DNA of 64,000 bases from Bdellovibrionales bacterium (lineage in GTDB: Bacteria; Bdellovibrionota; Bdellovibrionia; Bdellovibrionales; JAUICD01), in contig OZ241865.1 of NCBI GenBank assembly GCA_965203275.1, positions 480,001 through 544,000 of the forward strand, written 5' to 3'. Made by a program: the position numbers and the translations under genes. Of this stretch, positions 1 to 64,000 are shown in pieces (positions within the stretch are counted from its first letter, which is position 1; each line of letters begins with the position of its first letter). The notes under the pieces were generated by a model. It ran no database searches, was not told where the DNA came from, and saw only the letters and a program-made list of their open reading frames with translations.

Positions 1-78
1 TCACAAGTCAAAAAGGTAAGAAAGAACAATTAAGAGGATCAATTAAATTATTAATAAAAGAATTCAGAGGGGATATTT

Positions 79-471
79 ATGTTTGCTCATTCAAAAGATT
101 TTTTTTCAAAGGAATTTATAGAAGAATGCCATCAAAGCTTATTAGAACAGAAAACGAAGCTTATGAATAGATCTCGTTCTAACCATGAAGAACTGAGAAG
201 ACACAGCACGGAGAGAGGAGGGGATGAAACAGATTTGGCAGTTAAAAGTTCGATGGAATCAGGAATTGTGCATAATCAACATCGTTTACGGCACCAGCTT
301 TTAGAGATAGAAGTCGCTCTATCAAAGATTGCTGAGGGGACTTATGGAATCTGTGAAGAGACGGAAGAACCTATTGAAGTTAAAAGACTTCAGGCTATTC
401 CTTGGACAAGGTTTAGTATTGAAGGAGCTGAGATTAGAGAGTCTGTTCAAAAGCAATATCATGCAGGATAA
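79..471 (+). CDS. dksA: DksA/TraR family transcription factor (degenerate, one-Cys zinc finger)
   Basis: Coiled coil with GDETD (DxxD-type tip) and C-terminal GTYGICEETEEPIEVKRLQAIPWTRFSIEGAE; RBS-like GAGGGG upstream. Confidence 0.85.
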   Translation: MFAHSKDFFSKEFIEECHQSLLEQKTKLMNRSRSNHEELRRHSTERGGDETDLAVKSSMESGIVHNQHRLRHQLLEIEVALSKIAEGTYGICEETEEPIEVKRLQAIPWTRFSIEGAEIRESVQKQYHAG

Positions 472-707
472 AAACCTACCTTGATCATCACAATCAACGT
501 GAGCAAGACGAAAGAATAGCATCAAATTTCTTGTTGTCTTTGTCTAAAAAACATTTAAAAATTAAATGGTTAGGCTTATCCATTGTATTATGAAATATGA
601 GTTTTTTTATTTTGAGTCATCTATTTGAGTCATCTATACGATAGCCTACTTAAGACATAAGAACATTTATTCAAGTCAAGTCAAAATGCATTTTGAGGAA
701 AATCATA

Positions 708-2138
708 ATGAAAAATTGGTACACTACAAACTTAGGTAAAGTAGAAGGTCCATTTTCCTTATCACAAATAGAACTTAAAATTCAACAAAAAGAAATCTAT
801 CCAGAAGATTTAATTTATCGCTCCGGAGAAAAAGAATGGATACCTATTAAGGATCGGTGGCAGTTTCAAAAGATCATTCTTAGAAGTCGTATTTCTCATA
901 ATAAAGACATTCCTAAAAAAGATTGGACTGTTTATCAGAAGTATCTCAAACAGAAAGCAACATCTCCTCTTGCTTTTCAGTATGCTTCTTATAGTACAAA
1001 AGAAGTCATCAAAGCTTTACATAAAGGAGAGATATCTTATTCTGACTGGATTTGGACTGAAGGCATGAAAGAATGGCAAATGATTCGTCATTTACCTCAA
1101 TTCAATCATTTTATATCTCACAAATTTAAAAAACATAAGAAGCCTGTAGATTTAGGACAGGTCAGTGATACAGAATTACGTCAATCAGTGGTTCAAGCAA
1201 AACCTCCATCTTCTATAATATCTTCTTTAATAGACACAGAAAGACCATCTGAAGTTACTAGTTCTAATTTAGCAAAACAATTTGTTGATCTTCGTTTTTA
1301 TAACAAAACACCATTAAGGAAAAATAAAATTGTTATGTCTTTGGCTTCTTTGTTTATTATTGTGGGTTTGGTTATGTTATCTTTTTTTACAGACTCTTCA
1401 CAGCAAGTGCAGAAATTATTATCAGAAAAACCTTTTATCTTAGAATATAATGTTTTACACAATGGCTTAGAAATACATTTTCAATCAAGACAACAAACTG
1501 AAGAGACAATACAATTAAAAATCAAGAATAAAGAAAACCAAATTTTAAGTACCAATAACTTTGAACGCAATGTTTTGATTCGATTAGATAAAAATGGTCA
1601 GGCTATTTTACGTTTAGATCATTTAAGCTTACCAGAGGGTTATTATTATTTTTCAGGTCAAATAGCAGAGGCTTCTTTTAGTCATAGTTTTTTTATTGGA
1701 GAAGATAAAGACAACTTTGCTTATAACTTATCTGAATTTCGTAGAATCAGACAAGAAGAAAAAAAGAAACTTGAAAACATTAAAAAAAAGGTTATGGCTA
1801 AAACTATTCCTCGCATTCCTAAAGGTATGAAGAGTTTTTATGGTCAGATCAGAGAGTTAGAAAAAGGTTATGATCGTTATCATAAAAGTATAGAAGAATG
1901 GAGAATATTTTATTCTTCTTGGGAGGAGGCCTTGCATGAAATTGACTCATTAGATTTAGAAAAGCAATCATTGGATATAGGCTTAGTACAGGAATTGCAA
2001 AACATAGAGCAAGATTTAAAAATGATGAGTCAAAATATGGATCAATCTATAAAAGAACAAAATTTAAAAGAGTTTTCTCTTCTATCTCCACAAGTGGCTG
2101 TCTTTTTAGAGAAAGTCAAAAACCAACAATCATTTTAA
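708..2138 (+). CDS. GYF_2/DUF4339-domain membrane protein
   Basis: Two GYF_2-like segments (WY..VEGPFS..DLIYRSGEKEW; DWIWTEGMKEW), one central TM helix, coiled-coil C-terminus; ATG 708 follows GAGG. Confidence 0.7.
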   Translation: MKNWYTTNLGKVEGPFSLSQIELKIQQKEIYPEDLIYRSGEKEWIPIKDRWQFQKIILRSRISHNKDIPKKDWTVYQKYLKQKATSPLAFQYASYSTKEVIKALHKGEISYSDWIWTEGMKEWQMIRHLPQFNHFISHKFKKHKKPVDLGQVSDTELRQSVVQAKPPSSIISSLIDTERPSEVTSSNLAKQFVDLRFYNKTPLRKNKIVMSLASLFIIVGLVMLSFFTDSSQQVQKLLSEKPFILEYNVLHNGLEIHFQSRQQTEETIQLKIKNKENQILSTNNFERNVLIRLDKNGQAILRLDHLSLPEGYYYFSGQIAEASFSHSFFIGEDKDNFAYNLSEFRRIRQEEKKKLENIKKKVMAKTIPRIPKGMKSFYGQIRELEKGYDRYHKSIEEWRIFYSSWEEALHEIDSLDLEKQSLDIGLVQELQNIEQDLKMMSQNMDQSIKEQNLKEFSLLSPQVAVFLEKVKNQQSF

Positions 2139-2411
2139 AGTTGACTTTGAACACTATGTATAAGGCATTTATAAAGAAACTACAAAAGAAGCACAATAAA
2201 TGCAGGAAGGCTTTTTATGAAATTATGAAATTTCTTATGGATCACAATAATTCATTAGAAAAATCTAAGAAATTTATCTTTCATCAAGTGTGTCTGGAAA
2301 AAAGGAACATATACATCAAAATTCAAGATAGAGATGAAATGAGAATATTTGCAAAGTGAAGAGAGTAGAAAGTTTAAAAATCATTAAATTCAACTCAAAC
2401 AAGATGCAGAG

Positions 2412-4112
2412 ATGTTGTTAGAAATAAAGAAAAGCCTTGCAGAAAGTTTATTGCCATTGTTTCAAGGGACATCTTGGCAAAAAGAAGACATTGAAAAAAT
2501 ACTGACACTGCCAAAACTTTTTTCACACGGGCATTTAGCACTTCCTGTCTTTACACTAGCAAAAGAACTGAAAAAATCACCACAAGAAATAGCTTCTAAA
2601 ATAACTCAAGAAGTTCAAATGCAAAATATCAATGGGGTGACAAACATCAAAGCTATTGGTGGTTTTGTAAATTTTCATTTCTCTAGTAGCTATCTTGCTC
2701 AAATTTTATGTCGATTTGTCTTTAGTAAACCTAACGATCAAACACAACAAAAACCTTCAAAGAAAATCATTATAGAATATTCTTCCCCTAATGTAGCGAA
2801 ACCATTGGGCATAGGTCACCTGAGGGCCACTGTCATTGGGCAAGCACTTTGTCATTTAGCTCACACACAGGGTTTTCAAGTGATTAGATGGAATCATCTT
2901 GGAGATTGGGGTGTGCAGTTTGGTCATTTGGTCCATGCTTATCAAAAATGGCACCATGAGTACTCATTTGAAAAAGAACCTCTCGAGTCCCTCTACAAAT
3001 TATATGTGCGATTTCATAATGAAATGAAAACTCATCCTGAGCTTAAGGACAAAGGAGAAGAGTGCTTTAAAAAACTAGAATCTGGAGATCCTGAAATAAC
3101 TCAGCTTTGGAAATTATTTATCTCTATCACAACAAAAGAACATGAAAAACTTTATAATCTTTTAGATGTTCAATTTGATATTGTCCAAGGAGAGTCTTTT
3201 TATAATGATCAATTAGACGCCACTGTCAAAAGAATTCAAGACGCTGGTTGCCTGCAAGAAAGTCAGGGAGCTTCTGTGGTTTTTCTTAAAAATGGTCCTC
3301 CTTGCATTATCAAAAAATCAGATGGATCTTCAATCTATGCTACGAGAGATATTGCCAGTGCTATCTATCGCCATGAAGTCATCAAAGCAGATAGAATATT
3401 ATATGTTGTAGGGTCTGAACAGTCTCTCCATTTCAAACAAATATTTGAAGTACTCGATCAAATGAAATATGAATGGGCTAAGAACTGTCATCATATTGCC
3501 TTTGGTCTTTACCACTTTAGAGATAGTAAAATGTCAACAAGAACTGGCAATGTGATCTTTATGGAAGATGTTCTTAATGAGGCTATTTCCAGGACTTCAC
3601 ATATCATAGAGACTAAAAACCCTCAAATTTCAAACAAAGCAGAGGTTGCAAAACAAGTGGGTATAGGAGCTGTGATCTTCAATGACCTAATGTGCGACCG
3701 TATCAAAAACATTGATTTTAATTGGTCTAATGTGTTGAACTTTGAGGGGGATAGCGGTCCTTATGTTCAATATTCTCTTGTTCGTTGTCGGAGTCTTCTT
3801 AAAAAATATACAAAAGAAATACTTCCTTATTTTAAACAAAATCTTACAACACAAGAAGAAATGCAAATATTAGTGATGTTAGTTACTTTTTCAGAAATTC
3901 TACAACAAGCATGGAGAACATTTAAGCCTCATATTTTAGCTCAATATGTATTGAAACTATGTCAAGAATTTAGTTCTTTTTATAATAAGCATAGAATTTT
4001 AGGAGAAGATCCGGATATAGAAGCAAGTAGAATGACTCTTGTGTATTGCATTGAACATATTTTAAGTCAGAGTCTTGGTATTTTAGGAGTACCTACTCCT
4101 TCAGAGATGTAA
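2412..4112 (+). CDS. argS: Arginine--tRNA ligase
   Basis: EYSSPNVAKPLGIGHLR, HLGDWGVQFG, KMSTRTGN, GDSGPYVQY motifs. Confidence 0.97.
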   Translation: MLLEIKKSLAESLLPLFQGTSWQKEDIEKILTLPKLFSHGHLALPVFTLAKELKKSPQEIASKITQEVQMQNINGVTNIKAIGGFVNFHFSSSYLAQILCRFVFSKPNDQTQQKPSKKIIIEYSSPNVAKPLGIGHLRATVIGQALCHLAHTQGFQVIRWNHLGDWGVQFGHLVHAYQKWHHEYSFEKEPLESLYKLYVRFHNEMKTHPELKDKGEECFKKLESGDPEITQLWKLFISITTKEHEKLYNLLDVQFDIVQGESFYNDQLDATVKRIQDAGCLQESQGASVVFLKNGPPCIIKKSDGSSIYATRDIASAIYRHEVIKADRILYVVGSEQSLHFKQIFEVLDQMKYEWAKNCHHIAFGLYHFRDSKMSTRTGNVIFMEDVLNEAISRTSHIIETKNPQISNKAEVAKQVGIGAVIFNDLMCDRIKNIDFNWSNVLNFEGDSGPYVQYSLVRCRSLLKKYTKEILPYFKQNLTTQEEMQILVMLVTFSEILQQAWRTFKPHILAQYVLKLCQEFSSFYNKHRILGEDPDIEASRMTLVYCIEHILSQSLGILGVPTPSEM

Positions 4113-4121
4113 AATTATTTT

Positions 4122-4177
4122 GGGATCCGGGATCCGGCATCTGGGATCTGGCATCCGGGATCCGGGATCTGGCATCC
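4122..4177 (+). repeat. 7-bp tandem array (GGGATCY/GGCATCY) x8
   Basis: gggatcc gggatcc ggcatct gggatct ggcatcc gggatcc gggatct ggcatcc, directly upstream of a core-unit head. Confidence 0.95.
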
Positions 4178-5038
4178 AAAGGAACTGTTTCCTTAACATA
4201 ATGTTAAGAGACGAAGAGATCCTTTCTACTCAAAGTGAACAAGCTTTTGAGGCGATGACCATTTTGTCAAAGGCGAAAGCCTTTGCGGTCATCGCCCAAA
4301 AGTGACCAGAGGTCAGTTCACTTTGAGTGAAACAAAACGAACTTTTTCCTTAACATCGTGTTAAAAAATGAGGAGATCCTCCCTACTCAAAATGAGCAGT
4401 TTTTTTGCGGCATTGCTCTTTTTAGACAGCGTAAGCTGTCAGAGCAAACATCCGAAGGAAATCTTTTTCCTTAACATGCTGTTAAGAAATGAGGACATCC
4501 TTCTTCCTAAAATTGAACAAGCTTTTGAGGGAGTTAGCCTTTGATCGACGACGATAGCCAAAAGGTGTAAGAAAGAACTTTTTCCTTAACATGGAGTTAA
4601 GGGACGAAGGGATCCTCCCTACTAAAAGTGGTCAAGCTTTCTAGGCAATGACCATTTTGCCAATGGCGAAAGCCATTGCGGTCATTGCCAGAAAGTAGCC
4701 AGAGGCTAGACCACTTTTAGTGAGCCAATGCCCAAAAACAGCCAGAGGCTGGTTTACTTTTAGTGAGACAACTCCTCCAGCCTGCCCCCGCCTCCCACTC
4801 ATAATAATATTTATGTTTTTTGAAAATTACGCAGAATCTAAAAAAAATAAAAAAAACAAAAAAACGAACTTTTTCCTTAACATCGTGTTAAAAAATGAGG
4901 AGATCCTCCCTACTCAAAGTGAACAGGCTTTTGAGACAATGACCACTTTGTCAAAGGCGAAAGCCTTTGCGGTCATTGTCCAAAAGTGGCCAGAGGCCAG
5001 TTCACTTTGAGTGAAACAGACCACTTTGAGTGAAACAA
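4122..5038 (+). mobile_element. Structured repeat mosaic, locus 1 (three complete core units 4188-4333, 4581-4723, 4872-5017; two 5' halves; 3' fragments; half long-hairpin)
   Basis: Recurrent TTTCCTTAACA-N3-TGTTAA heads, nested inverted repeats, CCAGAGG loops and AGTGAAAC tails shared with eight other loci; mobility is inferred from dispersal. Confidence 0.85.
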
Positions 5039-5138
5039 CGCACCGCATTATCAGCATAGAGTAAAGAGAAAATATCTTGTTTTTTTTAACATAGTGTGTT
5101 AAAAGACATCTTTGTTTAACAAGCAAAGAGATGTACAA

Positions 5139-6839
5139 GTGACGAAAAAATATATTTTATCTTATTTATTGTTTATTGTTTTGCTGACTGCCAGTGGTTC
5201 TGTAGGGGGGAGGGCCAGTGGTTCTGTAGGGAGGGGGGCTTGTGCTGAAAGCCTTATGGTACACGGACAACTTGACGGCAGAACTTTAAGAGAGCTTGCT
5301 CCTAGCTCTCAATATATGTTACATAAAGCTTCGTTAATAGCTTATGCTTCTGGGTCTCAAACAGTGAACGCAAAACACATTCTTCTGGCAGCTTTGACGA
5401 GAGTTGAGACTTCAAATAAAAAGCTCAATCGCTTGAATATGCCAGATCCCATAGATAACACTCCACATTTTAATGGTATAGCTCTTGCTTTGAAAAAATA
5501 TATACATATAACTATGGATAGATTTGCTTCTCATTTTAAAGAAATAGAAGGAGTCCATTTAAGAAGATTTCAAGAAGCTCTCTTAAAGAGTTTACATATT
5601 CCGTTAAAGCCGTTACAACCTATTAAGTTTCCTGACTCCATCTTATTTGAGGTAAAAAATAATGATTTACTTGTTCTTCATTTAGGGGATCTAGATTTTA
5701 TACCTACCCTTATATATGATGAAAGTGCGATTGCTTTAATTAAGGTAGCCATTGTTTATACTAGAAGTGTCGCTTCGAGTTATGCTTCGAGGTATATGTA
5801 TGACATGAATGACGATAGACATATAAATTACAATAGAGAAGACAATTTCTATCCCTTACCAGTAACTCCAGAGTATTTCTTTCTTGCACTCCGTGGCAGA
5901 TATAGAAGAAATTCCTTTCTTGACATAGAGACACAAAAACTTCATGAACTTGTAGGGGATATATTTTTTGATATAGGAGTAGGAATAAGTTATTATTTTT
6001 TTGAGGACTTAGGGAGGATGGTGGCAAATGAACACAAACCTCTTATATTAAGTGCATTAAAGAAAGTAGATGAAGCAGTACAATTAGCTCTTAAGAAGGG
6101 TAGTATAAAAGAGGCAGCAGAGCAATTAGGCTTAACGTATAAAACTTTAAAAGGATGGGTTCTTCAAGATCCAGAAGCAAGTCATCAGCTAGGCCATCAA
6201 ACAAAAGAAGGTGAAGAAAAGGCAATACTTAGTCGCAAGTTAGAAGATCTCTTTGCAGGTCATCAGGAAGGTTTAACTTTAGAGCAGATAAAGGCTGGAA
6301 TATCAGAGTTTGCTAACATGTCAAATCAGACAATTTATAAAAGACTAAGAGAAAATGGATATGAAACTCAAGGAAAAGGAATCGGTCGATTTGGTTTATG
6401 GAATCATCAAGGCCATCAAACAAGAGGAAAGGCAAAACTTCGTCGCAAACTAGAAGCTCTCTTTGCAGGTCATCAGGAAGGTTTAACTTTAGAGCAGATA
6501 AAGGCTGGGATAAGAGAATTCGCTAACATGTCAAATTGGATCATTGAAAGAAGACTAATGGAAAATGGATATGAACGTCAAGGAAATAATCGGTTTGCTT
6601 TACGGGATCAGCAACAAGGCCATCAAACAAAAAAAGGTGAAGAAAAGGCAATACTTCGTCGCAAGTTAGAAGATCTCTTTGCAAATCATCAGGAAGGTTT
6701 AACTTTCGAGCAGATAAAGGCTGGAATATCAGAGTTCGCTAACATATCACGGGCGACAATTTATAAAAGACTAATGGAAAATGGATATGAGGCTCAAGGA
6801 CACGGTACGGTTGCTTTATGGTATCCGCAAGGCCATTAA
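5139..6839 (+). CDS. Putative secreted protein with Clp-N-like repeats, an HTH and three tandem ~70-aa helical (wHTH-like) repeats
   Basis: Hydrophobic N-terminus; MLHKASLIAYASGSQTVNAKHILLAAL and VTPEYFFLAL resemble Clp-N repeats; SIKEAAEQLGLTYKTLKGWV HTH; three DNA repeats start at 6192, 6411 and 6618. Start (GTG 5139 vs TTG 5112) uncertain. Confidence 0.6.
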   Translation: MTKKYILSYLLFIVLLTASGSVGGRASGSVGRGACAESLMVHGQLDGRTLRELAPSSQYMLHKASLIAYASGSQTVNAKHILLAALTRVETSNKKLNRLNMPDPIDNTPHFNGIALALKKYIHITMDRFASHFKEIEGVHLRRFQEALLKSLHIPLKPLQPIKFPDSILFEVKNNDLLVLHLGDLDFIPTLIYDESAIALIKVAIVYTRSVASSYASRYMYDMNDDRHINYNREDNFYPLPVTPEYFFLALRGRYRRNSFLDIETQKLHELVGDIFFDIGVGISYYFFEDLGRMVANEHKPLILSALKKVDEAVQLALKKGSIKEAAEQLGLTYKTLKGWVLQDPEASHQLGHQTKEGEEKAILSRKLEDLFAGHQEGLTLEQIKAGISEFANMSNQTIYKRLRENGYETQGKGIGRFGLWNHQGHQTRGKAKLRRKLEALFAGHQEGLTLEQIKAGIREFANMSNWIIERRLMENGYERQGNNRFALRDQQQGHQTKKGEEKAILRRKLEDLFANHQEGLTFEQIKAGISEFANISRATIYKRLMENGYEAQGHGTVALWYPQGH

Positions 6840-6942
6840 CCCCAAAAAGATAAAGGTTTGTAAAAGCTAATGATATGAATGGGAAAGAGTCTGGTCTTAG
6901 GGCAATGATTTTGAAATTTAAGAAATAAATTGAAGATCCAGC

Positions 6943-7065
6943 TCAAAAGTAGCCAGAGGCTAGTTGACTTTTAGTGAAAAAGATAAGAAGGCGGTAGCCT
7001 TCAGCTGGCAACCAGAAAGTGACCAGAGGTCAGGCCACTTTTAGGGAAACAACACCCTCCCCCCT
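6943..7065 (+). repeat. Structured repeat mosaic, locus 2 (two tandem 3' halves of core units)
   Basis: caaaagtagccagaggctagttgacttttagtgaaa and gaaggcggtagccttcagctggcaaccagaaagtgaccagaggtcaggccacttttagggaaac. Confidence 0.85.
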
Positions 7066-7150
7066 ATTGAAAATTCGAGCTTGCCTAAGCAAAAAACATT
7101 TCTTAAAATAAATCCATTGTGTATAAAAACATTGATCAAAAGGAGTCAAC

Positions 7151-10012
7151 TTGAACTCACCTACACATTTAGAAAAGCCTAATTATAAACATACCTTGAA
7201 TTTCCCACAAACAAACTTTCAGATGAAAGCTCATTTGGCCGTCAGAGAACTTGATTTTATCCAAAGATGGCAGGATATGAACCTACATGAACAACTATTA
7301 GAACAAAACAAAAAAGCCCCTTCCTTTTGCCTCACAGATGGCCCTCCTTATGCAAATGGCCACCTACACATAGGGCATGCCTTAAATAAAATTCTCAAAG
7401 ATATTATTGTCAAATACAAAGCTATGAGCGGTTATAAGGCTGCCTTTGTCCCTGGATGGGATTGCCATGGCTTGCCGATAGAACATGTCGTGAGCAAAAG
7501 GCTCGAAGCTCAAAAAGAATCAAAAAGCCCCAAAGAAATTCGCCAGATGTGTCGTATGGAGGCTCAAAAATGGATCCAAATTCAAACAGATCAATTTAAA
7601 CGCTTTGGTGTATTAGCCGATTGGGATCACCCTTATTTAACTTTACAAAAAGAATACGAAGCAGAAGAAGTACGTATATTATCAAAGATGATTCAAAAAG
7701 GAGTTCTTTATAGAGACCAAAAATCTGTACATTGGTGTCCTGCCCTACAAACAGCTCTGGCAGAAGCTGAAATTGAATATCAACAGCATAAAAGCCCTGC
7801 TATCTACTTGAAATTTTACATCAAAGAAGGTATTGAAAAATTACTTCCTCAGAGTTGCTCCAAAGATTATCGAACAGCTTTGGTCATTTGGACAACAACC
7901 CCTTGGACAATCCCATCTAATAGGGCCCATGCTGTTCACCCTCAGTTTGATTACAACATTTATCAGCTAGATCAAGAATACATTATTCTTGCAAAAGAAT
8001 TACAATCTTCTTTCGAAGAGAAAATAAATCAAAAATTAAAACACATTGCAGGACCTTTTAAAGGTCAACAGCTAGAAGGAATCATGACTTATCAAGTGAT
8101 GTATCCAAAACAAATTTCACCTGTGATCTTATCTCACCACGTAACATTGGAAGCAGGGACAGGTATTGTGCATATAGCTCCTGGTCATGGTACAGATGAT
8201 TTTTACTTAGGGAAAAAATACAAACTTGAAATTTTCAGTCCTGTAGATGATTTTGGTTGTTACACAGATCAAGTTCCTGAGTACAAAGGCATGAATATTT
8301 TTGATGCCAATCCACTGCTTGTAAAGCAATTTCAAAAATCAGGTCATTTGATTCAACATGAAATAATTCAACACAGTTATCCTCATTGTTGGAGAAGTAA
8401 AACACCTCTTATTTTTCGTGCCACACAGCAATGGTTTGTCTCTATGGATCAAGAATCTCATCCTATCCGTAAAATGGCATTAAAAGCTATAAAAAATGTA
8501 GGCTGGATTCCTGAATGGGGAGAAAAACGCATAACTGGAATGATTGCTGATCGCCCAGACTGGTGTTTATCAAGGCAAAGGTTGTGGGGTGTTCCTATCC
8601 CTGTTTTCTACTGCGACCATTGCCATCATCCCTATCATACTCTAGAATCTATGAATAAAATAGCAGACAGCATGGAAAAGGAAAATGGCATTGAAGCCTA
8701 TTGGTCAAAACCTGTTTCTGCTTTTTTGCCACCAGATGCTCAATGTCAACAGTGTGGCCAAAATACTTTTCATAAAGGGAAAGACATTTTAGATGTGTGG
8801 TTTGATAGTGGAGTGTGTTGGGCTGCTATACAGAAAAAGCACCCTCTAATGACCTTCCCTGCTGATCTTTATATAGAAGGAAGTGATCAACATAGAGGAT
8901 GGTTTCATACAAGCTTATTGACGTCTGTAGCTATAGAACAAAAACCTCCCTTTAAAAATGTTTTAACACATGGTTTTGTGATGTTTTCTAAAGGTGTTAA
9001 GATGAGTAAAAGCGAAGGGAATATTATGGACCCTCAAAGTGTTATTCAAAAAAAGGGAGCAGAGCTTTTAAGGCTGTGGGCAGTACATGAAGACTACACA
9101 CAAGATATGACTTGTAATCCAGAGGCCTTTGATAGATTGACAGAAACTTATCGACGTATTCGTAATACAATGAGATTTTTACTAGGTAACTTAAATGACT
9201 TTTTAAAAAACCCTCAGGCTTGTCAGTTGCCATATAAGCAACTCAAAGACCTTGATCAGTGGATTTTACATCGACTCAATGGACTCATTAAAGAAGTCAC
9301 TCAAGCTTATGAGGGTTATGCTTTTTATAAAATTTATCATCTACTCAATAACTTTTTTAATGTGGAGTTGTCAGCCTTGTATTTAGATATTATTAAAGAT
9401 AGACTCTACGTTTGTCAGGCAGACAGTCCAGAAAGACGATCTGCCCAAACAGCTCTATGGTATTTAACAGAGACTCTTATTGGGCTAATGGCTCCTATAT
9501 TGTCTTTTTTATCTGAAGAAGTATGTGATCATTTACCGAATAATAAGAAAAGTGTTTTTTTGATGAGATTTCCAAGGTTAAGGACACAATGGGATAGACC
9601 TGACTTAGAAGAAAAATACACTTTGCTTTTAGCTTTGCGTAGAAAGGTGAGTAAAAAAATAGAAGACTTAAGAAATAAAAAGCAAATGCGATCTAGCTTA
9701 GAAGCTAGAGTTTGCTTGCAATGTCAAAAGGATAGTTTGCTTTACAAGTTTTTAAGTTCAGTTAAGGATGAACTGGTAGAATTTTTTATTGTTTCAGAGA
9801 TTGTTTTAGAAAATTTATCTGTCACAGGAGAAGAAAATAACAAAGGGCAGAAAGAAATATTAGAAAAACAAATAGAGAAACTAGAAGTTATTGTGACGAA
9901 AGCGCAAGGACAAAAGTGTGTAAGATGTTGGCATTTTAATCCACAGGTCGGGGAAGTTTTACCGGACCTCTGTCCAAAATGTACTTTGATTTTAAAAGCT
10001 TGTAACAATTAA
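7151..10012 (+). CDS. ileS: Isoleucine--tRNA ligase (IleRS1 type)
   Basis: DGPPYANGHLHIGH, GWDCHGLPIE, WTTTPWT, GSDQHRGWF, KMSKS, C-terminal Zn finger; AAGGAG RBS before TTG. Confidence 0.97.
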   Translation: MNSPTHLEKPNYKHTLNFPQTNFQMKAHLAVRELDFIQRWQDMNLHEQLLEQNKKAPSFCLTDGPPYANGHLHIGHALNKILKDIIVKYKAMSGYKAAFVPGWDCHGLPIEHVVSKRLEAQKESKSPKEIRQMCRMEAQKWIQIQTDQFKRFGVLADWDHPYLTLQKEYEAEEVRILSKMIQKGVLYRDQKSVHWCPALQTALAEAEIEYQQHKSPAIYLKFYIKEGIEKLLPQSCSKDYRTALVIWTTTPWTIPSNRAHAVHPQFDYNIYQLDQEYIILAKELQSSFEEKINQKLKHIAGPFKGQQLEGIMTYQVMYPKQISPVILSHHVTLEAGTGIVHIAPGHGTDDFYLGKKYKLEIFSPVDDFGCYTDQVPEYKGMNIFDANPLLVKQFQKSGHLIQHEIIQHSYPHCWRSKTPLIFRATQQWFVSMDQESHPIRKMALKAIKNVGWIPEWGEKRITGMIADRPDWCLSRQRLWGVPIPVFYCDHCHHPYHTLESMNKIADSMEKENGIEAYWSKPVSAFLPPDAQCQQCGQNTFHKGKDILDVWFDSGVCWAAIQKKHPLMTFPADLYIEGSDQHRGWFHTSLLTSVAIEQKPPFKNVLTHGFVMFSKGVKMSKSEGNIMDPQSVIQKKGAELLRLWAVHEDYTQDMTCNPEAFDRLTETYRRIRNTMRFLLGNLNDFLKNPQACQLPYKQLKDLDQWILHRLNGLIKEVTQAYEGYAFYKIYHLLNNFFNVELSALYLDIIKDRLYVCQADSPERRSAQTALWYLTETLIGLMAPILSFLSEEVCDHLPNNKKSVFLMRFPRLRTQWDRPDLEEKYTLLLALRRKVSKKIEDLRNKKQMRSSLEARVCLQCQKDSLLYKFLSSVKDELVEFFIVSEIVLENLSVTGEENNKGQKEILEKQIEKLEVIVTKAQGQKCVRCWHFNPQVGEVLPDLCPKCTLILKACNN

Positions 10013-10052
10013 ATAGACGTTAAAACAGATTTTTTCTTAACATGGTGTAAAA

Positions 10053-10553
10053 ATGAAATATTTTATTCTTATTTCTATTGCAGGGACAATCATTGCATTA
10101 GATCAGCTGACAAAAATGTATATTTATACTTATTTTCATGTAGGGGAGAGTGTTGCCATCATTCCTGATTTTTTTAATATTACTTCTGTGAGGAATCCAG
10201 GGGCTGCTTTTGGATTTTTAGCTGAAACAGAGCCTATTTTTCGTGAAACTTTTTTTATGATTCTACCTCCTTTTGCTCTATTGATTATTATTTTGATATT
10301 AAGAAAAGTAGCGTCCAATGACATCATACAAATTATTGCCCTTTCTTTAATTTTTGGGGGAGCTGTTGGCAATTACATTGACCGTATTCGCTTTCAGCAT
10401 GTGATTGACTTTTTAGACTTTCATTTTAAACACTATTATACATGGCCTGCTTTTAATGTGGCCGATATTTGTATTGTGTCAGGTATTTGTATTTTTATTT
10501 TATTAATGATCAGAGATGCTAAAGAAGAATTTAAAAAAGAGCAAAAGCCTTAA
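10053..10553 (+). CDS. lspA: Lipoprotein signal peptidase II
   Basis: DQLTK, NPGAAFG, GNYIDR, VIDF, FNVAD motifs; follows ileS. Confidence 0.96.
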   Translation: MKYFILISIAGTIIALDQLTKMYIYTYFHVGESVAIIPDFFNITSVRNPGAAFGFLAETEPIFRETFFMILPPFALLIIILILRKVASNDIIQIIALSLIFGGAVGNYIDRIRFQHVIDFLDFHFKHYYTWPAFNVADICIVSGICIFILLMIRDAKEEFKKEQKP

Positions 10554-10555
10554 TT

Positions 10556-11464
10556 ATGACTTATTGGACACATAATCTAGATCCTGTTTTACTTTCTGTA
10601 GGTCCTATCAATATTCATTGGTATGGAATGATGTACATTATTGGATTTGTTTCAGGATATTTTCTACTCTGTTATCGGTGGAAAAAAGGCAAGTTTGCAT
10701 TAAACCCAGAAGAAATTCAAATTTTAATCACTTATTTAATGTTTTTTATGATCTTAGGAGCAAGGCTAGCTTATGTGGTTGTATATGATCCTTGGAACTA
10801 TCTACAAAATCCTGGAGATATTATAGCGATTTGGAAGGGAGGGCTTTCTTATCATGGAGCTGCTATTGGCTTTATGATGGCTTGTATTTTAATGGCCAAA
10901 CAATACCATATTACTTTTTTCCATATTGCAGATAATGTGGTTTTTGGTTCAGCTTTGGGTGTTATCTTTGGTCGGATAGGTAATTTTATTAATGGGGAAT
11001 TAGCAGGCCGTGTGACAGATGTGCCTTGGGCTGTGATTTTCCCTCAATCGGGGCCAGAACCACGGCACCCTTCACAACTTTATCAATCATTAGGAGAAGG
11101 ACTTTGTGTTTTAATATTATTAATCCTTGTAGAAAAATGGGAAACTCGTAAAGGCTATGCTCCAGATTATAAAGCATTGTTAAGTCAAAATACTTCTAAA
11201 GATAAAACTAAAAAATCTAAAAAGAAAAAACATCTACTTTTTGTAGAGTGGTCACGCACTGGCATTTTATGTGCAGCTTATTTGATCTTCTATGGGATCA
11301 CCCGGTCGATTGTGGAATTTTATCGTCAGCCAGATGAGCAGTTAGGATTTTTTGCACAGTATTTTAGTATGGGTCAAATCTTGTGCAGTTTGATGATTTT
11401 AATTGGATTGTTTTTATTGTGGTACCGCATTAGATACCCTATCCCTGTACGCTATCAGTTATAA
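10556..11464 (+). CDS. lgt: Prolipoprotein diacylglyceryl transferase
   Basis: WYG, GGLSYHG, GRIGNFINGE, HPSQLY, EFYRQPD motifs. Confidence 0.96.
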   Translation: MTYWTHNLDPVLLSVGPINIHWYGMMYIIGFVSGYFLLCYRWKKGKFALNPEEIQILITYLMFFMILGARLAYVVVYDPWNYLQNPGDIIAIWKGGLSYHGAAIGFMMACILMAKQYHITFFHIADNVVFGSALGVIFGRIGNFINGELAGRVTDVPWAVIFPQSGPEPRHPSQLYQSLGEGLCVLILLILVEKWETRKGYAPDYKALLSQNTSKDKTKKSKKKKHLLFVEWSRTGILCAAYLIFYGITRSIVEFYRQPDEQLGFFAQYFSMGQILCSLMILIGLFLLWYRIRYPIPVRYQL

Positions 11465-11502
11465 AGAAGGTATTTTGCCTGCGGGAAATAAAATTTCCCT
11501 TC

Positions 11503-11688
11503 CTAACGATAAAAAGAACCTTGAGTCCTGCCAGAATGATTTGTCCACTTATAAGAAGCATTTTGAGAAAAACGATTTTTCCAATCTTCCCAGTATTTGT
11601 CTGGATGCTGATGAGAAACCTTTCCATCAGAAGTGAACGTCACTTGAGGTGGCTTACCAAATAAAAACCTTAGTAGAAATTTTAACAT
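11503..11688 (-). CDS. Small hypothetical protein
   Basis: 61-aa ORF with ATG and a plausible H..WE.WK.RF..Y.W..HSG pattern; no function recognised. Confidence 0.5.
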   Translation of the reverse strand: MLKFLLRFLFGKPPQVTFTSDGKVSHQHPDKYWEDWKNRFSQNASYKWTNHSGRTQGSFYR

Positions 11689-11789
11689 ATTTTTATGACC
11701 TTTAGAACACGCACTTGAGCCATTGCCTGTTGATCAGGCACACCGGCAATTTTTAAATCTTCTACATATTTTAATGCATGAAATCCCAT
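11682..11789 (-). pseudogene. Possible DUF1640/CCDC90-family N-terminal remnant (35 aa)
   Basis: Manual translation MGFHALKYVEDLKIAGVPDQQAMAQVRVLKVIKIC resembles the FDTL.YV..L..AG.PE.QA start of that family. Confidence 0.4.
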
Positions 11790-11874
11790 ACTTCATATTA
11801 CCACGAGATGGATATTTAAACAAGGGCTTTTTATTATTGTGTGATAGGGTTAGTTAAGCTTAGATGTACAAAAT

Positions 11875-11910
11875 AAAAAAAAGGGCGATCTTATTAAGGT
11901 CGCCCTTTAA
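11875..11910 (-). terminator. Intrinsic terminator downstream of the large lipoprotein gene
   Basis: Minus strand AAAGGGCGACCTT-AAT-AAGATCGCCCTTT followed by a T run. Confidence 0.8.
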
Positions 11911-12011
11911 ACTTAAAGAAAGTTTGTCTTTATCCTACACACTATACAGTAGGCACACTATACAGTAGGGCAGGATCAATGTGTTTTCATTGGTATAATG
12001 AAAACACCTTT

Positions 12012-14167
12012 TTATACAATAGAATCATCATTAGTCACAGTATTATTATTAGTAGCAGGTGGCTCATTATTATCGTTGGTATCTTCAGTGGCAGGAGCGG
12101 GAGCAGGAGCTTCGGGAGCAGGAGCTTCGGTAGCATCGGGAGCAGGATCGGTAGCTTCGGGAGCAGGAGCGGGAGCAGGAGCTTCGGGAGCAGGGTCGGC
12201 AGGATCGGGAGCAGGGGTCGGTAGGTTCAGCAGGGAGCAGGATCGGTAGCAGGAGCTTCAGTAGGAGCGGCAGGAGTAGTAGGTTCAGCTTCTGTATTGC
12301 CAGGTTCAGCAGGAGTAGTAGGTTCAGCAGGGGTAGTAGGTTCAGCAGTAGTAGGTTCAGCAGGAGTAGGTTCAGCAGTAGCATCAGTGGCATCAGCAGG
12401 AGGAGCATCGGGAGCAGGAGCAGGAGCTTCATCAGTGGCATGAGCATCAGCAGGAGGGGCATCAGCAGTAGGAGTAGTAGGAGCATCAGTGGCATCAGCA
12501 GTAGGAGTATCGGTAGCTGGAGCTTCAGTAGCAGGAGCTTCGGGAGCAGGAGCAGGAGCTTCATCATCGGCAACTGGAGTTAGGTTAGATACATACTCAA
12601 GACCTTCAAGAGCAAGTTGCATCACATAATTACCAACGACTATATCGACACCAAGAGTTAGTCTTCTATCATGAAGTTCTCTAGTTGTCCAAGTATCAGT
12701 ACTATCAGGGGCTTCTTCAATTAAAGCACTAAGAAAATCTGAATCAGCAGGTTCTGGTTGTTCCAAGCTTCTTCTAAATTCATCTCTGTTATCACTTTGG
12801 AAATGGAGAGATTTGGCAGGACCCTGATCAGAGTTGTCAGTATTGACCTCTAGTGACAAATGACCTGAATAACTTAAATATTCAGCAATATTTGTATCCG
12901 CAGGCACATTATCTGTAGCTACTACTGGATCTGCTGGAGCAGAAGTGTCTACAGAGTCAGCTTGATTTGCTGACTGATCTGAAGCTTCATCTGTTGTAGG
13001 TCCTTGGAAGAACATGGCACCTTGTGTAGGTGTAGTAACAACATCCTCTGTTGTTCCCTCTCCTGGTGCAAGAGATTGTTTCCATGCGTCTATTTGCTCA
13101 GGGGCAAACCAAATGATCTGTGCCATGTGTACACGCACAGTAGCATTGCTTAAAGCATTGCTTGCAGAACAAAGGCTTAATGCATCTGCGGGTAGTGCAG
13201 GTACCACATCACTCTGCTGGTCTGCTGATGTTTGAGGAGGTGCTACATCACCACTTTGTTGCTCAGTAGGTAGGGTACAAGCAATAACATTTGCATCTTC
13301 TGGAACACTTCCATTTTCCCAAGGCAAAAGATTGGCTGTCACATTTTCTACCTTACCAAAGTTAACCATAAAACGAGCTTGCAATGCAGTGTTTGCTTTC
13401 CACTTTCTTTCCTCTTCTTCCCCTTCTTCATCTTTAGGTTCTAAATATTCGTTAAGTGCCTCTCTTGAAGTTAAAGCTACTTCAGCTCTTATAAGATTGT
13501 TTTTATGAGCTTCATAATTTTGATCTAATAAAAGAACTGTTACAGCTTTACTTGTTTTTGTTTCATCAAGATCATGACGATTATATAAAAGTTTTCTGCC
13601 ATCACTTAATTGAACATTATTTTCAAAGAGATATTCTCCACTGTGATCATAACCGGTATCCCCATTATCTTCATCTTCTAATTCAACTCCAATGACCTGA
13701 CCCTGGTCATCCATTGGTGTTACATTTACAAATTTCATACTATCAAGACTAAGAGAGACAACATAGTCCTCACCCTCACTCTCACTAGCACTTTCTGCAC
13801 TACCTGTATTACCATCTGAACTTTCATTTTCACCTTCACTAGTATCTTCACTTTCATCATCAGTTGTTGGAGTAGCCCAACTTAAAAAATTCTCAAAAAG
13901 TTCTGCTTGCTCCGCAGTTAATGTATTGATTCCTCCTTGTTGATCTGCTACTATAGAACTTTCTTCTACACGTTGAGCATCTCTGAAGCTTTCAAAGCTT
14001 CTAGCATTTCTGCTATCAAAATCTGAATTACGTACTCTTAAGTTATTGACATACCCTTCATTGTCTACATGGTCAGGACTTGAAGGAGAACATCCTGTTA
14101 TAGTTAAGATCCCTGAAATACTTATTGCTACTATAGCTAATATTGATTTTAATTTTATAGTTTTCAT
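12012..14167 (-). CDS. Acidic lipoprotein with Pro/Ala/Thr-rich C-terminal repeats; annotated frame stops at 12227, repeat-coding frame continues to 12012 after two apparent +1 frameshifts
   Basis: Lipobox ITGC, RBS GGAGG; APAP/TEAPA repeats resume in shifted frames past TGA at 12227. Confidence 0.75.
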
Positions 14168-14434
14168 AATGAATTACCTCCTAGGTATTTAAAAGATTAG
14201 AATGAACAAAAAAACCTAAACCTTATTCCTAAACCTTATTTGATTAATAATATACACAAATAATTAAGTTAATGTTTGACACTTAAACATCATCAATGCT
14301 TTATTGTGTATAAAGCCTTTTAAAACAGCCCACGATAAAAGTCAATAGCTTAAAGCAAAATATATTTAAAAATATGGTAAAAACCAATAAAATCAACTTG
14401 GATTTAAACTCTTTATGACGCGTTGTGTCTAACT

Positions 14435-15166
14435 ATGCCTAAAGTAGCTCAACAATTTATAGATATTGGACCTTTAAAAGCATTGGTTGTAGAAAACAAC
14501 TTGCAAGCTCAATATAATTTGGTTTTGCTCCATGGATATGGTGCTAATGCTCTTAACTTATATCCTTTGCACAGATATATTCCAACAAATAACAATATTC
14601 GGTGGATTTTTCCAGAGGGACCAAAAGCTGTCTATGCAGGTCCTCCAGGTTCTCAACCCTCAAATATAAACGTTAGCAACAACCCTTTAATTTTAGGTAA
14701 AGCATGGTTTGATATAGATACAAAAGCTATTGAAAAAAGGGATTTTTCTTTTGATCCAAAGGCTCATGCAGACTCAAAGCTTGTTTTAAAAAATGTCTAT
14801 CAAGCATTAAAGCCCTTCAGTCAATCTCATTTAATTATAGGAGGTTTTAGTCAAGGGGCTATGCTGGCCACCTACTTAACTATGACTACAGATTTAAATA
14901 TCAAAGGCTTAATTGTGTTATCAGGTGCTTTATTTCATCAAGACAAGCTATGGGAGGGAAGCCTTGTGAGTCGGCAGGGATTGCCCTTCTTTCAATCTCA
15001 TGGATATAGTGACGATATTTTAAATTATACAGAAGCAAAAAAGTTAGAGGTTGCCCTCCAAAAAAGAGGACTGCAAGGGCATTTGTTTAGTTTTGAGGGT
15101 GGACATGAAATACCAGAAGTGCTTTTCAGAAAACTTCAAGGTTTTCTCAATCAATTTGATCAATGA
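14435..15166 (+). CDS. Phospholipase/carboxylesterase (alpha/beta hydrolase)
   Basis: LLHGYGA, GGFSQGAM nucleophile elbow, SHG..D, GGHEI. Confidence 0.9.
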   Translation: MPKVAQQFIDIGPLKALVVENNLQAQYNLVLLHGYGANALNLYPLHRYIPTNNNIRWIFPEGPKAVYAGPPGSQPSNINVSNNPLILGKAWFDIDTKAIEKRDFSFDPKAHADSKLVLKNVYQALKPFSQSHLIIGGFSQGAMLATYLTMTTDLNIKGLIVLSGALFHQDKLWEGSLVSRQGLPFFQSHGYSDDILNYTEAKKLEVALQKRGLQGHLFSFEGGHEIPEVLFRKLQGFLNQFDQ

Positions 15167-15205
15167 AGTTTTAGTTAGTAAAATAAAGTAAAAGAAGGTA
15201 TTTGT

Positions 15206-16489
15206 ATGCAAGGTGGACTTGGAAATCTCATCACAAGTGAAACCATTGTAGGAGCAGTTCCTCCTCATCAAAATAACCCTCAAAAGCACCCTTTAGGACT
15301 TTATGCCGAACAAATATCAGGTTCAGCCTTTACTCAAGCCCGTCATGAAAACCTGCGATCTTGGATGTACCGTATTTTACCATCAGTCAAACATGCTACT
15401 TATCAGCCCGATAAAAAAACAAATTTAAAAAATTTTTTAACACCTCCACTTAAAAAATATTTTTGCTCTCCTATCCAATATCGCTGGCACCCACTTGGAA
15501 TCCCTCAAGAACCTCATAATTTTTTAGAGGGTATTAAAACAATAGCCGTAGCAGGTCATCCACTTGAGCAATGTGGGCTAGCTGTGCATTTATTCACTGC
15601 TAATACTTCTATGGTAGATTCTTTTTTTGTTAATACTGATGGGCATTTATTGATTGTACCTGAGTTAGGAGATCTGCAAATACACACAGAGTTTGGCATT
15701 CTTGAGATTCAACCCAAAGAAATAGCCGTGATTCCTAAAGGTATTAAATTTCAAGTACAATTGAAAACCTCACAGGCCAGAGGTTATATTTGTGAAAATT
15801 TTGGATGTCCTTTTATATTACCACAATTAGGTCCTATTGGCTCTAATGGCTTAGCTAATGCTCGACACTTTTTGGCACCTGATGCACACTTTCATCATAA
15901 AGAAGGTTCTTTTTATCTGATCCACAAGTTTGCAGGTGAGTTTTTTAGGGCCACTTTAGATCATCACCCTTTAGATGTTGTAGGTTGGTATGGTAATTAT
16001 TTCCCTTACAAATATGACCTGAGGCTTTTCAATGTGATCAACTCTGTCAGCTTTGATCATCCCGATCCTTCTATCTTTACTGTCTTGACTTCTCCTTCAC
16101 CTAAGTTTGGCTTAGCAAATATGGATTTTGTGATTTTCCCTCCTCGATGGATGGTTGCAGAAAATACTTTTCGCCCTCCTTATTATCACCGAAATATCAT
16201 GAGTGAATTTATGGGATTGATTTACGGTCAATATGATGCAAAAGAAAAAGGCTTTTTACCTGGAGGCGGTAGTCTACACAATAGCTTTGCAGGACATGGA
16301 CCTGACACCCAGGCTTTTCAAGAAGCTAGCGATAAAAAGCTTCAGCCTGAAAAGTATGAAACTTCTTTAGCTTTCATGTTTGAAAGCAGTCGGCCATTTC
16401 AGGTCACAGAATATGCTCATCAGGGACCTTTGAGACAGCATGATTACAATGCATGTTGGCAAGGTCTCAAAAGCAAATTTCAACAATGA
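15206..16489 (+). CDS. hmgA: Homogentisate 1,2-dioxygenase
   Basis: GLYAEQISGSAFT, DHPDPSIFTVLT, FRPPYYHRNIMSEFMGLIYG, HGPD. Confidence 0.96.
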   Translation: MQGGLGNLITSETIVGAVPPHQNNPQKHPLGLYAEQISGSAFTQARHENLRSWMYRILPSVKHATYQPDKKTNLKNFLTPPLKKYFCSPIQYRWHPLGIPQEPHNFLEGIKTIAVAGHPLEQCGLAVHLFTANTSMVDSFFVNTDGHLLIVPELGDLQIHTEFGILEIQPKEIAVIPKGIKFQVQLKTSQARGYICENFGCPFILPQLGPIGSNGLANARHFLAPDAHFHHKEGSFYLIHKFAGEFFRATLDHHPLDVVGWYGNYFPYKYDLRLFNVINSVSFDHPDPSIFTVLTSPSPKFGLANMDFVIFPPRWMVAENTFRPPYYHRNIMSEFMGLIYGQYDAKEKGFLPGGGSLHNSFAGHGPDTQAFQEASDKKLQPEKYETSLAFMFESSRPFQVTEYAHQGPLRQHDYNACWQGLKSKFQQ

Positions 16490-16575
16490 TACGCTACATT
16501 ACTCTTAGTATAGATAATAAAAAATTCCAAAATAACTTAAGTTTTATTTTACATTAACATGAGGACGATGAAAAA

Positions 16576-18078
16576 TTACTTTCCTTTCATCGTGGGGAAA
16601 AGAATAACATCTCGAATAGAAGACTGATCTGTTAAAAGCATTACCAATCTGTCTATCCCTAAACCAACCCCGCCAGTAGGAGGCATACCTACTTCAATGG
16701 CATGCATAAAATCCATATCTAAAGGATGATAAGATTCTTTAGCTTCTTTCAAAGTGCTTTCAGATAAAGGCTGGCCTTCTTGTCTTAATTTGATAAGCCT
16801 TTGATATTGATCTTCAGGGTCATTGAGTTCAGAATAAGCATTACCTAACTCCATGCCTGCCATGATAGGTTCAAATCTCTCTACACGCCCAGGTGTTTTT
16901 CTGTGAGCTTTTGTTAAAGGGGAAACCTCAATAGGATGATCCATAATAAAAGTAGGATCCCATATTTGCCTTTCTACTAAACAATTAAAAAGCTCCATTA
17001 ATACTTCCCCATAAGATGCTTCTTTGTTCAAAGTTGAACCTTGTTCTTGACAGAGCCTCCAAAGTTTATCTTGTGATAAACTAGCTACATCTAAAGAAGC
17101 ATATTTTTTAAGAGCTTCGTCTATGGTGAGACGTTTCCAAGGAGGAGTCAAATCAAGTGTGCGACCTTGATATATGATTTGTTCTGAACCTTTAATCTTT
17201 TTAACAACATGACATATTAGATCTTCAAATTGTTTCATCTGATAAAAATAATCAGTATAGGCTTCATACCACTCTAACATTGTAAATTCAGGGTTATGAG
17301 ATCTATCAATACCTTCATTTCTGAAATTTTTATTTAAGTCATAAACTTTTTCAAAGCCTCCTACAATCAATCGTTTTAAGTAAATTTCAGGAGATATTTT
17401 CATATAGAGCCTCATATCTAAGGTGCGATGCTGAGTTACAAAAGGATGAGCAGCTGCTCCTCCATACACAGGTTGCAAAATAGGTGTCTCTACTTCTATA
17501 AAACCTTTTTGATCTAAAAAATGTCTAATTTCTTTAATGATCATAGCCCGTGTTTGAAAGACCTCTTTGGCCTTTTGATCGACAATCAAATGCAAATGCC
17601 TCAATCGATATTTTGTCTCAATGTCAGTTAGCCCATGAAACTTTTCTGGCAAAGATTCTAATGATTTGCATAAAATTTGAAAAGTTTGGCAGTGACAACT
17701 CATCTGTCCTGTCTTTGTTTTAAAGGGGAAACCCTTAAGCCCTATAATATCTCCGATATCTAAATGCTTAAAATGGATTTGATCTTCTGAAGATATATTT
17801 TGTATTTTAAGGTAGCATTGTAGCTGTCCTGTTTGATCTTGAATATGAAAAAAGCTTGCCTTACCCATATCTCTTTTGGTGATCACCCGGCCTGCTATTT
17901 GGAAAGATTTATCTTCTAGCTTTTGACCACTTTCTAAAAAGTTATGCTGATCAACAAAATCTTTACAAGATATATCCCTTTCAAAAGAATAAGAATAGGG
18001 GTTGATGTTTGCTTTTTTTAAAGCATGTAATTTGTTGCGTTTTTCTGCTTTAAGAGGGTTATCACGGCGATTGGACAT
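16576..18078 (-). CDS. lysS: Lysine--tRNA ligase (class II)
   Basis: OB fold, GGAAAHPF, FRNEGIDRSHNPEFT, GMPPTGGVGLGIDRLVM. Confidence 0.97.
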   Translation of the reverse strand: MSNRRDNPLKAEKRNKLHALKKANINPYSYSFERDISCKDFVDQHNFLESGQKLEDKSFQIAGRVITKRDMGKASFFHIQDQTGQLQCYLKIQNISSEDQIHFKHLDIGDIIGLKGFPFKTKTGQMSCHCQTFQILCKSLESLPEKFHGLTDIETKYRLRHLHLIVDQKAKEVFQTRAMIIKEIRHFLDQKGFIEVETPILQPVYGGAAAHPFVTQHRTLDMRLYMKISPEIYLKRLIVGGFEKVYDLNKNFRNEGIDRSHNPEFTMLEWYEAYTDYFYQMKQFEDLICHVVKKIKGSEQIIYQGRTLDLTPPWKRLTIDEALKKYASLDVASLSQDKLWRLCQEQGSTLNKEASYGEVLMELFNCLVERQIWDPTFIMDHPIEVSPLTKAHRKTPGRVERFEPIMAGMELGNAYSELNDPEDQYQRLIKLRQEGQPLSESTLKEAKESYHPLDMDFMHAIEVGMPPTGGVGLGIDRLVMLLTDQSSIRDVILFPTMKGK

Positions 18079-19022
18079 TAAGACTTCCCTGCGTAAATAT
18101 CCATAATTTTTTTAAGCAATGCAAGTGCCTTTGGCTTCTCTCTTTGAAAAGCATTACGTCCTACAATGCTTCCAAAGCTACCTCCCTGATGCAATGATTG
18201 TATTTCTTTGAGTAGATCATCTTCTGTTTTAGCTGGACCTCCGCTAAAGATCACAATGCGTCGAGAGTTAAAAGCTGCCCTTAACACAATATTTGTACGA
18301 TAGGTTAAAGATTGTAAATCTGGATGCTCATCTTGGTTATGAGGTTTGTAAAGGTTTGGATTTTTCAGTGTGGCAGATGGAGGTTTAACTTTAATGATAT
18401 GGGCCCCTAATTGAGCAGCAATATGGGTAGCATAGCTGACAACATCCAAAGCTGTTTCATGTTCTTTTTGTAAACCTTCACCCCTAGGATAACTCCAGAT
18501 CACAATGAGTAACCCTGCTGCTTTGGCTTCTTCTATCAATACAGATATTTCTTCATACATTTGTTTACGATAAGAACTCCCTGGATAAATGGTAAAACCA
18601 ATACCTGCACAACCTAAACGCAAAGCTGCTTCAATACCAGAAGTGATTGAAGGAATAGGACCTTCTGGTTTAAATAAAGAATCAGAACTGTTGATTTTGA
18701 GAATGGTGGGAATTTCCCCTGCATATTCTCTTGCACCAGCTTCTATAAATCCAAGAGGAGCAGCAAAGGCATTGCAACCGGACTCTATGGCTAATCTCCA
18801 ATGGTAGTGAGGGTCGTAAGCATCAGGATTTTTAAAGAAACTCTGATCAGGACCATGTTCAAAACCTTGATCAACAGGCAAAATAACCATTTTACCTGTA
18901 TCTTTCAAATAACCATGATGAAGGATATGAGAGAGCTTTGTTAAAACCCCTGGAGGATCTGCTCCATACCAACTTAAAATTTTAGAGTTATTATTGTTAT
19001 TTGTTTTGATGTTTTTAGACAT
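18078..19022 (-). CDS. fbaB: Class I fructose-bisphosphate aldolase
   Basis: ILPVDQGFEHGP, WSYPRG, LGAHIIKVK, GSIVGRNAFQR; stop overlaps the lysS start (TAATG). Confidence 0.9.
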   Translation of the reverse strand: MSKNIKTNNNNNSKILSWYGADPPGVLTKLSHILHHGYLKDTGKMVILPVDQGFEHGPDQSFFKNPDAYDPHYHWRLAIESGCNAFAAPLGFIEAGAREYAGEIPTILKINSSDSLFKPEGPIPSITSGIEAALRLGCAGIGFTIYPGSSYRKQMYEEISVLIEEAKAAGLLIVIWSYPRGEGLQKEHETALDVVSYATHIAAQLGAHIIKVKPPSATLKNPNLYKPHNQDEHPDLQSLTYRTNIVLRAAFNSRRIVIFSGGPAKTEDDLLKEIQSLHQGGSFGSIVGRNAFQREKPKALALLKKIMDIYAGKS

Positions 19023-19142
19023 ATTATTTTTACTCTTGTATTATTTGAAATTTTGTTAATTATTCTGTGTTTAAATATGATTCCTTCGATGCATTTCTGC
19101 TTAAAAAAAAATAATATTTAAAGTATCAAAGTCAAAAGCTTG

Positions 19143-19679
19143 TTATAATGTCTTTTTACTCTCTAATGCATGTTGTTGTTCAAGTCTTCTTTGAAATAAA
19201 ACTTCCCTGTTAATTCTATATAAAATAGTTAGTTCTTCTAAGCCATCAGTTTTGACTTTTTTGTATTCTGAAATGAAATTTCTTTTATGTTCCATATCTT
19301 TGACAATGGTGACTTGAGTAGCTTTTTTATTTTTAACTCTTAAAATTGAAATACTCAAAGTGTAACGATATTCAGACAGCTGAGCATGATAAGGCGGTTG
19401 CCATATTTGCTCATTTTGAATATAGTTTGTTTTAAGGATGCCAGATTCCATATCGCTGATAGCTATAGGATAATTATTTAAGGCTATTTGAGCAGCCTTA
19501 AAAACTTGAATATAATCTCCTGAAATAGTTCTTTCTAAAAAATCCGGCACTTTTTTAGGATTGTATGAGACTATGTGAGATGGACTTGATGAGCAAGCAA
19601 TCAAATAGAAAAAGCTCCATATCATTAAGAGTGGTTGTACAAAATGCATTGTGATTCCCCTAGACATACATAGTTTCAT
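19143..19679 (-). CDS. Hypothetical lipoprotein
   Basis: LIAC lipobox; start may be a later ATG. Confidence 0.65.
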   Translation of the reverse strand: MKLCMSRGITMHFVQPLLMIWSFFYLIACSSSPSHIVSYNPKKVPDFLERTISGDYIQVFKAAQIALNNYPIAISDMESGILKTNYIQNEQIWQPPYHAQLSEYRYTLSISILRVKNKKATQVTIVKDMEHKRNFISEYKKVKTDGLEELTILYRINREVLFQRRLEQQHALESKKTL

Positions 19680-19724
19680 ATTAAAAGCTTAACATAAGTA
19701 GTTTTGGGATTCAAGTCAATAAAG

Positions 19725-20474
19725 CTAAAGAAATTGTCTGTAAAAACTTTTAAAATATAAGGCAAAAAAATTGTCTCTATTAGACATCTGCAAAAAAAAA
19801 CGTAGAAAGATATGAGGCAATCTATGATATTCTCCAATGGATTGGTAAATAGCATTGACATGTTGAGGATCAAGGCTCATAAGGACTTCAAAAGAAGTTT
19901 TAAAACCACAATCATGTTCTATCATCTGAAATGTAGAAGAAAATGATCGAAAGGCATACCTATTGTCATTAGGTATTTGTTCACAACGATGATTCAATGT
20001 GAGGGTCTCTCCTTGAGATTCTGAAATACTGCATATCAAAAATACTCGAGGATAGATTTCTGCATACCTTCTGTCTAAACCCATCGGAGAAAATATAAAT
20101 GAAACTTCGGAGCGTTTTACTTCTGTAGTACCTACTTCTGTAGTTTTTGGAACAGGTATTGCAGTTTCTTGAGATATTTTCATATCTAGTGGTCTGATAT
20201 TTCGGGTATTGAGCCGAAAGATCAATCTAGATATAATACCTGTGATAGGATGTTCTGGATTAAATGCCTTTAACCATTCATTCCAGATCATACTCCAAGA
20301 AATCTCATCATCAATTTCTTTGTAGTTTTCAAAATGAGTAATTCTGAGTTTTACTCTTTCATAGTCTGCTGGTATACACTGATCGTTTGAGCTTTTTATA
20401 ATAATTGTGTCATTTGTTAAAGCCCTAGTTGAGAAAGACCAAAATAATATGAAAATATAAATAAATACTTGCAT
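19725..20474 (-). CDS. Hypothetical secreted protein
   Basis: Signal-peptide-like MQVFIYIFILFWSFSTRA; ATG overlaps the upstream stop. Confidence 0.6.
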   Translation of the reverse strand: MQVFIYIFILFWSFSTRALTNDTIIIKSSNDQCIPADYERVKLRITHFENYKEIDDEISWSMIWNEWLKAFNPEHPITGIISRLIFRLNTRNIRPLDMKISQETAIPVPKTTEVGTTEVKRSEVSFIFSPMGLDRRYAEIYPRVFLICSISESQGETLTLNHRCEQIPNDNRYAFRSFSSTFQMIEHDCGFKTSFEVLMSLDPQHVNAIYQSIGEYHRLPHIFLRFFLQMSNRDNFFALYFKSFYRQFL

Positions 20475-21100
20475 TACGGCCCCCTTGTTATTTCGATGCA
20501 TTCAATATCAGCATCTCCTGTATTGAAAGCAAGGGAAGGTTCTGTTGAGATATTTTCTTCTTCATTTGGAGAGGATGTATCTGTCTGAGGATTCTCAGGA
20601 TTCTCATGGTCCTCAGGGGCCTCAGAGGCCTCGGAGGTAAGTGGATTTGCATTAGTATTCTCAACGTTATCTTGATCTGTGGGATCTGTGGCAAATATAC
20701 CTGATGTTGAAAATAAAGGGGAGTCTAAGGTTTCAATCATTTTTTCAATCCAATCCTGAAGTGGCAAGCCATCAATTTGACATTGTATATTTTTTAAAGT
20801 GATTGCTATGTTGTGGAGTTCTTGAAGATGATTGGCAATGTTTTTTATAGGATCTAAATCTTGTTCTATGGATTGCAAGTGAGATGCAATGTTTTTTAAA
20901 GAAAATGCTACACCTTCAAGTACTTGCAAGGCTTCTACAATACTATCTATCTTTTGGTTAATAGTTTCAATAGATTTTGTGTTGTGGGCAATATCTCGAG
21001 TGTCTTTTTGTATGCCACATCCCACCCAACATATTATGCCGATGCACAGAGTGCCAAGAAAAATTAACTTTTGAAAAGGTGTGTTTTTTAATTTTGACAT
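20474..21100 (-). CDS. Hypothetical lipoprotein (coiled coil, acidic tail)
   Basis: WVGC lipobox; repeated KNIA.HLQ heptads. Confidence 0.65.
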   Translation of the reverse strand: MSKLKNTPFQKLIFLGTLCIGIICWVGCGIQKDTRDIAHNTKSIETINQKIDSIVEALQVLEGVAFSLKNIASHLQSIEQDLDPIKNIANHLQELHNIAITLKNIQCQIDGLPLQDWIEKMIETLDSPLFSTSGIFATDPTDQDNVENTNANPLTSEASEAPEDHENPENPQTDTSSPNEEENISTEPSLAFNTGDADIECIEITRGP

Positions 21101-21203
21101 AGTAAAAATCCTTTTTTATTATTCTCTTTTTTAATTAATATAACTTGAATAGATAAGCAACCTTCAAATTAAAAAATATCATATTATAGAAGGTAAAACA
21201 AAT

Positions 21204-21710
21204 ATGCAACTTTATTATAAGGCTTTTCAAAGTCCACTTGGATGGATAGGTTTGTTGGCCTCTCCTCAGGGACTCCAACAGGTTTTTTGGAATACATCCT
21301 CTCATTATGTCCTTCCCTTTGCTACTTTAAAGCCAAAATACCCTATCTTACAAGAAGCTGAAAAGCAAATCAAAGAGTATTTTGAAGGGAGAAGAAAACA
21401 ATTTTCCCTCTGTTTAGATTTAAGGCAAGGTACATCTTTTCAGAGGAAGGCTTGGCATGCCCTACAAAAGATTCCTTATGGTCAGGTCATTTCTTATCAA
21501 AAACAAGCAGGCATGATGGGGTGTTATCGTGGATATAGGGCCGTAGGCAATGCAAATGGTAAAAACCCTATCCCTATTATTATCCCGTGTCATAGGGTAA
21601 TTCGTAAATCATCAGAAACAAAAATGACTCAACGTAAGATGGGTGGCTTTACAGGAGGGATAGAAAAAAAGGCTTTTTTACTCCAGCTAGAAGGTACTTT
21701 GGTTCACTAA
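21204..21710 (+). CDS. ogt: Methylated-DNA--protein-cysteine methyltransferase
   Basis: GTSFQ..AW..L..IPYG, RAVGNANGKNP, IPCHRV active site. Confidence 0.93.
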   Translation: MQLYYKAFQSPLGWIGLLASPQGLQQVFWNTSSHYVLPFATLKPKYPILQEAEKQIKEYFEGRRKQFSLCLDLRQGTSFQRKAWHALQKIPYGQVISYQKQAGMMGCYRGYRAVGNANGKNPIPIIIPCHRVIRKSSETKMTQRKMGGFTGGIEKKAFLLQLEGTLVH

Positions 21711-22520
21711 AAGTGGTCTAGCCTCTGGCTACTTTCTGGCAATGACCGCAATGGCTTTCGCCATTGGCAAAATGGTCATCACCTAGAAAGCCTGACCACT
21801 TTTAGTAGAAAGGATCTCTTCGTTTTTTAACACGATGTTAAGGAAAAAGATTTTCATTTGTAAACCCGCTTGCTCTCCAAAAATATTTTAGAAGAATACC
21901 TTGTTTCCCTAACATGGTGTCAGAAGCAAGGAGATCCGCTCTACTCAAAATGAGCAGATTTTTGAGGCATTGCTCTGACAGCGATAGCTGTCAGAGCAAT
22001 GCCCAAAAACACACCAGAGGTGTGGCTCATTTTGAGTGAAATGTTAAGGAAAAAGTTCTTTCTTACACCTTGAGTGTTGCCTGCAAAGGCTTTCGCCATT
22101 GGCAAAATGGTCATTGCCTCATTTGATTTGCACTAAAAGTAAACTGACCTCTGGTCACTTTTGGGTAGCCAGCCCGACGGCTACCGCCGTCGATCAAAGG
22201 CTGACTACCTCAAAAGTCCGTTTACTTTTAGTAGGGGAGGATCTCCTCGTCTCATAACTACATGTTAAGGAAAAAGTTCCTTCTCAAAAGCTTGTTCAAT
22301 TTTAGGAAGGAGGATATCCTCATTTTTTAACACCATGTTAAGGAAAAAGTTCCTCCTTACACCAGGATCCCGAGTTGCCGGTTCCCGGATGCCGGATCCC
22401 GGATCCCGGAAAAAGGATCCTCTCATATCCTTACACGATGTTAAGGAAACAAGCTATTTATTGCATTTTCTTTCGCCATCGGTAAAATGGTCATTGCCTC
22501 AAACTGAACACTTTTAGGGA
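21702..22520. mobile_element. Structured repeat mosaic, locus 3 (core units 21702-21846 minus, 21904-22041 plus, 22131-22274 minus; partial units; heptamer array about 22365-22408)
   Basis: Same head, cloverleaf and tail modules; lies between convergent ogt and ankyrin genes. Confidence 0.85.
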
Positions 22521-23194
22521 AAAAGGTCTATACAATTTTCAAAAATGACTTCTGGTGGATTTTCAGGATTGTATCTCGACATAGCATGCAATATGGCTTT
22601 CGACTTTTGAGTTTTATGGACCAAAGCATATCCTATAGCAGTCCATCCCCATTTATTGCTAATATCTATCCTTGCACCCCTGCTGAGTAGAAAACATATA
22701 GTTTCAATACGTTCATTTAAGACGGCTAACATCAAGGCTGTATTCCCCTGAATATTTGTGGCGTCTATTGTGCGATAGCCACCAGCCTGTAAAATTATTT
22801 TAATAATCTCTATATTGTCTCTTTTATCTGCGGCAACCATTAACAATGTTTCTTCCAATTCTGGAATAATTATAGCATTGGGATCTGCTCCAAAATCTAA
22901 GAATAACTGGATGATTGCTTTTTTATCATTTTCTCTATCGCAAACTTCATCAGCCAAAAGAACTTTTAAAAAAGATTGACCTCTATCATCTAAGGCATTA
23001 GGGTCTTCACCCCTTAGCAAGGCATCTCTTACTTGATCAGCCCGGCATAACAAAACAGCAAACTTTAGAGATATTAAATTTTCTGCGGTTTGAGAGGATC
23101 TCAGCGAAGCTTGACTGTGACCGAAGGTTATTTTTTGAGTCAATAAACCAAAGCTAATCAATGTGAAAAAAATTATATGTCGTAAAGAGATCAT
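22514..23194 (-). CDS. Ankyrin-repeat protein, probably secreted
   Basis: GEDPNALD, GADPNA, GNTALMLAV, GWTAIGYA repeats; hydrophobic N-terminus. Confidence 0.85.
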   Translation of the reverse strand: MISLRHIIFFTLISFGLLTQKITFGHSQASLRSSQTAENLISLKFAVLLCRADQVRDALLRGEDPNALDDRGQSFLKVLLADEVCDRENDKKAIIQLFLDFGADPNAIIIPELEETLLMVAADKRDNIEIIKIILQAGGYRTIDATNIQGNTALMLAVLNERIETICFLLSRGARIDISNKWGWTAIGYALVHKTQKSKAILHAMSRYNPENPPEVIFENCIDLFP

Positions 23195-23283
23195 CTATTT
23201 GACTTTAGATAAGATTCCAGACAGACACAAGTCCAAATCATATATTTGTGTTAATATTTTGTTTCTTTAATATGGTTTTCATA

Positions 23284-23358
23284 CGGGATCTGGGATCCGG
23301 GATCCGGCAACCGGCATCAGGTCCTGGAACCCGGGATGCTGGATTGCCAGATCCCGGA
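23284..23358. repeat. Degenerate heptamer array with inverted end (repeat family remnant)
   Basis: cgggatctgggatccgggatccggcaaccggcatc...ccagatcccgg; head-like tgtttctttaatatgg just upstream. Confidence 0.75.
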
Positions 23359-23385
23359 AGAACACCCTATTCAGGAAAAATAAGG

Positions 23386-23955
23386 TCAGATCAAAGGGTC
23401 TATAGGGATCACTTGAATATCTGGAAAGTCTTGTTGAAGGATCGATTCAATGGCATAAAGTGTCCCAGTGACAGCACTAGGGCAGGTCCCACAAGCCCCT
23501 TCGTAACGTATATAAAGCTTATTTCCTTCATACTTAACAACTTCTAAATCCCCTCCATCAGCTTGTAATCCACTTCTGACAGTGCGATCTAAAATAGCTT
23601 CTATTTTTTGCAAGGCAGGTGATGTTTGCTCTTTACACATTTTATTATTTTGGGCTTTTTGTTGATTAAAATGTGGATTATGAGTGGGCAATCTTGTGAT
23701 CAATACTGATTCAATTTGAGGCGATAGGTCCTTCCAATCAGAAGTATTCAAGCTGGGATCGCCTTCTTTTGTAATGCTAATGGCATTTTCAAAAAAATGT
23801 ACTTGTATGATGCCTGGGATAGCTAAAAGGTCTCTAGCTAAAATATTTCCCTTATAATCATCACCTGGATAAAAAGTAGCCTTCCCATCCTCAATAACTT
23901 TTTTAGTCACAATAAATTTTAAAGCATTCGGATTAGGCGTAGATTGAATATCCAT
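23386..23955 (-). CDS. NifU/NfuA family Fe-S scaffold (Nfu1 type)
   Basis: TPNPNALKF N-domain and LQADGGD..GACGTCPSA C-domain. Confidence 0.9.
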   Translation of the reverse strand: MDIQSTPNPNALKFIVTKKVIEDGKATFYPGDDYKGNILARDLLAIPGIIQVHFFENAISITKEGDPSLNTSDWKDLSPQIESVLITRLPTHNPHFNQQKAQNNKMCKEQTSPALQKIEAILDRTVRSGLQADGGDLEVVKYEGNKLYIRYEGACGTCPSAVTGTLYAIESILQQDFPDIQVIPIDPLI

Positions 23956-24381
23956 ATTTATACCTATAATGTAATGTTGTTCATCTTCTCTGCACTTCAC
24001 TTAAAGAAAACTTTGCATAGTTTACTCAAAATATCTCTTAATACCACATATAATACCACACACTCTATCACCTTTTGTTTGTTGCATATATGCATATATC
24101 ATTCCACATATCATTTATCATTCTTTTATCAATTAAATCAATTGATAATGATATTTGTGCTTTGACAGCATAAATATAATGACTTGCAAAAGAAGCCATC
24201 AATTAATTATTTTCCCTGTCCTGTAATGATGAAGTATTTGTTATCGATATTTATTTTGATACGATCTAATGCTAATGCAAAATCTAACGTAAAAGCTAAT
24301 GCTAATCTAATGAAAAATCCGACGAATACACAAGTATACTATAATAGCTATTGAATAAAGAAAGGCCTTAACACATCAAAG

Positions 24382-25590
24382 TCAAGAATTTTTCAGCTCC
24401 ATTTTAGCAATAGTTTGAAGTTGCATATTACTAGTGCCTTCATATATTTGACCTATTTTAGCATCACGATAATATTTTTCAATAGGATACTCTGTGGTAA
24501 AGCCATTGCCTCCAAAAAGGTCAACACCTAGTGAGCAAACTTTTTCACTCATGCGAGAGGAAAATAACTTAGCCATAGCTGCTTCTTTTGTGAAAGATAA
24601 ACCTGCATCCTTCAATCGAGCTGCATTATAAACCATGAGTCTGGCTGCTTCTAAAAGCATTCGCATTTCTGCTAATTGGAACTGCACAGCTTGAAACTTT
24701 GCAATAGGACTGCCAAATTGTTGCCTTGAAAGAATATACTGTTTGGTAGCATCATAAGCTCCTTGTGCAATACCAATCATTTGAGCTCCAATACCAATCC
24801 GCCCTTCATTTAAAACATGAATGGCAATCTTATAACCTTGACCAATCTCACCTAGAATATTTTCTTTAGGTACTCTACATTGATCGAAGATCAATTCACA
24901 AGTAGAGCTAGCTTTGATACCTAATTTGCTTTCCTTCTTTCCAACAGAAAAACCTTCAAAATCCCTCTCTACTAAAAAAGCTGTGATCCCTTTGTAACCT
25001 TTAGAAAAATCAACATTAGCAAAGACTAAAAAAAGCTGAGCTTCTTGAGCATTGGTGATCCATAACTTATGACCATTTAATAAATAGGAATCACCTTTTT
25101 TGTCTGCTTTAAGTTTTAGAGCAAAAGCATCTGACCCACTCGAGCTTTCTGATAAAGCATAAGCCCCTATCCATTGAGAGGATAACAAGGGTAAATATTT
25201 TGCCTTTTGACTGGGATTAGCCCAATAAAGCAGTGCATTATTCACAAGCGTGTTTTGTACATCCACTAAAATACTAACGGAACCATCCACACAACCTAGC
25301 TCCTCAACAGTCAAACAAACTGTTGTAAAAGAGCTACCTAAACCTCCAAATTCCTCTGGTATTTCGATCCCCATAATTCCCATATCAAAAAGCTTTGGTA
25401 TAAGATCAGGGTTTATTGTAGAAGCTTGATCCATTTGATAAACTAAAGGTTTGATTTCTTCTTTAGCAAACTCCTTGATGGCTTCTTTGAATGATATTTC
25501 ATCTTCCGAAAGATGAGTTAAAGCATATCTGATGGACTCTTGAGAACTTTGAGACACAATAGATTCTCCTGATAAATACTTATCCTTCAA
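24382..25590 (-). CDS. Acyl-CoA dehydrogenase (short/branched-chain-like)
   Basis: ALSESSSGSDAFAL, NGHKLWITNA, KLGIKASST, RDAKIGQIYEGTSNMQL. Confidence 0.93.
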   Translation of the reverse strand: MKDKYLSGESIVSQSSQESIRYALTHLSEDEISFKEAIKEFAKEEIKPLVYQMDQASTINPDLIPKLFDMGIMGIEIPEEFGGLGSSFTTVCLTVEELGCVDGSVSILVDVQNTLVNNALLYWANPSQKAKYLPLLSSQWIGAYALSESSSGSDAFALKLKADKKGDSYLLNGHKLWITNAQEAQLFLVFANVDFSKGYKGITAFLVERDFEGFSVGKKESKLGIKASSTCELIFDQCRVPKENILGEIGQGYKIAIHVLNEGRIGIGAQMIGIAQGAYDATKQYILSRQQFGSPIAKFQAVQFQLAEMRMLLEAARLMVYNAARLKDAGLSFTKEAAMAKLFSSRMSEKVCSLGVDLFGGNGFTTEYPIEKYYRDAKIGQIYEGTSNMQLQTIAKMELKNS

Positions 25591-25613
25591 ATATTTTTTG
25601 TGTTTATTTAATG

Positions 25614-25904
25614 TTAATGAAACAAAAAAATTAAATCCTGATCTTCAACCATATCAAAATGCTCTCTAGCAATTCTTTCTAAATGGGTCGGCATGTAATT
25701 TTTTTGGATTTCAAGCGATATATTAAGGCTTTTTTCTTTTAAGTGATCGATCTTATGAGTGAGATAAGCCTCTTTTTGAGATAACTTCCAAATTTTAACG
25801 GCCGTTCCATCTACTATAAGGTGAAAGATCATCCAAATAGAACACACAATCAATACAATTTGTGGGGACATAAGTAATTTTTCTATAAAATATCTACGTT
25901 GCAT
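25614..25904 (-). CDS. Septum formation initiator (FtsB/DivIC-like)
   Basis: One TM helix, coiled coil, LERIAREHFDMV..DLIF. Confidence 0.7.
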   Translation of the reverse strand: MQRRYFIEKLLMSPQIVLIVCSIWMIFHLIVDGTAVKIWKLSQKEAYLTHKIDHLKEKSLNISLEIQKNYMPTHLERIAREHFDMVEDQDLIFLFH

Positions 25905-26310
25905 AGTGTCATTTTCCTTTATATGATGGGAAAAAACAAATAGAAATAGTCCATTTGCTTTTTTCTACACTTTAGAACAAATCAATAGTCTGTTGTTCTC
26001 ACCACCATAGCTTCTAGCCTTAAAAGTATGAGAAAAAGTGTAAGGTGATTAAAAGGTTAGAAGCTTTAGTTAAAAAACGAAAGATCAAAGATCAAAGATC
26101 ATTAAACTCGACTTTAAGCTTAAATAAAAGCACTTAAGAATTTATTTTATTATAATTGTTTCAAATTGAGAAGTTTTCATTATTCCTTCCATTTTCCTCT
26201 GTGAATTGATCGCTAGATTTTTTTATGTGTTGTTCTTTCTTTTATTTGTAAAGGCTTTGTATGGGTAAAGGCTTTGTATCAAATCAAACTATAAAATTTA
26301 ATAAAAAATA

Positions 26311-27165
26311 TTAAAACCTCTCTTTAAGCCATGCCATTACATCTGAATAAACTTTTTCTCTGCCTATATCATTAAATATTTCATGGAGGTAGCCTTCATA
26401 AATCTTAAGAGTCTTGTCTGCCGAGGTGACTCTTTTAAAATAAGTTTTAGTCGCATCCACACTGACAAATGTATCTTGGCCTCCTTGCATCACTATAATA
26501 GGTAATTTGATCCTTGATGCATGATCTACAACATACTGACAGCCTTTTTCTAAACTAAAAAAGAGCCTAGGGCTGATTTTATCATGTCTTAAATGGTCAT
26601 GTTTGTATTCATTGATCACATCTCTGTCTCTACTAAGTTTATCATAACAAATATCGTATCTTCGAAAAGCAACGTCAGGAAGCCATTTGGCACAAAACTT
26701 CCCTGCCATCAGTAAAAGCTTAGGTACATCGACAGATAAACCACATAAAGGAGAGCTTAAAAGTAATCCATTTACGTTGAGTGCTTTGAGTTCTGATTCG
26801 TTAAGAGAAAGTAGCATTTTATTGCAGATCAGTCCTCCCATAGAATGCCCTAATAAAAATACTGGTATATCAGTTTGTTGATCTTGAACATACTTGATAA
26901 ATAGTTTCAGGTCCTCACAGAGATCAAAGAAATCATACACGACACCTCTTTTACCTTCAGAGCGTCCATGCCCTCGCAAATCCCAACCATAAATATTGAC
27001 ATTAAGAGGCTTTAAACCATTAGCAAATCTTTGATAACATTCTGAATGTTCACTTAAACCATGTGTTACAATTATAACACCTGTCGCTTTTTCAACAATC
27101 CAAGACTGATAAAACAGTTCTGAATCATTTAATCCACGAAAGTAACCTTCTTCTCTTTTTATCAT
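26311..27165 (-). CDS. Lysophospholipase/monoglyceride lipase (alpha/beta hydrolase)
   Basis: HGLSEHS, DLRGHGRSEG, GHSMGG, HEIFND. Confidence 0.92.
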   Translation of the reverse strand: MIKREEGYFRGLNDSELFYQSWIVEKATGVIIVTHGLSEHSECYQRFANGLKPLNVNIYGWDLRGHGRSEGKRGVVYDFFDLCEDLKLFIKYVQDQQTDIPVFLLGHSMGGLICNKMLLSLNESELKALNVNGLLLSSPLCGLSVDVPKLLLMAGKFCAKWLPDVAFRRYDICYDKLSRDRDVINEYKHDHLRHDKISPRLFFSLEKGCQYVVDHASRIKLPIIVMQGGQDTFVSVDATKTYFKRVTSADKTLKIYEGYLHEIFNDIGREKVYSDVMAWLKERF

Positions 27166-27472
27166 AATAAAATCTCCTTATATAGAATCTACTGATCACA
27201 ACAAGGCTCTTTCACACGATAGAGAGCTTTTCTGTCCCACTATAGTTATTATTTATGATAAAGTAAACTTCTTTTTTAAATTCATTTTATTTTTGCTTGC
27301 AATGCTCTGCAAGTTTTTATGACAAAGCTTAAAATATCTTCAATATTTTTGCTATTCTTACCTTATTCTTGTAGCTATAATAATCTCTCTTTAAGATTAT
27401 TATGAGTTTGTCACTAGACTTGATAATGATGTCTGTAGTAATTATATAGTCAATCAAAAAGGAGTTTTATTT

Positions 27473-28267
27473 ATGGCCTCTCCATTCGATCAACAAGCAT
27501 CTATTGATGGCATACAAAATGTTTTTGTCATAGCTTCTGGTAAAGGAGGTGTGGGCAAAAGCACTGTAACAAGTAATTTAGCTCTGGCACTTTGTCAACA
27601 AGGTAAAAAGATAGGACTCTTAGATTGTGATATTTATGGCCCTAGCATTCCTCGTATGTTGGGTTTGCTCAATCAGAAACCTACTGTCAGTAAAGACAAT
27701 CGTTTGATCCCATTAGAAAAATATAACATGAAGGTTATGAGTATTGGCTTTATGGTAGCAGAAACCTCTGCTGTGGTATGGCGTGGACCCATGCTATTTA
27801 AAGCCATTGATCAATTTTTAAAAGATGTTCAGTGGGGGTTGTTAGATGCTCTTATAATTGATTTGCCTCCGGGGACAGGTGATGTGCAGTTGACGTTGGC
27901 ACAGAGGATTCCCATTACAGGTGCTGTGGTTGTCACAACCCCTCAAAATGTGGCTTTAGCTGATGTGATCAAGTCTATTGATATGTTTAAAACAGTTAAA
28001 GTACCTGTGATAGGGGTGGTAGAAAATATGTCTTATTTTAGGTCAGAGCAAGGACGTATGGAGCTTTTTCCAAAAGGCGATTTACAATCTTATTTAACTC
28101 AAAATAATATTCCTCTTTTAGCTCAAGTGCCATTTCATACTTCTGTAGCTATGGGAGGGGAAGCAGGTTTACCTGTTGTACAAACACACCCTCAGAGCAT
28201 CGAATCCCAGGCTTTCTTTCAAATAGCTCAGTCAATTGGCTCACTAATTTCACTAAAAGTAAACTAG
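27473..28267 (+). CDS. mrp: Mrp/NBP35 (ApbC) Fe-S carrier ATPase
   Basis: SGKGGVGKST, DIYGPS, WRGPM, DLPPGTGD, VVENMS. Confidence 0.93.
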   Translation: MASPFDQQASIDGIQNVFVIASGKGGVGKSTVTSNLALALCQQGKKIGLLDCDIYGPSIPRMLGLLNQKPTVSKDNRLIPLEKYNMKVMSIGFMVAETSAVVWRGPMLFKAIDQFLKDVQWGLLDALIIDLPPGTGDVQLTLAQRIPITGAVVVTTPQNVALADVIKSIDMFKTVKVPVIGVVENMSYFRSEQGRMELFPKGDLQSYLTQNNIPLLAQVPFHTSVAMGGEAGLPVVQTHPQSIESQAFFQIAQSIGSLISLKVN

Positions 28268-29092
28268 CCTCTGGCTACTTTTGGACATTGCTCTTTTTGG
28301 ACAGCGATAGCTGTCAGAGCAATGCCCAAAAACACACCAGAGGTGTGGCTCATTTTGAGTGAAATGTTAAGGAAAAAGTTCCTTTTTTTGTTTTTTTTAT
28401 TCTCTTTTAGATTCTGCGTAACTCTCAAAAAAAAAGTAATTAAGAGGAGGATGGGGGCAGAGGGAGACTGGAGATCTTCCGCAAATTGAGCTTGCTCCTC
28501 AAAACATTCTAGAAGCATATCTTGTTTCCCTAACATGGTGTTAGAAGCAAGGAGATCCGCCCTACTCAAAATGCATAGATTTTTGAGGCAATGACCATTT
28601 TGTCAAAGGCGAAAGCCTTTGCGGTCATTGCCCAAAAACATGCCAGAGGCATGATGTATTTTGAGTGAAAAAAATTGAGGACTTCGGAAGGCTCCCTCTG
28701 CCCTCATCCTCAAGTAAAAACAAAATGGAATAGCAGAATCAAAGGGTGGCGGGTGGGGTTAGGGGTTTGTTTCACTAAAAGTGGTCTGACCTCTGGTCAC
28801 TTTCTGGTTGCCAGCCGAAGGCTATTCGCCTTCTCAAATGCTGGCAACCTAGAAAGCCTGACCACTTTTAGTAGAAAGGATCTCTTCGTCTCTTGACTAC
28901 ATGTTAAGGAAAAAGTTCCCTCCTGACTGCCTGATGCCGGGTTGCCAGATTCCGGATCCCAGATCCCGGAAAAAGGATCCTTTCGTTTTTTGTTTTTTTT
29001 ATTATCTCTTAGATTCTGCGTAACTTTCAAAAAAAATATAAATGTTATGAGTGGAAGGCGGAGGCAGGCTGAAGGAGTTGTTTCACTAAAAT
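28237..29092. mobile_element. Structured repeat mosaic, locus 4 (two-tailed chimera 28249-28363; long hairpin 28410-28740 split by a core unit 28525-28670; minus unit 28769-28912; heptamers; half long-hairpin)
   Basis: Module identity with the other loci; lies between convergent mrp and acnA and overlaps both stop codons. Confidence 0.85.
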
Positions 29093-31737
29093 GAATGTAA
29101 AACAAAATGCAAAATACTACCACTCTTGTAATAGTTCATCTCTGTCTGAGAATCAATCCGACATATTGTTGAAACATTCCACACTCGACCACCTGCACTT
29201 TCCAAACGAACAATCACTTCTTGACTAGGTCTAAGATCATCTAACTGAATACTGACTTTTTCTTCCCCTGTAAGAGATAAATGCTCCTTCAACTCCTTCA
29301 ACTGCAAAGGTAAAACACCCATTCCAATCAAGTTAGATCTATGGATTCTTTCAAAGCTTTTTGCAATAACTGCTTTAACTCCTAAAAGCTTTGTGCCTTT
29401 TGCTGCCCAATCTCTGGAAGAACCCATTCCATAATTTTGACCTGCAAATACAACAAGCGGTATGTGCATCTTTTGATATTCCATAGCTGCATCAAAAATA
29501 TTAATAGATTCATGAGGCTGCAAGCTAGCATAACATTTTGTAAAACCACCTTCTATCCCTGGCACCATCATATTTCTTAAACGGATATTACCAAAAGTCC
29601 CCCTCATCATCACTTCATGGTTTCCTCTCCTAGCACCAAAAGAATTAAACTGCCACTCCTCCACACCACAGGCTTTCAAATATTCTGCTGCAGGTGAGTT
29701 TAAAGGGATAGCCCCTGCAGGAGAGATGTGATCTGTTGTCAGATGATCCCCTAAAATAGCTAAAATGCGAGCTTTCTCTATATTGCTACTACCTTGTCCT
29801 GGCTTTTGAATATCTTCAAAAAAAGGTGGCTTCTTAATATAAGTGCTTTGATTTTGCCACTCATAGCATATTTGATCCGATACGTGAAATTCCTGCCAAG
29901 CTTTTGAACCTTTAAAAACATCCTGATACTTTTCTTTAAACATCTGAGGTGTTAAAAACTGCTCTAAAATAGACTGAACTTCTTGTTGACAGGGCCATAT
30001 ATCTTTTAAGTAAACAGGCTGGCCTGATAAAGATTGTCCTAGTGGATCTTTATAAAGATTAACTTTCATAGAACCAGCTAGTGCATAAGCCACAACCAAA
30101 CAAGGAGATGCCAGATAGTTAAATTTTGTTTGTGGGTTGACTCGCCCTTCAAAATTGCGATTGCCTGAAAGCACAGAACACACAATCAAATGATTGTCTT
30201 TAATAGCTTGAGAGATAGAAGATGGTAAAGGACCAGAATTACCTATACATGTTGTACAACCATATCCTACAAGGTGAAAGCCACAAGCATTTAACTCCTT
30301 TTGTAAACCTGACTTTTCAAGATATTCTGTGACCACTTGAGATCCAGGGGCTAAGGATGTTTTGCAATGAGGTTTCATCTTAAGTCCAAGTCTATTGGCT
30401 TTTTGAGCCATTAAACCTGCTGCAATCATAACAGAAGGATTGGATGTGTTTGTACAGCTTGTAATAGCTGCAATCACAATATCACCATCTGAAACTTCAC
30501 TTTTTTTGTCTTGTGTTTTTGAAGGACGACTTTTCAAAGTTTGTTTTTTGAATTCAACTTCAAACTGATCTGCTGCATGCTCTAGTTCGATACGATCTTG
30601 TGGTCGAAAGGGTCCTGCAATCGAAGATTTTACATCTGAAATATCCAAATCAAGAGTTTCTGTAAATTCTGGATCGGAATCTCCTTCTATGTTCCACCAA
30701 AGTCCTTGAGCTTGTGCATACGTTTTCACTAGTTGTATTTGTTCTGAAGATCGTCCTGTTAGTTTGAGGTAATTTAAAGTTTCTTGATCGATAGGGAAAA
30801 AACCACAGGTAGCTCCATATTCAGGAGCCATATTTGCAATGGTTGCCCTATCAGCTAAAGACAAATGTTGTAAGCCATGTCCGTAAAACTCCACAAACTT
30901 TCCTACTACACCTAGCTTCCTCAACTGCTCTGTGATATAAAGCACAAGGTCTGTAGCCGTAGAGCCTTCTTTAAGAGTGCCTCTCAGACATACACCCACC
31001 ACTTGAGGGATGAGGATAGTAATAGGTTGCCCTAAGAGAGCAGCTTCAGCTTCAATACCTCCAACCCCCCAACCTAAAACAGAAAGTCCATTGATCATAG
31101 TGGTATGACTATCTGTTCCTACAAGGGTGTCAGGGTAGATCGTCTGATTTTGTTTATTGGTCCAAACCACTTGTGCTAAATATTCCAAATTGACTTGATG
31201 ACATATACCTGTTCCTGGAGGGACAACACGAAAGTTTTTAAAAGATTGTTGTCCCCATTTTAAAAACTCATAGCGTTCTTTATTGCGTTCAAACTCTTTT
31301 TGCACATTGAAGTCAAAAGCTTTTGAAGACGCAAATTGATCAACAGAGACAGAATGATCAATCACAAGATCAACAGGAATCAAAGGATTGATTTTTTCTG
31401 GATCTGCTTGAGACTTTTCTGCTAAAGCATCTCGCATAGTTGCCAGATCTACAATTGCAGGAACTCCTGTAAAGTCTTGCATGAGGACCCTTGTAGGATG
31501 ATAAGCAATAGAGTGTTTGATTGTTTTATGATCTGTCCAAGAAGCAAGAGCTTTAATATCTTCAAGAGTGACTGTGTGACCATCTTCAAACCGCAAAAGA
31601 TTTTCTAAAAGAATCTTCAAGCTCTTAGGCAAACGATCGACCTGCCCCCACTTCTGAGCTTGTTGAAGACTATAATAGTTATAATGAAGATGACCTATTT
31701 GTAAAGAGTCTGTTGTTTGTTTTAGATGATCAGCCAT
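29086..31737 (-). CDS. acnA: Aconitate hydratase A
   Basis: QDFTGVPA, GTDSHTTM, AAITSCTNTSNP, YGCTTCIGNSG, GSSRDWAAKG. Confidence 0.97.
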   Translation of the reverse strand: MADHLKQTTDSLQIGHLHYNYYSLQQAQKWGQVDRLPKSLKILLENLLRFEDGHTVTLEDIKALASWTDHKTIKHSIAYHPTRVLMQDFTGVPAIVDLATMRDALAEKSQADPEKINPLIPVDLVIDHSVSVDQFASSKAFDFNVQKEFERNKERYEFLKWGQQSFKNFRVVPPGTGICHQVNLEYLAQVVWTNKQNQTIYPDTLVGTDSHTTMINGLSVLGWGVGGIEAEAALLGQPITILIPQVVGVCLRGTLKEGSTATDLVLYITEQLRKLGVVGKFVEFYGHGLQHLSLADRATIANMAPEYGATCGFFPIDQETLNYLKLTGRSSEQIQLVKTYAQAQGLWWNIEGDSDPEFTETLDLDISDVKSSIAGPFRPQDRIELEHAADQFEVEFKKQTLKSRPSKTQDKKSEVSDGDIVIAAITSCTNTSNPSVMIAAGLMAQKANRLGLKMKPHCKTSLAPGSQVVTEYLEKSGLQKELNACGFHLVGYGCTTCIGNSGPLPSSISQAIKDNHLIVCSVLSGNRNFEGRVNPQTKFNYLASPCLVVAYALAGSMKVNLYKDPLGQSLSGQPVYLKDIWPCQQEVQSILEQFLTPQMFKEKYQDVFKGSKAWQEFHVSDQICYEWQNQSTYIKKPPFFEDIQKPGQGSSNIEKARILAILGDHLTTDHISPAGAIPLNSPAAEYLKACGVEEWQFNSFGARRGNHEVMMRGTFGNIRLRNMMVPGIEGGFTKCYASLQPHESINIFDAAMEYQKMHIPLVVFAGQNYGMGSSRDWAAKGTKLLGVKAVIAKSFERIHRSNLIGMGVLPLQLKELKEHLSLTGEEKVSIQLDDLRPSQEVIVRLESAGGRVWNVSTICRIDSQTEMNYYKSGSILHFVLHSF

Positions 31738-31859
31738 GATTTTCCTTTCATAACATTATATACACAATAAAGCTTGTGTCTGTCCTGGTCTTTTATGATT
31801 ATATGATAATTTAAAAATCTATAAAGGTCAATAGTTCTTCTTTTCATCTCTAAAAGTCT

Positions 31860-32360
31860 TTAAGGGAGATACTTTTGAGGATCAATAGGTTTTTTATTTT
31901 TTCTGAGTTCAAAATGAAGGTGAGGACCTGATGTCCTACCTGTCATGCCTATTGTTCCAATAGAAGAACCTCTTTGGATCAAGGCACCTTCTTTTACAAA
32001 GATACGATCAAGATGAGCATAAAATGTAGACCAACCCTGTCCACTATCTATAATCACCAAACGACCATACCCTCTGTAATCATTGCCAGCATAGACCACA
32101 TATCCTTCATGTGCTGATAACACATCTCTATGCATAGAGGCTACCAGATCAATACCATAATGATCATTTCTGTAAGAGAACCCCCTTGAAATACGTGATT
32201 TGAGATGATGAGATTTGGAATTTAAAGGCCACGATAACAAAAGACTTCTGCTTTGGACTGAACTACAACTTGATAAAAAAAATAAACCCAAAACAGACAT
32301 GAAAATACTTGTTTGAAATAAATAACACTTGATGCTATAAATTAAGGCATGAGAGAGCAT
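31860..32360 (-). CDS. M23 family peptidase (lipoprotein)
   Basis: HYGID, YAHL, GRTSGPHLHFE; LSSC lipobox. Confidence 0.9.
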   Translation of the reverse strand: MLSHALIYSIKCYLFQTSIFMSVLGLFFLSSCSSVQSRSLLLSWPLNSKSHHLKSRISRGFSYRNDHYGIDLVASMHRDVLSAHEGYVVYAGNDYRGYGRLVIIDSGQGWSTFYAHLDRIFVKEGALIQRGSSIGTIGMTGRTSGPHLHFELRKNKKPIDPQKYLP

Positions 32361-33364
32361 TATTCCCCTATTTTTACAATAATTCTTCCGTATGTTTCCC
32401 TATTCAACATTTTTTGAAACACAAAGTTTAAATCTTCTAATGTGATTTCTTCGGTGAGAATTTCTTTTAAATGATGAAACTTCCATTTTCCGCCTATATT
32501 TTGCCAAATGGCCTGCCGATCAGCTAAAGAACAATTATTTGAACTAATACCTAAAAGGCTAACTCCTCTTAAAATAAAAGGCATCACAGTGGTTGCAAAA
32601 GAGGGCGAAAGGGCTAGCCCTACAGAGGCTATATTCCCCCAGGGCATAATATGTGGCAATAATCCTTCTAAAACCTTCCCTCCTACATTATCAATAACAC
32701 CTCCAAAGAGTCCTTGACCTAGAGGACGTTTTTTTAAAGGCAGATCTTTAAAATCAAAGACTTTTGTAGCCCCTAAAGATTTTAAAAAATTGTGTTTATC
32801 TTTTTTGCCTGTCATTGCCCACACTTCATAGCCTAAATGAGAAAATAAATCAATAGCAAGGCACCCTACACCTCCCGTTGCTCCAGTGATCAAAATAGGA
32901 CCTTTGTTGACATCTTGAGCATTTTTGAGCATACGAAATAAACAAAGGGCTGCAGTAAACCCTGCTGTGCCAATGATCATAGACTCTTTAAGAGTTAAAT
33001 CCTTTGGCTTGTGAATAACATCATCACAATGGGCATTGACCTGTTGACAATAACCTCCATCATTGAACTCACTTAAATGACAACCATGTAATAAAACCTC
33101 CTGACCTTTTTGAAAGGCATTACTAGAGCTTGACAACACTATGCCTGCACAATCAACCCCTCCATTTAAAGGGTATTTTTTTAAAATAGGAGAGACAGCT
33201 AGACCTGCTAAAGCATCCTTGTAGTTGACGCTTGAATATTTCACTTGGATTTGCATATCGCCTGGTGTGAGTGAAGATACAGGTATACGAGTTAAACGCC
33301 CTTTTTGACTATGGGCATGTATTCTATAGCAAAGGACTTCGGGATCAGAATTGTTGGATTTCAT
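32360..33364 (-). CDS. YhdH/AcuI family quinone oxidoreductase / acryloyl-CoA reductase
   Basis: YSSVNYKDAL, GTAGFTAA, TGATGGVG, PFILRGVSLLGI. Confidence 0.9.
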   Translation of the reverse strand: MKSNNSDPEVLCYRIHAHSQKGRLTRIPVSSLTPGDMQIQVKYSSVNYKDALAGLAVSPILKKYPLNGGVDCAGIVLSSSSNAFQKGQEVLLHGCHLSEFNDGGYCQQVNAHCDDVIHKPKDLTLKESMIIGTAGFTAALCLFRMLKNAQDVNKGPILITGATGGVGCLAIDLFSHLGYEVWAMTGKKDKHNFLKSLGATKVFDFKDLPLKKRPLGQGLFGGVIDNVGGKVLEGLLPHIMPWGNIASVGLALSPSFATTVMPFILRGVSLLGISSNNCSLADRQAIWQNIGGKWKFHHLKEILTEEITLEDLNFVFQKMLNRETYGRIIVKIGE

Positions 33365-33446
33365 TATTTTGCCTCATATTAATACACTTTTTTTATTCAT
33401 AAGTCCAGCTTTTAAGTCTATTCAAAGAATAGCCGATAAGTAAATT

Positions 33447-34820
33447 ATGTCAATAGAGAATTATTTAACCCCTTATTTTAAGATACCAGAACAAAAAGTC
33501 GCAGAATGGAAAATATCTGCTACAAAGGCCGATGAATCTTTAATTTTTTGGATTTTGAAAAATAAAAAAATTAACTCTGACGTATATGGTGAATGGGCTT
33601 TTAAAAAATATAAACTGCCTAGGCTCAAAGTCAGTTTTTTTCATAAACACAAGGTAGATGAAGCTATTTTAAAAAAATATCATGGTTTTTGGCCTGAACA
33701 TGTTCTACCTATTAAAGAATGGAAGGGTGTGCTTTATTTAGCTTGCTTAGAACCCATCCATAGCTTAGATTTACCACAAGAATATCAATGGATATTGGTT
33801 CCTATTGAGGGTATCCTCTTATGGAAACAAAAAACTCACATCAATCAAAAAGATATGACACGCTCAATAAGCCTTTCACAGTTATCTTATCCAGGATTAG
33901 CAAAAACAGAAACATTAAAAAACTTTCCACATTCTCGAGAAATAACCAAAACTGAAGAATTAAAAGATTCTCAGAAAAAACAACCTGCTCAAACAGGTTT
34001 AGAAAATGTTCATTTTGGTCACATTCATTTGCCAGTACAAAAAACCTCTAAAGAAAAAACCACACCCGTTAGAAAATCAGAAAGCACACAAGATGTACAT
34101 CAGATGAAAAAACCAGCTATAGCTTCCTCCCTCTTAAAGACTTCCAACAAAACACCATCTCCCTTACCTAAAGTGTCTCATTCATCTCAAATGAAGACTC
34201 AAACCCAAATAAAAACAACAGAATCTAAAATATCTCCTGTTGTACCGAGTATTTCATCTATTAAGAAAAAAACATCTCCTTTACATATAACACCTCCGTC
34301 TTCTATTCAAAAAAAAACATCACTGATCTCTACCTCACCTCCACAAAAGGGGCCTATTCAAAGCAATGAACTTAAAAATCAAGAGCATGAAAAAATTTAT
34401 AAAGACATTCTCAATCATATAAATACTTTTTTTGATAGAAGCATGCTTCTTCTTTTAAAAAATAATGTGTTAAAGCCTTGGAAATGGGATCAATCATGGC
34501 TCAAACAACCATCAACCCATAATGTGATCTTGTTAAACAAGCCTAGTGTTTTCCGTATTGTCTATAAGACAAAACAAAAATACCATGGCTATGTTGTTCC
34601 CAACCCTGTGAATGATACTTTTTTTCAAATTTGGAATGAAGGAAAATATCCAGAACATCTCACTTTATTACCTCTGCTCAATGAAGACAAAAAAATCAAA
34701 GGGATGCTCTTAGGGATGACCTCTAAAGTAAAAGGTCAGTCTATTTTGTTAGATAAATTAGATATTTTAGCCATAGATATATCTGAAAAAATCAACAATT
34801 CTCGTTTGTTTCCCCTCTAA
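33447..34820 (+). CDS. Hypothetical protein (GspE-N-like N-terminus, low-complexity linker, GAF-like C-terminus)
   Basis: 457-aa ORF; domain labels are tentative pattern impressions. Confidence 0.55.
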   Translation: MSIENYLTPYFKIPEQKVAEWKISATKADESLIFWILKNKKINSDVYGEWAFKKYKLPRLKVSFFHKHKVDEAILKKYHGFWPEHVLPIKEWKGVLYLACLEPIHSLDLPQEYQWILVPIEGILLWKQKTHINQKDMTRSISLSQLSYPGLAKTETLKNFPHSREITKTEELKDSQKKQPAQTGLENVHFGHIHLPVQKTSKEKTTPVRKSESTQDVHQMKKPAIASSLLKTSNKTPSPLPKVSHSSQMKTQTQIKTTESKISPVVPSISSIKKKTSPLHITPPSSIQKKTSLISTSPPQKGPIQSNELKNQEHEKIYKDILNHINTFFDRSMLLLLKNNVLKPWKWDQSWLKQPSTHNVILLNKPSVFRIVYKTKQKYHGYVVPNPVNDTFFQIWNEGKYPEHLTLLPLLNEDKKIKGMLLGMTSKVKGQSILLDKLDILAIDISEKINNSRLFPL

Positions 34821-34955
34821 TTTTGGCATTTTATTGGCCCCATCCACATATTTGATCAAATAAAATCCTTCTGTAAAACCCAGAATCTCTAAAAAAATAA
34901 TATAAACACTTGACTTAAGGTACAAATAGATGTTGAGTCAAAATGATGGGGATGT

Positions 34956-35525
34956 ATGGGGATGAAATGGAGCAAAGAACAAATTAAAAGAATGGTCGCA
35001 AGTGTCTTTAATGATCTTAAGGCGAATCATATTGTAACCTTCAAGGTGGCTGAAGATAGGGTCTTGACACAGGCTATGGGATATATTATAGCTGATCAAG
35101 AAAAAGACAAAGCCATTGACAAAGAAGCTCGAAGGATACTAGAAGATTTAGAGAGTAAAAGCAATGAGTCCATTGATAGACATAAGCTCTTTGAGATGAT
35201 CAAAAAGAAGCTTATTGCTCAACAAAACAGACCTGATACCTGGAAGGCAAAAGGTGGGGTCGTTGCAGAAGTGCCTATACATTTTGCTCATCTGATCATA
35301 GATGGGGTTTGGGAGGATGATCTGGTGGATTACGATGATGACGGTCGGGCCCTTAAAGTGGCTAAGCAAGCTGTAGATAGATTTTTAAAAGAATTTGAAC
35401 TTCTCAATGATCAGGTCAGGCATAAAATTCAATCTATTAAGCGGACTATTCTTGAAGGTAGTGAGGAATGGAAAGCTCTTTATGATAGATTTTACAAAGA
35501 AGAATTAGTCCGACGAGGTTTATGA
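34956..35525 (+). CDS. DUF507 family protein (two tandem copies)
   Basis: D..AR..L....D..KLF.MIKKKL and VR.KI.S.KR.I.EGS.EW..LY.RFY.EEL. Confidence 0.75.
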   Translation: MGMKWSKEQIKRMVASVFNDLKANHIVTFKVAEDRVLTQAMGYIIADQEKDKAIDKEARRILEDLESKSNESIDRHKLFEMIKKKLIAQQNRPDTWKAKGGVVAEVPIHFAHLIIDGVWEDDLVDYDDDGRALKVAKQAVDRFLKEFELLNDQVRHKIQSIKRTILEGSEEWKALYDRFYKEELVRRGL

Positions 35526-35585
35526 ATGTATTGGGATTAAATTTTATTTGCATTGTTTAAGAACAATAATAAGATAGAGGTTTTT

Positions 35586-37070
35586 ATGAGAATTTTAAAA
35601 TATATAGCTTTTGTTTTAACTTTAATAATGGGAATAAATCAAGAACTTCAGGCTGCTGCTGTTTTAGAACTCAATGGCCAATATTCCTTAGAAGGTGTTT
35701 GGATGAGAAACTCCCGCTTAGATGGCAGTTCAGGGAAGTTTTATTTTTTAAACCAGCTACGACTTAAGCCAGAGATTAAAGTAAAAGATGGACTTTCTGT
35801 CCATGGTCGTTTTGACATGCTGACAAATCCTTGGAGTCATACGTTCCAATACAAAGCAGGAAGCTTTTGGGGAATGGATAAAATATCACGAGGTTCTTCT
35901 CTGCAATCCTTTATTGACCTTGGAGTAGATGTGACTCACTTGTACTTTAGTTGGAGCAATGAGTTTGTCAAGCTGATGGGCGGTCGATTACCACTGGATT
36001 TTGGAGCAGGTCTTTTATTTGATGCAGGTGACGAACATTTAGATCATTTTGCGGATCACATAGATGGTATAGGTGTTGAGTTTAAGGCAGGCAATCTTTC
36101 TATCCGTCCAATATTTGGTGTACTCTCTAAAGGCCTTTATGGAACATCTAACGTCTATCGGTATTTAATTAATTTACAATATGAGCTAGTAGACTCAAAA
36201 TTATTATTTGATTTTATAGGTGTGATCACAGATGGACGAAGTGGCTCTAAACCTATGGTTTATGGTCCGCTGGTTCCTCTCTCTCTAAGAGATACATTTA
36301 TTCAAGATAAATACTTAGGGACATCTCCTCCTCCTCCTCCTCCTCAAACAGATTTAGCCCTTACAAGTTTAAACGACCACTGGTCGACCTACCATCTAGG
36401 AACATTTGTAAAAAAAGACTTTTCTATTGGCACTGTCAAGTTAGAAGTAGATTTTGTTTTAGGTCGAGATACAGGTATTCCTGTTGACTCACAGGGCAAT
36501 GCCTTAGCTGTGTCTGGTTATGGTGCCATAGCAGAGTTTATGACTCACCCTGGATCATGGCAGTGGGGCTTTAAGGCAGGTTATCTTTCAGGAGACGACC
36601 CAGAGACGACAGACAAATACGAGGGTTTTATTGCTCATCGCAACTATCCTGTAGGTATGTTAATGTTTAACCATGCTATTGGTCATCAAGATACCATTGG
36701 AGGTTCTTATCGTGTCCACCCTCCTACAGCAAATGAGTCTCAAAGTTATCAACAAAGTAATAATAGGAATAATTTGCCTGATATGGAATATTTAACCAAT
36801 GCTTTTTTTATTGCTCCTCATCTCACAAAGTCTCTTTTTAAAAATGGATATTTAACTACAGATGTGATCTGGGCTATGTTACCTGTGCCTTCACAGGGGA
36901 CAGATGCTAGAAACTTAGGATTTGAAATAGATCTAGGATTTATGTATAAAAGTAGCCAATATTTGACCTTAGGTCTTGAAACAGGATGGCTTTTCCCTGG
37001 TTCTGGCTTTATAGGGGATTCTCGGAGAATGGTCTATGGAGTTCAAGCAAATGCTATTATTTCCTTTTAA
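35586..37070 (+). CDS. Outer-membrane beta-barrel protein (alginate-export-like)
   Basis: Signal peptide, amphipathic strands, LSGDD, NLGFEIDL, C-terminal Phe; poly-Pro insert. Confidence 0.7.
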   Translation: MRILKYIAFVLTLIMGINQELQAAAVLELNGQYSLEGVWMRNSRLDGSSGKFYFLNQLRLKPEIKVKDGLSVHGRFDMLTNPWSHTFQYKAGSFWGMDKISRGSSLQSFIDLGVDVTHLYFSWSNEFVKLMGGRLPLDFGAGLLFDAGDEHLDHFADHIDGIGVEFKAGNLSIRPIFGVLSKGLYGTSNVYRYLINLQYELVDSKLLFDFIGVITDGRSGSKPMVYGPLVPLSLRDTFIQDKYLGTSPPPPPPQTDLALTSLNDHWSTYHLGTFVKKDFSIGTVKLEVDFVLGRDTGIPVDSQGNALAVSGYGAIAEFMTHPGSWQWGFKAGYLSGDDPETTDKYEGFIAHRNYPVGMLMFNHAIGHQDTIGGSYRVHPPTANESQSYQQSNNRNNLPDMEYLTNAFFIAPHLTKSLFKNGYLTTDVIWAMLPVPSQGTDARNLGFEIDLGFMYKSSQYLTLGLETGWLFPGSGFIGDSRRMVYGVQANAIISF

Positions 37071-37510
37071 ATTTTAGTTATTTATAACATTGTAGGTAAA
37101 TATATATTTCAGTTAAAAAGGCTTGATCTTAAAAAAATTACTTAATTTTTTTTTATTTAAAATAAAAAGTTTGACTTTTTACGAAAAAAGTATGAAGATA
37201 ATATATAAGCCACTAAAATATAACTCTTACCTTGTAAATGATTTTCCTGTAAACCGATCTCGCAAAAAACAAAGAAAGAATAATATTTTTATTTAAAGTA
37301 TACCATGTAAAAACCTGATAAGAATAAATCAATCCAATTATTCAAGAGTTTCTGTGTCTTAATAAAAGACACAAGAATAATAAAAAATATTTATTCTTTA
37401 ATAGAGTGTTAAGGAATAAGAAGATGTTCTCTATTTCTATTTAATTAAAGCGATCAGAAATGAGAGCATTTTGAATAAAACATACAAATAAACGAAAGGA
37501 GTCAATTATT

Positions 37511-39187
37511 GTGTCAGATTCTTATAAAGTAGAATCATCTACAACAGAAGCAAGAGCTAGTCGGTCATCAGAAAGAACAGAAGATAAGCGATCAGAATAT
37601 TCTTATCGAGATAGAGATCGAGATAATTATCGGGATCGAGATAGAGATCGGGATCGAGATAATTATCGGGATCGGGATCGGGATAATTATCGAGATAGAG
37701 ATCGGGATCGAGATAATTATCGGGGGCGTCGAGCTACAGGAGGGTATCGTAATTATAGACAGACAACCGGTGGACGACGACCATCTAACAACAATGACCA
37801 CACAAATCATAGAAGATCTTATCGCAGATTTGAAAGCTATAATCAAGGAGGGGATGATGTTGATGCTGGTCTCAACACAGAGCTAACAGAAGACCAGATA
37901 GAAAAAATTAAAAACTCTTTAACTGATGAAGAAAAAAAATCTCTTAATTCTAAAGATCTTAAATCTAAAAAAATTGAAGCCCTCACGAACCTTGCCATTA
38001 AGCTACAAATAGAGCATGCAGCAGGCTTCCGTCGTCAAGATTTGGTTTTTGAAGTTCTTAAACGAGCTGCTAAATTTGGTGATATTTTTGGTAATGGTAT
38101 TTTGGAGATATTGCCTGATAGTTATGGATTTTTACGTTCCCCAGATTATAATTATTTGCCTGGGCCAGATGATATCTATGTCAGTCCATCTCAAATCAGA
38201 CGTTTTGGTTTGAGGACAGGTGACACAATTGCAGGGACAGTCCGTCCACCTAAAGATAATGAAAATTACTTTGCACTCTTAAAAGTAGACACTCTTAATA
38301 AAGAACCTTTAGAGCAGTTTAAAGATAAAATTTTGTTTGATAATTTAACACCTCTTTATCCTGATGCAAGGCTTAATCTAGAACATAATCCCACCAACCT
38401 CACCACTCGTGTTGTGGATATGATGTCCCCATTAGGTAAAGGACAGAGAGCTTTGATTGTAGCCCCTCCTAGGACGGGCAAAACTGTTTTATTACAAGAT
38501 ATTGCCAATGCTATTTCTATTAACCAGCCAGAAGCTTTTTTGATTGTTTTGTTAATTGATGAAAGACCAGAAGAAGTTACAGACATGTCGCGCAGTGTAA
38601 AAGGAGAAGTGATCAGCTCTACATTTGATGAACCTCCTGGAAGGCATATCCAAGTGGCAGAGATGGTTTTAGAAAAAGCTAAAAGGCTTGTCGAACATAA
38701 ACATGATGTTGTGATCTTGTTAGATTCCATCACTCGTTTGGCAAGGGCTTACAATACAGTTGTGCCAGCATCAGGTAAGATTTTATCTGGAGGTGTGGAT
38801 TCGAATGCTCTGCATAAACCAAAAAGATTTTTTGGAGCAGCTCGAAATATTGAAGAAGGGGGAAGCTTGACTATTATAGCCACAGCCTTGATTGATACAG
38901 GGTCACGTATGGATGAACTGATCTTTGAGGAATTTAAAGGAACAGGTAATGCAGAAATTCACCTTGATCGTAAGTTAATGGAAAAGCGAATTTTCCCATG
39001 CATAGATATCAATAAATCTGGTACTCGCAAAGAAGATCTTCTTTTAGATAACAATTTATTGCAAAAGCTTTGGATTTTAAGAAAGGTTCTTGCTCCTATG
39101 AATGTGGTAGACAGCATAGAATTTCTATTGAAAAAGCTCAAAGTCACTAAGAGTAATGAAGATTTTATTGCCAGCATGAACAATTAA
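37511..39187 (+). CDS. rho: Transcription termination factor Rho with Arg/Asp low-complexity N-terminal extension
   Basis: [64 protein letters not shown] before GTG. Confidence 0.97.
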
Positions 39188-39397
39188 GATAATGACACTG
39201 TTTCATAAAGCTTTTTAATCCTCATGCCCTTCAATTTAAAATATTCAATAAAAATGCCATAGACTTAAGATTTGTTTTATCTGTATATTTCTTTTACCTT
39301 AACAAAATTTTAGATAAAAAATGGTCTATAAAAAGACTTTAGTCAAAATAGTTTTTTCTTTTTACTTTCCGATAAATATATAAGGAAAGGTTACAAA

Positions 39398-40654
39398 ATG
39401 AATAGAGAAAAATATCTTTTATTAGGCTTTTATATTTTATTGATGGGATGTGCTGAATCATCTCAAGAAGGTGCTGATTATAGCAATTTTACAGGGGAGC
39501 TAAGCCAGTACGAACGAGAAATTCAAAGCACTGCAGATCATCTTTACACAAATGGACGTATAGTTTCTGCCGATAGCAATGTCAGAAACATCTTGTGGAC
39601 CATGACGTGGGATAGCACCCGAAACAAACCCGTGCTTCAGATGCATATAGGTAATGAGACAAAAACCTATAACTTTGCTAATAGAGTGCTTATAGGAGGT
39701 CGTAGTGCTTTTATTGTTCCTTCTCAAGAAGATTTAAGAGGTCTTGGAAATAATCAAAGTAATTATGTCAGAGTACTACAAATCAATAACTCTATGCAAG
39801 AGATTAGAGGTTCTATTCTTTTAGCAGACAATAGTATGTTTGCTGAGATTAGAAATGCTCTCACCACTCAAAGCCCTCTAATAAATAATACAGCTTCCAC
39901 AGAGGCTTTTTTCAGGTTGACCTTTGCTAGAGCTGCACACTCTTATTCATATCTATCTGCTGCTCCACAAGTTCAAGAGCTTCTTGATCCTATTATGCAA
40001 GAAAGACAAGTTTACATTGTCATCTCTAGTTTGCATTGGGCTAGACGTAGTGGCAATATACCTTCTAGCAATACAGGGGCGTTGAATACAAATAATATTT
40101 TTAATCGAGATAGTGGTGTATTATCTTATCTTCCTCAAGGAGATGCAATAAGAGAAGGATTTTCTTATTTTGATACAACAAGTTATGCTACTGGGAACTC
40201 TGATGTGACTTTAGAGGGAAAAATTGATTTTTATGCTGATTTGTATTCTGTGGTAGATACAAGATACCGGGTGATCAATTTACATTTTAAACAATCTGCA
40301 AGGGATTTCCACAACCCTGGTCAATTTCAAAACGTAAATGTCTTATTGGCAATCAATTATAAACATAAGGATGCCAGTGTTGTTAATTTAAGATCCACTT
40401 TAAGAAGAAAAAACTTAGCCCCCTTAAACTTTCTCTTTGAATTTTCTGCTAGTATGGGAACCAATTCTGCTCGTATAAATTTAGAGATTTCTCGTTTAAC
40501 TGCTGTAAATCCTTTTCAAAGAAGCTCTTTTGCAGAAGGATATACACCTATAGCACATCTTTTAGAGAGTGTAGGTGGTAATCTTTTAGAGGGATTAAAA
40601 AAGATTGGAGGCGGTATAGCATGGCCTTTCAAAAGACTTATGGACATGTTTTAA
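39398..40654 (+). CDS. Hypothetical lipoprotein (paralogous family)
   Basis: LMGC lipobox; shares a motif pattern with the ORFs at 41014, 42530 and 14167. Confidence 0.7.
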   Translation: MNREKYLLLGFYILLMGCAESSQEGADYSNFTGELSQYEREIQSTADHLYTNGRIVSADSNVRNILWTMTWDSTRNKPVLQMHIGNETKTYNFANRVLIGGRSAFIVPSQEDLRGLGNNQSNYVRVLQINNSMQEIRGSILLADNSMFAEIRNALTTQSPLINNTASTEAFFRLTFARAAHSYSYLSAAPQVQELLDPIMQERQVYIVISSLHWARRSGNIPSSNTGALNTNNIFNRDSGVLSYLPQGDAIREGFSYFDTTSYATGNSDVTLEGKIDFYADLYSVVDTRYRVINLHFKQSARDFHNPGQFQNVNVLLAINYKHKDASVVNLRSTLRRKNLAPLNFLFEFSASMGTNSARINLEISRLTAVNPFQRSSFAEGYTPIAHLLESVGGNLLEGLKKIGGGIAWPFKRLMDMF

Positions 40655-41013
40655 GATGGAAATGATATGTCTAAGAGTTAGTCAGTTGTTGTTATTTTTT
40701 TTGTCAAAAAGAATATTTTTATCTTAATTTACAATTTCTCAAGCGTTTGAAATGTTTCAAAATGATACAAATGCCTTTTCTCAGAAAAACTTTTAAATCT
40801 TTATATCCTTTAATTTATAAGCCTTTAAGGAATGCTGACCTTTGATATATCTTTTTTAATCTTATAACAAGAGTGATTGGTATATTTTTTGCTGTTTTAT
40901 TTAATAATATATTGTGTGTAAATATTTAACTTGGGGGTAGTATTATTTAATTTCAAAGGGCTTATGTCTTTTGGACCCCATCAAACTTAATCATCAATTA
41001 AATGGAGAAAATT

Positions 41014-42069
41014 ATGCGTAAATTAACTTATTTATTAATTGCAGTAGTAGCTCTATCAGGGTTGGTTTTTGCTGTAGGCTGTGCTAATGAAGGATCTATC
41101 AACAGTACAGATCAGAGGCCAAGAAGCATAGAAGCAGATAAAAAAACCTATAAAGAGAGAGTTTTAGAAGAAGCTCAAGCACTTCATGCAGAAGGTAAGC
41201 TAGAATCTCTTGAGAATTTGAGTCATCTCACATTTGAATTAGATGAACAAGGGAATATATCTAAAATTAATGGAGATGGTATAAATTTGCATTCTTATGA
41301 TCTATCTCTTGCCTTTACTTTAGGGAATACAAAAATTGTAGCTCCTGAATGGTCACTCTCGAGTGATTCAGATGTAAGCCAGGGAGCTGTCGTACTTTCA
41401 ATAGATGAAAAAGCTGATGGCATTGAGGGTCAACTTCATAACGTGTCTTCAGATGTTATGACCATTATCAAAGCACCTCATAATGGTGGAGACGTAAGTT
41501 TAACAGATGAGAATTATGAATTTACAAGTGTAAAAGGATTTTTCAAGTTTGTTTCTTTATCTAATGTACAATATGATGCAGATGGTTTTGATGCATTAAA
41601 CGACAAAAATGCTCAAGTTGCACTTTCTGCTGTGTATTGGAATAATAATACAGCTTCTGAAGAACTCAAGCTAGAAAGAAAGGCAAATGCAAAAGTCACA
41701 TTGGCCGATAAGAATAGTGAAGCTTTGTCACTTACTGTTGACAACCATACTTCTTCAGCAGACGTTGCTAGTGTTCTTGTAGAGGGGAGTGGGTCAATTA
41801 TAGATAACGGCACCATCAGTAGGCTTATTAATTTAGCAGAGGCTCTATCAGTTGAACCTTTAAGGCTGAGCTTTCATATTTCAGAAAATCTTTTAACACA
41901 TATTGACGATGAGCCTCAATTTAAAATTTATAACTTGGTCATTGGCCATGAAGTTATTCCTGGTGCTACATTAGAAGAAGATGAAATTCAGGTTAATCCC
42001 CCATTTGATGTTGATTTTAATGAATTGCCTCTAAATACAGAAGGAGCTAATCCTCCAGCAGAGCAGTAG
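41014..42069 (+). CDS. Hypothetical lipoprotein (paralogous family)
   Basis: AVGC lipobox, GGAG RBS before ATG 41014. Confidence 0.7.
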   Translation: MRKLTYLLIAVVALSGLVFAVGCANEGSINSTDQRPRSIEADKKTYKERVLEEAQALHAEGKLESLENLSHLTFELDEQGNISKINGDGINLHSYDLSLAFTLGNTKIVAPEWSLSSDSDVSQGAVVLSIDEKADGIEGQLHNVSSDVMTIIKAPHNGGDVSLTDENYEFTSVKGFFKFVSLSNVQYDADGFDALNDKNAQVALSAVYWNNNTASEELKLERKANAKVTLADKNSEALSLTVDNHTSSADVASVLVEGSGSIIDNGTISRLINLAEALSVEPLRLSFHISENLLTHIDDEPQFKIYNLVIGHEVIPGATLEEDEIQVNPPFDVDFNELPLNTEGANPPAEQ

Positions 42070-42071
42070 GT

Positions 42072-42445
42072 TGTTAAGAAAAGAGAGGATATTCTCCTCT
42101 AGAGGAATAGGCAGTCAGGTTATTTTAAATCCTGAGTGCCTGTTTGCCGGAAGGCAAGATACCATATCCGGCATCTGGGATCCGGGATCCGGCATCTGGG
42201 ATCCGGCAACTGGCATCCGAGATCCGGGATCTGGGATCCGGGATCTGGGATCCGGGATCCGGCAACCCGGCAGACAGGGATGAAAAAATGCCTTGTTTCC
42301 TTAACATGATGTTAAAAGAGGAAAGGATCCTCCTACTAAAAGTGGTCAAGCTTTCTAGGTTGCCAGCAATTGAGAAGGCGAAAGCCTTCGGCTGGCAACC
42401 AGAAAGTAGCCAGAGGCTAGTTCAATTTTAGGGAAACTTAGTGAA
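42072..42445 (+). mobile_element. Structured repeat mosaic, locus 5 (partial head, 14-unit heptamer array 42170-42267, chimeric core unit 42296-42437)
   Basis: Same modules; begins 2 bp after a stop codon. Confidence 0.85.
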
Positions 42446-42529
42446 AAAGATTGTATTTATTTTGAGATTTATTCATAATTAAGATCATAGTAAGGGATAA
42501 AGGATTTTTTTTTAAAGGGTGGTAATTAT

Positions 42530-43276
42530 ATGAAAAATTTATTTTCAATAACTATTTTATTTTTAGCAGTTATTTTTATAGGTTGCAGTCAAGTCAACAA
42601 TGAGGTATGGAACAATACCCTTGCAGAATTTAAAAATCAAGTGACAACCCTTGTCAATACTATTGAAACAACACCCGATGAATACACTCCTACCAATATT
42701 GAAACTATTCGTTTATGGAGAGCCTCACATAATCAAGATGGTGATCTGCTTGCATTCTATATAGATATAAGGCTTGATGAAGAAGATATCACTCTGACCT
42801 ATAACATAAACAGGCAGGTGGAAATAGAAGGGACAAATATAACCCTCTTAGCCTCTGTAGAAGACCTTGAAACAAGCCCTGCTGATCTTTCACCTAAAAA
42901 TAAAATTCTTTTCATAGATAGAGCAAATGACACTAACAATAATGAAATAATGAGAGGTAATATTCAAGTGGTTGCACCTTCTCTTATTAATAGGCTACGT
43001 ACAGCTTGGATGGAAGGGGAGTCTATATCTGGTATACCAAACATAGGACAAACTGAGGCTATTTTCCTTTTACACTTTGAAAGTTTAGATACTTCTTTAA
43101 ATCAGTTTGATACAAGAGAAGAAATCCCTACTCAAATGAGATATGCGGTGAACCTCATTCGCAGAGACAATAATAATTGGACTATAGAGACTATAGAAGG
43201 TCAATCGGGATTATTTGACTCACCTAGAGAAGATATTTCTATCACTCCAAACCCAAATATTTTTCAAATAAAGTGA
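42530..43276 (+). CDS. Hypothetical lipoprotein (paralogous family)
   Basis: FIGC lipobox; flanked on both sides by repeat loci. Confidence 0.7.
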   Translation: MKNLFSITILFLAVIFIGCSQVNNEVWNNTLAEFKNQVTTLVNTIETTPDEYTPTNIETIRLWRASHNQDGDLLAFYIDIRLDEEDITLTYNINRQVEIEGTNITLLASVEDLETSPADLSPKNKILFIDRANDTNNNEIMRGNIQVVAPSLINRLRTAWMEGESISGIPNIGQTEAIFLLHFESLDTSLNQFDTREEIPTQMRYAVNLIRRDNNNWTIETIEGQSGLFDSPREDISITPNPNIFQIK

Positions 43277-43283
43277 CCGTTTT

Positions 43284-44018
43284 GTTTCACTCAAAGTGAA
43301 CTGACCTCTGGTCACTTTTGGACAATGACCGCAAAGGCTTTCGCCTTTGACAAAATGGTCATTGTCTCAAAAGCCTGTTCACTTTGAGTAGGGAGGATCT
43401 CCTCGTCTCTTGACCACATGTTAGGGAAACAGAGTTTTATTCGCAAACTGTTTGCTCCTGAGATAATAAAAGAAATTTTCCCTAACATGGTGTAAAGAAA
43501 TAAAAGGATCCTCCCTACTCAAAATGCATAGATTTTTGAGGCAATCAGCCTTTGATCGACGGCGGTAGCCGTCGGGCTGATTGTCCAAAAACATGCCAGA
43601 GGCATGATGCATTTTGAGTGAAATGTTAAGGAAAAAGTTCCTTCTTACGGCTTTTGGCTCTCGCCGTTGATCAAAGGCTAACTGCCTAGAAAATCCATTT
43701 ATTTTGAGTAGGGAAGGATCTCCTCATTTTTTAACACAATGTTAAGGAAACAAGGTTTTCGCTTCACTCCTGCCCGTTTGCCTGATGCCGGGTTGCCGGA
43801 TCCCAGATCCCGGATCCCGGATCCCAGATCCCGGATCCCGGATCCCAGATCCCAGATCCCGGATCCCAGATCCCAGATCCCAGATCCCGGATCCCGGATC
43901 CCGGATCCCAGATCCCGGATCCCGGATCCCGGATCCCGGATCCCAGATCCCGGATCCCAGATCCCGGATCCCGGATCCCAGATCCCAGATCCCAGATCCC
44001 GGATCCCAGATCCCAGAT
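43284..44018. mobile_element. Structured repeat mosaic, locus 6 (minus unit 43284-43429, plus unit 43477-43623, minus 5' half, long heptamer array)
   Basis: Same modules, in a head-to-head arrangement. Confidence 0.85.
43798..44014 (-). repeat. 7-bp tandem array (RGATCCC) x31
   Basis: Uninterrupted run of ggatccc/agatccc units over 217 bp. Confidence 0.97.
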
Positions 44019-44149
44019 GAATACACCTTTATTGTGTGAAGAAAAAAGTTTCTACCTATCCATAGTATAATTGTTGATTTTTTTAAAAATTTAAAGAATA
44101 CTCATAACATAAAAGTATCAAAGTCGAGAAGGCCAAAAGAGAGAAATAT

Positions 44150-46129
44150 ATGACAAAATTTTATTTATCCAATCCAGAGGAAGAAGTTAAACAACTGACC
44201 CACAAATATAAATTTTTATATTTAATTCTTGGTCTTGTATTTGGTGTTTTTGTTTGTCGTCTTTGGTATTTACAAGTTTTCCAAGGTCAAAGCTTACGGC
44301 TATGGTCTGAAAGGAATCATATCAAATTGCAAAAGCTACCTGCTCCTAGAGGGATGATTTTAGATCGCATGGGTAAAATTATAGTTGATAATCGCCCTGG
44401 CTTTGATGCAGTGATCACACCTCAATATGTTCAAAATTTAGAACTTACAGCCCAAGAAGTTGCTAAAGTTTTAAACTTGAAGGCCTCTGACATTGTTCAA
44501 AAGTTAAATACTTCTAGCAAAAAAGAAGGTGCTTTCAAAGGTGTTGTCATCAAAGAAGATCTCAATAGAGATGAAGTAGCTCGCATTGAAAGAATGAAAA
44601 AACATTATACAGGTTTGAAAGTTGAGGTACGTATTAAACGTACCTATTTAATGAATGATAATGGAGCTCAGCTTTTTGGTTATGTAGGTGAAGTCACTAA
44701 AGAGCAAATTAAACAAGAAAATCAAAAACAAGATGTTTCACAAATTCAACAGGGTGATACCATTGGTCGCAGTGGAATAGAGTCTGACTTTGATGATTAT
44801 TTGAGAGGTCAAAATGGCATGACCTTTGTACAAGTTGATGTATCTGGTAGAGAGTTCAAGTCGATAGAAATCCCTCAAGTGATTAGTCTCATTGATTCTA
44901 TTGAGAATCCTCAACCAGGACATACATTGATTCTTACACTGGATCAACGTATTCAAGAGGTTGCTTATAAGGCATTTGCTAAGACAGGACGTATAGGTTC
45001 TGTTGTGGTTCTTGAAAATAAAACAGGCAAAGTGTTAGCATGGGTCAATTCTCCAAGCTTTGATCCAGCACTTTTTTGGCCAAAGATAAAATCAAAAGAT
45101 TGGAAATCTCTTATCAACGACCCTTTGGAACCTCTAAGAAATAAGGCCATTCAAGATCATCATCCGCCAGGCTCCACTTTTAAAGCTATTATAGCACTAG
45201 CTGCTTTGCAAGAAGGAATAACTTCAAATCAAAAGTATACTTGCCGTGGAAAATTTCAGTTAGGACTGCGTCCTTTTTATTGTGCCAGTCGGCATGGACA
45301 TGGAACATTAAACTTAGTTGAAGCTATTGAGCGATCTTGTAATGTTTATTTTTATAATTTAGGTAAAGAGTTAGGGATTGAAAAGATGGCTCGTTATGCC
45401 CGCTCTTTAGGTGTAGGAAAGAAAACAGGCATAGAGATTAAAGGGGAAGTGGCAGGATTGATGCCAGATACCATTTGGAAAGAAAGAATCCAAAAACAAC
45501 CATGGCAACTAGGAGAGACCTTAAATGTAGCTATTGGACATGGATCTGTTTTAACTTCTCCACTTCAGATGGTCACTATTTTTGCAGGTATTGCTAATGC
45601 GGGTCCTGTTTATAAACCTTACTTAATAGATAAAATTTTAAACAAAGAAGGCCAAGCAATTAAAGAAATGAAACCTTTACTCCTACGTGATCCATCAAGA
45701 GGTTTTAATACAGAATTGACCATTGCAAAAAAGAATTATCGCACAGTTCAGGAAGGGCTTTTTTCAGTCATACATGGTCAAAATGGAACTGCCAGATGGT
45801 ATAAAGTGCCAGGAGTAAAAGCAGCTGGCAAATCAGGAACTGTACAGATAAAGAAAATGAGTGCCAATGAACTTTTTAGTCGCTGTGAAGACATGCCAGT
45901 TTTACAAAGACATCATGGTTGGTTTGTTGGTTATGCTCCATTTGATCAGCCAGAAATTACAGTAGCTGTTTTTGCACAAAATTCTTGTTCTGGCTCAAAG
46001 GGAGCAGCTCCTGTCTTTCGAGATATTATCAAGGCTTATTTCCAGGAAGAAGAACCATCATCAAAACAAGCATCTGTGCCATCATCATTGCGATATGGTC
46101 TTGATCAGAATGAAGATTTGACTTTGTAA
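44150..46129 (+). CDS. mrdA: Penicillin-binding protein 2
   Basis: APRGMILDR, PPGSTFK (SxxK), SCN (SxN), GKSGT. Confidence 0.93.
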   Translation: MTKFYLSNPEEEVKQLTHKYKFLYLILGLVFGVFVCRLWYLQVFQGQSLRLWSERNHIKLQKLPAPRGMILDRMGKIIVDNRPGFDAVITPQYVQNLELTAQEVAKVLNLKASDIVQKLNTSSKKEGAFKGVVIKEDLNRDEVARIERMKKHYTGLKVEVRIKRTYLMNDNGAQLFGYVGEVTKEQIKQENQKQDVSQIQQGDTIGRSGIESDFDDYLRGQNGMTFVQVDVSGREFKSIEIPQVISLIDSIENPQPGHTLILTLDQRIQEVAYKAFAKTGRIGSVVVLENKTGKVLAWVNSPSFDPALFWPKIKSKDWKSLINDPLEPLRNKAIQDHHPPGSTFKAIIALAALQEGITSNQKYTCRGKFQLGLRPFYCASRHGHGTLNLVEAIERSCNVYFYNLGKELGIEKMARYARSLGVGKKTGIEIKGEVAGLMPDTIWKERIQKQPWQLGETLNVAIGHGSVLTSPLQMVTIFAGIANAGPVYKPYLIDKILNKEGQAIKEMKPLLLRDPSRGFNTELTIAKKNYRTVQEGLFSVIHGQNGTARWYKVPGVKAAGKSGTVQIKKMSANELFSRCEDMPVLQRHHGWFVGYAPFDQPEITVAVFAQNSCSGSKGAAPVFRDIIKAYFQEEEPSSKQASVPSSLRYGLDQNEDLTL

Positions 46130-46173
46130 GGACCTTTTATTCATGTATAAAAAACATATATACCTGGGGAGAT

Positions 46174-46782
46174 ATGGATATTCTTGTTGAAAGATTACAG
46201 AAAGCTTATAATCCTTTTGAGATAATGAAAGCATGGTGTCAGGATATTCATAAGCTCAATTTGATTGAACCTACTGCTATGACCTTGACCACTTGCAATC
46301 AAAAAGGTGTGCCTTCTAGTCGGATTGTGCTTTTAAAAGATATTTCAGAATCAGGGTTTACCTTTTATACCAATTACCAAAGTCTTAAAGCTTGTGATAT
46401 TCAAGAAAATCCTTATGTAGCTATCCTTATTTATTTTGATCAGATTCAAAGACAAATACGCATCCAAGGGCAAGCTAAAAAAGTTTCTGCAAAAAAATCT
46501 GATGAATATTTTGCCTCTCGCCCTTATCAAAGCCAAATAGGAGCATGGGCCTCTCAACAAAGCCAAGAAATAACTCACAGAGATCAGCTTTCAAAGCAAA
46601 TAAAATATTTTCAAAATAAATATCCTCACAGCGTTCCAAGGCCACCTCATTGGGGAGGATTTCTAGTACGTCCTTTTTACTTTGAATTTTGGATTGCAGG
46701 AGAATATCGCTTGCACCATCGCTTTGTCTTTGAACTCAAACAAGATGAAAATATATGGCAAAAAAAAATCCTCTCACCTTAA
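46174..46782 (+). CDS. pdxH: Pyridoxamine 5'-phosphate oxidase
   Basis: RIVLLK, FYTNYQS.K, YFASRP..SQIGAWASQQS, RPPHWGG, EFW...RLH.R. Confidence 0.95.
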   Translation: MDILVERLQKAYNPFEIMKAWCQDIHKLNLIEPTAMTLTTCNQKGVPSSRIVLLKDISESGFTFYTNYQSLKACDIQENPYVAILIYFDQIQRQIRIQGQAKKVSAKKSDEYFASRPYQSQIGAWASQQSQEITHRDQLSKQIKYFQNKYPHSVPRPPHWGGFLVRPFYFEFWIAGEYRLHHRFVFELKQDENIWQKKILSP

Positions 46783-47086
46783 CACACAACAATATTGATC
46801 CATACACTAAAAGCATGAAAAAATGTACACATCAGCACATCTACCTTTGCAATTAAAAACCTCTATAAAAATTTTATTTTAATCTTTCAAAACAGTAGGC
46901 ATTCTAAGTACATCTGCTAAGGAAGCTATCAAGCTTTAATGCGACCAGCCTCCATATAAAAAAGGACTTAAGTCTAAAATAGATTATGCAAAATACTTAT
47001 ACAAGGTCAATTATAACCTTGATTCAAACCTTGAATTAAAGTCATAATATATAAGGTCAATATAAAAATCTCACGCATCTATTAGT

Positions 47087-47131
47087 TAGTATTTACAAAT
47101 GTAGTATCTACAAATGTAGTATTTACAAATG
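47087..47131 (+). repeat. 15-bp tandem repeat x3 upstream of the SpoIIE-family gene
   Basis: tagtatttacaaatg / tagtatctacaaatg / tagtatttacaaatg. Confidence 0.85.
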
Positions 47132-47149
47132 ACATTGTAAGGCAAATTT

Positions 47150-49777
47150 ATGACCTCTCATAAACTTAAGAATAATTTATTAATTATATGTTCTTCCTTA
47201 TTGATTTTGATCATTATTTCATCTGTTATTTTTTTCCAGATTCTTCAAAGTGATCATCAAATCATAGACTTTGAAGATCGTCGATATCGATTTAGCATTC
47301 TTTCAGATGAACTACGTCAAACTATTGACGATCTCACTCGCATGTCTAGATTATATGTAGTGACAAGAGATACCAAATACAGAGAATATTTTCAAACTAT
47401 TTTAGATATCAAAGATGGCATACGTCCTCGTCCTGAAGATTACCACAATATCTATTGGGACTTCTATGTCGCTACAGGAGAGCCTCCACGCAAAAACAGC
47501 CATCCTATAGATTTACAAACACTTATCCAGCAAGAAAGTTTGACCCAAAAAGAAATGTTTTTTTTTCAAGAAGCTGAAGTAGCTACCAAAAACCTTATCC
47601 AATTACAAGAACAAGCTATGAATATTATGATAGGATTTGTGGCCACCGATGATGATGGAAGATACACTTTAAACATTGCTGATCCTGTTAAAGCAAGACA
47701 AATCCTCCATGGGGATGAATACAATCAAATCAAACAAAAAGCTATGCACTTTTTAAATACCTTTTTTGAGTTGGTCAATACTCGCTTCTCAGATACACTC
47801 AACAAACATAAAACAACCAGAAAAAAACTTTATACATCTTTAACGATCACCCTGGGTGTTATATTTTGCCTTGTTATTATATCTTTCTTATTAATTATTT
47901 TTTCTCCACAATTACAGCAAATCCAAAGAGTCACTCAACATAAATTGCCTATTTCTAGATTTTTCAGTACTTATTTTTTTAGACACTGGCCCTTAATTGC
48001 AGGGGCAACCGTGACTATCTTATTAACTGTAAGTATTTCTTGGTGGAGTTTTAATCAAAATAGAATATTGATCTATGATAATTTAAATAGTCATTTAGAT
48101 CAAATCCTTCAAGCAGGACATAACACAGTACTCGACTGGATTAACAGGACAAAAATAGAAGCTTCATTTATCGCGAATGAAATATCTTATCATGTTTCTG
48201 AAGAAGATTTTCAAAATACTCAAGGAGATACATCAAATAAATTTCAGGAAGAATTTTCCGCCTCCCGTATTTTAGAATCAGAAATATCTGAAAAATATAT
48301 CATAACAAATGCAGGAGGTTTTATAGTAGCTAGTGATGATGAATCTCTTATAGGTAAACTTTTTCAAATACCTTCGTTCATGCAAAGGCAAATCAATCAC
48401 GCTCCCTATCAGACTGTTTATTTTGTATCTCAAGATGATACATTGGCATCTCTTTTACCTACCAAAACCATTATTTTTGGCACTCGCATCTCAGAAGAAA
48501 AAGGAGCTGTTTATCTTTTACTTGATGGTGAGGAAATATTAAGTCGATTGCTTAAAAGACACTTTTTTTACAACACAGATGAAATATATATAGCCAATAC
48601 AAAGGGTGAATTTATCAGTCAAAGCCGATGGATGGATGAACTCCTTCAAAGAGGTTTTATCTTAGGAGATAGTATAACAGGCTTAAAAATCAGTAGTGAT
48701 CCTCTTGATGATCAGTCTATTCTTTCTTTATCAGCTCAAGATGTTATCGCAGGTCATAAAGGAGTTAATTTAAGTGGCTATCCTAATTATTTAAATGACA
48801 ATGTTGTAGGGCGATGGATGTGGGATCAAACATATCAATTTGGTGTGATTGCTGAATGGAATTTTCAGGAAGCTCTTGCCACATTTATCAGTTACAAACA
48901 AACAGCTAATCTACAAAATAGTTTTATTGTGCTTTTAATATTTGTATTGGCTTTATTTTTTATATGGAAAAATATAGAAGTAGATAAAACAAACTTAGAA
49001 CTCACTGGTGCTTACAAAACCATCACAAAGCAAAATAAAAAATACTTAAGTGATCTACAAATTGGTCAAAAAGTACAAATGGACATGTTACCTGAGGTGA
49101 TCAAAGGGAATGGATTTGCTATTGATGCTCTTTTACAACCTGCTCAGGTTGTTTCTGGTGATTTTTATGATTTTGACTTTATAGATAAACAAGATAGAAA
49201 TAAAATTTATTTCACTATAGGTGATGTATCAGGTAAGGGTGTACCTGCTGCTTTGTTTATGTCTGTGACAAAAGCCTTTTTGCACAAAACATTAGATATT
49301 GTACATACATCACAGGATATTGTTAGCAATGTCAACAGAGAGCTTTCACATAACAATGAACGCTGTATGTTTGTGACTTTGATTGTAGGTATTATGGATG
49401 TACAAACAGGTATTGTACAAATTACAAATGCAGGCCATACAGCACCCTACATAAAAAAACGTACAGGCGAAGTGGTTTGTTTAAGTGAAAACCAAGGGCC
49501 ACTTGTAGGAACTTTTAAAGATGCTAAGTATGATGTGCAGTCTATTAAAATGTCTAAAGGAGATATTTTGTTGTTTTATACTGATGGAGTGACAGAAGCA
49601 CAAAATGAAAATAAGGAGTTTTATGAGGAATATCGTATGAGAGATTTTTTAGAACACAATACCTTTACATCTCCAAAATATCTTACAAAAGCTCTATCTC
49701 AGCATGTGACTTCATTTATTGGCTCATCTCAGCAATTTGATGATATCACTATTTTATCTCTTAGCTACTTAGGGTAA
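47150..49777 (+). CDS. Membrane sensor with C-terminal SpoIIE/RsbU PP2C phosphatase
   Basis: Four TM helices; VSGDFYDF, IGDVSGKGVPAALFM, NAGH, YTDGVTEA, DDIT. Confidence 0.92.
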   Translation: MTSHKLKNNLLIICSSLLILIIISSVIFFQILQSDHQIIDFEDRRYRFSILSDELRQTIDDLTRMSRLYVVTRDTKYREYFQTILDIKDGIRPRPEDYHNIYWDFYVATGEPPRKNSHPIDLQTLIQQESLTQKEMFFFQEAEVATKNLIQLQEQAMNIMIGFVATDDDGRYTLNIADPVKARQILHGDEYNQIKQKAMHFLNTFFELVNTRFSDTLNKHKTTRKKLYTSLTITLGVIFCLVIISFLLIIFSPQLQQIQRVTQHKLPISRFFSTYFFRHWPLIAGATVTILLTVSISWWSFNQNRILIYDNLNSHLDQILQAGHNTVLDWINRTKIEASFIANEISYHVSEEDFQNTQGDTSNKFQEEFSASRILESEISEKYIITNAGGFIVASDDESLIGKLFQIPSFMQRQINHAPYQTVYFVSQDDTLASLLPTKTIIFGTRISEEKGAVYLLLDGEEILSRLLKRHFFYNTDEIYIANTKGEFISQSRWMDELLQRGFILGDSITGLKISSDPLDDQSILSLSAQDVIAGHKGVNLSGYPNYLNDNVVGRWMWDQTYQFGVIAEWNFQEALATFISYKQTANLQNSFIVLLIFVLALFFIWKNIEVDKTNLELTGAYKTITKQNKKYLSDLQIGQKVQMDMLPEVIKGNGFAIDALLQPAQVVSGDFYDFDFIDKQDRNKIYFTIGDVSGKGVPAALFMSVTKAFLHKTLDIVHTSQDIVSNVNRELSHNNERCMFVTLIVGIMDVQTGIVQITNAGHTAPYIKKRTGEVVCLSENQGPLVGTFKDAKYDVQSIKMSKGDILLFYTDGVTEAQNENKEFYEEYRMRDFLEHNTFTSPKYLTKALSQHVTSFIGSSQQFDDITILSLSYLG

Positions 49778-49815
49778 GATGGGGCAGTGACAAGATGTCC
49801 AGTCAGGTCGTTGCA

Positions 49816-50846
49816 TTTCACTAAAAATAAACCAGCCTCTGGCTACTTTCTGGTTGCCAGCCGAAGGCTTTCGCCTTCTTAAATGCTGGCAACCTAGAAA
49901 GCTTGACCACTTTTAGTGAAACAAACTCCCTAACCCCACCCACCGCCCTTCGATTCTGCTTTTCTATTTGTATGTTTTTTATGAGTGGAATGCGGGTGCA
50001 GGCTTCCGAAGTCCTCAACCTTCGCTTGCTTTTGGGGAGCAAGCGGGCCTGCGGAAGATCTTCAGCCTGCCCCCGCCTCCCACTCATAATATTCTTCATT
50101 TTTTTGAAAGTTATGCAGAATCTAAAAAAATATAAAAAAACAAAAAAACGAAATCTTGTTTCCTTAATATTTCACTCAAAATGCATCATGCCTCTGGCAT
50201 GTTTTTGGGCGTTTGTCTCACTAAAAATAAACCAGCCTCTGGCTGTTTTTGGGCATTGGCTCACTAAAAGTGGTCTAGCCTCTGGCTACTTTCTGGCAAT
50301 GACCGCAATGGCTTTCGCCATTGGCAAAATGGTCATTGCCTAGAAAGCTTGACCACTTTTAGTAGGGAGGATCCCTTCGTCCCTTAACTCCATGTTAAGG
50401 AAAAAGTTCTTTCTTACACCTTTTGGCTCTCGCCGTCGATCAAAGGCTGATTGCCTCAAAAATCCGTTTATTTTTAGTAAGGAGGATCTCCTCTTTTCTT
50501 AACACCATGTTAAGGAAACAAGCTATTTATTTCACTTTTTTCGCCGTTGACAAAATAGTCATTGCCTCAAAAATCTATGCATTTTGAGTAGGGAGGATCC
50601 TTTTATTCCTTTACACCATGTTAGGGAAAATTTCTTTTATTACCTCAAGAGCAAGCGGGCTTACAAATGAAACTCTGTTTCCTTAACATGTAGTAAAAAA
50701 ACGAAGGGTTCCTCCCTACTAAAAGTAAACGGACTTTTGAGGCATTGCTCTTTTTAGACAGCGTAAGCTGTCAGAGCAATGTCCAAAAGTAGCCAGAGGC
50801 TAGTTTACTTTTAGTGAACCAGAGGTGTGGCTCATTTTGAGTGAAA
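49816..50846. mobile_element. Structured repeat mosaic, locus 7 (intact long hairpin about 49952-50122; triple-nested units 50170-50629; plus unit 50677-50819)
   Basis: Same modules; arms of the nested units match in reverse order. Confidence 0.87.
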
Positions 50847-51077
50847 AAAATACACAGTCCATGTAAAATTTTCAATCCACATTTCAGTCTATATTACTTA
50901 AAAATAACTTGAAAGTACTATAAAAATAGACTTATTATATTTGGCATTCATATTGCTAATGATCTTCTATGATAATGTAAATGAATTTTAACTTTTGCAT
51001 GCATCTTTCGCATCAGCATCATTCAATCATTCATTTATTAAATATCATTCATTAAAAATTAAGAAAGGAGAATCATA

Positions 51078-51698
51078 ATGAAAAATACATATCTCAAATT
51101 AATGGCTTTTGTTTTTATTGGATTTTTATCTTCAAACCATGCCTTAGCTTATTGCCCTTTTAATGGCTGTGAAGATTTGCCTGTTGAGGAATTCAATATC
51201 AACATCAATGATCTAACTCAAGAAGAACATGATATGTTAATTGAAACATTAGAAGCTCATACTTCAGATTCATTCGACCTCACAGAACCTTTAATGCTAG
51301 GATCTATTCATTCTATTAATGTTAAACTATTTAGCAAAAGAAGTGTGAGAGATGCTTTAATTCATATAAAATTCTTGAATGGTAATAAAATATCAGTTAT
51401 AAAGTTAAATGCAGATATTCCTAATGATCATTCAATTAAATTTAAATCTAAATTAATGCAAGCTTTAATAAAACATCGAGTCACTTCTCCTCACTCTTCT
51501 TATGCAAAGTTTGTGACAGTTCTTCAAATAGTAGGTGCTAGAAGGGTTAGATTTGTTCATGGTGTCTTTCGTAGCCTCATTCTTCCTTTATTGGCTACAG
51601 GTTCTATTTACAGTGTCGCAGAAGAATTTTCAGAAGAAGAAAATAATAATCCAGCTATCAATGATCAAATAATTCTTGATGAATTAGATATGCAATAA
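51078..51698 (+). CDS. Hypothetical secreted protein
   Basis: AAAGGAG RBS, signal peptide ending ALA. Confidence 0.65.
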   Translation: MKNTYLKLMAFVFIGFLSSNHALAYCPFNGCEDLPVEEFNININDLTQEEHDMLIETLEAHTSDSFDLTEPLMLGSIHSINVKLFSKRSVRDALIHIKFLNGNKISVIKLNADIPNDHSIKFKSKLMQALIKHRVTSPHSSYAKFVTVLQIVGARRVRFVHGVFRSLILPLLATGSIYSVAEEFSEEENNNPAINDQIILDELDMQ

Positions 51699-51722
51699 CC
51701 TCTCCGGCGTTTGTCATCAAAA

Positions 51723-54305
51723 TTAAGGAGAGGCTGGCGTTTTAGTTGGTAACTTAGTTGGTGTCTTAGTCGGTGTTTTGGTCGGTGTTTTAGTTGGTGG
51801 TTTATTTGCAGAACAACTTTGGTTTGTGCTACCACCATGCAGTCCTTCACAGTGCCACCTATACGCAGTAGCAGTATCCTCTATTGCTTGATCATCAGGA
51901 GTGCCGTGCAAACACGTATTCCTCTCTGTACCACACTGGCCGTTTATAGGCAACGGGATAGGACTTACATTTGTGATGGGTTCATTATCACCTAAGTTTT
52001 GATTGTCAATAGTCCCATCAGCTCTACGCTTTGTAATTGCCCCTTGCCCTAACTGACCAAACCAATTATCTCCCCAACACTTTACATTCCCATTATCTAA
52101 AACAAAGCACGCATTAGAGCCACCTGCTGAAATAGCCGTCACACTCCGTCCACTATCTAGAGCTACAGCTTGTAAATGAGTTCCCATTTCATTGGCTTGA
52201 TCTCCAATGTATGATTTGGTGTTTTGATTATTGCCTATTCCTAATTGACCCTTGGAATTGTCTCCAAAACACTTCATTTTACTATTATCTAAGAGAACAC
52301 ATGTGTGAGCAATTCCTGCATCAACCGCACTCACAGTGCGGTTAGCACCCAATGCAATAGCAACATTAGAAGCTGCTATTTCATTATACTGATCGCCATA
52401 GTTTTGTTTATCGTTTTGATTATCACCTAAACCTAACTGCCCTGCATGATTCCGACCCCAACATCTTAAACTTTTATCCTCAAAAGTTGCACAGGTATGG
52501 TAGGCCCCTGCTGTGACAGCCACAGCTTTTTTATTTAACATCACAGGTGAAATATTTGCAAATTCTCCTGTGGCATCACCAATATTAACATTACTGCTAT
52601 CTTTACCAGCAGTTAAACCTAGCTGACCATATTCGTTACTACCCCAACATTTCACCTTACCATCATCACTACCACCGGTCAGGACAGCACAAGTATGTTT
52701 GTGTCCAGCAGTGATGGCCTTGACCTTAAAGTTTTGACCGCCTACAGGAGGCTGATTGGCTACCATTTTCTGAGCGTTATGGCCTATATTTACTGTATTA
52801 TCGTAACCTAACTGACCCTTATCATTGTATCCCCAACATTTCATAGCTTTATTCTCTTTGAGAATAGCACACGTGTGATGGCTTCCAAGAGCAATAGCAT
52901 AAGCTGTCAAATTGGTTCCTAAATTCACAGTGGCAAGATTTGTCATTTCATCAACACTTCCATCACCTATATCATTTGTATGACCTAATCCCAACTGACC
53001 ATAAGTATTTTGCCCCCAACATTTTATTTTATTATTATCTAAAATAGCACAAGTATGTTTTCCTTGTTTTTGTGTGTTGTTTTGGCAGGTATCTGAAGCT
53101 TGAGGAGGATACAATCTATCGCAACAATTAACAGAGTTTTCACCATTTGTGCAGGCAGGAGCCTGTGCAAAGACTGGAGATGGAGCAACTGAAGGAGCAG
53201 GTGAAGCAGCAGCTTGTAAAGTATTCAAACAAGTTTGTCGATTTTGTGTATTAGAATCAGGGCAACAATTATTGGTGTTGTCACCTTGACATAAATGAAG
53301 CCGTTCTGCTCCCTCTGCTGCTGCAATGGTAATAGCTTTTCTACCTAAATGAACAGTAAGGAGACGACTCATTTCATTGCTCTGATCACCTATGCGACGT
53401 ATACTGTCTGTCGTATTGCCAGCAGTTAAACCCAACTGCCCTGCTGAATTATCCCCCCAACATTTAACTGAACCCTGAGATAAAAAGCAACTATGCCAAG
53501 TGCCTGTAGCTATTTGATCAACTATAACTAAAGTTTGTGTGATTTCAAACCGGACACTTGTGACCTGAGATTCTTCTCGTGGCATGGCCTTTTTTGCCTG
53601 AATATGCAAATAAAAAGTACCACTTGTTTTTGTATTTGCTGATGGATAAGTTACTGTTTTGGTATCTCCATACGCTTCATTAGTGAATGCATGAGTCGCA
53701 GAAGCACTGACAACATGACGGAAAGTACACGGCGGTTTGTTACAGTTCCAATTCCAAGTCACAGAAGTTTGAGGCGAAGTGGGTGGAACAATTCCTGTCA
53801 CCTCTAATGATGATGATGATGTTTCATCAGATGATGTTCCTCCTATAACAGCTTTTCTTGTGATCACTCCAGATTTGTATCCAGAACTACTATCCATCGC
53901 CTGAACATGTAAGTAATAAGTGCAGGGAGGACTTGAACAATCTTGTAATATTCTTTTAGCATTTTTATTGTTTGCTTTAAAATCATTGCTTGTAAATTTA
54001 GATTGTTGCTTTGCATTTGTAATGCGAGAAGCATACGTGCAGTTTTTCTTTGTATCAGTACATCTCCAAGTCCATTCTACTGCTCCTTTTGGTGTATCAA
54101 AATCTTTTGGAAGAACACTTAATCCAAGAGATTGTGAGGTCCCTGCCCCCTTTCCAGCAGAATTATTTGTCTGGCAATTTTGAAAGCCAATAAATAATAC
54201 AAACAAACAACCCACTAAAACATACAAAACTTTGCGATGTTCCGTGTTGATACGATTATTACGCAATTGGGTTTGAATTTTTTTCTTTATATTTGTTATA
54301 TTCAT
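51723..54305 (-). CDS. RCC1/BLIP-II repeat, Cys-rich surface lipoprotein
   Basis: About 7 repeats of HTCA..D..KCWG.N..GQLG; FQNC lipobox; NGQCG Cys module; PTKT tail repeats; GGAGG RBS. Confidence 0.88.
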   Translation of the reverse strand: MNITNIKKKIQTQLRNNRINTEHRKVLYVLVGCLFVLFIGFQNCQTNNSAGKGAGTSQSLGLSVLPKDFDTPKGAVEWTWRCTDTKKNCTYASRITNAKQQSKFTSNDFKANNKNAKRILQDCSSPPCTYYLHVQAMDSSSGYKSGVITRKAVIGGTSSDETSSSSLEVTGIVPPTSPQTSVTWNWNCNKPPCTFRHVVSASATHAFTNEAYGDTKTVTYPSANTKTSGTFYLHIQAKKAMPREESQVTSVRFEITQTLVIVDQIATGTWHSCFLSQGSVKCWGDNSAGQLGLTAGNTTDSIRRIGDQSNEMSRLLTVHLGRKAITIAAAEGAERLHLCQGDNTNNCCPDSNTQNRQTCLNTLQAAASPAPSVAPSPVFAQAPACTNGENSVNCCDRLYPPQASDTCQNNTQKQGKHTCAILDNNKIKCWGQNTYGQLGLGHTNDIGDGSVDEMTNLATVNLGTNLTAYAIALGSHHTCAILKENKAMKCWGYNDKGQLGYDNTVNIGHNAQKMVANQPPVGGQNFKVKAITAGHKHTCAVLTGGSDDGKVKCWGSNEYGQLGLTAGKDSSNVNIGDATGEFANISPVMLNKKAVAVTAGAYHTCATFEDKSLRCWGRNHAGQLGLGDNQNDKQNYGDQYNEIAASNVAIALGANRTVSAVDAGIAHTCVLLDNSKMKCFGDNSKGQLGIGNNQNTKSYIGDQANEMGTHLQAVALDSGRSVTAISAGGSNACFVLDNGNVKCWGDNWFGQLGQGAITKRRADGTIDNQNLGDNEPITNVSPIPLPINGQCGTERNTCLHGTPDDQAIEDTATAYRWHCEGLHGGSTNQSCSANKPPTKTPTKTPTKTPTKLPTKTPASP

Positions 54306-54512
54306 AAGATATATCCTCCACCCCTATTTCATAATGTTTTATTTGTTATTACGATTTTGTGTATCATTACTTTTCATTACTTAAGTTAAAATAATGTATC
54401 TTTTTGGTACACATTAAATAAATCGGTAGAAGTCTTAAAATACTTAAATAAAAAAATATATTTTTTTTAACTTTTATATATAGACAGAATAAATGTAAGT
54501 AAATTCAATAGT

Positions 54513-55598
54513 TTAAGATATGGCTATTATATTGTCTTGAGGGTTGGCCTGCCGAATAGCCTGTAAGGCTTCTTTATAAGTTAAAGGTTTAAAGGGGATT
54601 AAAGTTTTATTTTTAAGTTCAATAATCTTTTGATGGTTATCTATAATTCTCTGTTGAATATCAGGGTCGTTTAAAGTGGCCTTCTCAAGGGCTTCACCTG
54701 CTAAATAAAGAGACTTAAAGCCATCTCCATAAAGCAATAACTGGCATCCAGCCCTAACAGACTGAACTGCAATTTCTTCCACAGACCAATGATTTCTTAA
54801 AGCCTTCATATCTAAGTCATCAGACATTATAAGGCCTCTAAAACCTAATTGGCGGTAGAGTATTTCCCTTAATATTTTTTCAGATAATGTAGCAGGCCAG
54901 TGAGGATCGATTTGAGAATATTTAATATGGGCTGTCATGAGCAAAGGCAGTTTAGCCCGAAAAGCTCGTTTAAAAGGAGGCCAATGAATTGCTTCAAATG
55001 TGTCTAAAGTACTTTCGTCTATAGGCATTTGTTGATGGCTATCTTCAGCAACAGCCCCATGTCCAGGAAAATGCTTTCCGCAAGATATAATTTCTGATTT
55101 AATAAACCCTCTTACAATAGCAGAACCTAATTTTTCCACTACTTCACTTTTTGTACTTAAAGCTCGATCTCCAATGACTTTGTTCTTAGGGTGAGTGAGT
55201 ACATCCAAACAAGGTGCTAAATTGGTGTTGATACCAATAGCTTTGATCTGTTTGCCAAGGGACAGAGCAAAGTCAAATGCCAAAGAAGGAGAATCTGCTA
55301 AGCCTATTTTTTGCATGGATGGCCACTTGGTAAAAGGAGTTTGTTGCAATCTTTGCACTCGCCCTCCTTCCATATCCATAGCCACTAATAAAGGTTTCTG
55401 ATCAGGAGATTTAGCTGCTAATAATTGTAATTGAATAATTAACTCATGTAACTGCTGTGGTGATTCAATGTTACGGTTAAAGAGGATCACACCACCAATG
55501 TTTTCCTCTGAAAAAAGTTTGCATTCTTCTGGAGTCAGACGAGTGCCTTGAATACCTATAATAAAATTTTGATGAATCAAATGCCTTAAAGTTTTCAT
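54513..55598 (-). CDS. nagZ: Beta-N-acetylhexosaminidase (GH3)
   Basis: GGVILFNRN, DMEGGRVQRL, KHFPGHG...DSH, SDDLDM. Confidence 0.93.
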   Translation of the reverse strand: MKTLRHLIHQNFIIGIQGTRLTPEECKLFSEENIGGVILFNRNIESPQQLHELIIQLQLLAAKSPDQKPLLVAMDMEGGRVQRLQQTPFTKWPSMQKIGLADSPSLAFDFALSLGKQIKAIGINTNLAPCLDVLTHPKNKVIGDRALSTKSEVVEKLGSAIVRGFIKSEIISCGKHFPGHGAVAEDSHQQMPIDESTLDTFEAIHWPPFKRAFRAKLPLLMTAHIKYSQIDPHWPATLSEKILREILYRQLGFRGLIMSDDLDMKALRNHWSVEEIAVQSVRAGCQLLLYGDGFKSLYLAGEALEKATLNDPDIQQRIIDNHQKIIELKNKTLIPFKPLTYKEALQAIRQANPQDNIIAIS

Positions 55599-55638
55599 GC
55601 AATGTACACTTCAATTATAAATTTTAAGTTGTACTTCA

Positions 55639-57933
55639 TTATAAACTTAATTTTTTATCCTTAAATGTCTGTACTTGCAATGCCGTAAAAGCAACTGTAT
55701 TGACAATATCGTTGACAGTACAAGATCTGTGCAACACATTGGCCGGATGATTGACCCCCATTAAAAAAGGCCCTAAAACCTCAGCCTTACCTAAATGTTG
55801 CACCATCTTATAAGCAATATTACTAGCATCTAAATGAGGAAAAATCAAAATATTAGCAGCTTGCTTTAAATGACAAAAAGGGAAAAGCTCTTGCATAATC
55901 TCTGTATTTAAAGCTGTGCTAGCTTGCATTTCACCATCAACCAATAAATGAGGATGTGTTTTCCGTACAATATCTGCTGCTTGTTTCATTTTAAGAGGCG
56001 TAGGATATCCCGACACAAAATTAGAAAAACTCACCATAGCAATACGAGGCTTTATCCGAAAAAAATTAGCTACATCAGCTACGTGAATAGCAATATTTGC
56101 TAACTGCTCAGCCGAAGGTTCTACATTGATTGTGGTATCAGCAAAAAAATATGCTTTTTTATGAATGATGATAATAGTCAAACCTGCAACAATGCTCCCA
56201 GAGCTTTTACCAATCACCTGTAAAACAGGACGTACAGAATCAGCATAGTTTTGAGTAGCCCCTGTGATCATAGCATCTGCATCCCCCAATCGCACACTCA
56301 TAGCAGCAAAATAATTGACATCTCGTATAAGACGCTCTGCCTCTCGCAAGTGAACCCCCCTGCGATGCCTCAATCGATGAAGCTCTTTGACATATTTATC
56401 ATACTTTACATGAGACCAAGGAGTACAAATAGGTAAATCTTTCAGTTCATCTAAATGCAAATCTTTGATTTTTTCTGTAATGCCTTTTTTGTCTCCAAGT
56501 AAAATAGGCTGTGCAAAGCCTTCCTCTAAAACCTCAGCTATAGCCTTGAGGACCTTGGGATTATTCGCTTCAGCAAATATAATTTTAGGTAAGTTATGTT
56601 TTTTGTTTCTTACATTTTTCTTCACATTATTGATAATATCCCTTACAAATTCTTTAGAAGCTCCCTGGAGAGATTCAAGTCTTTCTCTGTATTTATTGTA
56701 ATTTGTGATAGGAGAACGAGCCACACCAGAAAGCTTTGCTGCTTTAGCTACCGCTGGAGCAACTCTCAATAAAACACGAGGGTCAAAAGGTTTGGGTAAA
56801 ATATAATCAGGTCCAAATTCAAAATGCTTTCCATCATAAGCAACCGAAACAGATTCTGGTACTTCCTCATGAGCTAGCTGGGCAAGAGCATGGACAGCAG
56901 CTAGTTTCATCTCTTTTGTCAAAGCTGTAGCTTTTACATCTAAAGCTCCTCTAAACATAAAAGGGAAACACAAGAGATTGTTGACTTGATTAGGAAAGTC
57001 ACTTCGCCCTGTAGCCATAATGACATCAGAGCGTACAGATCGAGCTACATCAGGCATAATCTCAGGAGTAGGATTAGCTAATGCAAAAACAATAGGATTT
57101 TTTGCCATGCCTTTGAGCATCTCTGAAGTCATAGCTCCACCCACACTCAAACCTAAAAACACATCAGCACCCACAAGAGCCTCTTTAAGATTTTGTATTT
57201 TTTGATTGTACTCAATTGCAAATTCTTGTTTATTTTTGTTCATACCCTCTTTGCGATCTTTGTAAATCACACCTTTGGAATCACACATAATAATATTTTC
57301 TTTGCGTATGCCCAAATCTAAAAAGAGTCTCCCGCAAGCAATAGAAGCTGCTCCCGCTCCATTGAACACCAAACGTAACTGATCTAGTGGTTTATTGATG
57401 ATCTCTGCTGCATTAATGAGAGCTGCAGCAGAAATAATAGCTGTCCCATGTTGATCATCATGAAAGATGGGAATTTGCATCTCTTGAGTCAGTCTTTCTT
57501 CTATATCAAAACATTCAGGAGCTTTAATATCTTCTAAATTAATGCCTCCAAAAGTTGGTTCAAGGGCTTTGACAACTTGAACAAATGCATCCACTGTCTT
57601 AGCATTAAGCTCTATGTCGAATACATCAATATCAGCAAATTTTTTAAAGAGAATGCCCTTACCCTCCATAACAGGTTTGCTAGCAAGAGGGCCGATATTT
57701 CCTAAACCTAAAACAGCTGTGCCATTTGAAATGACAGCCACAAGATTGCCACGTGCTGTATAGTCAAACACCTTAAGAGGATCCTTAGCAATCTCTGTGC
57801 AGGGAATAGCTACACCCGGAGAATAAGCTAAGGCTAAGTCTTGCTCTGTATCACAAGGCTTTGTAGGGATCACTTCTATTTTCCCCCGACGACCTGATGA
57901 ATGAAATTCTAATGGATTTTTTTTCTGCTTCAT
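55639..57933 (-). CDS. maeB: NADP-dependent malic enzyme with PTA domain
   Basis: [47 protein letters not shown]-terminal PTA domain. Confidence 0.96.
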
Positions 57934-58100
57934 TATTTGGACCTTTTATTGTCTAATTTCGGTGATCTTCGTCTACCCGTACGCACCTCTTTTAGAAACA
58001 AGTGAACTGTTTCCCTCAAAATTTCCCTTCCTTGAATCTATTATTATCTTATTTCGTAAATCCACCAGATCAAGCCCCTTTCAGAGAACTGGAAGGTCAA

Positions 58101-59150
58101 TTTTGAGGCATTGTTTCACTAAAAGTAAACTAGCCTCTGGCTACTTTTGGACATTGCTCTGACAGCTTACGCTGTCTAAAAAGAGCAATGTCTCAAAAGT
58201 CCGTTTACTTTTAGTAAGGAGGATCTCTTCGTCTCTTTACACCATGTTAAGGAAAAAGTTCCTTTTAACAACGAGTTGCCGGATCCCGGATCCCAGATCC
58301 CGGGAAAAAGGATCCTCTCATATCCTTATATGCTTGAAACAAAGCATTCGTTTTTTTTATTTTTTTTAGATTCTGTGTAATTTTCAAAAAAGCGTGAATG
58401 TTATGAATGAGAGGCGGAGGTAAACTGAAAGGTTTACTTCACTAAAAGTGGTCTGACCTCTGGTCACTTTCTGGTTGCCAGCCGAAGGCTACCGCCTTCT
58501 CAATTGCTGGCAACCTCCACTTTTAGTAGAAAGGATCTCTCCTCTCTTAACATGATATTAAAGAAACAGTTCCTTTATTGCAACTCATTTGCCTCCCAAA
58601 AAATTTTAGAATCATATCTTGTTTCCCTAACATGGTGTCAGAAGCAAAGATATCCACCCTACTCAAAATGAGCAGATTTTTGAGGCATTGCTCTTTTTAG
58701 ACAGCGTAAGCTGTCATCAGAAGGAAATCTTTTTCCTTAACATGATGTTAAGAAATGAGGACATCCTTCTTCCTAAAATTGAACAAGCTTTTGAGGCAGT
58801 TAGCCTTTGATCGACGACGACAGTCGTCGGGATGCCCAAAAGTAGCCAGAGGCTAGTTCAATTTTAGGGAAACAGAGGTGTCTCATTTTATATCATGTTA
58901 AGGAAATAAGGCATTCGTTTTTTTATATTTTTTTTAGATTCTGTGTAAATCTCAAATAAAAAGTAATTAAGGGGAGGATGGGGCAGTGGAAGCCTTCCGA
59001 AGTCCTCAATTGAGCTTGCTTTTAAAGAGCAAGCTCAATTTGCGGAAGATCTCCAGGCTCCCGTTGCCACATCCTCAAGTAAAAACAAAAATGGAAAAGC
59101 AGAATCAAGGGCAGGGGGTGGGGTTAGGGAGTTAATTGGTTCACTAAAAA
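58101..59150. mobile_element. Structured repeat mosaic, locus 8 (minus unit 58113-58255, heptamers, half long-hairpin, nested pair 58622-58889, long hairpin with inverted interior 58937-59106)
   Basis: Same modules; between divergent maeB and SpoIID-domain genes. Confidence 0.85.
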
Positions 59151-59432
59151 TAAATTAAAAAGCTTACAGTAAAAAAAAGCTTACATCCTAGTGGCACAAA
59201 ATCTCTTTCGACTCATAACCTACTGAAATCTCATAACTTTATTTTTGCAGGCTGTCAAACTCAGGAACTCAGAAGCTATTAAATAAATAATAGAAAAACT
59301 CCAAGTCTAAAGATTCATTTCAACCCTTCTTTAGCTAACTTCAGTGTGTATATTCATAAAGTCTAAATATTTAAACAAATCTATTCAAAATATTCTATTA
59401 TTTGTATAATAAAAACTTAAGCAGGGGGAGGA

Positions 59433-61916
59433 GTGCAACTTAAAGTGTTGGCATCAGTAACGTTCCGAAATCTATTGATATGCAGTCTTTTGTCCTCTAT
59501 TGTGGTTGCTTGTGGAGATCCATCAAAATCAAACTTTGATGACATGCCTGACCCCTCTACACAATACTTACTAGACCATCCAGAAGAAAATCGCAAAAGA
59601 CTGCAAAGGCTTCTCGAAGAAGAAAGACAAAAGCGACTGAAATTAGAACATTATTTAGACTCAGATCACTTTCAACACCTTGATCAGGATCACAATGACT
59701 TAAGCTCTTTCCTTGATCATATCAGACAAAAGACTATTGAAATACAACAAAACTTAAACCTCAATAAAGCAAATCTATTGATGGCTTCCGCTAATCAAAT
59801 ACCTCAAATACCTCAAGAACCTCAAATGCCTCAAGAACCTTCTGATGATTCATCAAATACTTCATCAAATACTCCATCAAAACAAGAGACTAGCTCTGTT
59901 GAAAAATATCCAGAGGCCTTTTCAAAGGCTTTAGATACATTAGAGGGTTTTTCATATCAAATGCAAAAGGCCTGGGAGTGGACAAAAGACAAATGGAACT
60001 CAGAAGAAGTGCAATCTAACTTAGATTATTTAAAACGCCAGGGAAAGACGGCAATAGAAAGCTTAGGAGCTTTCTCTGAAAATGCTATAGAAAATGTACA
60101 ACAACTCAGCAAACACCTTCAAATGCGGGCAGGAGAAAGACAAGAAATAAAAGAAGAAATAGCTAGAAGACAAGTAGCTGAAATGAGGGCCATGAGACAT
60201 CAAGAAATTGTATCCCTTGAAATGCAAGAATCTCAAGCATATAAAGCAAGACTAGAAGCTCAGGCAACAGCTGTGGCTCAAAGAGCAGAGGCCATTGCAT
60301 GGGCGATTCAAGCTCGCAAGGACACTCCTATAAGGGAAAATATAAGAAAAGAAATGACAGCAGAAAAAGGGCAGTGGGCTGCTAGAGAGACTATTGAGAG
60401 ATGGAGTCGCCTATCATACGAAGACAGAAGAACAAGAAGTAACTATAGAGTTTTGAAAGCAGATATTCAAAACCATCAAATGCATAACCTACCTAATAGA
60501 TATTCTCTTTTAGAAATAAACTCTGAATCTGAGGCCTCTATTTGCTTTACAGATCGTTGCATCATTTACCCTTTAGCTGATCTAGAATCTGATTTAAAAA
60601 ATCTTATCAAACAAGTCACAGAAAATGATCAAGAGGAGTTTAAATGGAGAATAGCTGCCAGACGAGAACGTGAAGCCAAAGCACGATCTGAAGCAGCAGC
60701 TAGGGCAGCTGAACGTAAACGTAATGATGAGATAACAGATCAATGGGCTAGCAGTTGGTTGAGAGAGAGACGGTACGAATCGGCTTTAGAAGAGAATATG
60801 CTTCCTATAACAGCAGGTATTAAGCTTTTTCCTATCTATTGGGGAGATACTGTTTATGCTAGAACTTCAGAAGAAGATATGAAATGGCTTTCTTTAAGAG
60901 ATCATTCTTCTACATCGAATGCTCCAGATAATTTATTTAAAATAGAAGCTTTCAATCCTGAACAACCTGAAATGAGCCGAACACTCATAGCAGATAGAGT
61001 CAATGAAATAGAATTAATTATTGGATGTCATAGAAGACTTAGCTGTAATGATAATAAGATAAAGTATAAAAGCAGAAGAAATGATTCATGGCAAGAATAT
61101 CCTTTAAAAAGACTTATTAATTATCAAAATACTCGCACTGTTTATCAAATACAAATCACGCCTCTTTCTCAAGAGAAAGATGCGACAACACAAGTGAGAT
61201 GGAAAGTTAATAGAAGGAACAGGGAGATCAATCAACGCTATAGAGGATATTTTCGTATTGCTATCACAAAAAGAGGGAAAAAAGACAACAATAAAAGAGA
61301 AGAAGATGAAATAGAAGAATGGAGTCTTATTAATGATATCCCTTTAGAACATTATGTTCAGTCTGTTGTAGCAAGTGAAATTTATTCTCGCTATGCAATG
61401 GATACCCATAAAGCACAAGCTATTGCAGCTCGTACTTATGCTTTATGGTGGATTCGTACAAATAGAAGAGTACACCCACGTGGATGGGATATGGGACCTA
61501 ATACAGCTTTTCAAGCATATAGAGGATTTCGTGTAGAAACTTGGAAAGGATACAGATCTGTTTTAGAAACACTGGGCGAAGTACTCACCTATAATGGCAG
61601 AGTGGCTTTCACAGAATACCATGCCTGTTCTCGATCTTATACTAAAACTGATGAAAGGGTAGCTATCTTTAGACGTAGAAATACTCCAGACTATGTGAAC
61701 TGCGGTAATGGAGAATCTCGATTTGGACATGGACGTGGGCTTCCTCAACAAACAGCGAATGCACTGATCACAAATGGATGGGATACAAGTAAAACCCAAA
61801 GCCGGCCGACAAGAAATGCTAAATATCCTGCAAATTATGAAGAACCATGGAGCTATAAAGATGTTTTACTTTATTTTTACGATGGGGTTGAAATACAAGA
61901 CTATAAAGATTTGTGA
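59433..61916 (+). CDS. SpoIID/LytB-domain lipoprotein with long coiled-coil N-terminal region
   Basis: VACG lipobox; INDIPLEHYVQSVVASE, KAQAIAARTY, FQAY, FGHGRGLPQ, LLYFY; strong GGAGG RBS. Confidence 0.85.
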   Translation: MQLKVLASVTFRNLLICSLLSSIVVACGDPSKSNFDDMPDPSTQYLLDHPEENRKRLQRLLEEERQKRLKLEHYLDSDHFQHLDQDHNDLSSFLDHIRQKTIEIQQNLNLNKANLLMASANQIPQIPQEPQMPQEPSDDSSNTSSNTPSKQETSSVEKYPEAFSKALDTLEGFSYQMQKAWEWTKDKWNSEEVQSNLDYLKRQGKTAIESLGAFSENAIENVQQLSKHLQMRAGERQEIKEEIARRQVAEMRAMRHQEIVSLEMQESQAYKARLEAQATAVAQRAEAIAWAIQARKDTPIRENIRKEMTAEKGQWAARETIERWSRLSYEDRRTRSNYRVLKADIQNHQMHNLPNRYSLLEINSESEASICFTDRCIIYPLADLESDLKNLIKQVTENDQEEFKWRIAARREREAKARSEAAARAAERKRNDEITDQWASSWLRERRYESALEENMLPITAGIKLFPIYWGDTVYARTSEEDMKWLSLRDHSSTSNAPDNLFKIEAFNPEQPEMSRTLIADRVNEIELIIGCHRRLSCNDNKIKYKSRRNDSWQEYPLKRLINYQNTRTVYQIQITPLSQEKDATTQVRWKVNRRNREINQRYRGYFRIAITKRGKKDNNKREEDEIEEWSLINDIPLEHYVQSVVASEIYSRYAMDTHKAQAIAARTYALWWIRTNRRVHPRGWDMGPNTAFQAYRGFRVETWKGYRSVLETLGEVLTYNGRVAFTEYHACSRSYTKTDERVAIFRRRNTPDYVNCGNGESRFGHGRGLPQQTANALITNGWDTSKTQSRPTRNAKYPANYEEPWSYKDVLLYFYDGVEIQDYKDL

Positions 61917-61972
61917 TTTTGTTGCATGCAAAAAAATCTTGTATTGAGAATATCAAAGTTCATTTATTTCAA

Positions 61973-63517
61973 TCAAATGCGAGGAAACAAAGGACATGAT
62001 TTTTTAATAGCTGTCCCCTCTTGAAGTAGCCCCCACTTTTGTGCATCTTGAAAGCATGGAGCTACTTGCCAGTTAATCCTTTCAAGTAATACCTTCATTT
62101 TCACTGGCATGATAGGATACAGTAAAATAGCTGATATACGTAAGGCTTCTAAACAACTATAAAGAGCTTCTGCTGCTAAAATTTGTTGATCCTTCAGGTG
62201 TGGATTGGCTTTAAGCTCTTTTAAAGCAATCCATGGTTTCATTTCTTCCAAATAACTATTGGTGGCATTTAAAAAATGCATGATCAAATGAGGTGCTTTT
62301 TGAGGGGCTAGAGAATCAATAGCCTCTTTAACCCGAGGAGCAAGGCTTTCGGCTTGTGCTATTAATTTTTTTGTGGGTGGTTGGTTTGCAACACAGATGG
62401 GTATTAAACCTTGAAAGCCTTTTTCCACAAGAGTACTGCTACGACTCAAAAGATTGCCTAAATTATTCGATAAGTCCGTGTTGATACAATCAATAGCTAA
62501 GTTTGTTTTGAAGTGAGCATCGTTGCCAAAGTTAATGCTTTTTGTAAGAAAATAACGTAAGCCATGGACACCAATAATATTTTTGACCTCAAGAGGTTTG
62601 AGGACTTTATTTTTAGATTTGCTCATTTTTTCGTTATTTTCTGTCAGCCACCACCCGTGAGCAAATATTTGCTTTGGCAGAGGAGCTTGAAGTGCCATCA
62701 ACATAGTAGGCCAGTAGACGGCATGAGTGATCAGAATATCTTTGCCAATGATATGGATGGCTTGAGGCCAAAATTGATGGAATTGATCTTGCTTTTCTTT
62801 TTGGCGGTAACCTATAGCAGAAGCATAATTTAAAAGAGCATCAAACCACACATAAGTGACATGCTGTGTATCAAAAGGGATTTCAATACCCCACTTTAGA
62901 CGTGACTTAGGCCGGCTAATACTCAGATCTTCTAAAGGCTGTTTTAAAAATCCTAAAACTTCGTTTCTTTTAGAATCTGGTTGTATAAAATGAGGATTTT
63001 GCTCTATATGATCTTTAAGCCCTTCTTGATATTTAGACATTCTAAAAAAGTAATTTTCTTCTTTGATTTTGTGAACAGGGTTTCCAAGCGGACTCTTACC
63101 ATCTTTGAGTTCTTTGGTTGTATAAAAAATTTCTTCACTTTCACAATAAAGACCCTCATAATTTTTTTTGTAAATTTCACCCTTATCCCAAAGTTCTTGA
63201 AGGCAAGATTGTACAACTTTTTTATGAAAGTCCATTGTGGTTCGCATAAAAAAGCTTTCTTTGATTTCTAACTCCGCCCATAAGTCCTGAAAATGTTTTG
63301 CATATTCGTCTATGTGTTGCTCAATGGGTAACCCTCTTTTAGTGGCAGCATTTTCAACCTTCTGCCCATGTTCATCTGTACCTGTGAGCAGAAAAGAATC
63401 TTCACCAAAAAGAAGATGATAACGATGAAGTACATCACAGATCACAGTAGAGTAGGCATGGCCAATATGAGGTGAGTCATTAACATAGTAGAGAGGTGTT
63501 GTGATGTAAAAACTCAT
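61973..63517 (-). CDS. metG: Methionine--tRNA ligase (short form)
   Basis: YITTPLYYVN..PHIGHAY, TGTDEHGQK, YVWFDAL, KMSKS. Confidence 0.97.
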   Translation of the reverse strand: MSFYITTPLYYVNDSPHIGHAYSTVICDVLHRYHLLFGEDSFLLTGTDEHGQKVENAATKRGLPIEQHIDEYAKHFQDLWAELEIKESFFMRTTMDFHKKVVQSCLQELWDKGEIYKKNYEGLYCESEEIFYTTKELKDGKSPLGNPVHKIKEENYFFRMSKYQEGLKDHIEQNPHFIQPDSKRNEVLGFLKQPLEDLSISRPKSRLKWGIEIPFDTQHVTYVWFDALLNYASAIGYRQKEKQDQFHQFWPQAIHIIGKDILITHAVYWPTMLMALQAPLPKQIFAHGWWLTENNEKMSKSKNKVLKPLEVKNIIGVHGLRYFLTKSINFGNDAHFKTNLAIDCINTDLSNNLGNLLSRSSTLVEKGFQGLIPICVANQPPTKKLIAQAESLAPRVKEAIDSLAPQKAPHLIMHFLNATNSYLEEMKPWIALKELKANPHLKDQQILAAEALYSCLEALRISAILLYPIMPVKMKVLLERINWQVAPCFQDAQKWGLLQEGTAIKKSCPLFPRI

Positions 63518-63566
63518 TTATTGATGGCCCTTTTAGTTGATTTATTTATTATAACACAACAAAAAA

Positions 63567-64000
63567 TTACCTGAAAAGTTTATATTTTTTTGCAGCAAAC
63601 CAGTTCTTTTTATGTGGGTCATACTGCACTCTTGCACATTCTATATAAGGATCATGCTCAAAGAATAAAAGCCAATTATTTTTTGTAGCTTCAGTTAAGA
63701 TTTTATGCTTTTCTTCAATCAATAGGAGTGGATGCAGATCATAGCCCATCACCCAAGCTAGCCTTATATGTGAGGCTGTAGGAATCACATCTCCACAATA
63801 AAATAAAGCCTCTGTATCACTAGAGACTAAAACATTTTGTTGACCTTTGGTATGCCCATAGCTCAAGGTCACAGAGATATTAGGCAGAAGTTCATCCACA
63901 GGACCATCTAAAATTTTCAACACATTTGCTTCCAAAAGAGGCTTAAAATTAGCAGGGAAATAACTCGCTCTTTCTCTTAAGTTAGGATTTTCAGCTGTTT
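63567..64000 (-). CDS. MBL-fold metallo-hydrolase (5' part lies outside the window)
   Basis: GHT.GQQ, YCGDVIP, WVMGYD, FEHDP. Confidence 0.85.
   Translation of the reverse strand, partial: TAENPNLRERASYFPANFKPLLEANVLKILDGPVDELLPNISVTLSYGHTKGQQNVLVSSDTEALFYCGDVIPTASHIRLAWVMGYDLHPLLLIEEKHKILTEATKNNWLLFFEHDPYIECARVQYDPHKKNWFAAKKYKLFR

What the first reader, a model, noticed from the sequence alone, without database searches (positions are those of the whole stretch)
4188..5038. Dispersed ~146-bp non-coding element with a covarying three-way-junction fold (candidate new system)
Seen: the unit is head TTTCCYTAACA-N3-TGTTAA...GATCC, then helix P1, a long bulged helix P2, a side hairpin P3 and tail GAAA(C). 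More than a dozen full or near-full copies plus many halves occur at nine loci (4122, 6943, 21702, 23284, 28237, 42072, 43284, 49816, 58101). Sequence varies but pairing is kept. P1: actcaaagtgaac/gttcactttgagt, actaaaagtggtc/gaccacttttagt, actcaaaatgagc/gctcattttgagt, actcaaaatgcat/atgcattttgagt, actaaaagtaaac/gtttacttttagt, cctaaaattgaac/gttcaattttagg. P2 has four very different versions of the same shape: ggcaatgacc..caaaggc, ggcattgctct..gacagc, ggttgccagc..gaaggc, ggcaatcagcc..gacggc. P3: tgacc, tagcc, tggcc, cagcc, catgcc and cacacc stems around an invariant CC-AGA-GG. Inference: structure rather than sequence is maintained, as in a single-stranded mobile substrate or structured RNA. I do not recognise it as REP/BIME, ERIC, attC, an IS end or an Rfam family.
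Basis: partly seen in the sequence, partly recalled or inferred. Interest (0 to 1): 0.92.

Follow-up and report, generated by a model that had tools for sequence, protein, structure and literature searches.

The report
Abundant Y-shaped hairpin DNA repeat
This stretch holds copies of a 150-base non-coding DNA unit that keeps a three-armed folded shape while its sequence varies and fills about 6% of a small host-associated bacterial genome; it behaves like a new family of selfish intergenic repeats whose copying enzyme is unknown.

Summary
Window 4185-5036 carries three full units, two 5' parts, one 3' part and a 17-nt tail piece. The window has 16 full or near-full units. The genome has 1,256 non-overlapping matches, 5.9% of 2.57 Mb, 694 of them full length.

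Covariation is strong: 96.7% of cells paired against 81.4% in shuffles, and 27 of 39 pairs changed on both sides against 2-5 when partners are slid. Copies from two related genomes give the same result. The two arms of a helix are more tightly linked than neighbouring segments of different helices.

The unit matches no Rfam family. The genome has no Y1/RAYT gene and no reverse transcriptase. Filled versus empty sites show no target duplication and 1-45 target bases replaced. Units land, same strand, inside older units, mostly with the right junction at the P3 loop.

Only the multi-copy four-helix-bundle gene (PF05635), flanked by GGGATCY heptamer arrays, co-occurs with the element in all five family genomes tested.

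Verdict: a real, lineage-restricted structured selfish repeat with unknown mobiliser. This scan already found the family five times elsewhere in this genome.

The parts
4121..4177 (+). Array of eight GGGATCY/GGCATCY heptamers directly upstream of the first unit's leader and head
   Evidence: Genome-wide, 124 of 226 such arrays have a same-orientation head starting within 40 nt downstream, against 10 in the mirror control.
4185..4335 (+). Full unit 1: head hairpin, P1, P2, P3 and tail GTGAAAC
   Evidence: R1 173.7 bits; fold -71.6 kcal/mol, z -9.4
4342..4460 (+). 5' part: head, P1 5' arm and P2 hairpin, cut in the 3' strand of P2 and followed by the leader and head of the next unit
   Evidence: nhmmer model positions 1-97; sequence read
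4463..4577 (+). 5' part with a different P1 and P2 version, followed by a GGTGTAAGAAAGAA leader
4578..4728 (+). Full unit 2
   Evidence: R1 167.7 bits
4726..4771 (+). 3' part (P3, P1 3' arm, tail); its arm matches none of the upstream 5' parts
   Evidence: nhmmer model positions 106-151; read
4772..4868 (+). Spacer module (CTCCTCCAGCC...CCCACTCATAA...TTACGCAGAATCTAAAAAA, A-rich). It recurs beside many units and belongs to a second repeat family.
   Evidence: Recurrent flanks
4869..5019 (+). Full unit 3
   Evidence: R1 172.1 bits
5020..5036 (+). 17-nt tail fragment (end of a P1 3' arm plus GTGAAAC) of another version, directly after unit 3
   Evidence: similar tail pieces follow many units
6941..7052 (+). 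Two 3' parts in tandem
21699..22529 (.). Cluster: full units at 21699-21849 (-), 21901-22044 (+) and 22125-22276 (-); a 5' part at 22277-22349 (-); a heptamer array at 22373-22407 (-); further pieces
23263..23346 (+). Degenerate head plus heptamer array only, with no body
   Evidence: no R1 or nhmmer match
28245..28980 (.). Cluster: a 3' part, full units at 28522-28673 (+) and 28767-28915 (-), and a heptamer-rich stretch at 28926-28980
42170..42439 (+). Heptamer array 42170-42267, then unit 42293-42439 whose two P1 arms are of different versions (a chimera)
43282..44014 (.). Full units at 43282-43432 (-) and 43474-43626 (+), a 5' part at 43655-43752 (-), and a long heptamer array at 43791-44014 (-) upstream of that head
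49815..50822 (.). Cluster: 3' parts, a full unit at 50256-50406 (-), two 5' parts, and a full unit at 50675-50822 (+)
58111..58909 (.). Cluster: a full unit at 58111-58258 (-), heptamers at 58274-58301, a near-full unit at 58434-58569 (-), a 5' part at 58620-58711 (+), and a full unit at 58729-58875 (+)

Best explanation
The unit is a non-coding, non-autonomous selfish DNA repeat. Its order is leader AGAAGGAA-like, head hairpin, a Y-shaped body of P1/P2/P3, and tail GTGAAAC; it is about 150-165 nt long.

Shown: it has multiplied within one small lineage. It sits almost only between genes, on both strands. It can appear as a single unit at a new site. It often lands, in the same orientation, inside older copies.

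Inferred: it spreads as a folded single strand, most likely DNA. Propagation needs the fold, which is why both arms of each helix change together while helices are swapped between copies. Integration has a fairly fixed right (tail) junction, often in the invariant CCAG^AGG loop of P3 or at purine-rich, tail-like sites. The left junction is variable. Integration makes no target duplication and replaces a few to tens of target bases.

The enzyme is not identified. The best candidate helper is the multi-copy PF05635/TIGR02436 four-helix-bundle gene flanked by GGGATCY arrays. The expanded Rpn/YhgA-type nucleases are a second candidate.
For: Abundance and placement.
- 1,256 non-overlapping matches cover 5.88% of the genome; 650 are on + and 606 on -.
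- 98% of element bases lie outside a crude ORF gene set. Elements occupy 19% of tandem, 28% of divergent and 29% of convergent intergenic regions.

Fold is maintained.
- Searches show the pairing and compensatory changes.
- Arm-to-arm linkage (AMI 0.66-0.89) exceeds that of adjoining segments of different helices (0.16-0.55).

New insertions.
- 13 filled/empty comparisons through paralogous flanks cover about 8 target contexts. None of the 13 has a target duplication, and 1-45 target bases are replaced.
- The cleanest case (G000 1827546) is a pure insertion of leader plus unit. One unit is inserted in the coding part of a PF05635 paralogue and one in its leader.

Self-insertion.
- 210 of 275 5' parts are followed within 40 nt by a same-strand full unit or 5' part; 6 are followed by an opposite-strand one.
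- In 41 of 86 '5' part + full unit' pairs with a downstream tail, that tail is perfectly complementary to the interrupted arm. Shuffled partners give 17 +/- 3.7%.
- 59 of the 86 tails start 6-8 nt after the inserted unit, which places the junction at the P3 loop.

Lineage restriction.
- R1 matches 3 of 101 genomes of the order: G000, G001 and G004.
- In a draw of 151 genomes from the phylum, only G000 matches.

Candidate helper.
- The element and PF05635 are both present in G000, G001 and G004 and both absent from G002 and G003.
- In G000, 14 of 15 PF05635 ORFs have an element within 150 nt downstream, 13 on the same strand.
Against: - No mobilising enzyme was found. Y1/RAYT is absent from G000. 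Reverse transcriptase is absent from G000 and G004. Tyrosine recombinase is absent from G004.
- The PF05635 link rests on five related genomes. In G004, 0 of 5 PF05635 loci examined have an element within 1.5 kb. A four-helix bundle has no known catalytic role in transposition.
- Junctions are heterogeneous. About half of the nested-looking arrays do not have matching outer arms. That also fits recombination or replication slippage.
- No presence/absence difference between strains could be shown, because short-read contigs break at the repeats.
- No replication-strand bias could be tested. GC skew and gene orientation give no replichores.
- The 'empty' references are paralogues 77-100% identical, so some 'replaced' bases could be divergence.
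Confidence: 0.6

Rival explanations
1. There is no dedicated mobility machinery. The family grew by host processes: replication template switching at hairpin-stalled forks, microhomology-mediated repair, unequal recombination and gene conversion between copies. Conversion tracts that cover whole hairpins keep the arms matched.
For: - Junctions lack target duplications, replace 1-45 target bases and often share short similarity with the leader or tail.
- Breakpoints of partial units are spread over many positions.
- Helices are swapped between copies as blocks, and a chimera with mismatched P1 arms exists at 42293-42439.
- Tandem arrays are common.
- No transposase candidate was found.
Against: - 694 units share the same full length and ends.
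- Single units appear at unrelated sites, including inside a gene.
- Insertions into older units are same-strand in 210 cases against 6, with a preferred right junction.
- P1 arms lie about 90 nt apart yet pair in 93-100% of copies across nine or more versions. Block conversion alone does not guarantee this.
Confidence: 0.2
2. The unit is a structured RNA, either a small RNA gene or a cis-acting element in transcripts such as a processing or stability signal. The fold is selected at the RNA level.
For: - Compensatory changes occur in every helix.
- Wobble pairs outnumber A-C/C-A mismatches 256 to 134 on one strand, and a conserved U-G pair closes P1.
- The P2 apical loop reads GNNA in 526 of 609 copies and GNRA in 332 of 609.
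- In tandem intergenic regions orientation leans slightly towards the gene's strand, 359 against 283.
Against: - About 1,250 copies lie on both strands in all kinds of intergenic region, including divergent ones.
- Many copies are broken or nested.
- The opposite strand folds as well.
- No Rfam match.
- No T-run follows P1, so the unit is not an intrinsic terminator (read).
- GCGAAAGC-type loops are also very stable in DNA (recalled, not tested).
Confidence: 0.08
3. The unit is a SINE-like retroposon copied through RNA by target-primed reverse transcription.
For: - The tail junction is fixed and the left junction variable; target deletions occur; many 5'-truncated pieces share the tail; tails stack behind full units.
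Against: - No RVT_1 match in G000 or G004, both of which carry the element.
- 3'-truncated pieces (275) are as common as 5'-truncated ones (235).
Confidence: 0.04
4. The unit is a domesticated host element, such as a binding site for a nucleoid or regulatory protein, kept for the cell's benefit.
For: - The head's 5' arm and the P3 loop are almost invariant.
- The unit persists in two genera.
Against: - Copy number differs widely between relatives: at most 30 candidates were scored per genome, all 30 matched in G000 and G001 but only 12 in G004, and none in G002 or G003.
- Units pile into each other and into other repeats.
- There is no fixed relation to gene starts or ends.
Confidence: 0.05

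Closest known systems
REP / BIME / REPIN elements mobilised by RAYT (Y1 HUH) transposases. PMC3116915 and PMC3337134 were seen as search listing and abstracts only.
   Same: Extragenic, high copy number, hairpin-forming, non-autonomous, vertically kept in a lineage, often clustered.
   Different: The unit is 150 nt with a head hairpin and a three-way junction, not a 20-40-nt palindrome or an inverted REP pair. No Y1_Tnp gene is in the genome. Units nest inside one another. Helices exist in several interchangeable versions.
MITEs derived from DDE insertion sequences
   Same: Small, non-coding, abundant and structured; presumed to be mobilised in trans.
   Different: 0 of 13 filled/empty comparisons show a target duplication. 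The ends of the genome's IS256-like element differ; that element makes 8-bp duplications and has itself landed in two units.
Modular pneumococcal BOX elements, neisserial Correia elements and ERIC (recalled; no paper read here)
   Same: Intergenic structured repeats built of modules, some of them transcribed.
   Different: Unrelated sequence. Copy number here is about ten times higher relative to genome size. The three-armed fold with covarying versions and self-insertion is not part of what I recall of them.
Rickettsia palindromic elements (recalled)
   Same: 100-150-nt hairpin repeats expanded in a host-associated bacterium.
   Different: As I recall, those often sit in frame inside protein genes. 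Here about 98% of element bases are outside ORFs.
Intervening sequences of 23S rRNA that carry a PF05635 gene (family name from Pfam; biology recalled)
   Same: The same small four-helix-bundle gene family is tied to hairpin-shaped inserts.
   Different: The single 23S gene here has no such insert and no unit. The gene lies beside units, not inside them.

Membership tests
REP/REPIN-RAYT | A cognate RAYT (Y1 HUH, PF01797) gene in the genome | tested here: not met
   0 matches in G000; the same search finds the family in 6 of 14 control genomes
REP/REPIN-RAYT | Short imperfect palindromes, typically as inverted pairs forming one long hairpin | tested here: not met
   The unit is about 150 nt with a head hairpin and a branched P1/P2/P3 fold; the covariance model has one branch point
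REP/REPIN-RAYT | Extragenic, with hundreds of copies | tested here: met
   1,256 matches; about 98% of element bases lie outside ORFs
DDE-type MITE | Target-site duplication flanking insertions | tested here: not met
   0 of 13 filled/empty comparisons
DDE-type MITE | Terminal inverted repeats shared with a parent IS in the genome | tested here: not met
   The ends of the IS256-like element (7 aligned copies) are unrelated. Only 2 IS4-like copies were aligned, and I did not examine their ends against the unit. Head and reversed tail look partly alike by eye only; this was not computed.
IS200/IS605-derived PATE | A TnpA (Y1) and/or TnpB partner gene | tested here: not met
   No Y1_Tnp match. 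The only PF07282 match lies in a 1,365-aa ORF.
Rfam RNA families | Match at the family's gathering score | tested here: not met
   0 matches in the 64 kb. The best weak match is STnc460 at 23.4 bits against a threshold of 70, E 0.27.
Retroposon / retron / group II-derived repeat | A reverse transcriptase in element-bearing genomes | tested here: not met
   RVT_1 gives 0 matches in G000 and G004, and 3 in G001
Integron attC sites | An integron-type tyrosine recombinase and gene cassettes between sites | tested here: not met
   PF00589 gives 0 matches in G004 and 2 in G000. Units stand in arrays without cassettes. The identity of the two G000 genes was not examined.
23S rRNA intervening sequence | An insert within the 23S rRNA gene | tested here: not met
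   The LSU gene at 972841-975857 is continuous over model positions 1-2925. No unit lies inside it; the nearest are at 970011-970311.

The most novel reading that the evidence does not exclude
The Y-shaped unit, the GGGATCY heptamer arrays and the multi-copy four-helix-bundle (PF05635, Avd/IVS-protein-like) gene cassettes form one mobile system with no recognisable transposase or polymerase. In this reading a folded single strand is pasted, tail first, into hairpin loops (CCAG^AGG) and purine-rich sites by host replication or repair, guided by the small protein. That would be a new way for bacterial DNA to multiply, and a first function for a widespread orphan gene family.
Probability: 0.15. 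Interest if true: 0.85.

Novelty: new variant of a known kind. Interest (0 to 1): 0.62.

Why it matters
Structured intergenic repeats are known, but for most families outside REP/RAYT the copying mechanism is unknown. This family gives unusually rich internal evidence: hundreds of copies, several interchangeable versions of each helix, nested insertions and paralogous empty sites. From these, the ends, the target preference and the structural requirements can be read directly. If the link to the four-helix-bundle gene holds, it would give a testable role to a widespread orphan family also found in rRNA intervening sequences. By my recollection that family also includes the accessory protein of diversity-generating retroelements. 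In practice, the repeats break short-read assemblies of this symbiont lineage and produce spurious ORFs: 22 ORFs of 100 aa or more are over 30% element.

Tried and rejected
- Expression: no RNA holder is listed among the 18 runs returned. The four runs laid are contigs that stop inside the repeats and bridge none of them, so they gave neither expression nor strain polymorphism.
- Replication-strand bias: cumulative GC skew and gene orientation show no replichores, so the test could not be made.
- Orthologous empty site in the same-genus genome: ArgRS is only 73% identical. The upstream GYF-domain gene is still adjacent to ArgRS in G001, but the region downstream of ArgRS holds different genes. 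No comparison was possible.
- Rpn/YhgA (PF04754) as the mobiliser:
  - These genes are enriched next to units: 38 of 84 ORF pieces have one within 150 nt upstream and 48 of 84 downstream. The background for random genes, measured within a wider 300 nt, is 14% upstream and 17% downstream.
  - They show no fixed architecture relative to units.
  - G003 has 16 matches and no element.
  - I keep Rpn only as a second candidate.
- IS256-like, IS4-like and resolvase families: no tie to units.
- Metagenome scan with a P3-to-tail pattern: 61 stretches matched, and 0 of 61 match model R1, so they are chance hits.
- The search for related loci with ArgRS in genome contigs found no relative. The protein atlas gave only the generic ArgRS family.
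- Literature: three unit motifs occur in 11 papers, and the 10 listed are all unrelated eukaryote work. Searches on the 23S intervening-sequence protein and on sponge or Bdellovibrio-like symbiont repeats gave nothing on this element. From these four searches I found no description of the family. Subscription journals are not covered.
- Simple nesting as the only source of partial units: rejected. Only 13 of 33 triplets and 41 of 86 pairs have matching outer arms, and none in 4342-4771 do.
Full report
**What is at the site.** Window 4121-5036 lies between the stop codon of an arginyl-tRNA synthetase gene (2412-4112) and a 575-aa HTH-domain ORF. In order, it holds:

| Coordinates | Feature |
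|---|---|
| 4121-4177 | eight GGGATCY/GGCATCY heptamers |
| 4185-4335 | full unit |
| 4342-4460 | 5' part |
| 4463-4577 | 5' part |
| 4578-4728 | full unit |
| 4726-4771 | 3' part |
| 4772-4868 | A-rich spacer module that recurs elsewhere |
| 4869-5019 | full unit |
| 5020-5036 | 17-nt tail piece |

A unit reads: purine-rich leader (AGAAGGAA-like), head hairpin (TTTCCYTAACA-N3-TGTTAAG...GATCC), P1, the long bulged P2, the side hairpin P3 with loop CC-AGA-GG, the P1 return strand, and tail GTGAAAC. One unit folds at -71.6 kcal/mol (z -9.4). Its complement folds at -69.4 (z -9.7).

**Is it more than chance?**
- The head motif occurs 26 times in the window against 0.15 expected.
- A three-seed profile finds 1,423 matches in the 2,567,810-bp, 35% GC genome.
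- After removing opposite-strand double hits, 1,256 matches remain. They cover 150,984 bp (5.88%), and 694 are full length.
- The window has 16 full or near-full units and about 10 partial ones at eight loci.

**Covariation.**
- On A1 (16 window copies plus 8 from genomes G001 and G004), 96.7% of cells pair against 81.4 +/- 0.8% in 500 shuffles.
- 27 of 39 pairs changed on both sides, against 18.2 +/- 1.8 in shuffles (0 of 500 reach it) and 2-5 when partners are slid by 1-3 columns.
- A set drawn only from G001 and G004 (28 distinct copies, aligned to the model and so biased towards it) gives 96.9% against 81.2%, and again 27 of 39.
- Genome-wide, 629 distinct full copies pair in 98.6% of cells against about 82% with shuffled partners.

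Copies are related, so shuffles overstate significance. As a control that respects relatedness, I compared linkage between segments:

| Comparison | AMI |
|---|---|
| two arms of P1 | 0.66 |
| two arms of lower P2 | 0.74 |
| two arms of upper P2 | 0.89 |
| two arms of P3 | 0.85 |
| directly adjoining segments of different helices | 0.16-0.55 |
| head against everything else | at most 0.16 |

So helices are exchanged between copies as modules, while their two arms stay matched even when about 90 nt apart. Exceptions exist: unit 42293-42439 has arms of two versions.

**Which strand, DNA or RNA?**
- On the head-to-tail strand, G-T/T-G cells (256, leaving out the closing pair) outnumber A-C/C-A cells (134).
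- The closing T-G pair is kept in 623 of 627 copies. That favours this strand as the folding one.
- The P2 apical loop is GNNA in 526 of 609 copies and GNRA in 332. Such loops are stable in RNA and, as I recall, in DNA (GCGAAAGC), so this does not decide.
- No run on record as RNA holds the region.

**Where the copies lie.**
- About 98% of element bases are outside a crude ORF set.
- Units occupy 190 of 1,001 tandem, 87 of 315 divergent and 86 of 292 convergent intergenic regions.
- In tandem regions, 359 units point with the genes and 283 against.
- There is no replichore signal in GC skew or gene orientation.
- This is the pattern of a selfish repeat, not of a terminator or a regulated RNA gene.

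**Evidence of insertion.** I searched for the two flanks of full units lying next to each other elsewhere in the genome. This gave 13 filled/empty comparisons in about 8 target contexts.
- None of the 13 shows a target duplication.
- The cleanest (G000 1827546) is a pure insertion of leader plus unit, with at most one ambiguous base.
- The others replace 6-45 target bases: 6 in the coding part of a PF05635 paralogue and 30 in its leader. Others lie in hairpins of a second repeat family and in a tandem repeat family.
- One pair (G000 1109530 and 1392275) has an 'empty' site that still holds a head remnant, so it is ambiguous.
- Junctions often resemble the unit's own ends. Targets read GGGAAACAAC or GAGAAG at the tail side and TAGAAAGGAGG or TAGATAGGAG at the leader side.
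- The empty references are paralogues (77-100% identical), which limits precision.

**Self-insertion.**
- Of 275 5' parts, 156 are followed within 40 nt by a same-strand full unit and 54 by another same-strand 5' part. Six are followed by an opposite-strand piece.
- Of 235 3' parts, 98 are preceded by a same-strand full unit.
- Of 153 '5' part + full unit' pairs, 86 have a tail-like motif within 75 nt downstream. In 41 of these the tail is perfectly complementary (14 of 14) to the interrupted P1 arm, against 17 +/- 3.7% (maximum 31%) with shuffled partners.
- In 59 of the 86 it starts 6-8 nt after the inserted unit, which places the right junction in the P3 loop.
- An earlier, coarser test gave 13 of 33 against 4 of 33.
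- So about half of the arrays are true nests. The rest, including every partial unit in 4342-4771, are not explained by simple nesting.
- The left break in the older unit varies (model positions 68-116).

**Search for the enzyme.**

| Family | G000 | G001 | G002 | G003 | G004 |
|---|---|---|---|---|---|
| Element | yes | yes | no | no | yes |
| Y1/RAYT (PF01797) | 0 | not searched | not searched | not searched | not searched |
| RVT_1 (PF00078) | 0 | 3 | 1 | 0 | 0 |
| Tyrosine recombinase (PF00589) | 2 | 2 | 7 | 0 | 0 |
| Four-helix bundle (PF05635) | 14 | 19 | 0 | 0 | 19 |
| Rpn/YhgA (PF04754) | about 20 long ORFs | 19 | 0 | 16 | 1 |

The counts are search matches, not copy numbers.
- The Y1/RAYT control search finds the family in 6 of 14 known genomes.
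- The only TnpB-type zinc-ribbon match lies in a 1,365-aa ORF.
- The IS256-like element (7 aligned copies, 8-bp duplications) has unrelated ends, and two copies sit inside units.
- Among the 60 largest multi-copy ORF families, the PF05635/TIGR02436 gene stands out. 14 of 15 ORFs have a unit within 150 nt downstream, 13 on the same strand.
- The nine intact copies are flanked on both sides by GGGATCY arrays. In six of them a head's first half precedes the upstream array.
- Genome-wide, 124 of 226 heptamer arrays are followed within 40 nt by a same-orientation head (mirror control 10), and 84 are preceded by an orphan head.
- Caveats: these are five related genomes. In G004, 0 of 5 PF05635 loci have a unit within 1.5 kb, though they do have heptamer-like arrays. 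In G001 the units near the gene are in mixed orientation.
- Rpn/YhgA nuclease genes are enriched beside units but have no fixed arrangement. They abound in G003, which lacks the element.

**Distribution.**
- Model R1 matches 3 of 101 genomes sampled from the order, in 2 of 53 genera.
- It matches only G000 among 151 genomes sampled from the phylum; that draw did not include G001 or G004.
- A metagenome pattern scan gave 61 stretches, none confirmed by R1.
- Read sets of several coded host organisms and of sponge metagenomes hold the region. Summed word depth over the repeats is up to about 390 times that of the flanks in X1. This is not a copy number but agrees with high multiplicity.

**Comparison with what is known.** In role the unit is closest to REP/REPIN elements, MITEs and other structured intergenic repeats. 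It fails the defining tests for:
- REP/RAYT;
- DDE MITEs;
- IS200/IS605 derivatives;
- retro-elements;
- attC sites;
- rRNA intervening sequences;
- every Rfam family.

Of the REPIN papers I saw only listings and abstracts. What I say of BOX, Correia, ERIC, Rickettsia palindromic elements, Avd and Rpn biochemistry is recalled, not tested.

**Earlier notes of this scan.** Five earlier follow-ups on other windows of this genome reached a similar reading: about 1,300 copies, 6% of the genome, self-nesting, enzyme unknown, and a tie to the intervening-sequence-type gene. I re-derived the counts, the nesting and the gene link independently.
- the arm-versus-neighbour linkage test;
- the paralogous filled/empty junctions, with no duplication and small target replacement;
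- the five-genome co-occurrence table, including the negative results for reverse transcriptase, tyrosine recombinase and Rpn;
- the quantified tie between heptamer arrays and heads.

**Verdict.** This is a real, lineage-restricted family of structured selfish DNA repeats. It is a new variant of a known kind. The fold is clearly maintained, and the insertion signature is unusual: tail-anchored, often into its own P3 loop, with no target duplication. No mobiliser is identified.

Noticed in passing
window 4121-4177, 22373-22407, 23285-23319, 42170-42267, 43791-44014, 58274-58301: Tandem GGGATCY/GGCAWCY heptamer arrays; there are 226 genome-wide. They usually lie between an orphan head half and the next complete head, and on both sides of every intact PF05635 gene. 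Similar arrays flank that gene in G004, where units are rare.
   Followed up: partly
window 4772-4868; G000 around 788540-788850, 1692742-1693000 and many others: A second multi-copy family with its own hairpins (CTTCCGCAGACCCGCTTGCT...AGCAAGCG...TTGAGGACTTCGGAAG...CCACTCATAA, then an A-rich run). It lies next to units and is itself a target of unit insertion.
   Followed up: partly
G000 472361-472669 and 13 other places (L010-L017): The leader of the PF05635 gene can pair TTTCCTCC with the GGAGGAAA of its ribosome-binding site, in both G000 and G004. This may be a translational switch. The same purine run resembles the unit's leader.
   Followed up: no
G000 genome-wide, e.g. 942652-945558: 93 ORFs or ORF pieces with ankyrin repeats, and about 84 pieces of Rpn/YhgA-type nuclease genes. 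This fits a host-associated lifestyle and a genome rich in junk regions.
   Followed up: partly
window 10032-10048: A lone head-like motif (TTTTCTTAACATGGTGT) 20 nt after the stop of the isoleucyl-tRNA synthetase gene, with no body detected.
   Followed up: no
window 12072-12563, 37599-37736, 52033-53468: Other tandem repeats unrelated to the element: GGAGCA-rich repeats at 12072-12563, an 18-nt period at 37599-37736 and a period of about 186 nt at 52033-53468. They are probably coding repeats.
   Followed up: no
L008:245-411 and 1831-1997, L045:2954-3132 (G001): Some G001 copies are 165-180 nt long. They have extra sequence in P1 or in the P3 loop region and still pair.
   Followed up: no
G000 756280-757199, 577078-577538, 614675-615562, 1740013-1740837: A tandem repeat family of about 231-245 nt (ATTAGAAATAGAATATTCAAGGAAGGGAAATTTTGA GGGAAACAAC GCACGTATCTC...). 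Its GGGAAACAAC motif is a recurrent landing site for units.
   Followed up: partly

What the first reader, a model, noticed from the sequence alone, without database searches (positions are those of the whole stretch)
50170..50629. Russian-doll nesting: elements inserted into the hairpin tips of other elements, three deep
Seen on the minus strand. Unit X 5' half (P1 arm at 50577-50589) stops at its GAAA loop. Unit Y 5' half (arm 50466-50478) follows and stops just after its GAGA loop. Then comes a complete unit Z (arms 50351-50363 and 50263-50275), then Y's 3' half (arm 50220-50232, exact complement of Y's 5' arm), then X's 3' half (arm 50174-50186, exact complement of X's 5' arm). The order X-Y-Z-Y'-X' with subtype-matched arms is what successive insertion at the apical hairpin would give; each time most of the 3' arm of the inner helix is lost. 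Inference: the element targets its own folded structure.
Basis: partly seen in the sequence, partly recalled or inferred. Interest (0 to 1): 0.9.

Follow-up and report, generated by a model that had tools for sequence, protein, structure and literature searches.

The report
Self-nesting hairpin DNA repeat, three deep
Three copies of a small, abundant, hairpin-folding selfish DNA repeat really do sit one inside another here, but the repeat lands at many points along older copies of itself rather than at their hairpin tips, and the enzyme that moves it is unknown.

Summary
The nest is real. All six arms are where stated, and X loses 15 nt and Y 11 nt at the insertions. The unit is a ~157-bp non-coding repeat, about 1,000 copies in this Bdellovibrionales-like genome; this scan already reported the family and its self-nesting from other windows of the same genome. 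Genome-wide, outer arms match last-in-first-out in 39 of 100 nests (shuffle 14.7±3.5), and first-in-first-out in 0 of 79. Tip targeting fails: 1 of 319 right junctions and 15 of 296 left junctions inside a host fall in the tip loop, and the tip stays intact in 21 of 37 matched nests. Self-insertion is strongly same-orientation (319:9). There is no target duplication and 0-49 nt of target are lost. The 3' end joins without homology after a 7-9-nt tail; the 5' flank partly resembles the DNA it replaces. The tip is a GCGNNAGC DNA mini-hairpin (472 of 575), pointing to folded ssDNA. Best model: one-ended strand transfer with homeologous resolution, then recombination among copies. No RAYT, Y1, IS110 or RT was found. 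Verdict: new variant of REPIN/MITE-like repeats; enzyme unknown.

The parts
50610..50626 (-). Unit X leader site S (CC[T/C]TAAC-AT-NNN-GT[T/C/A]AA, imperfect palindrome)
50577..50589 (-). Unit X P1 5' arm (subtype f)
50539..50576 (-). Unit X 5' interior: P2 5' arm, bulge, P3 5' arm, ends after the GAAA loop
50516..50538 (-). Foreign left flank carried in with Y (23 nt; family seen in 6 host/inner combinations)
50425..50515 (-). Unit Y 5' half: S 50499-50515, P1 arm 50466-50478 (subtype g), interior ending 3 nt after the GAGA loop
50401..50424 (-). Foreign left flank carried in with Z (24 nt; family seen in 9 host/inner combinations)
50263..50400 (-). Complete unit Z (subtype b): S 50384-50400, P1 50351-50363/50263-50275, tip mini-hairpin 50310-50319, side hairpin H 50276-50288
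50256..50262 (-). Z tail (7 foreign nt)
50220..50255 (-). Unit Y 3' remnant: end of P2 3' arm, H 50233-50245, P1 3' arm 50220-50232
50211..50219 (-). Y tail (9 foreign nt)
50174..50210 (-). Unit X 3' remnant: end of P2 3' arm, H, P1 3' arm 50174-50186
50162..50173 (-). X tail joined to the left half of an S site on the opposite strand (class of 103 junctions genome-wide)
50627..50680 (.). Hub between two divergent S sites (98 such S-to-S modules in the genome, 90 with the same core)
50681..50842 (+). Fourth unit W (subtype a, 50681-50815) plus a stacked 27-nt orphan head of subtype d (to 50842)
49930..50161 (.). Second repeated hairpin module (M), about 70 matches of 80 nt or more in the genome
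49820..49917 (-). Chimeric unit without leader (b opener, g closer); its 5' arm is preceded by a reversed tail (22 such junctions genome-wide)

Best explanation
The nest records real insertions of a non-autonomous ~157-bp DNA repeat into older copies of itself. The unit acts as one folded DNA strand (leader palindrome S, small hairpin B, 13-bp P1 stem, three-way junction with side hairpin H, bulged P2, P3 capped by a GCGNNAGC mini-hairpin) [fold and covariation shown; ssDNA inferred]. Its two ends behave differently [shown]: the 3' end stops about 7-9 nt past P1 and is joined to the target without homology; the 5' end carries 14-25 nt of donor flank and joins where that flank loosely resembles the target, deleting the target bases in between, with no duplication. 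I infer a one-ended strand transfer (or target-primed copying) at the 3' end, resolved by homeologous annealing at the 5' end. Old copies in the same orientation offer the best partial homology, so they are preferred targets. Because outer S, P1, H and tail survive, a nest stays a mobile, foldable unit. Recombination among ~1,000 copies then swaps left and right junctions, giving the 61% mismatched nests and the stacked heads [inferred]. The enzyme is unidentified.
For: LIFO 42 of 105 vs 15.3±3.5 and LIFO 36 vs FIFO 0 of 79; deduplicated 39 of 100. P2 subtype matches in 9 of 9 P1-matched nests, 6 of 10 mismatched ones. 564 of 1112 right junctions land in elements, which are 21.5% of non-coding DNA; same:opposite orientation within the body 319:9. 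Left flank vs replaced host 4.04 vs null 3.16±0.17 (90 junctions); donor 3' end vs host 2.28 vs null 2.41±0.16 (82 junctions), tails 7-9 nt in 53 of 82. 12 clean empty/filled pairs: target loss 0-49 nt, no duplication. GCGNNAGC in 472 of 575 tips, 0 on the other strand; 89 GNYA and 31 five-base loops of 273, G-T 66 vs A-C 23, extrahelical A 274 of 283. 14 of 81 nests duplicate host sequence; flank families recur across host subtypes. Same fold, stacked heads and half-nests in related genomes.
Against: No mobilising enzyme found. Junction counts include copied descendants, so they overstate independent events. The specific prediction that a mismatched inner pair is followed by a closer of the opener's type was not significant (5 of 14 vs 2.7±1.4). 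No replichore bias (290:285), though the GC skew is too weak to place the origin. Tandem neighbours also share subtype above chance (71 of 256 vs 47.8±5.7), so local homogenisation may add to arm matching. The homeology signal is modest and the junction positions rest on best-matching library copies. One clean insertion shows no target loss and no visible homology.
Confidence: 0.55

Rival explanations
1. Recombination builds the nests without two-ended insertion: separate one-sided events (microhomology deletions in tandem arrays, gene conversion through the shared body) create half-nests, and matched arms arise from local similarity.
For: 61 of 100 nests mismatch; 353 unmatched closers and 155 unmatched openers; junction families are reused across subtypes and 14 of 81 nests duplicate host DNA; neighbours share subtype above chance.
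Against: Outer closers avoid the inner label (8 of 100 vs 16.3) yet match the outer opener (39 of 100); P2 matches 9 of 9; opener gap and closer gap are anticorrelated in matched nests (r = -0.54, n = 37; -0.18 in 49 mismatched); insertions into multicopy genes need true two-sided integration.
Confidence: 0.2
2. One reading: an enzyme recognises the folded element as its target and inserts at the apical hairpin (or at hairpins in general).
For: Both breaks in this nest are at or just after the tip loop; the right-end hot spots H (172) and S (105 same strand including its left edge, 103 opposite) are hairpins; 6 of 12 empty targets are locally well folded.
Against: Tip loop holds 1 of 319 right and 15 of 296 left junctions; P3 plus tip holds 30% of left junctions against 24% of the length; tip intact in 21 of 37; 6 of 12 empty targets are not folded and 4 of the 6 folded ones are one repeated module.
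Confidence: 0.12
3. The unit moves through an RNA copy and reverse transcription (fixed A-rich 3' end, sloppy 5' end), with the four-helix-bundle protein as an Avd-like helper (the Avd link is recalled, from no call).
For: End asymmetry and target loss; PF05635 has 14, 19, 19 copies in the three carriers and 0 in the two other family members; RNA fold is strong.
Against: No RVT_1 match in G000 or G004; 120 of 273 tip loops are not GNRA; no Rfam match; PF05635 is also expanded in G021 and G025, which lack the element, and is not beside the element in the G001/G004 loci read.
Confidence: 0.1
4. Assembly artefact from collapsed or shuffled repeats.
For: No contig spans the locus in four runs.
Against: Junction strings recur elsewhere; one run from another study holds 50493-50571, across the X/Y junction, with 0 differences; 10 triple-or-deeper nests and LIFO order genome-wide; half-nests and stacked heads in a related genome record.
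Confidence: 0.03

Closest known systems
REPINs / REP-BIME with RAYT (TnpA-REP); PMC3116915 and PMC8266576 (passages seen)
   Same: Short, intergenic, high-copy, non-coding, folds as ssDNA with a conserved bulge; forms tandem clusters. [quoted passage not shown]
   Different: No RAYT or Y1 gene found; no fixed GTAG foot; branched fold with eight covarying P1 subtypes; ragged ends with target loss; nests up to four deep.
IS91-family rolling-circle elements; PMC13181058 (passages seen)
   Same: Two unlike ends, no target duplication, ssDNA intermediate, capture of DNA beyond one end.
   Different: No IS91 transposase found (controls silent); no retained CTTG/GTTC target; target DNA is lost; both ends ragged.
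Bacterial MITEs and Bacillus bcr1; PMC3184786 (passages seen)
   Same: Size about 155 bp, multi-stem fold kept by compensatory changes, scattered copies.
   Different: No terminal inverted repeats at the true ends, no direct-repeat duplication (bcr1 has 5 bp); arms vary in pairs.
Mini-hairpin DNA at ssDNA origins (phage G4); PMC13037366 (passages seen)
   Same: The tip is the GCGNNAGC mini-hairpin described there as far more stable in DNA than RNA.
   Different: Alignment to the G4 origin is no better than shuffles (35 vs 31.2±3.7); no origin function shown.

Membership tests
REPIN/RAYT | High-copy, intergenic, hairpin-forming unit | tested here: met
   2054 exact P1 arms, 493 loci, fold
REPIN/RAYT | Cognate RAYT (Y1 HUH) gene in the genome | tested here: not met
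   PF01797 0 in G000 and G004, 1 in G001; NF047646 0 of 3; controls rang
REPIN/RAYT | Conserved GTAG (or CGTC) at the palindrome foot | tested here: not met
   The stem of H starts with TAG in 112 of 552; six other starts covary
REPIN/RAYT | Cleavage at CT by TnpA-REP | not testable with these tools
   needs biochemistry; genomic ends are ragged
MITE | Target-site duplication | tested here: not met
   0 of 12 clean empty/filled pairs; loss of 0-49 nt
MITE | Conserved terminal inverted repeats | tested here: not met
   P1 arms are internal and covary in 8 subtypes; S and tail lie outside
MITE | Under about 400 bp, non-coding | tested here: met
   about 157 bp
IS91 family (mini element) | No target duplication, two unlike ends | tested here: met
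IS91 family (mini element) | Y2 HUH transposase in trans | tested here: inconclusive
   PF04986 0 in G000, PF14319 0 of 3; controls silent in both
IS91 family (mini element) | Target tetranucleotide CTTG/GTTC kept beside the fixed end, target intact | tested here: not met
   tails are mostly foreign to the empty allele and target bases are lost
Integron cassette / attC | Integron integrase | tested here: not met
   the two tyrosine recombinases score 55 and 54 bits against a cut-off of 265
Integron cassette / attC | Crossover at one fixed position in the site (feature recalled) | tested here: not met
   junctions lie 3-25 nt outside S and at many host positions
Known structured RNA | Rfam match | tested here: not met
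   0 at gathering threshold in the window
Known structured RNA | Expression as a discrete RNA | not testable with these tools
Primase-dependent ssDNA origin (G4 type) | Homology beyond the mini-hairpin | tested here: not met

The most novel reading that the evidence does not exclude
A new class of selfish ssDNA element that needs no transposase of a known family: a released, nuclease-resistant folded strand is joined by its 3' end and annealed by its 5' flank, using host replication or repair enzymes or an unrecognised partner such as the co-expanded four-helix-bundle or PDDEXK_2 protein. Nests remain mobile units, so the element builds fractal, self-similar composites and can drag upstream genes along.
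Probability: 0.25. Interest if true: 0.8.

Novelty: new variant of a known kind. Interest (0 to 1): 0.55.

Why it matters
How REP-like repeats insert is still open: for REPINs, PMC3116915 could show excisions but no certain insertions. Here about 1,000 subtype-labelled copies, with nests and empty/filled gene pairs, record junction geometry directly and show an end asymmetry that fits none of the families tested. If no known transposase is involved, this is a new route to repeat expansion (about 6-8% of a 2.57-Mb genome) and possibly a compact, TSD-free insertion tool. The nesting itself has precedent, and the tip-targeting idea does not hold.

Tried and rejected
Tip-specific insertion: rejected. 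Constant inserted length in nests: only 14 of 37 matched nests fall in 152-162. Guide-like covariation between the bases 5' of P1 and the tail: scattered z-scores up to 6.6 with 30 shuffles, no register. Mobiliser searches: Y1 (11, 54), RAYT (68), RT (14, 53), IS110 (15), Y2/IS91 (21, 89; controls silent), HUH motif scan of own ORFs (57; 6 motif hits, none pursued). The 187-aa tyrosine recombinase is order-wide and was not found in G004. YhgA-like Rpn has 16 copies in G003, which lacks the element. The 46-of-70 Rpn adjacency is inflated by spurious ORFs inside elements. Loss of mismatch repair: MutS present in 9 of 9. dif-like site: nothing convincing. G4-origin homology: not above shuffles. 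Phage and plasmid collections: only short chance hits; one viral and four metagenome pattern hits are not the element. Laid contigs do not span the nest. Literature: 9 searches answered; (Bdellovibrionota, sponge, repeat, intergenic) returned 0 papers and none described this family; subscription journals are not covered.

Full report
Observation. The minus strand of 50170-50629 reads X5'-Y5'-Z-Y3'-X3' as described. The three arm pairs are exact inverted repeats at the stated places. Against complete copies of the same subtype, X lacks 15 nt and Y 11 nt; each inner unit brings a 23-24-nt foreign flank in front and a 7-9-nt tail behind. The region folds with nested P1 stems, z = -11.5 as RNA. 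No Rfam family matches the window. The locus lies between a PP2C-like gene (47150-49777) and an unknown ORF (51078-51698).

The unit. The window is G000:480001-544000, one 2.57-Mb contig, 35% GC. The repeat has 2054 exact P1 arms of eight subtypes, in 493 loci, covering 153 kb by a tight mask or 7.9% by locus span. Anatomy: left flank, S (CCTTAAC-AT-NNN-GTHAA), hairpin B, 13-bp P1, P2 with an extrahelical A (274 of 283), a 6-nt bulge, P3 with tip, side hairpin H (CCAGAGG with covarying stem), P1', and a tail whose information falls to zero at +9. P2 arms agree in 556 of 556 complete copies. The tip is GCGNNAGC in 472 of 575 complete copies and never on the other strand. PMC13037366 (passages seen) describes this motif as an extraordinarily stable DNA mini-hairpin, much weaker as RNA. 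120 of 273 distinct loops are not GNRA and G-T pairs outnumber A-C 66 to 23. I infer that the top strand folds as DNA. The leader pattern was found in 3 of 201 genomes of the order: 495, 95 and 2 matches in G000, G001, G004. The same fold with new compensatory changes is seen in G001 and G004 regions and in loci L067-L092, a record titled Bdellovibrionales. The rpsQ-rplN spacer (gene names recalled from the sequence) is empty in G000 and holds arrays in G001 and G004.

Innermost pairs match in 573 of 647. Outer pairs match in 42 of 105 against 15.3±3.5 (maximum 29 in 10,000 shuffles). In 79 two-level nests with different labels, 36 are last-in-first-out and 0 first-in-first-out. Ten nests are three or more deep; in three of them, ours included, every level matches. 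After deduplication 39 of 100 match, against 14.7±3.5, or 19.1±3.7 within junction class; outer closers match the inner label in only 8 of 100. P2 subtype agrees in 9 of 9 diagnosable P1-matched nests and 6 of 10 mismatched ones. Against a pure insertion history: 61 of 100 mismatch, 353 closers and 155 openers are unpaired, 14 of 81 nests duplicate host DNA, and tandem neighbours share subtype above chance, 71 of 256 vs 47.8. Pairs with an unclear label were dropped before each count.

Where insertions land. Of 1112 distinct right junctions, 450 land in a same-strand element, 114 in an opposite-strand one (103 at S), 22 in 7-mer arrays and 526 elsewhere; elements are 21.5% of non-coding DNA. 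Inside the host body the ratio is 319 to 9; 172 are in H and 1 in the tip loop. Of 296 left junctions in a host body, 135 are in the P2 3' arm, 42 and 33 in the P3 arms, 41 in the bulge and 15 in the tip loop. The tip is intact in 21 of 37 matched nests. These counts include copied descendants and are not independent events. The tip breaks in this nest are two of several recurrent junction families.

Junction chemistry. One search found an empty allele for 43 of 371 units; I kept 12 with clean collinear non-element targets and dropped 31 (tandem self-hits, 7-mer arrays, element against element). In the 12, target loss was 0-49 nt, the foreign left flank 3-23 nt and the tail 0-10 nt, with no duplication. 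Interrupted four-helix-bundle genes show the same left junction with different right junctions. In nests, the left flank resembles the host bases it replaces (4.04 vs 3.16±0.17, 90 junctions) while the 3' end does not (2.28 vs 2.41±0.16, 82 junctions), and tails are 7-9 nt in 53 of 82. Folding at the 12 empty targets was mixed.

Mechanism. Shown: fold, covariation, nesting order, orientation bias, end asymmetry, target loss. Inferred: a folded top strand is transferred or copied from its 3' end and resolved by loose annealing of its 5' flank, which favours same-orientation copies; recombination then reshuffles junctions. One prediction of this model was not significant (5 of 14 vs 2.7±1.4), and there is no replichore bias.

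Enzyme. Not found: Y1, RAYT, RT, IS110, IS91-type (controls silent for the last), integron integrase. G000 is 90% complete by markers. Following lead e1-7797205, PF05635 has 14, 19, 19 copies in the carriers and 0 in G002 and G003, but also 18 and 11 in two non-carriers. In G000 an S site follows 14 of 14 matches, but not in the G001/G004 loci read. PDDEXK_2 follows 14, 5, 1 vs 0, 0. Both are leads from five related genomes only. PMC4990558 (passages seen) states that the S23p family has no known function; the nearest solved structure is 2GSC.

Comparison. It works like a REPIN (ssDNA fold, intergenic, inserts into its kin; PMC3116915 and PMC8266576, passages seen) and has IS91-like unlike ends (PMC13181058, passages seen), but fails membership tests for REPIN, MITE (PMC3184786, passages seen), IS91 and attC. 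PMC3733652 (passages seen) has no mention of Bdellovibrio. No supplement of any paper was read; REPIN supplementary figures may show nests more like these. Other papers were seen as search listings only.

Artefact check. Contigs of four runs from three studies break at the edges of the locus, so the nest is not confirmed on reads; one 79-nt record crosses the X/Y junction without a difference, and four of five junction strings recur.

Verdict. Real nest, real self-preference, wrong target rule. The family and its self-nesting were reported earlier by this scan from other windows of this genome. Added here: the genome-wide LIFO test, the junction map, the end asymmetry and the mini-hairpin evidence. 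Novelty: new variant of a known kind; interest 0.55.

Noticed in passing
window 49930-50161: A second repeated long-hairpin module (about 70 matches) that shares the GAGCAAGC core with the hub and is itself a target of the element.
   Followed up: partly
window 50627-50680: Hub between two divergent S sites; 98 such modules seed arrays in both directions.
   Followed up: partly
G000:C1:472301-472669 and 13 other places: Four-helix-bundle (PF05635) gene cassette flanked by 7-mer repeats; 5 of 14 matches are interrupted by the element.
   Followed up: yes
L042, L043, L044, L039 (G025, G031, G021): Four-helix-bundle genes in other families; in L042-L044 as head-to-head pairs around a long palindrome, without the hairpin element.
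   Followed up: no
G000, e.g. 1335343-1336416 and 1135838-1137040: Large expansion of Rpn-type nuclease genes (PDDEXK_2 14, YhgA-like 16 matches), many broken by the element; about a third of the 61 genes flanked on both sides are of this kind.
   Followed up: partly
L026 and L033: Tandem units that duplicate about 45 nt of the upstream gene end together with the element, shared by G001 and G004; G000 is empty there.
   Followed up: partly
L069, L071, L026: Relatives carry extra hairpins inserted at H (102- and 116-nt P1 spans).
   Followed up: no
G000:C1:2047789-2048349: A 187-aa catalytic-domain-only tyrosine recombinase conserved across the order, function unknown.
   Followed up: partly
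window 51723-54305 (-): 860-aa RCC1-repeat protein with a lipoprotein-like start and a 12-bp tandem repeat at 51736-51816.
   Followed up: no
window 49820-49917: Unit whose interior appears flipped relative to its end (22 such junctions genome-wide).
   Followed up: partly
G000 loci overall: Loci are over-represented between convergent genes (52 of 140 such gaps vs 18-20% of other gaps).
   Followed up: no
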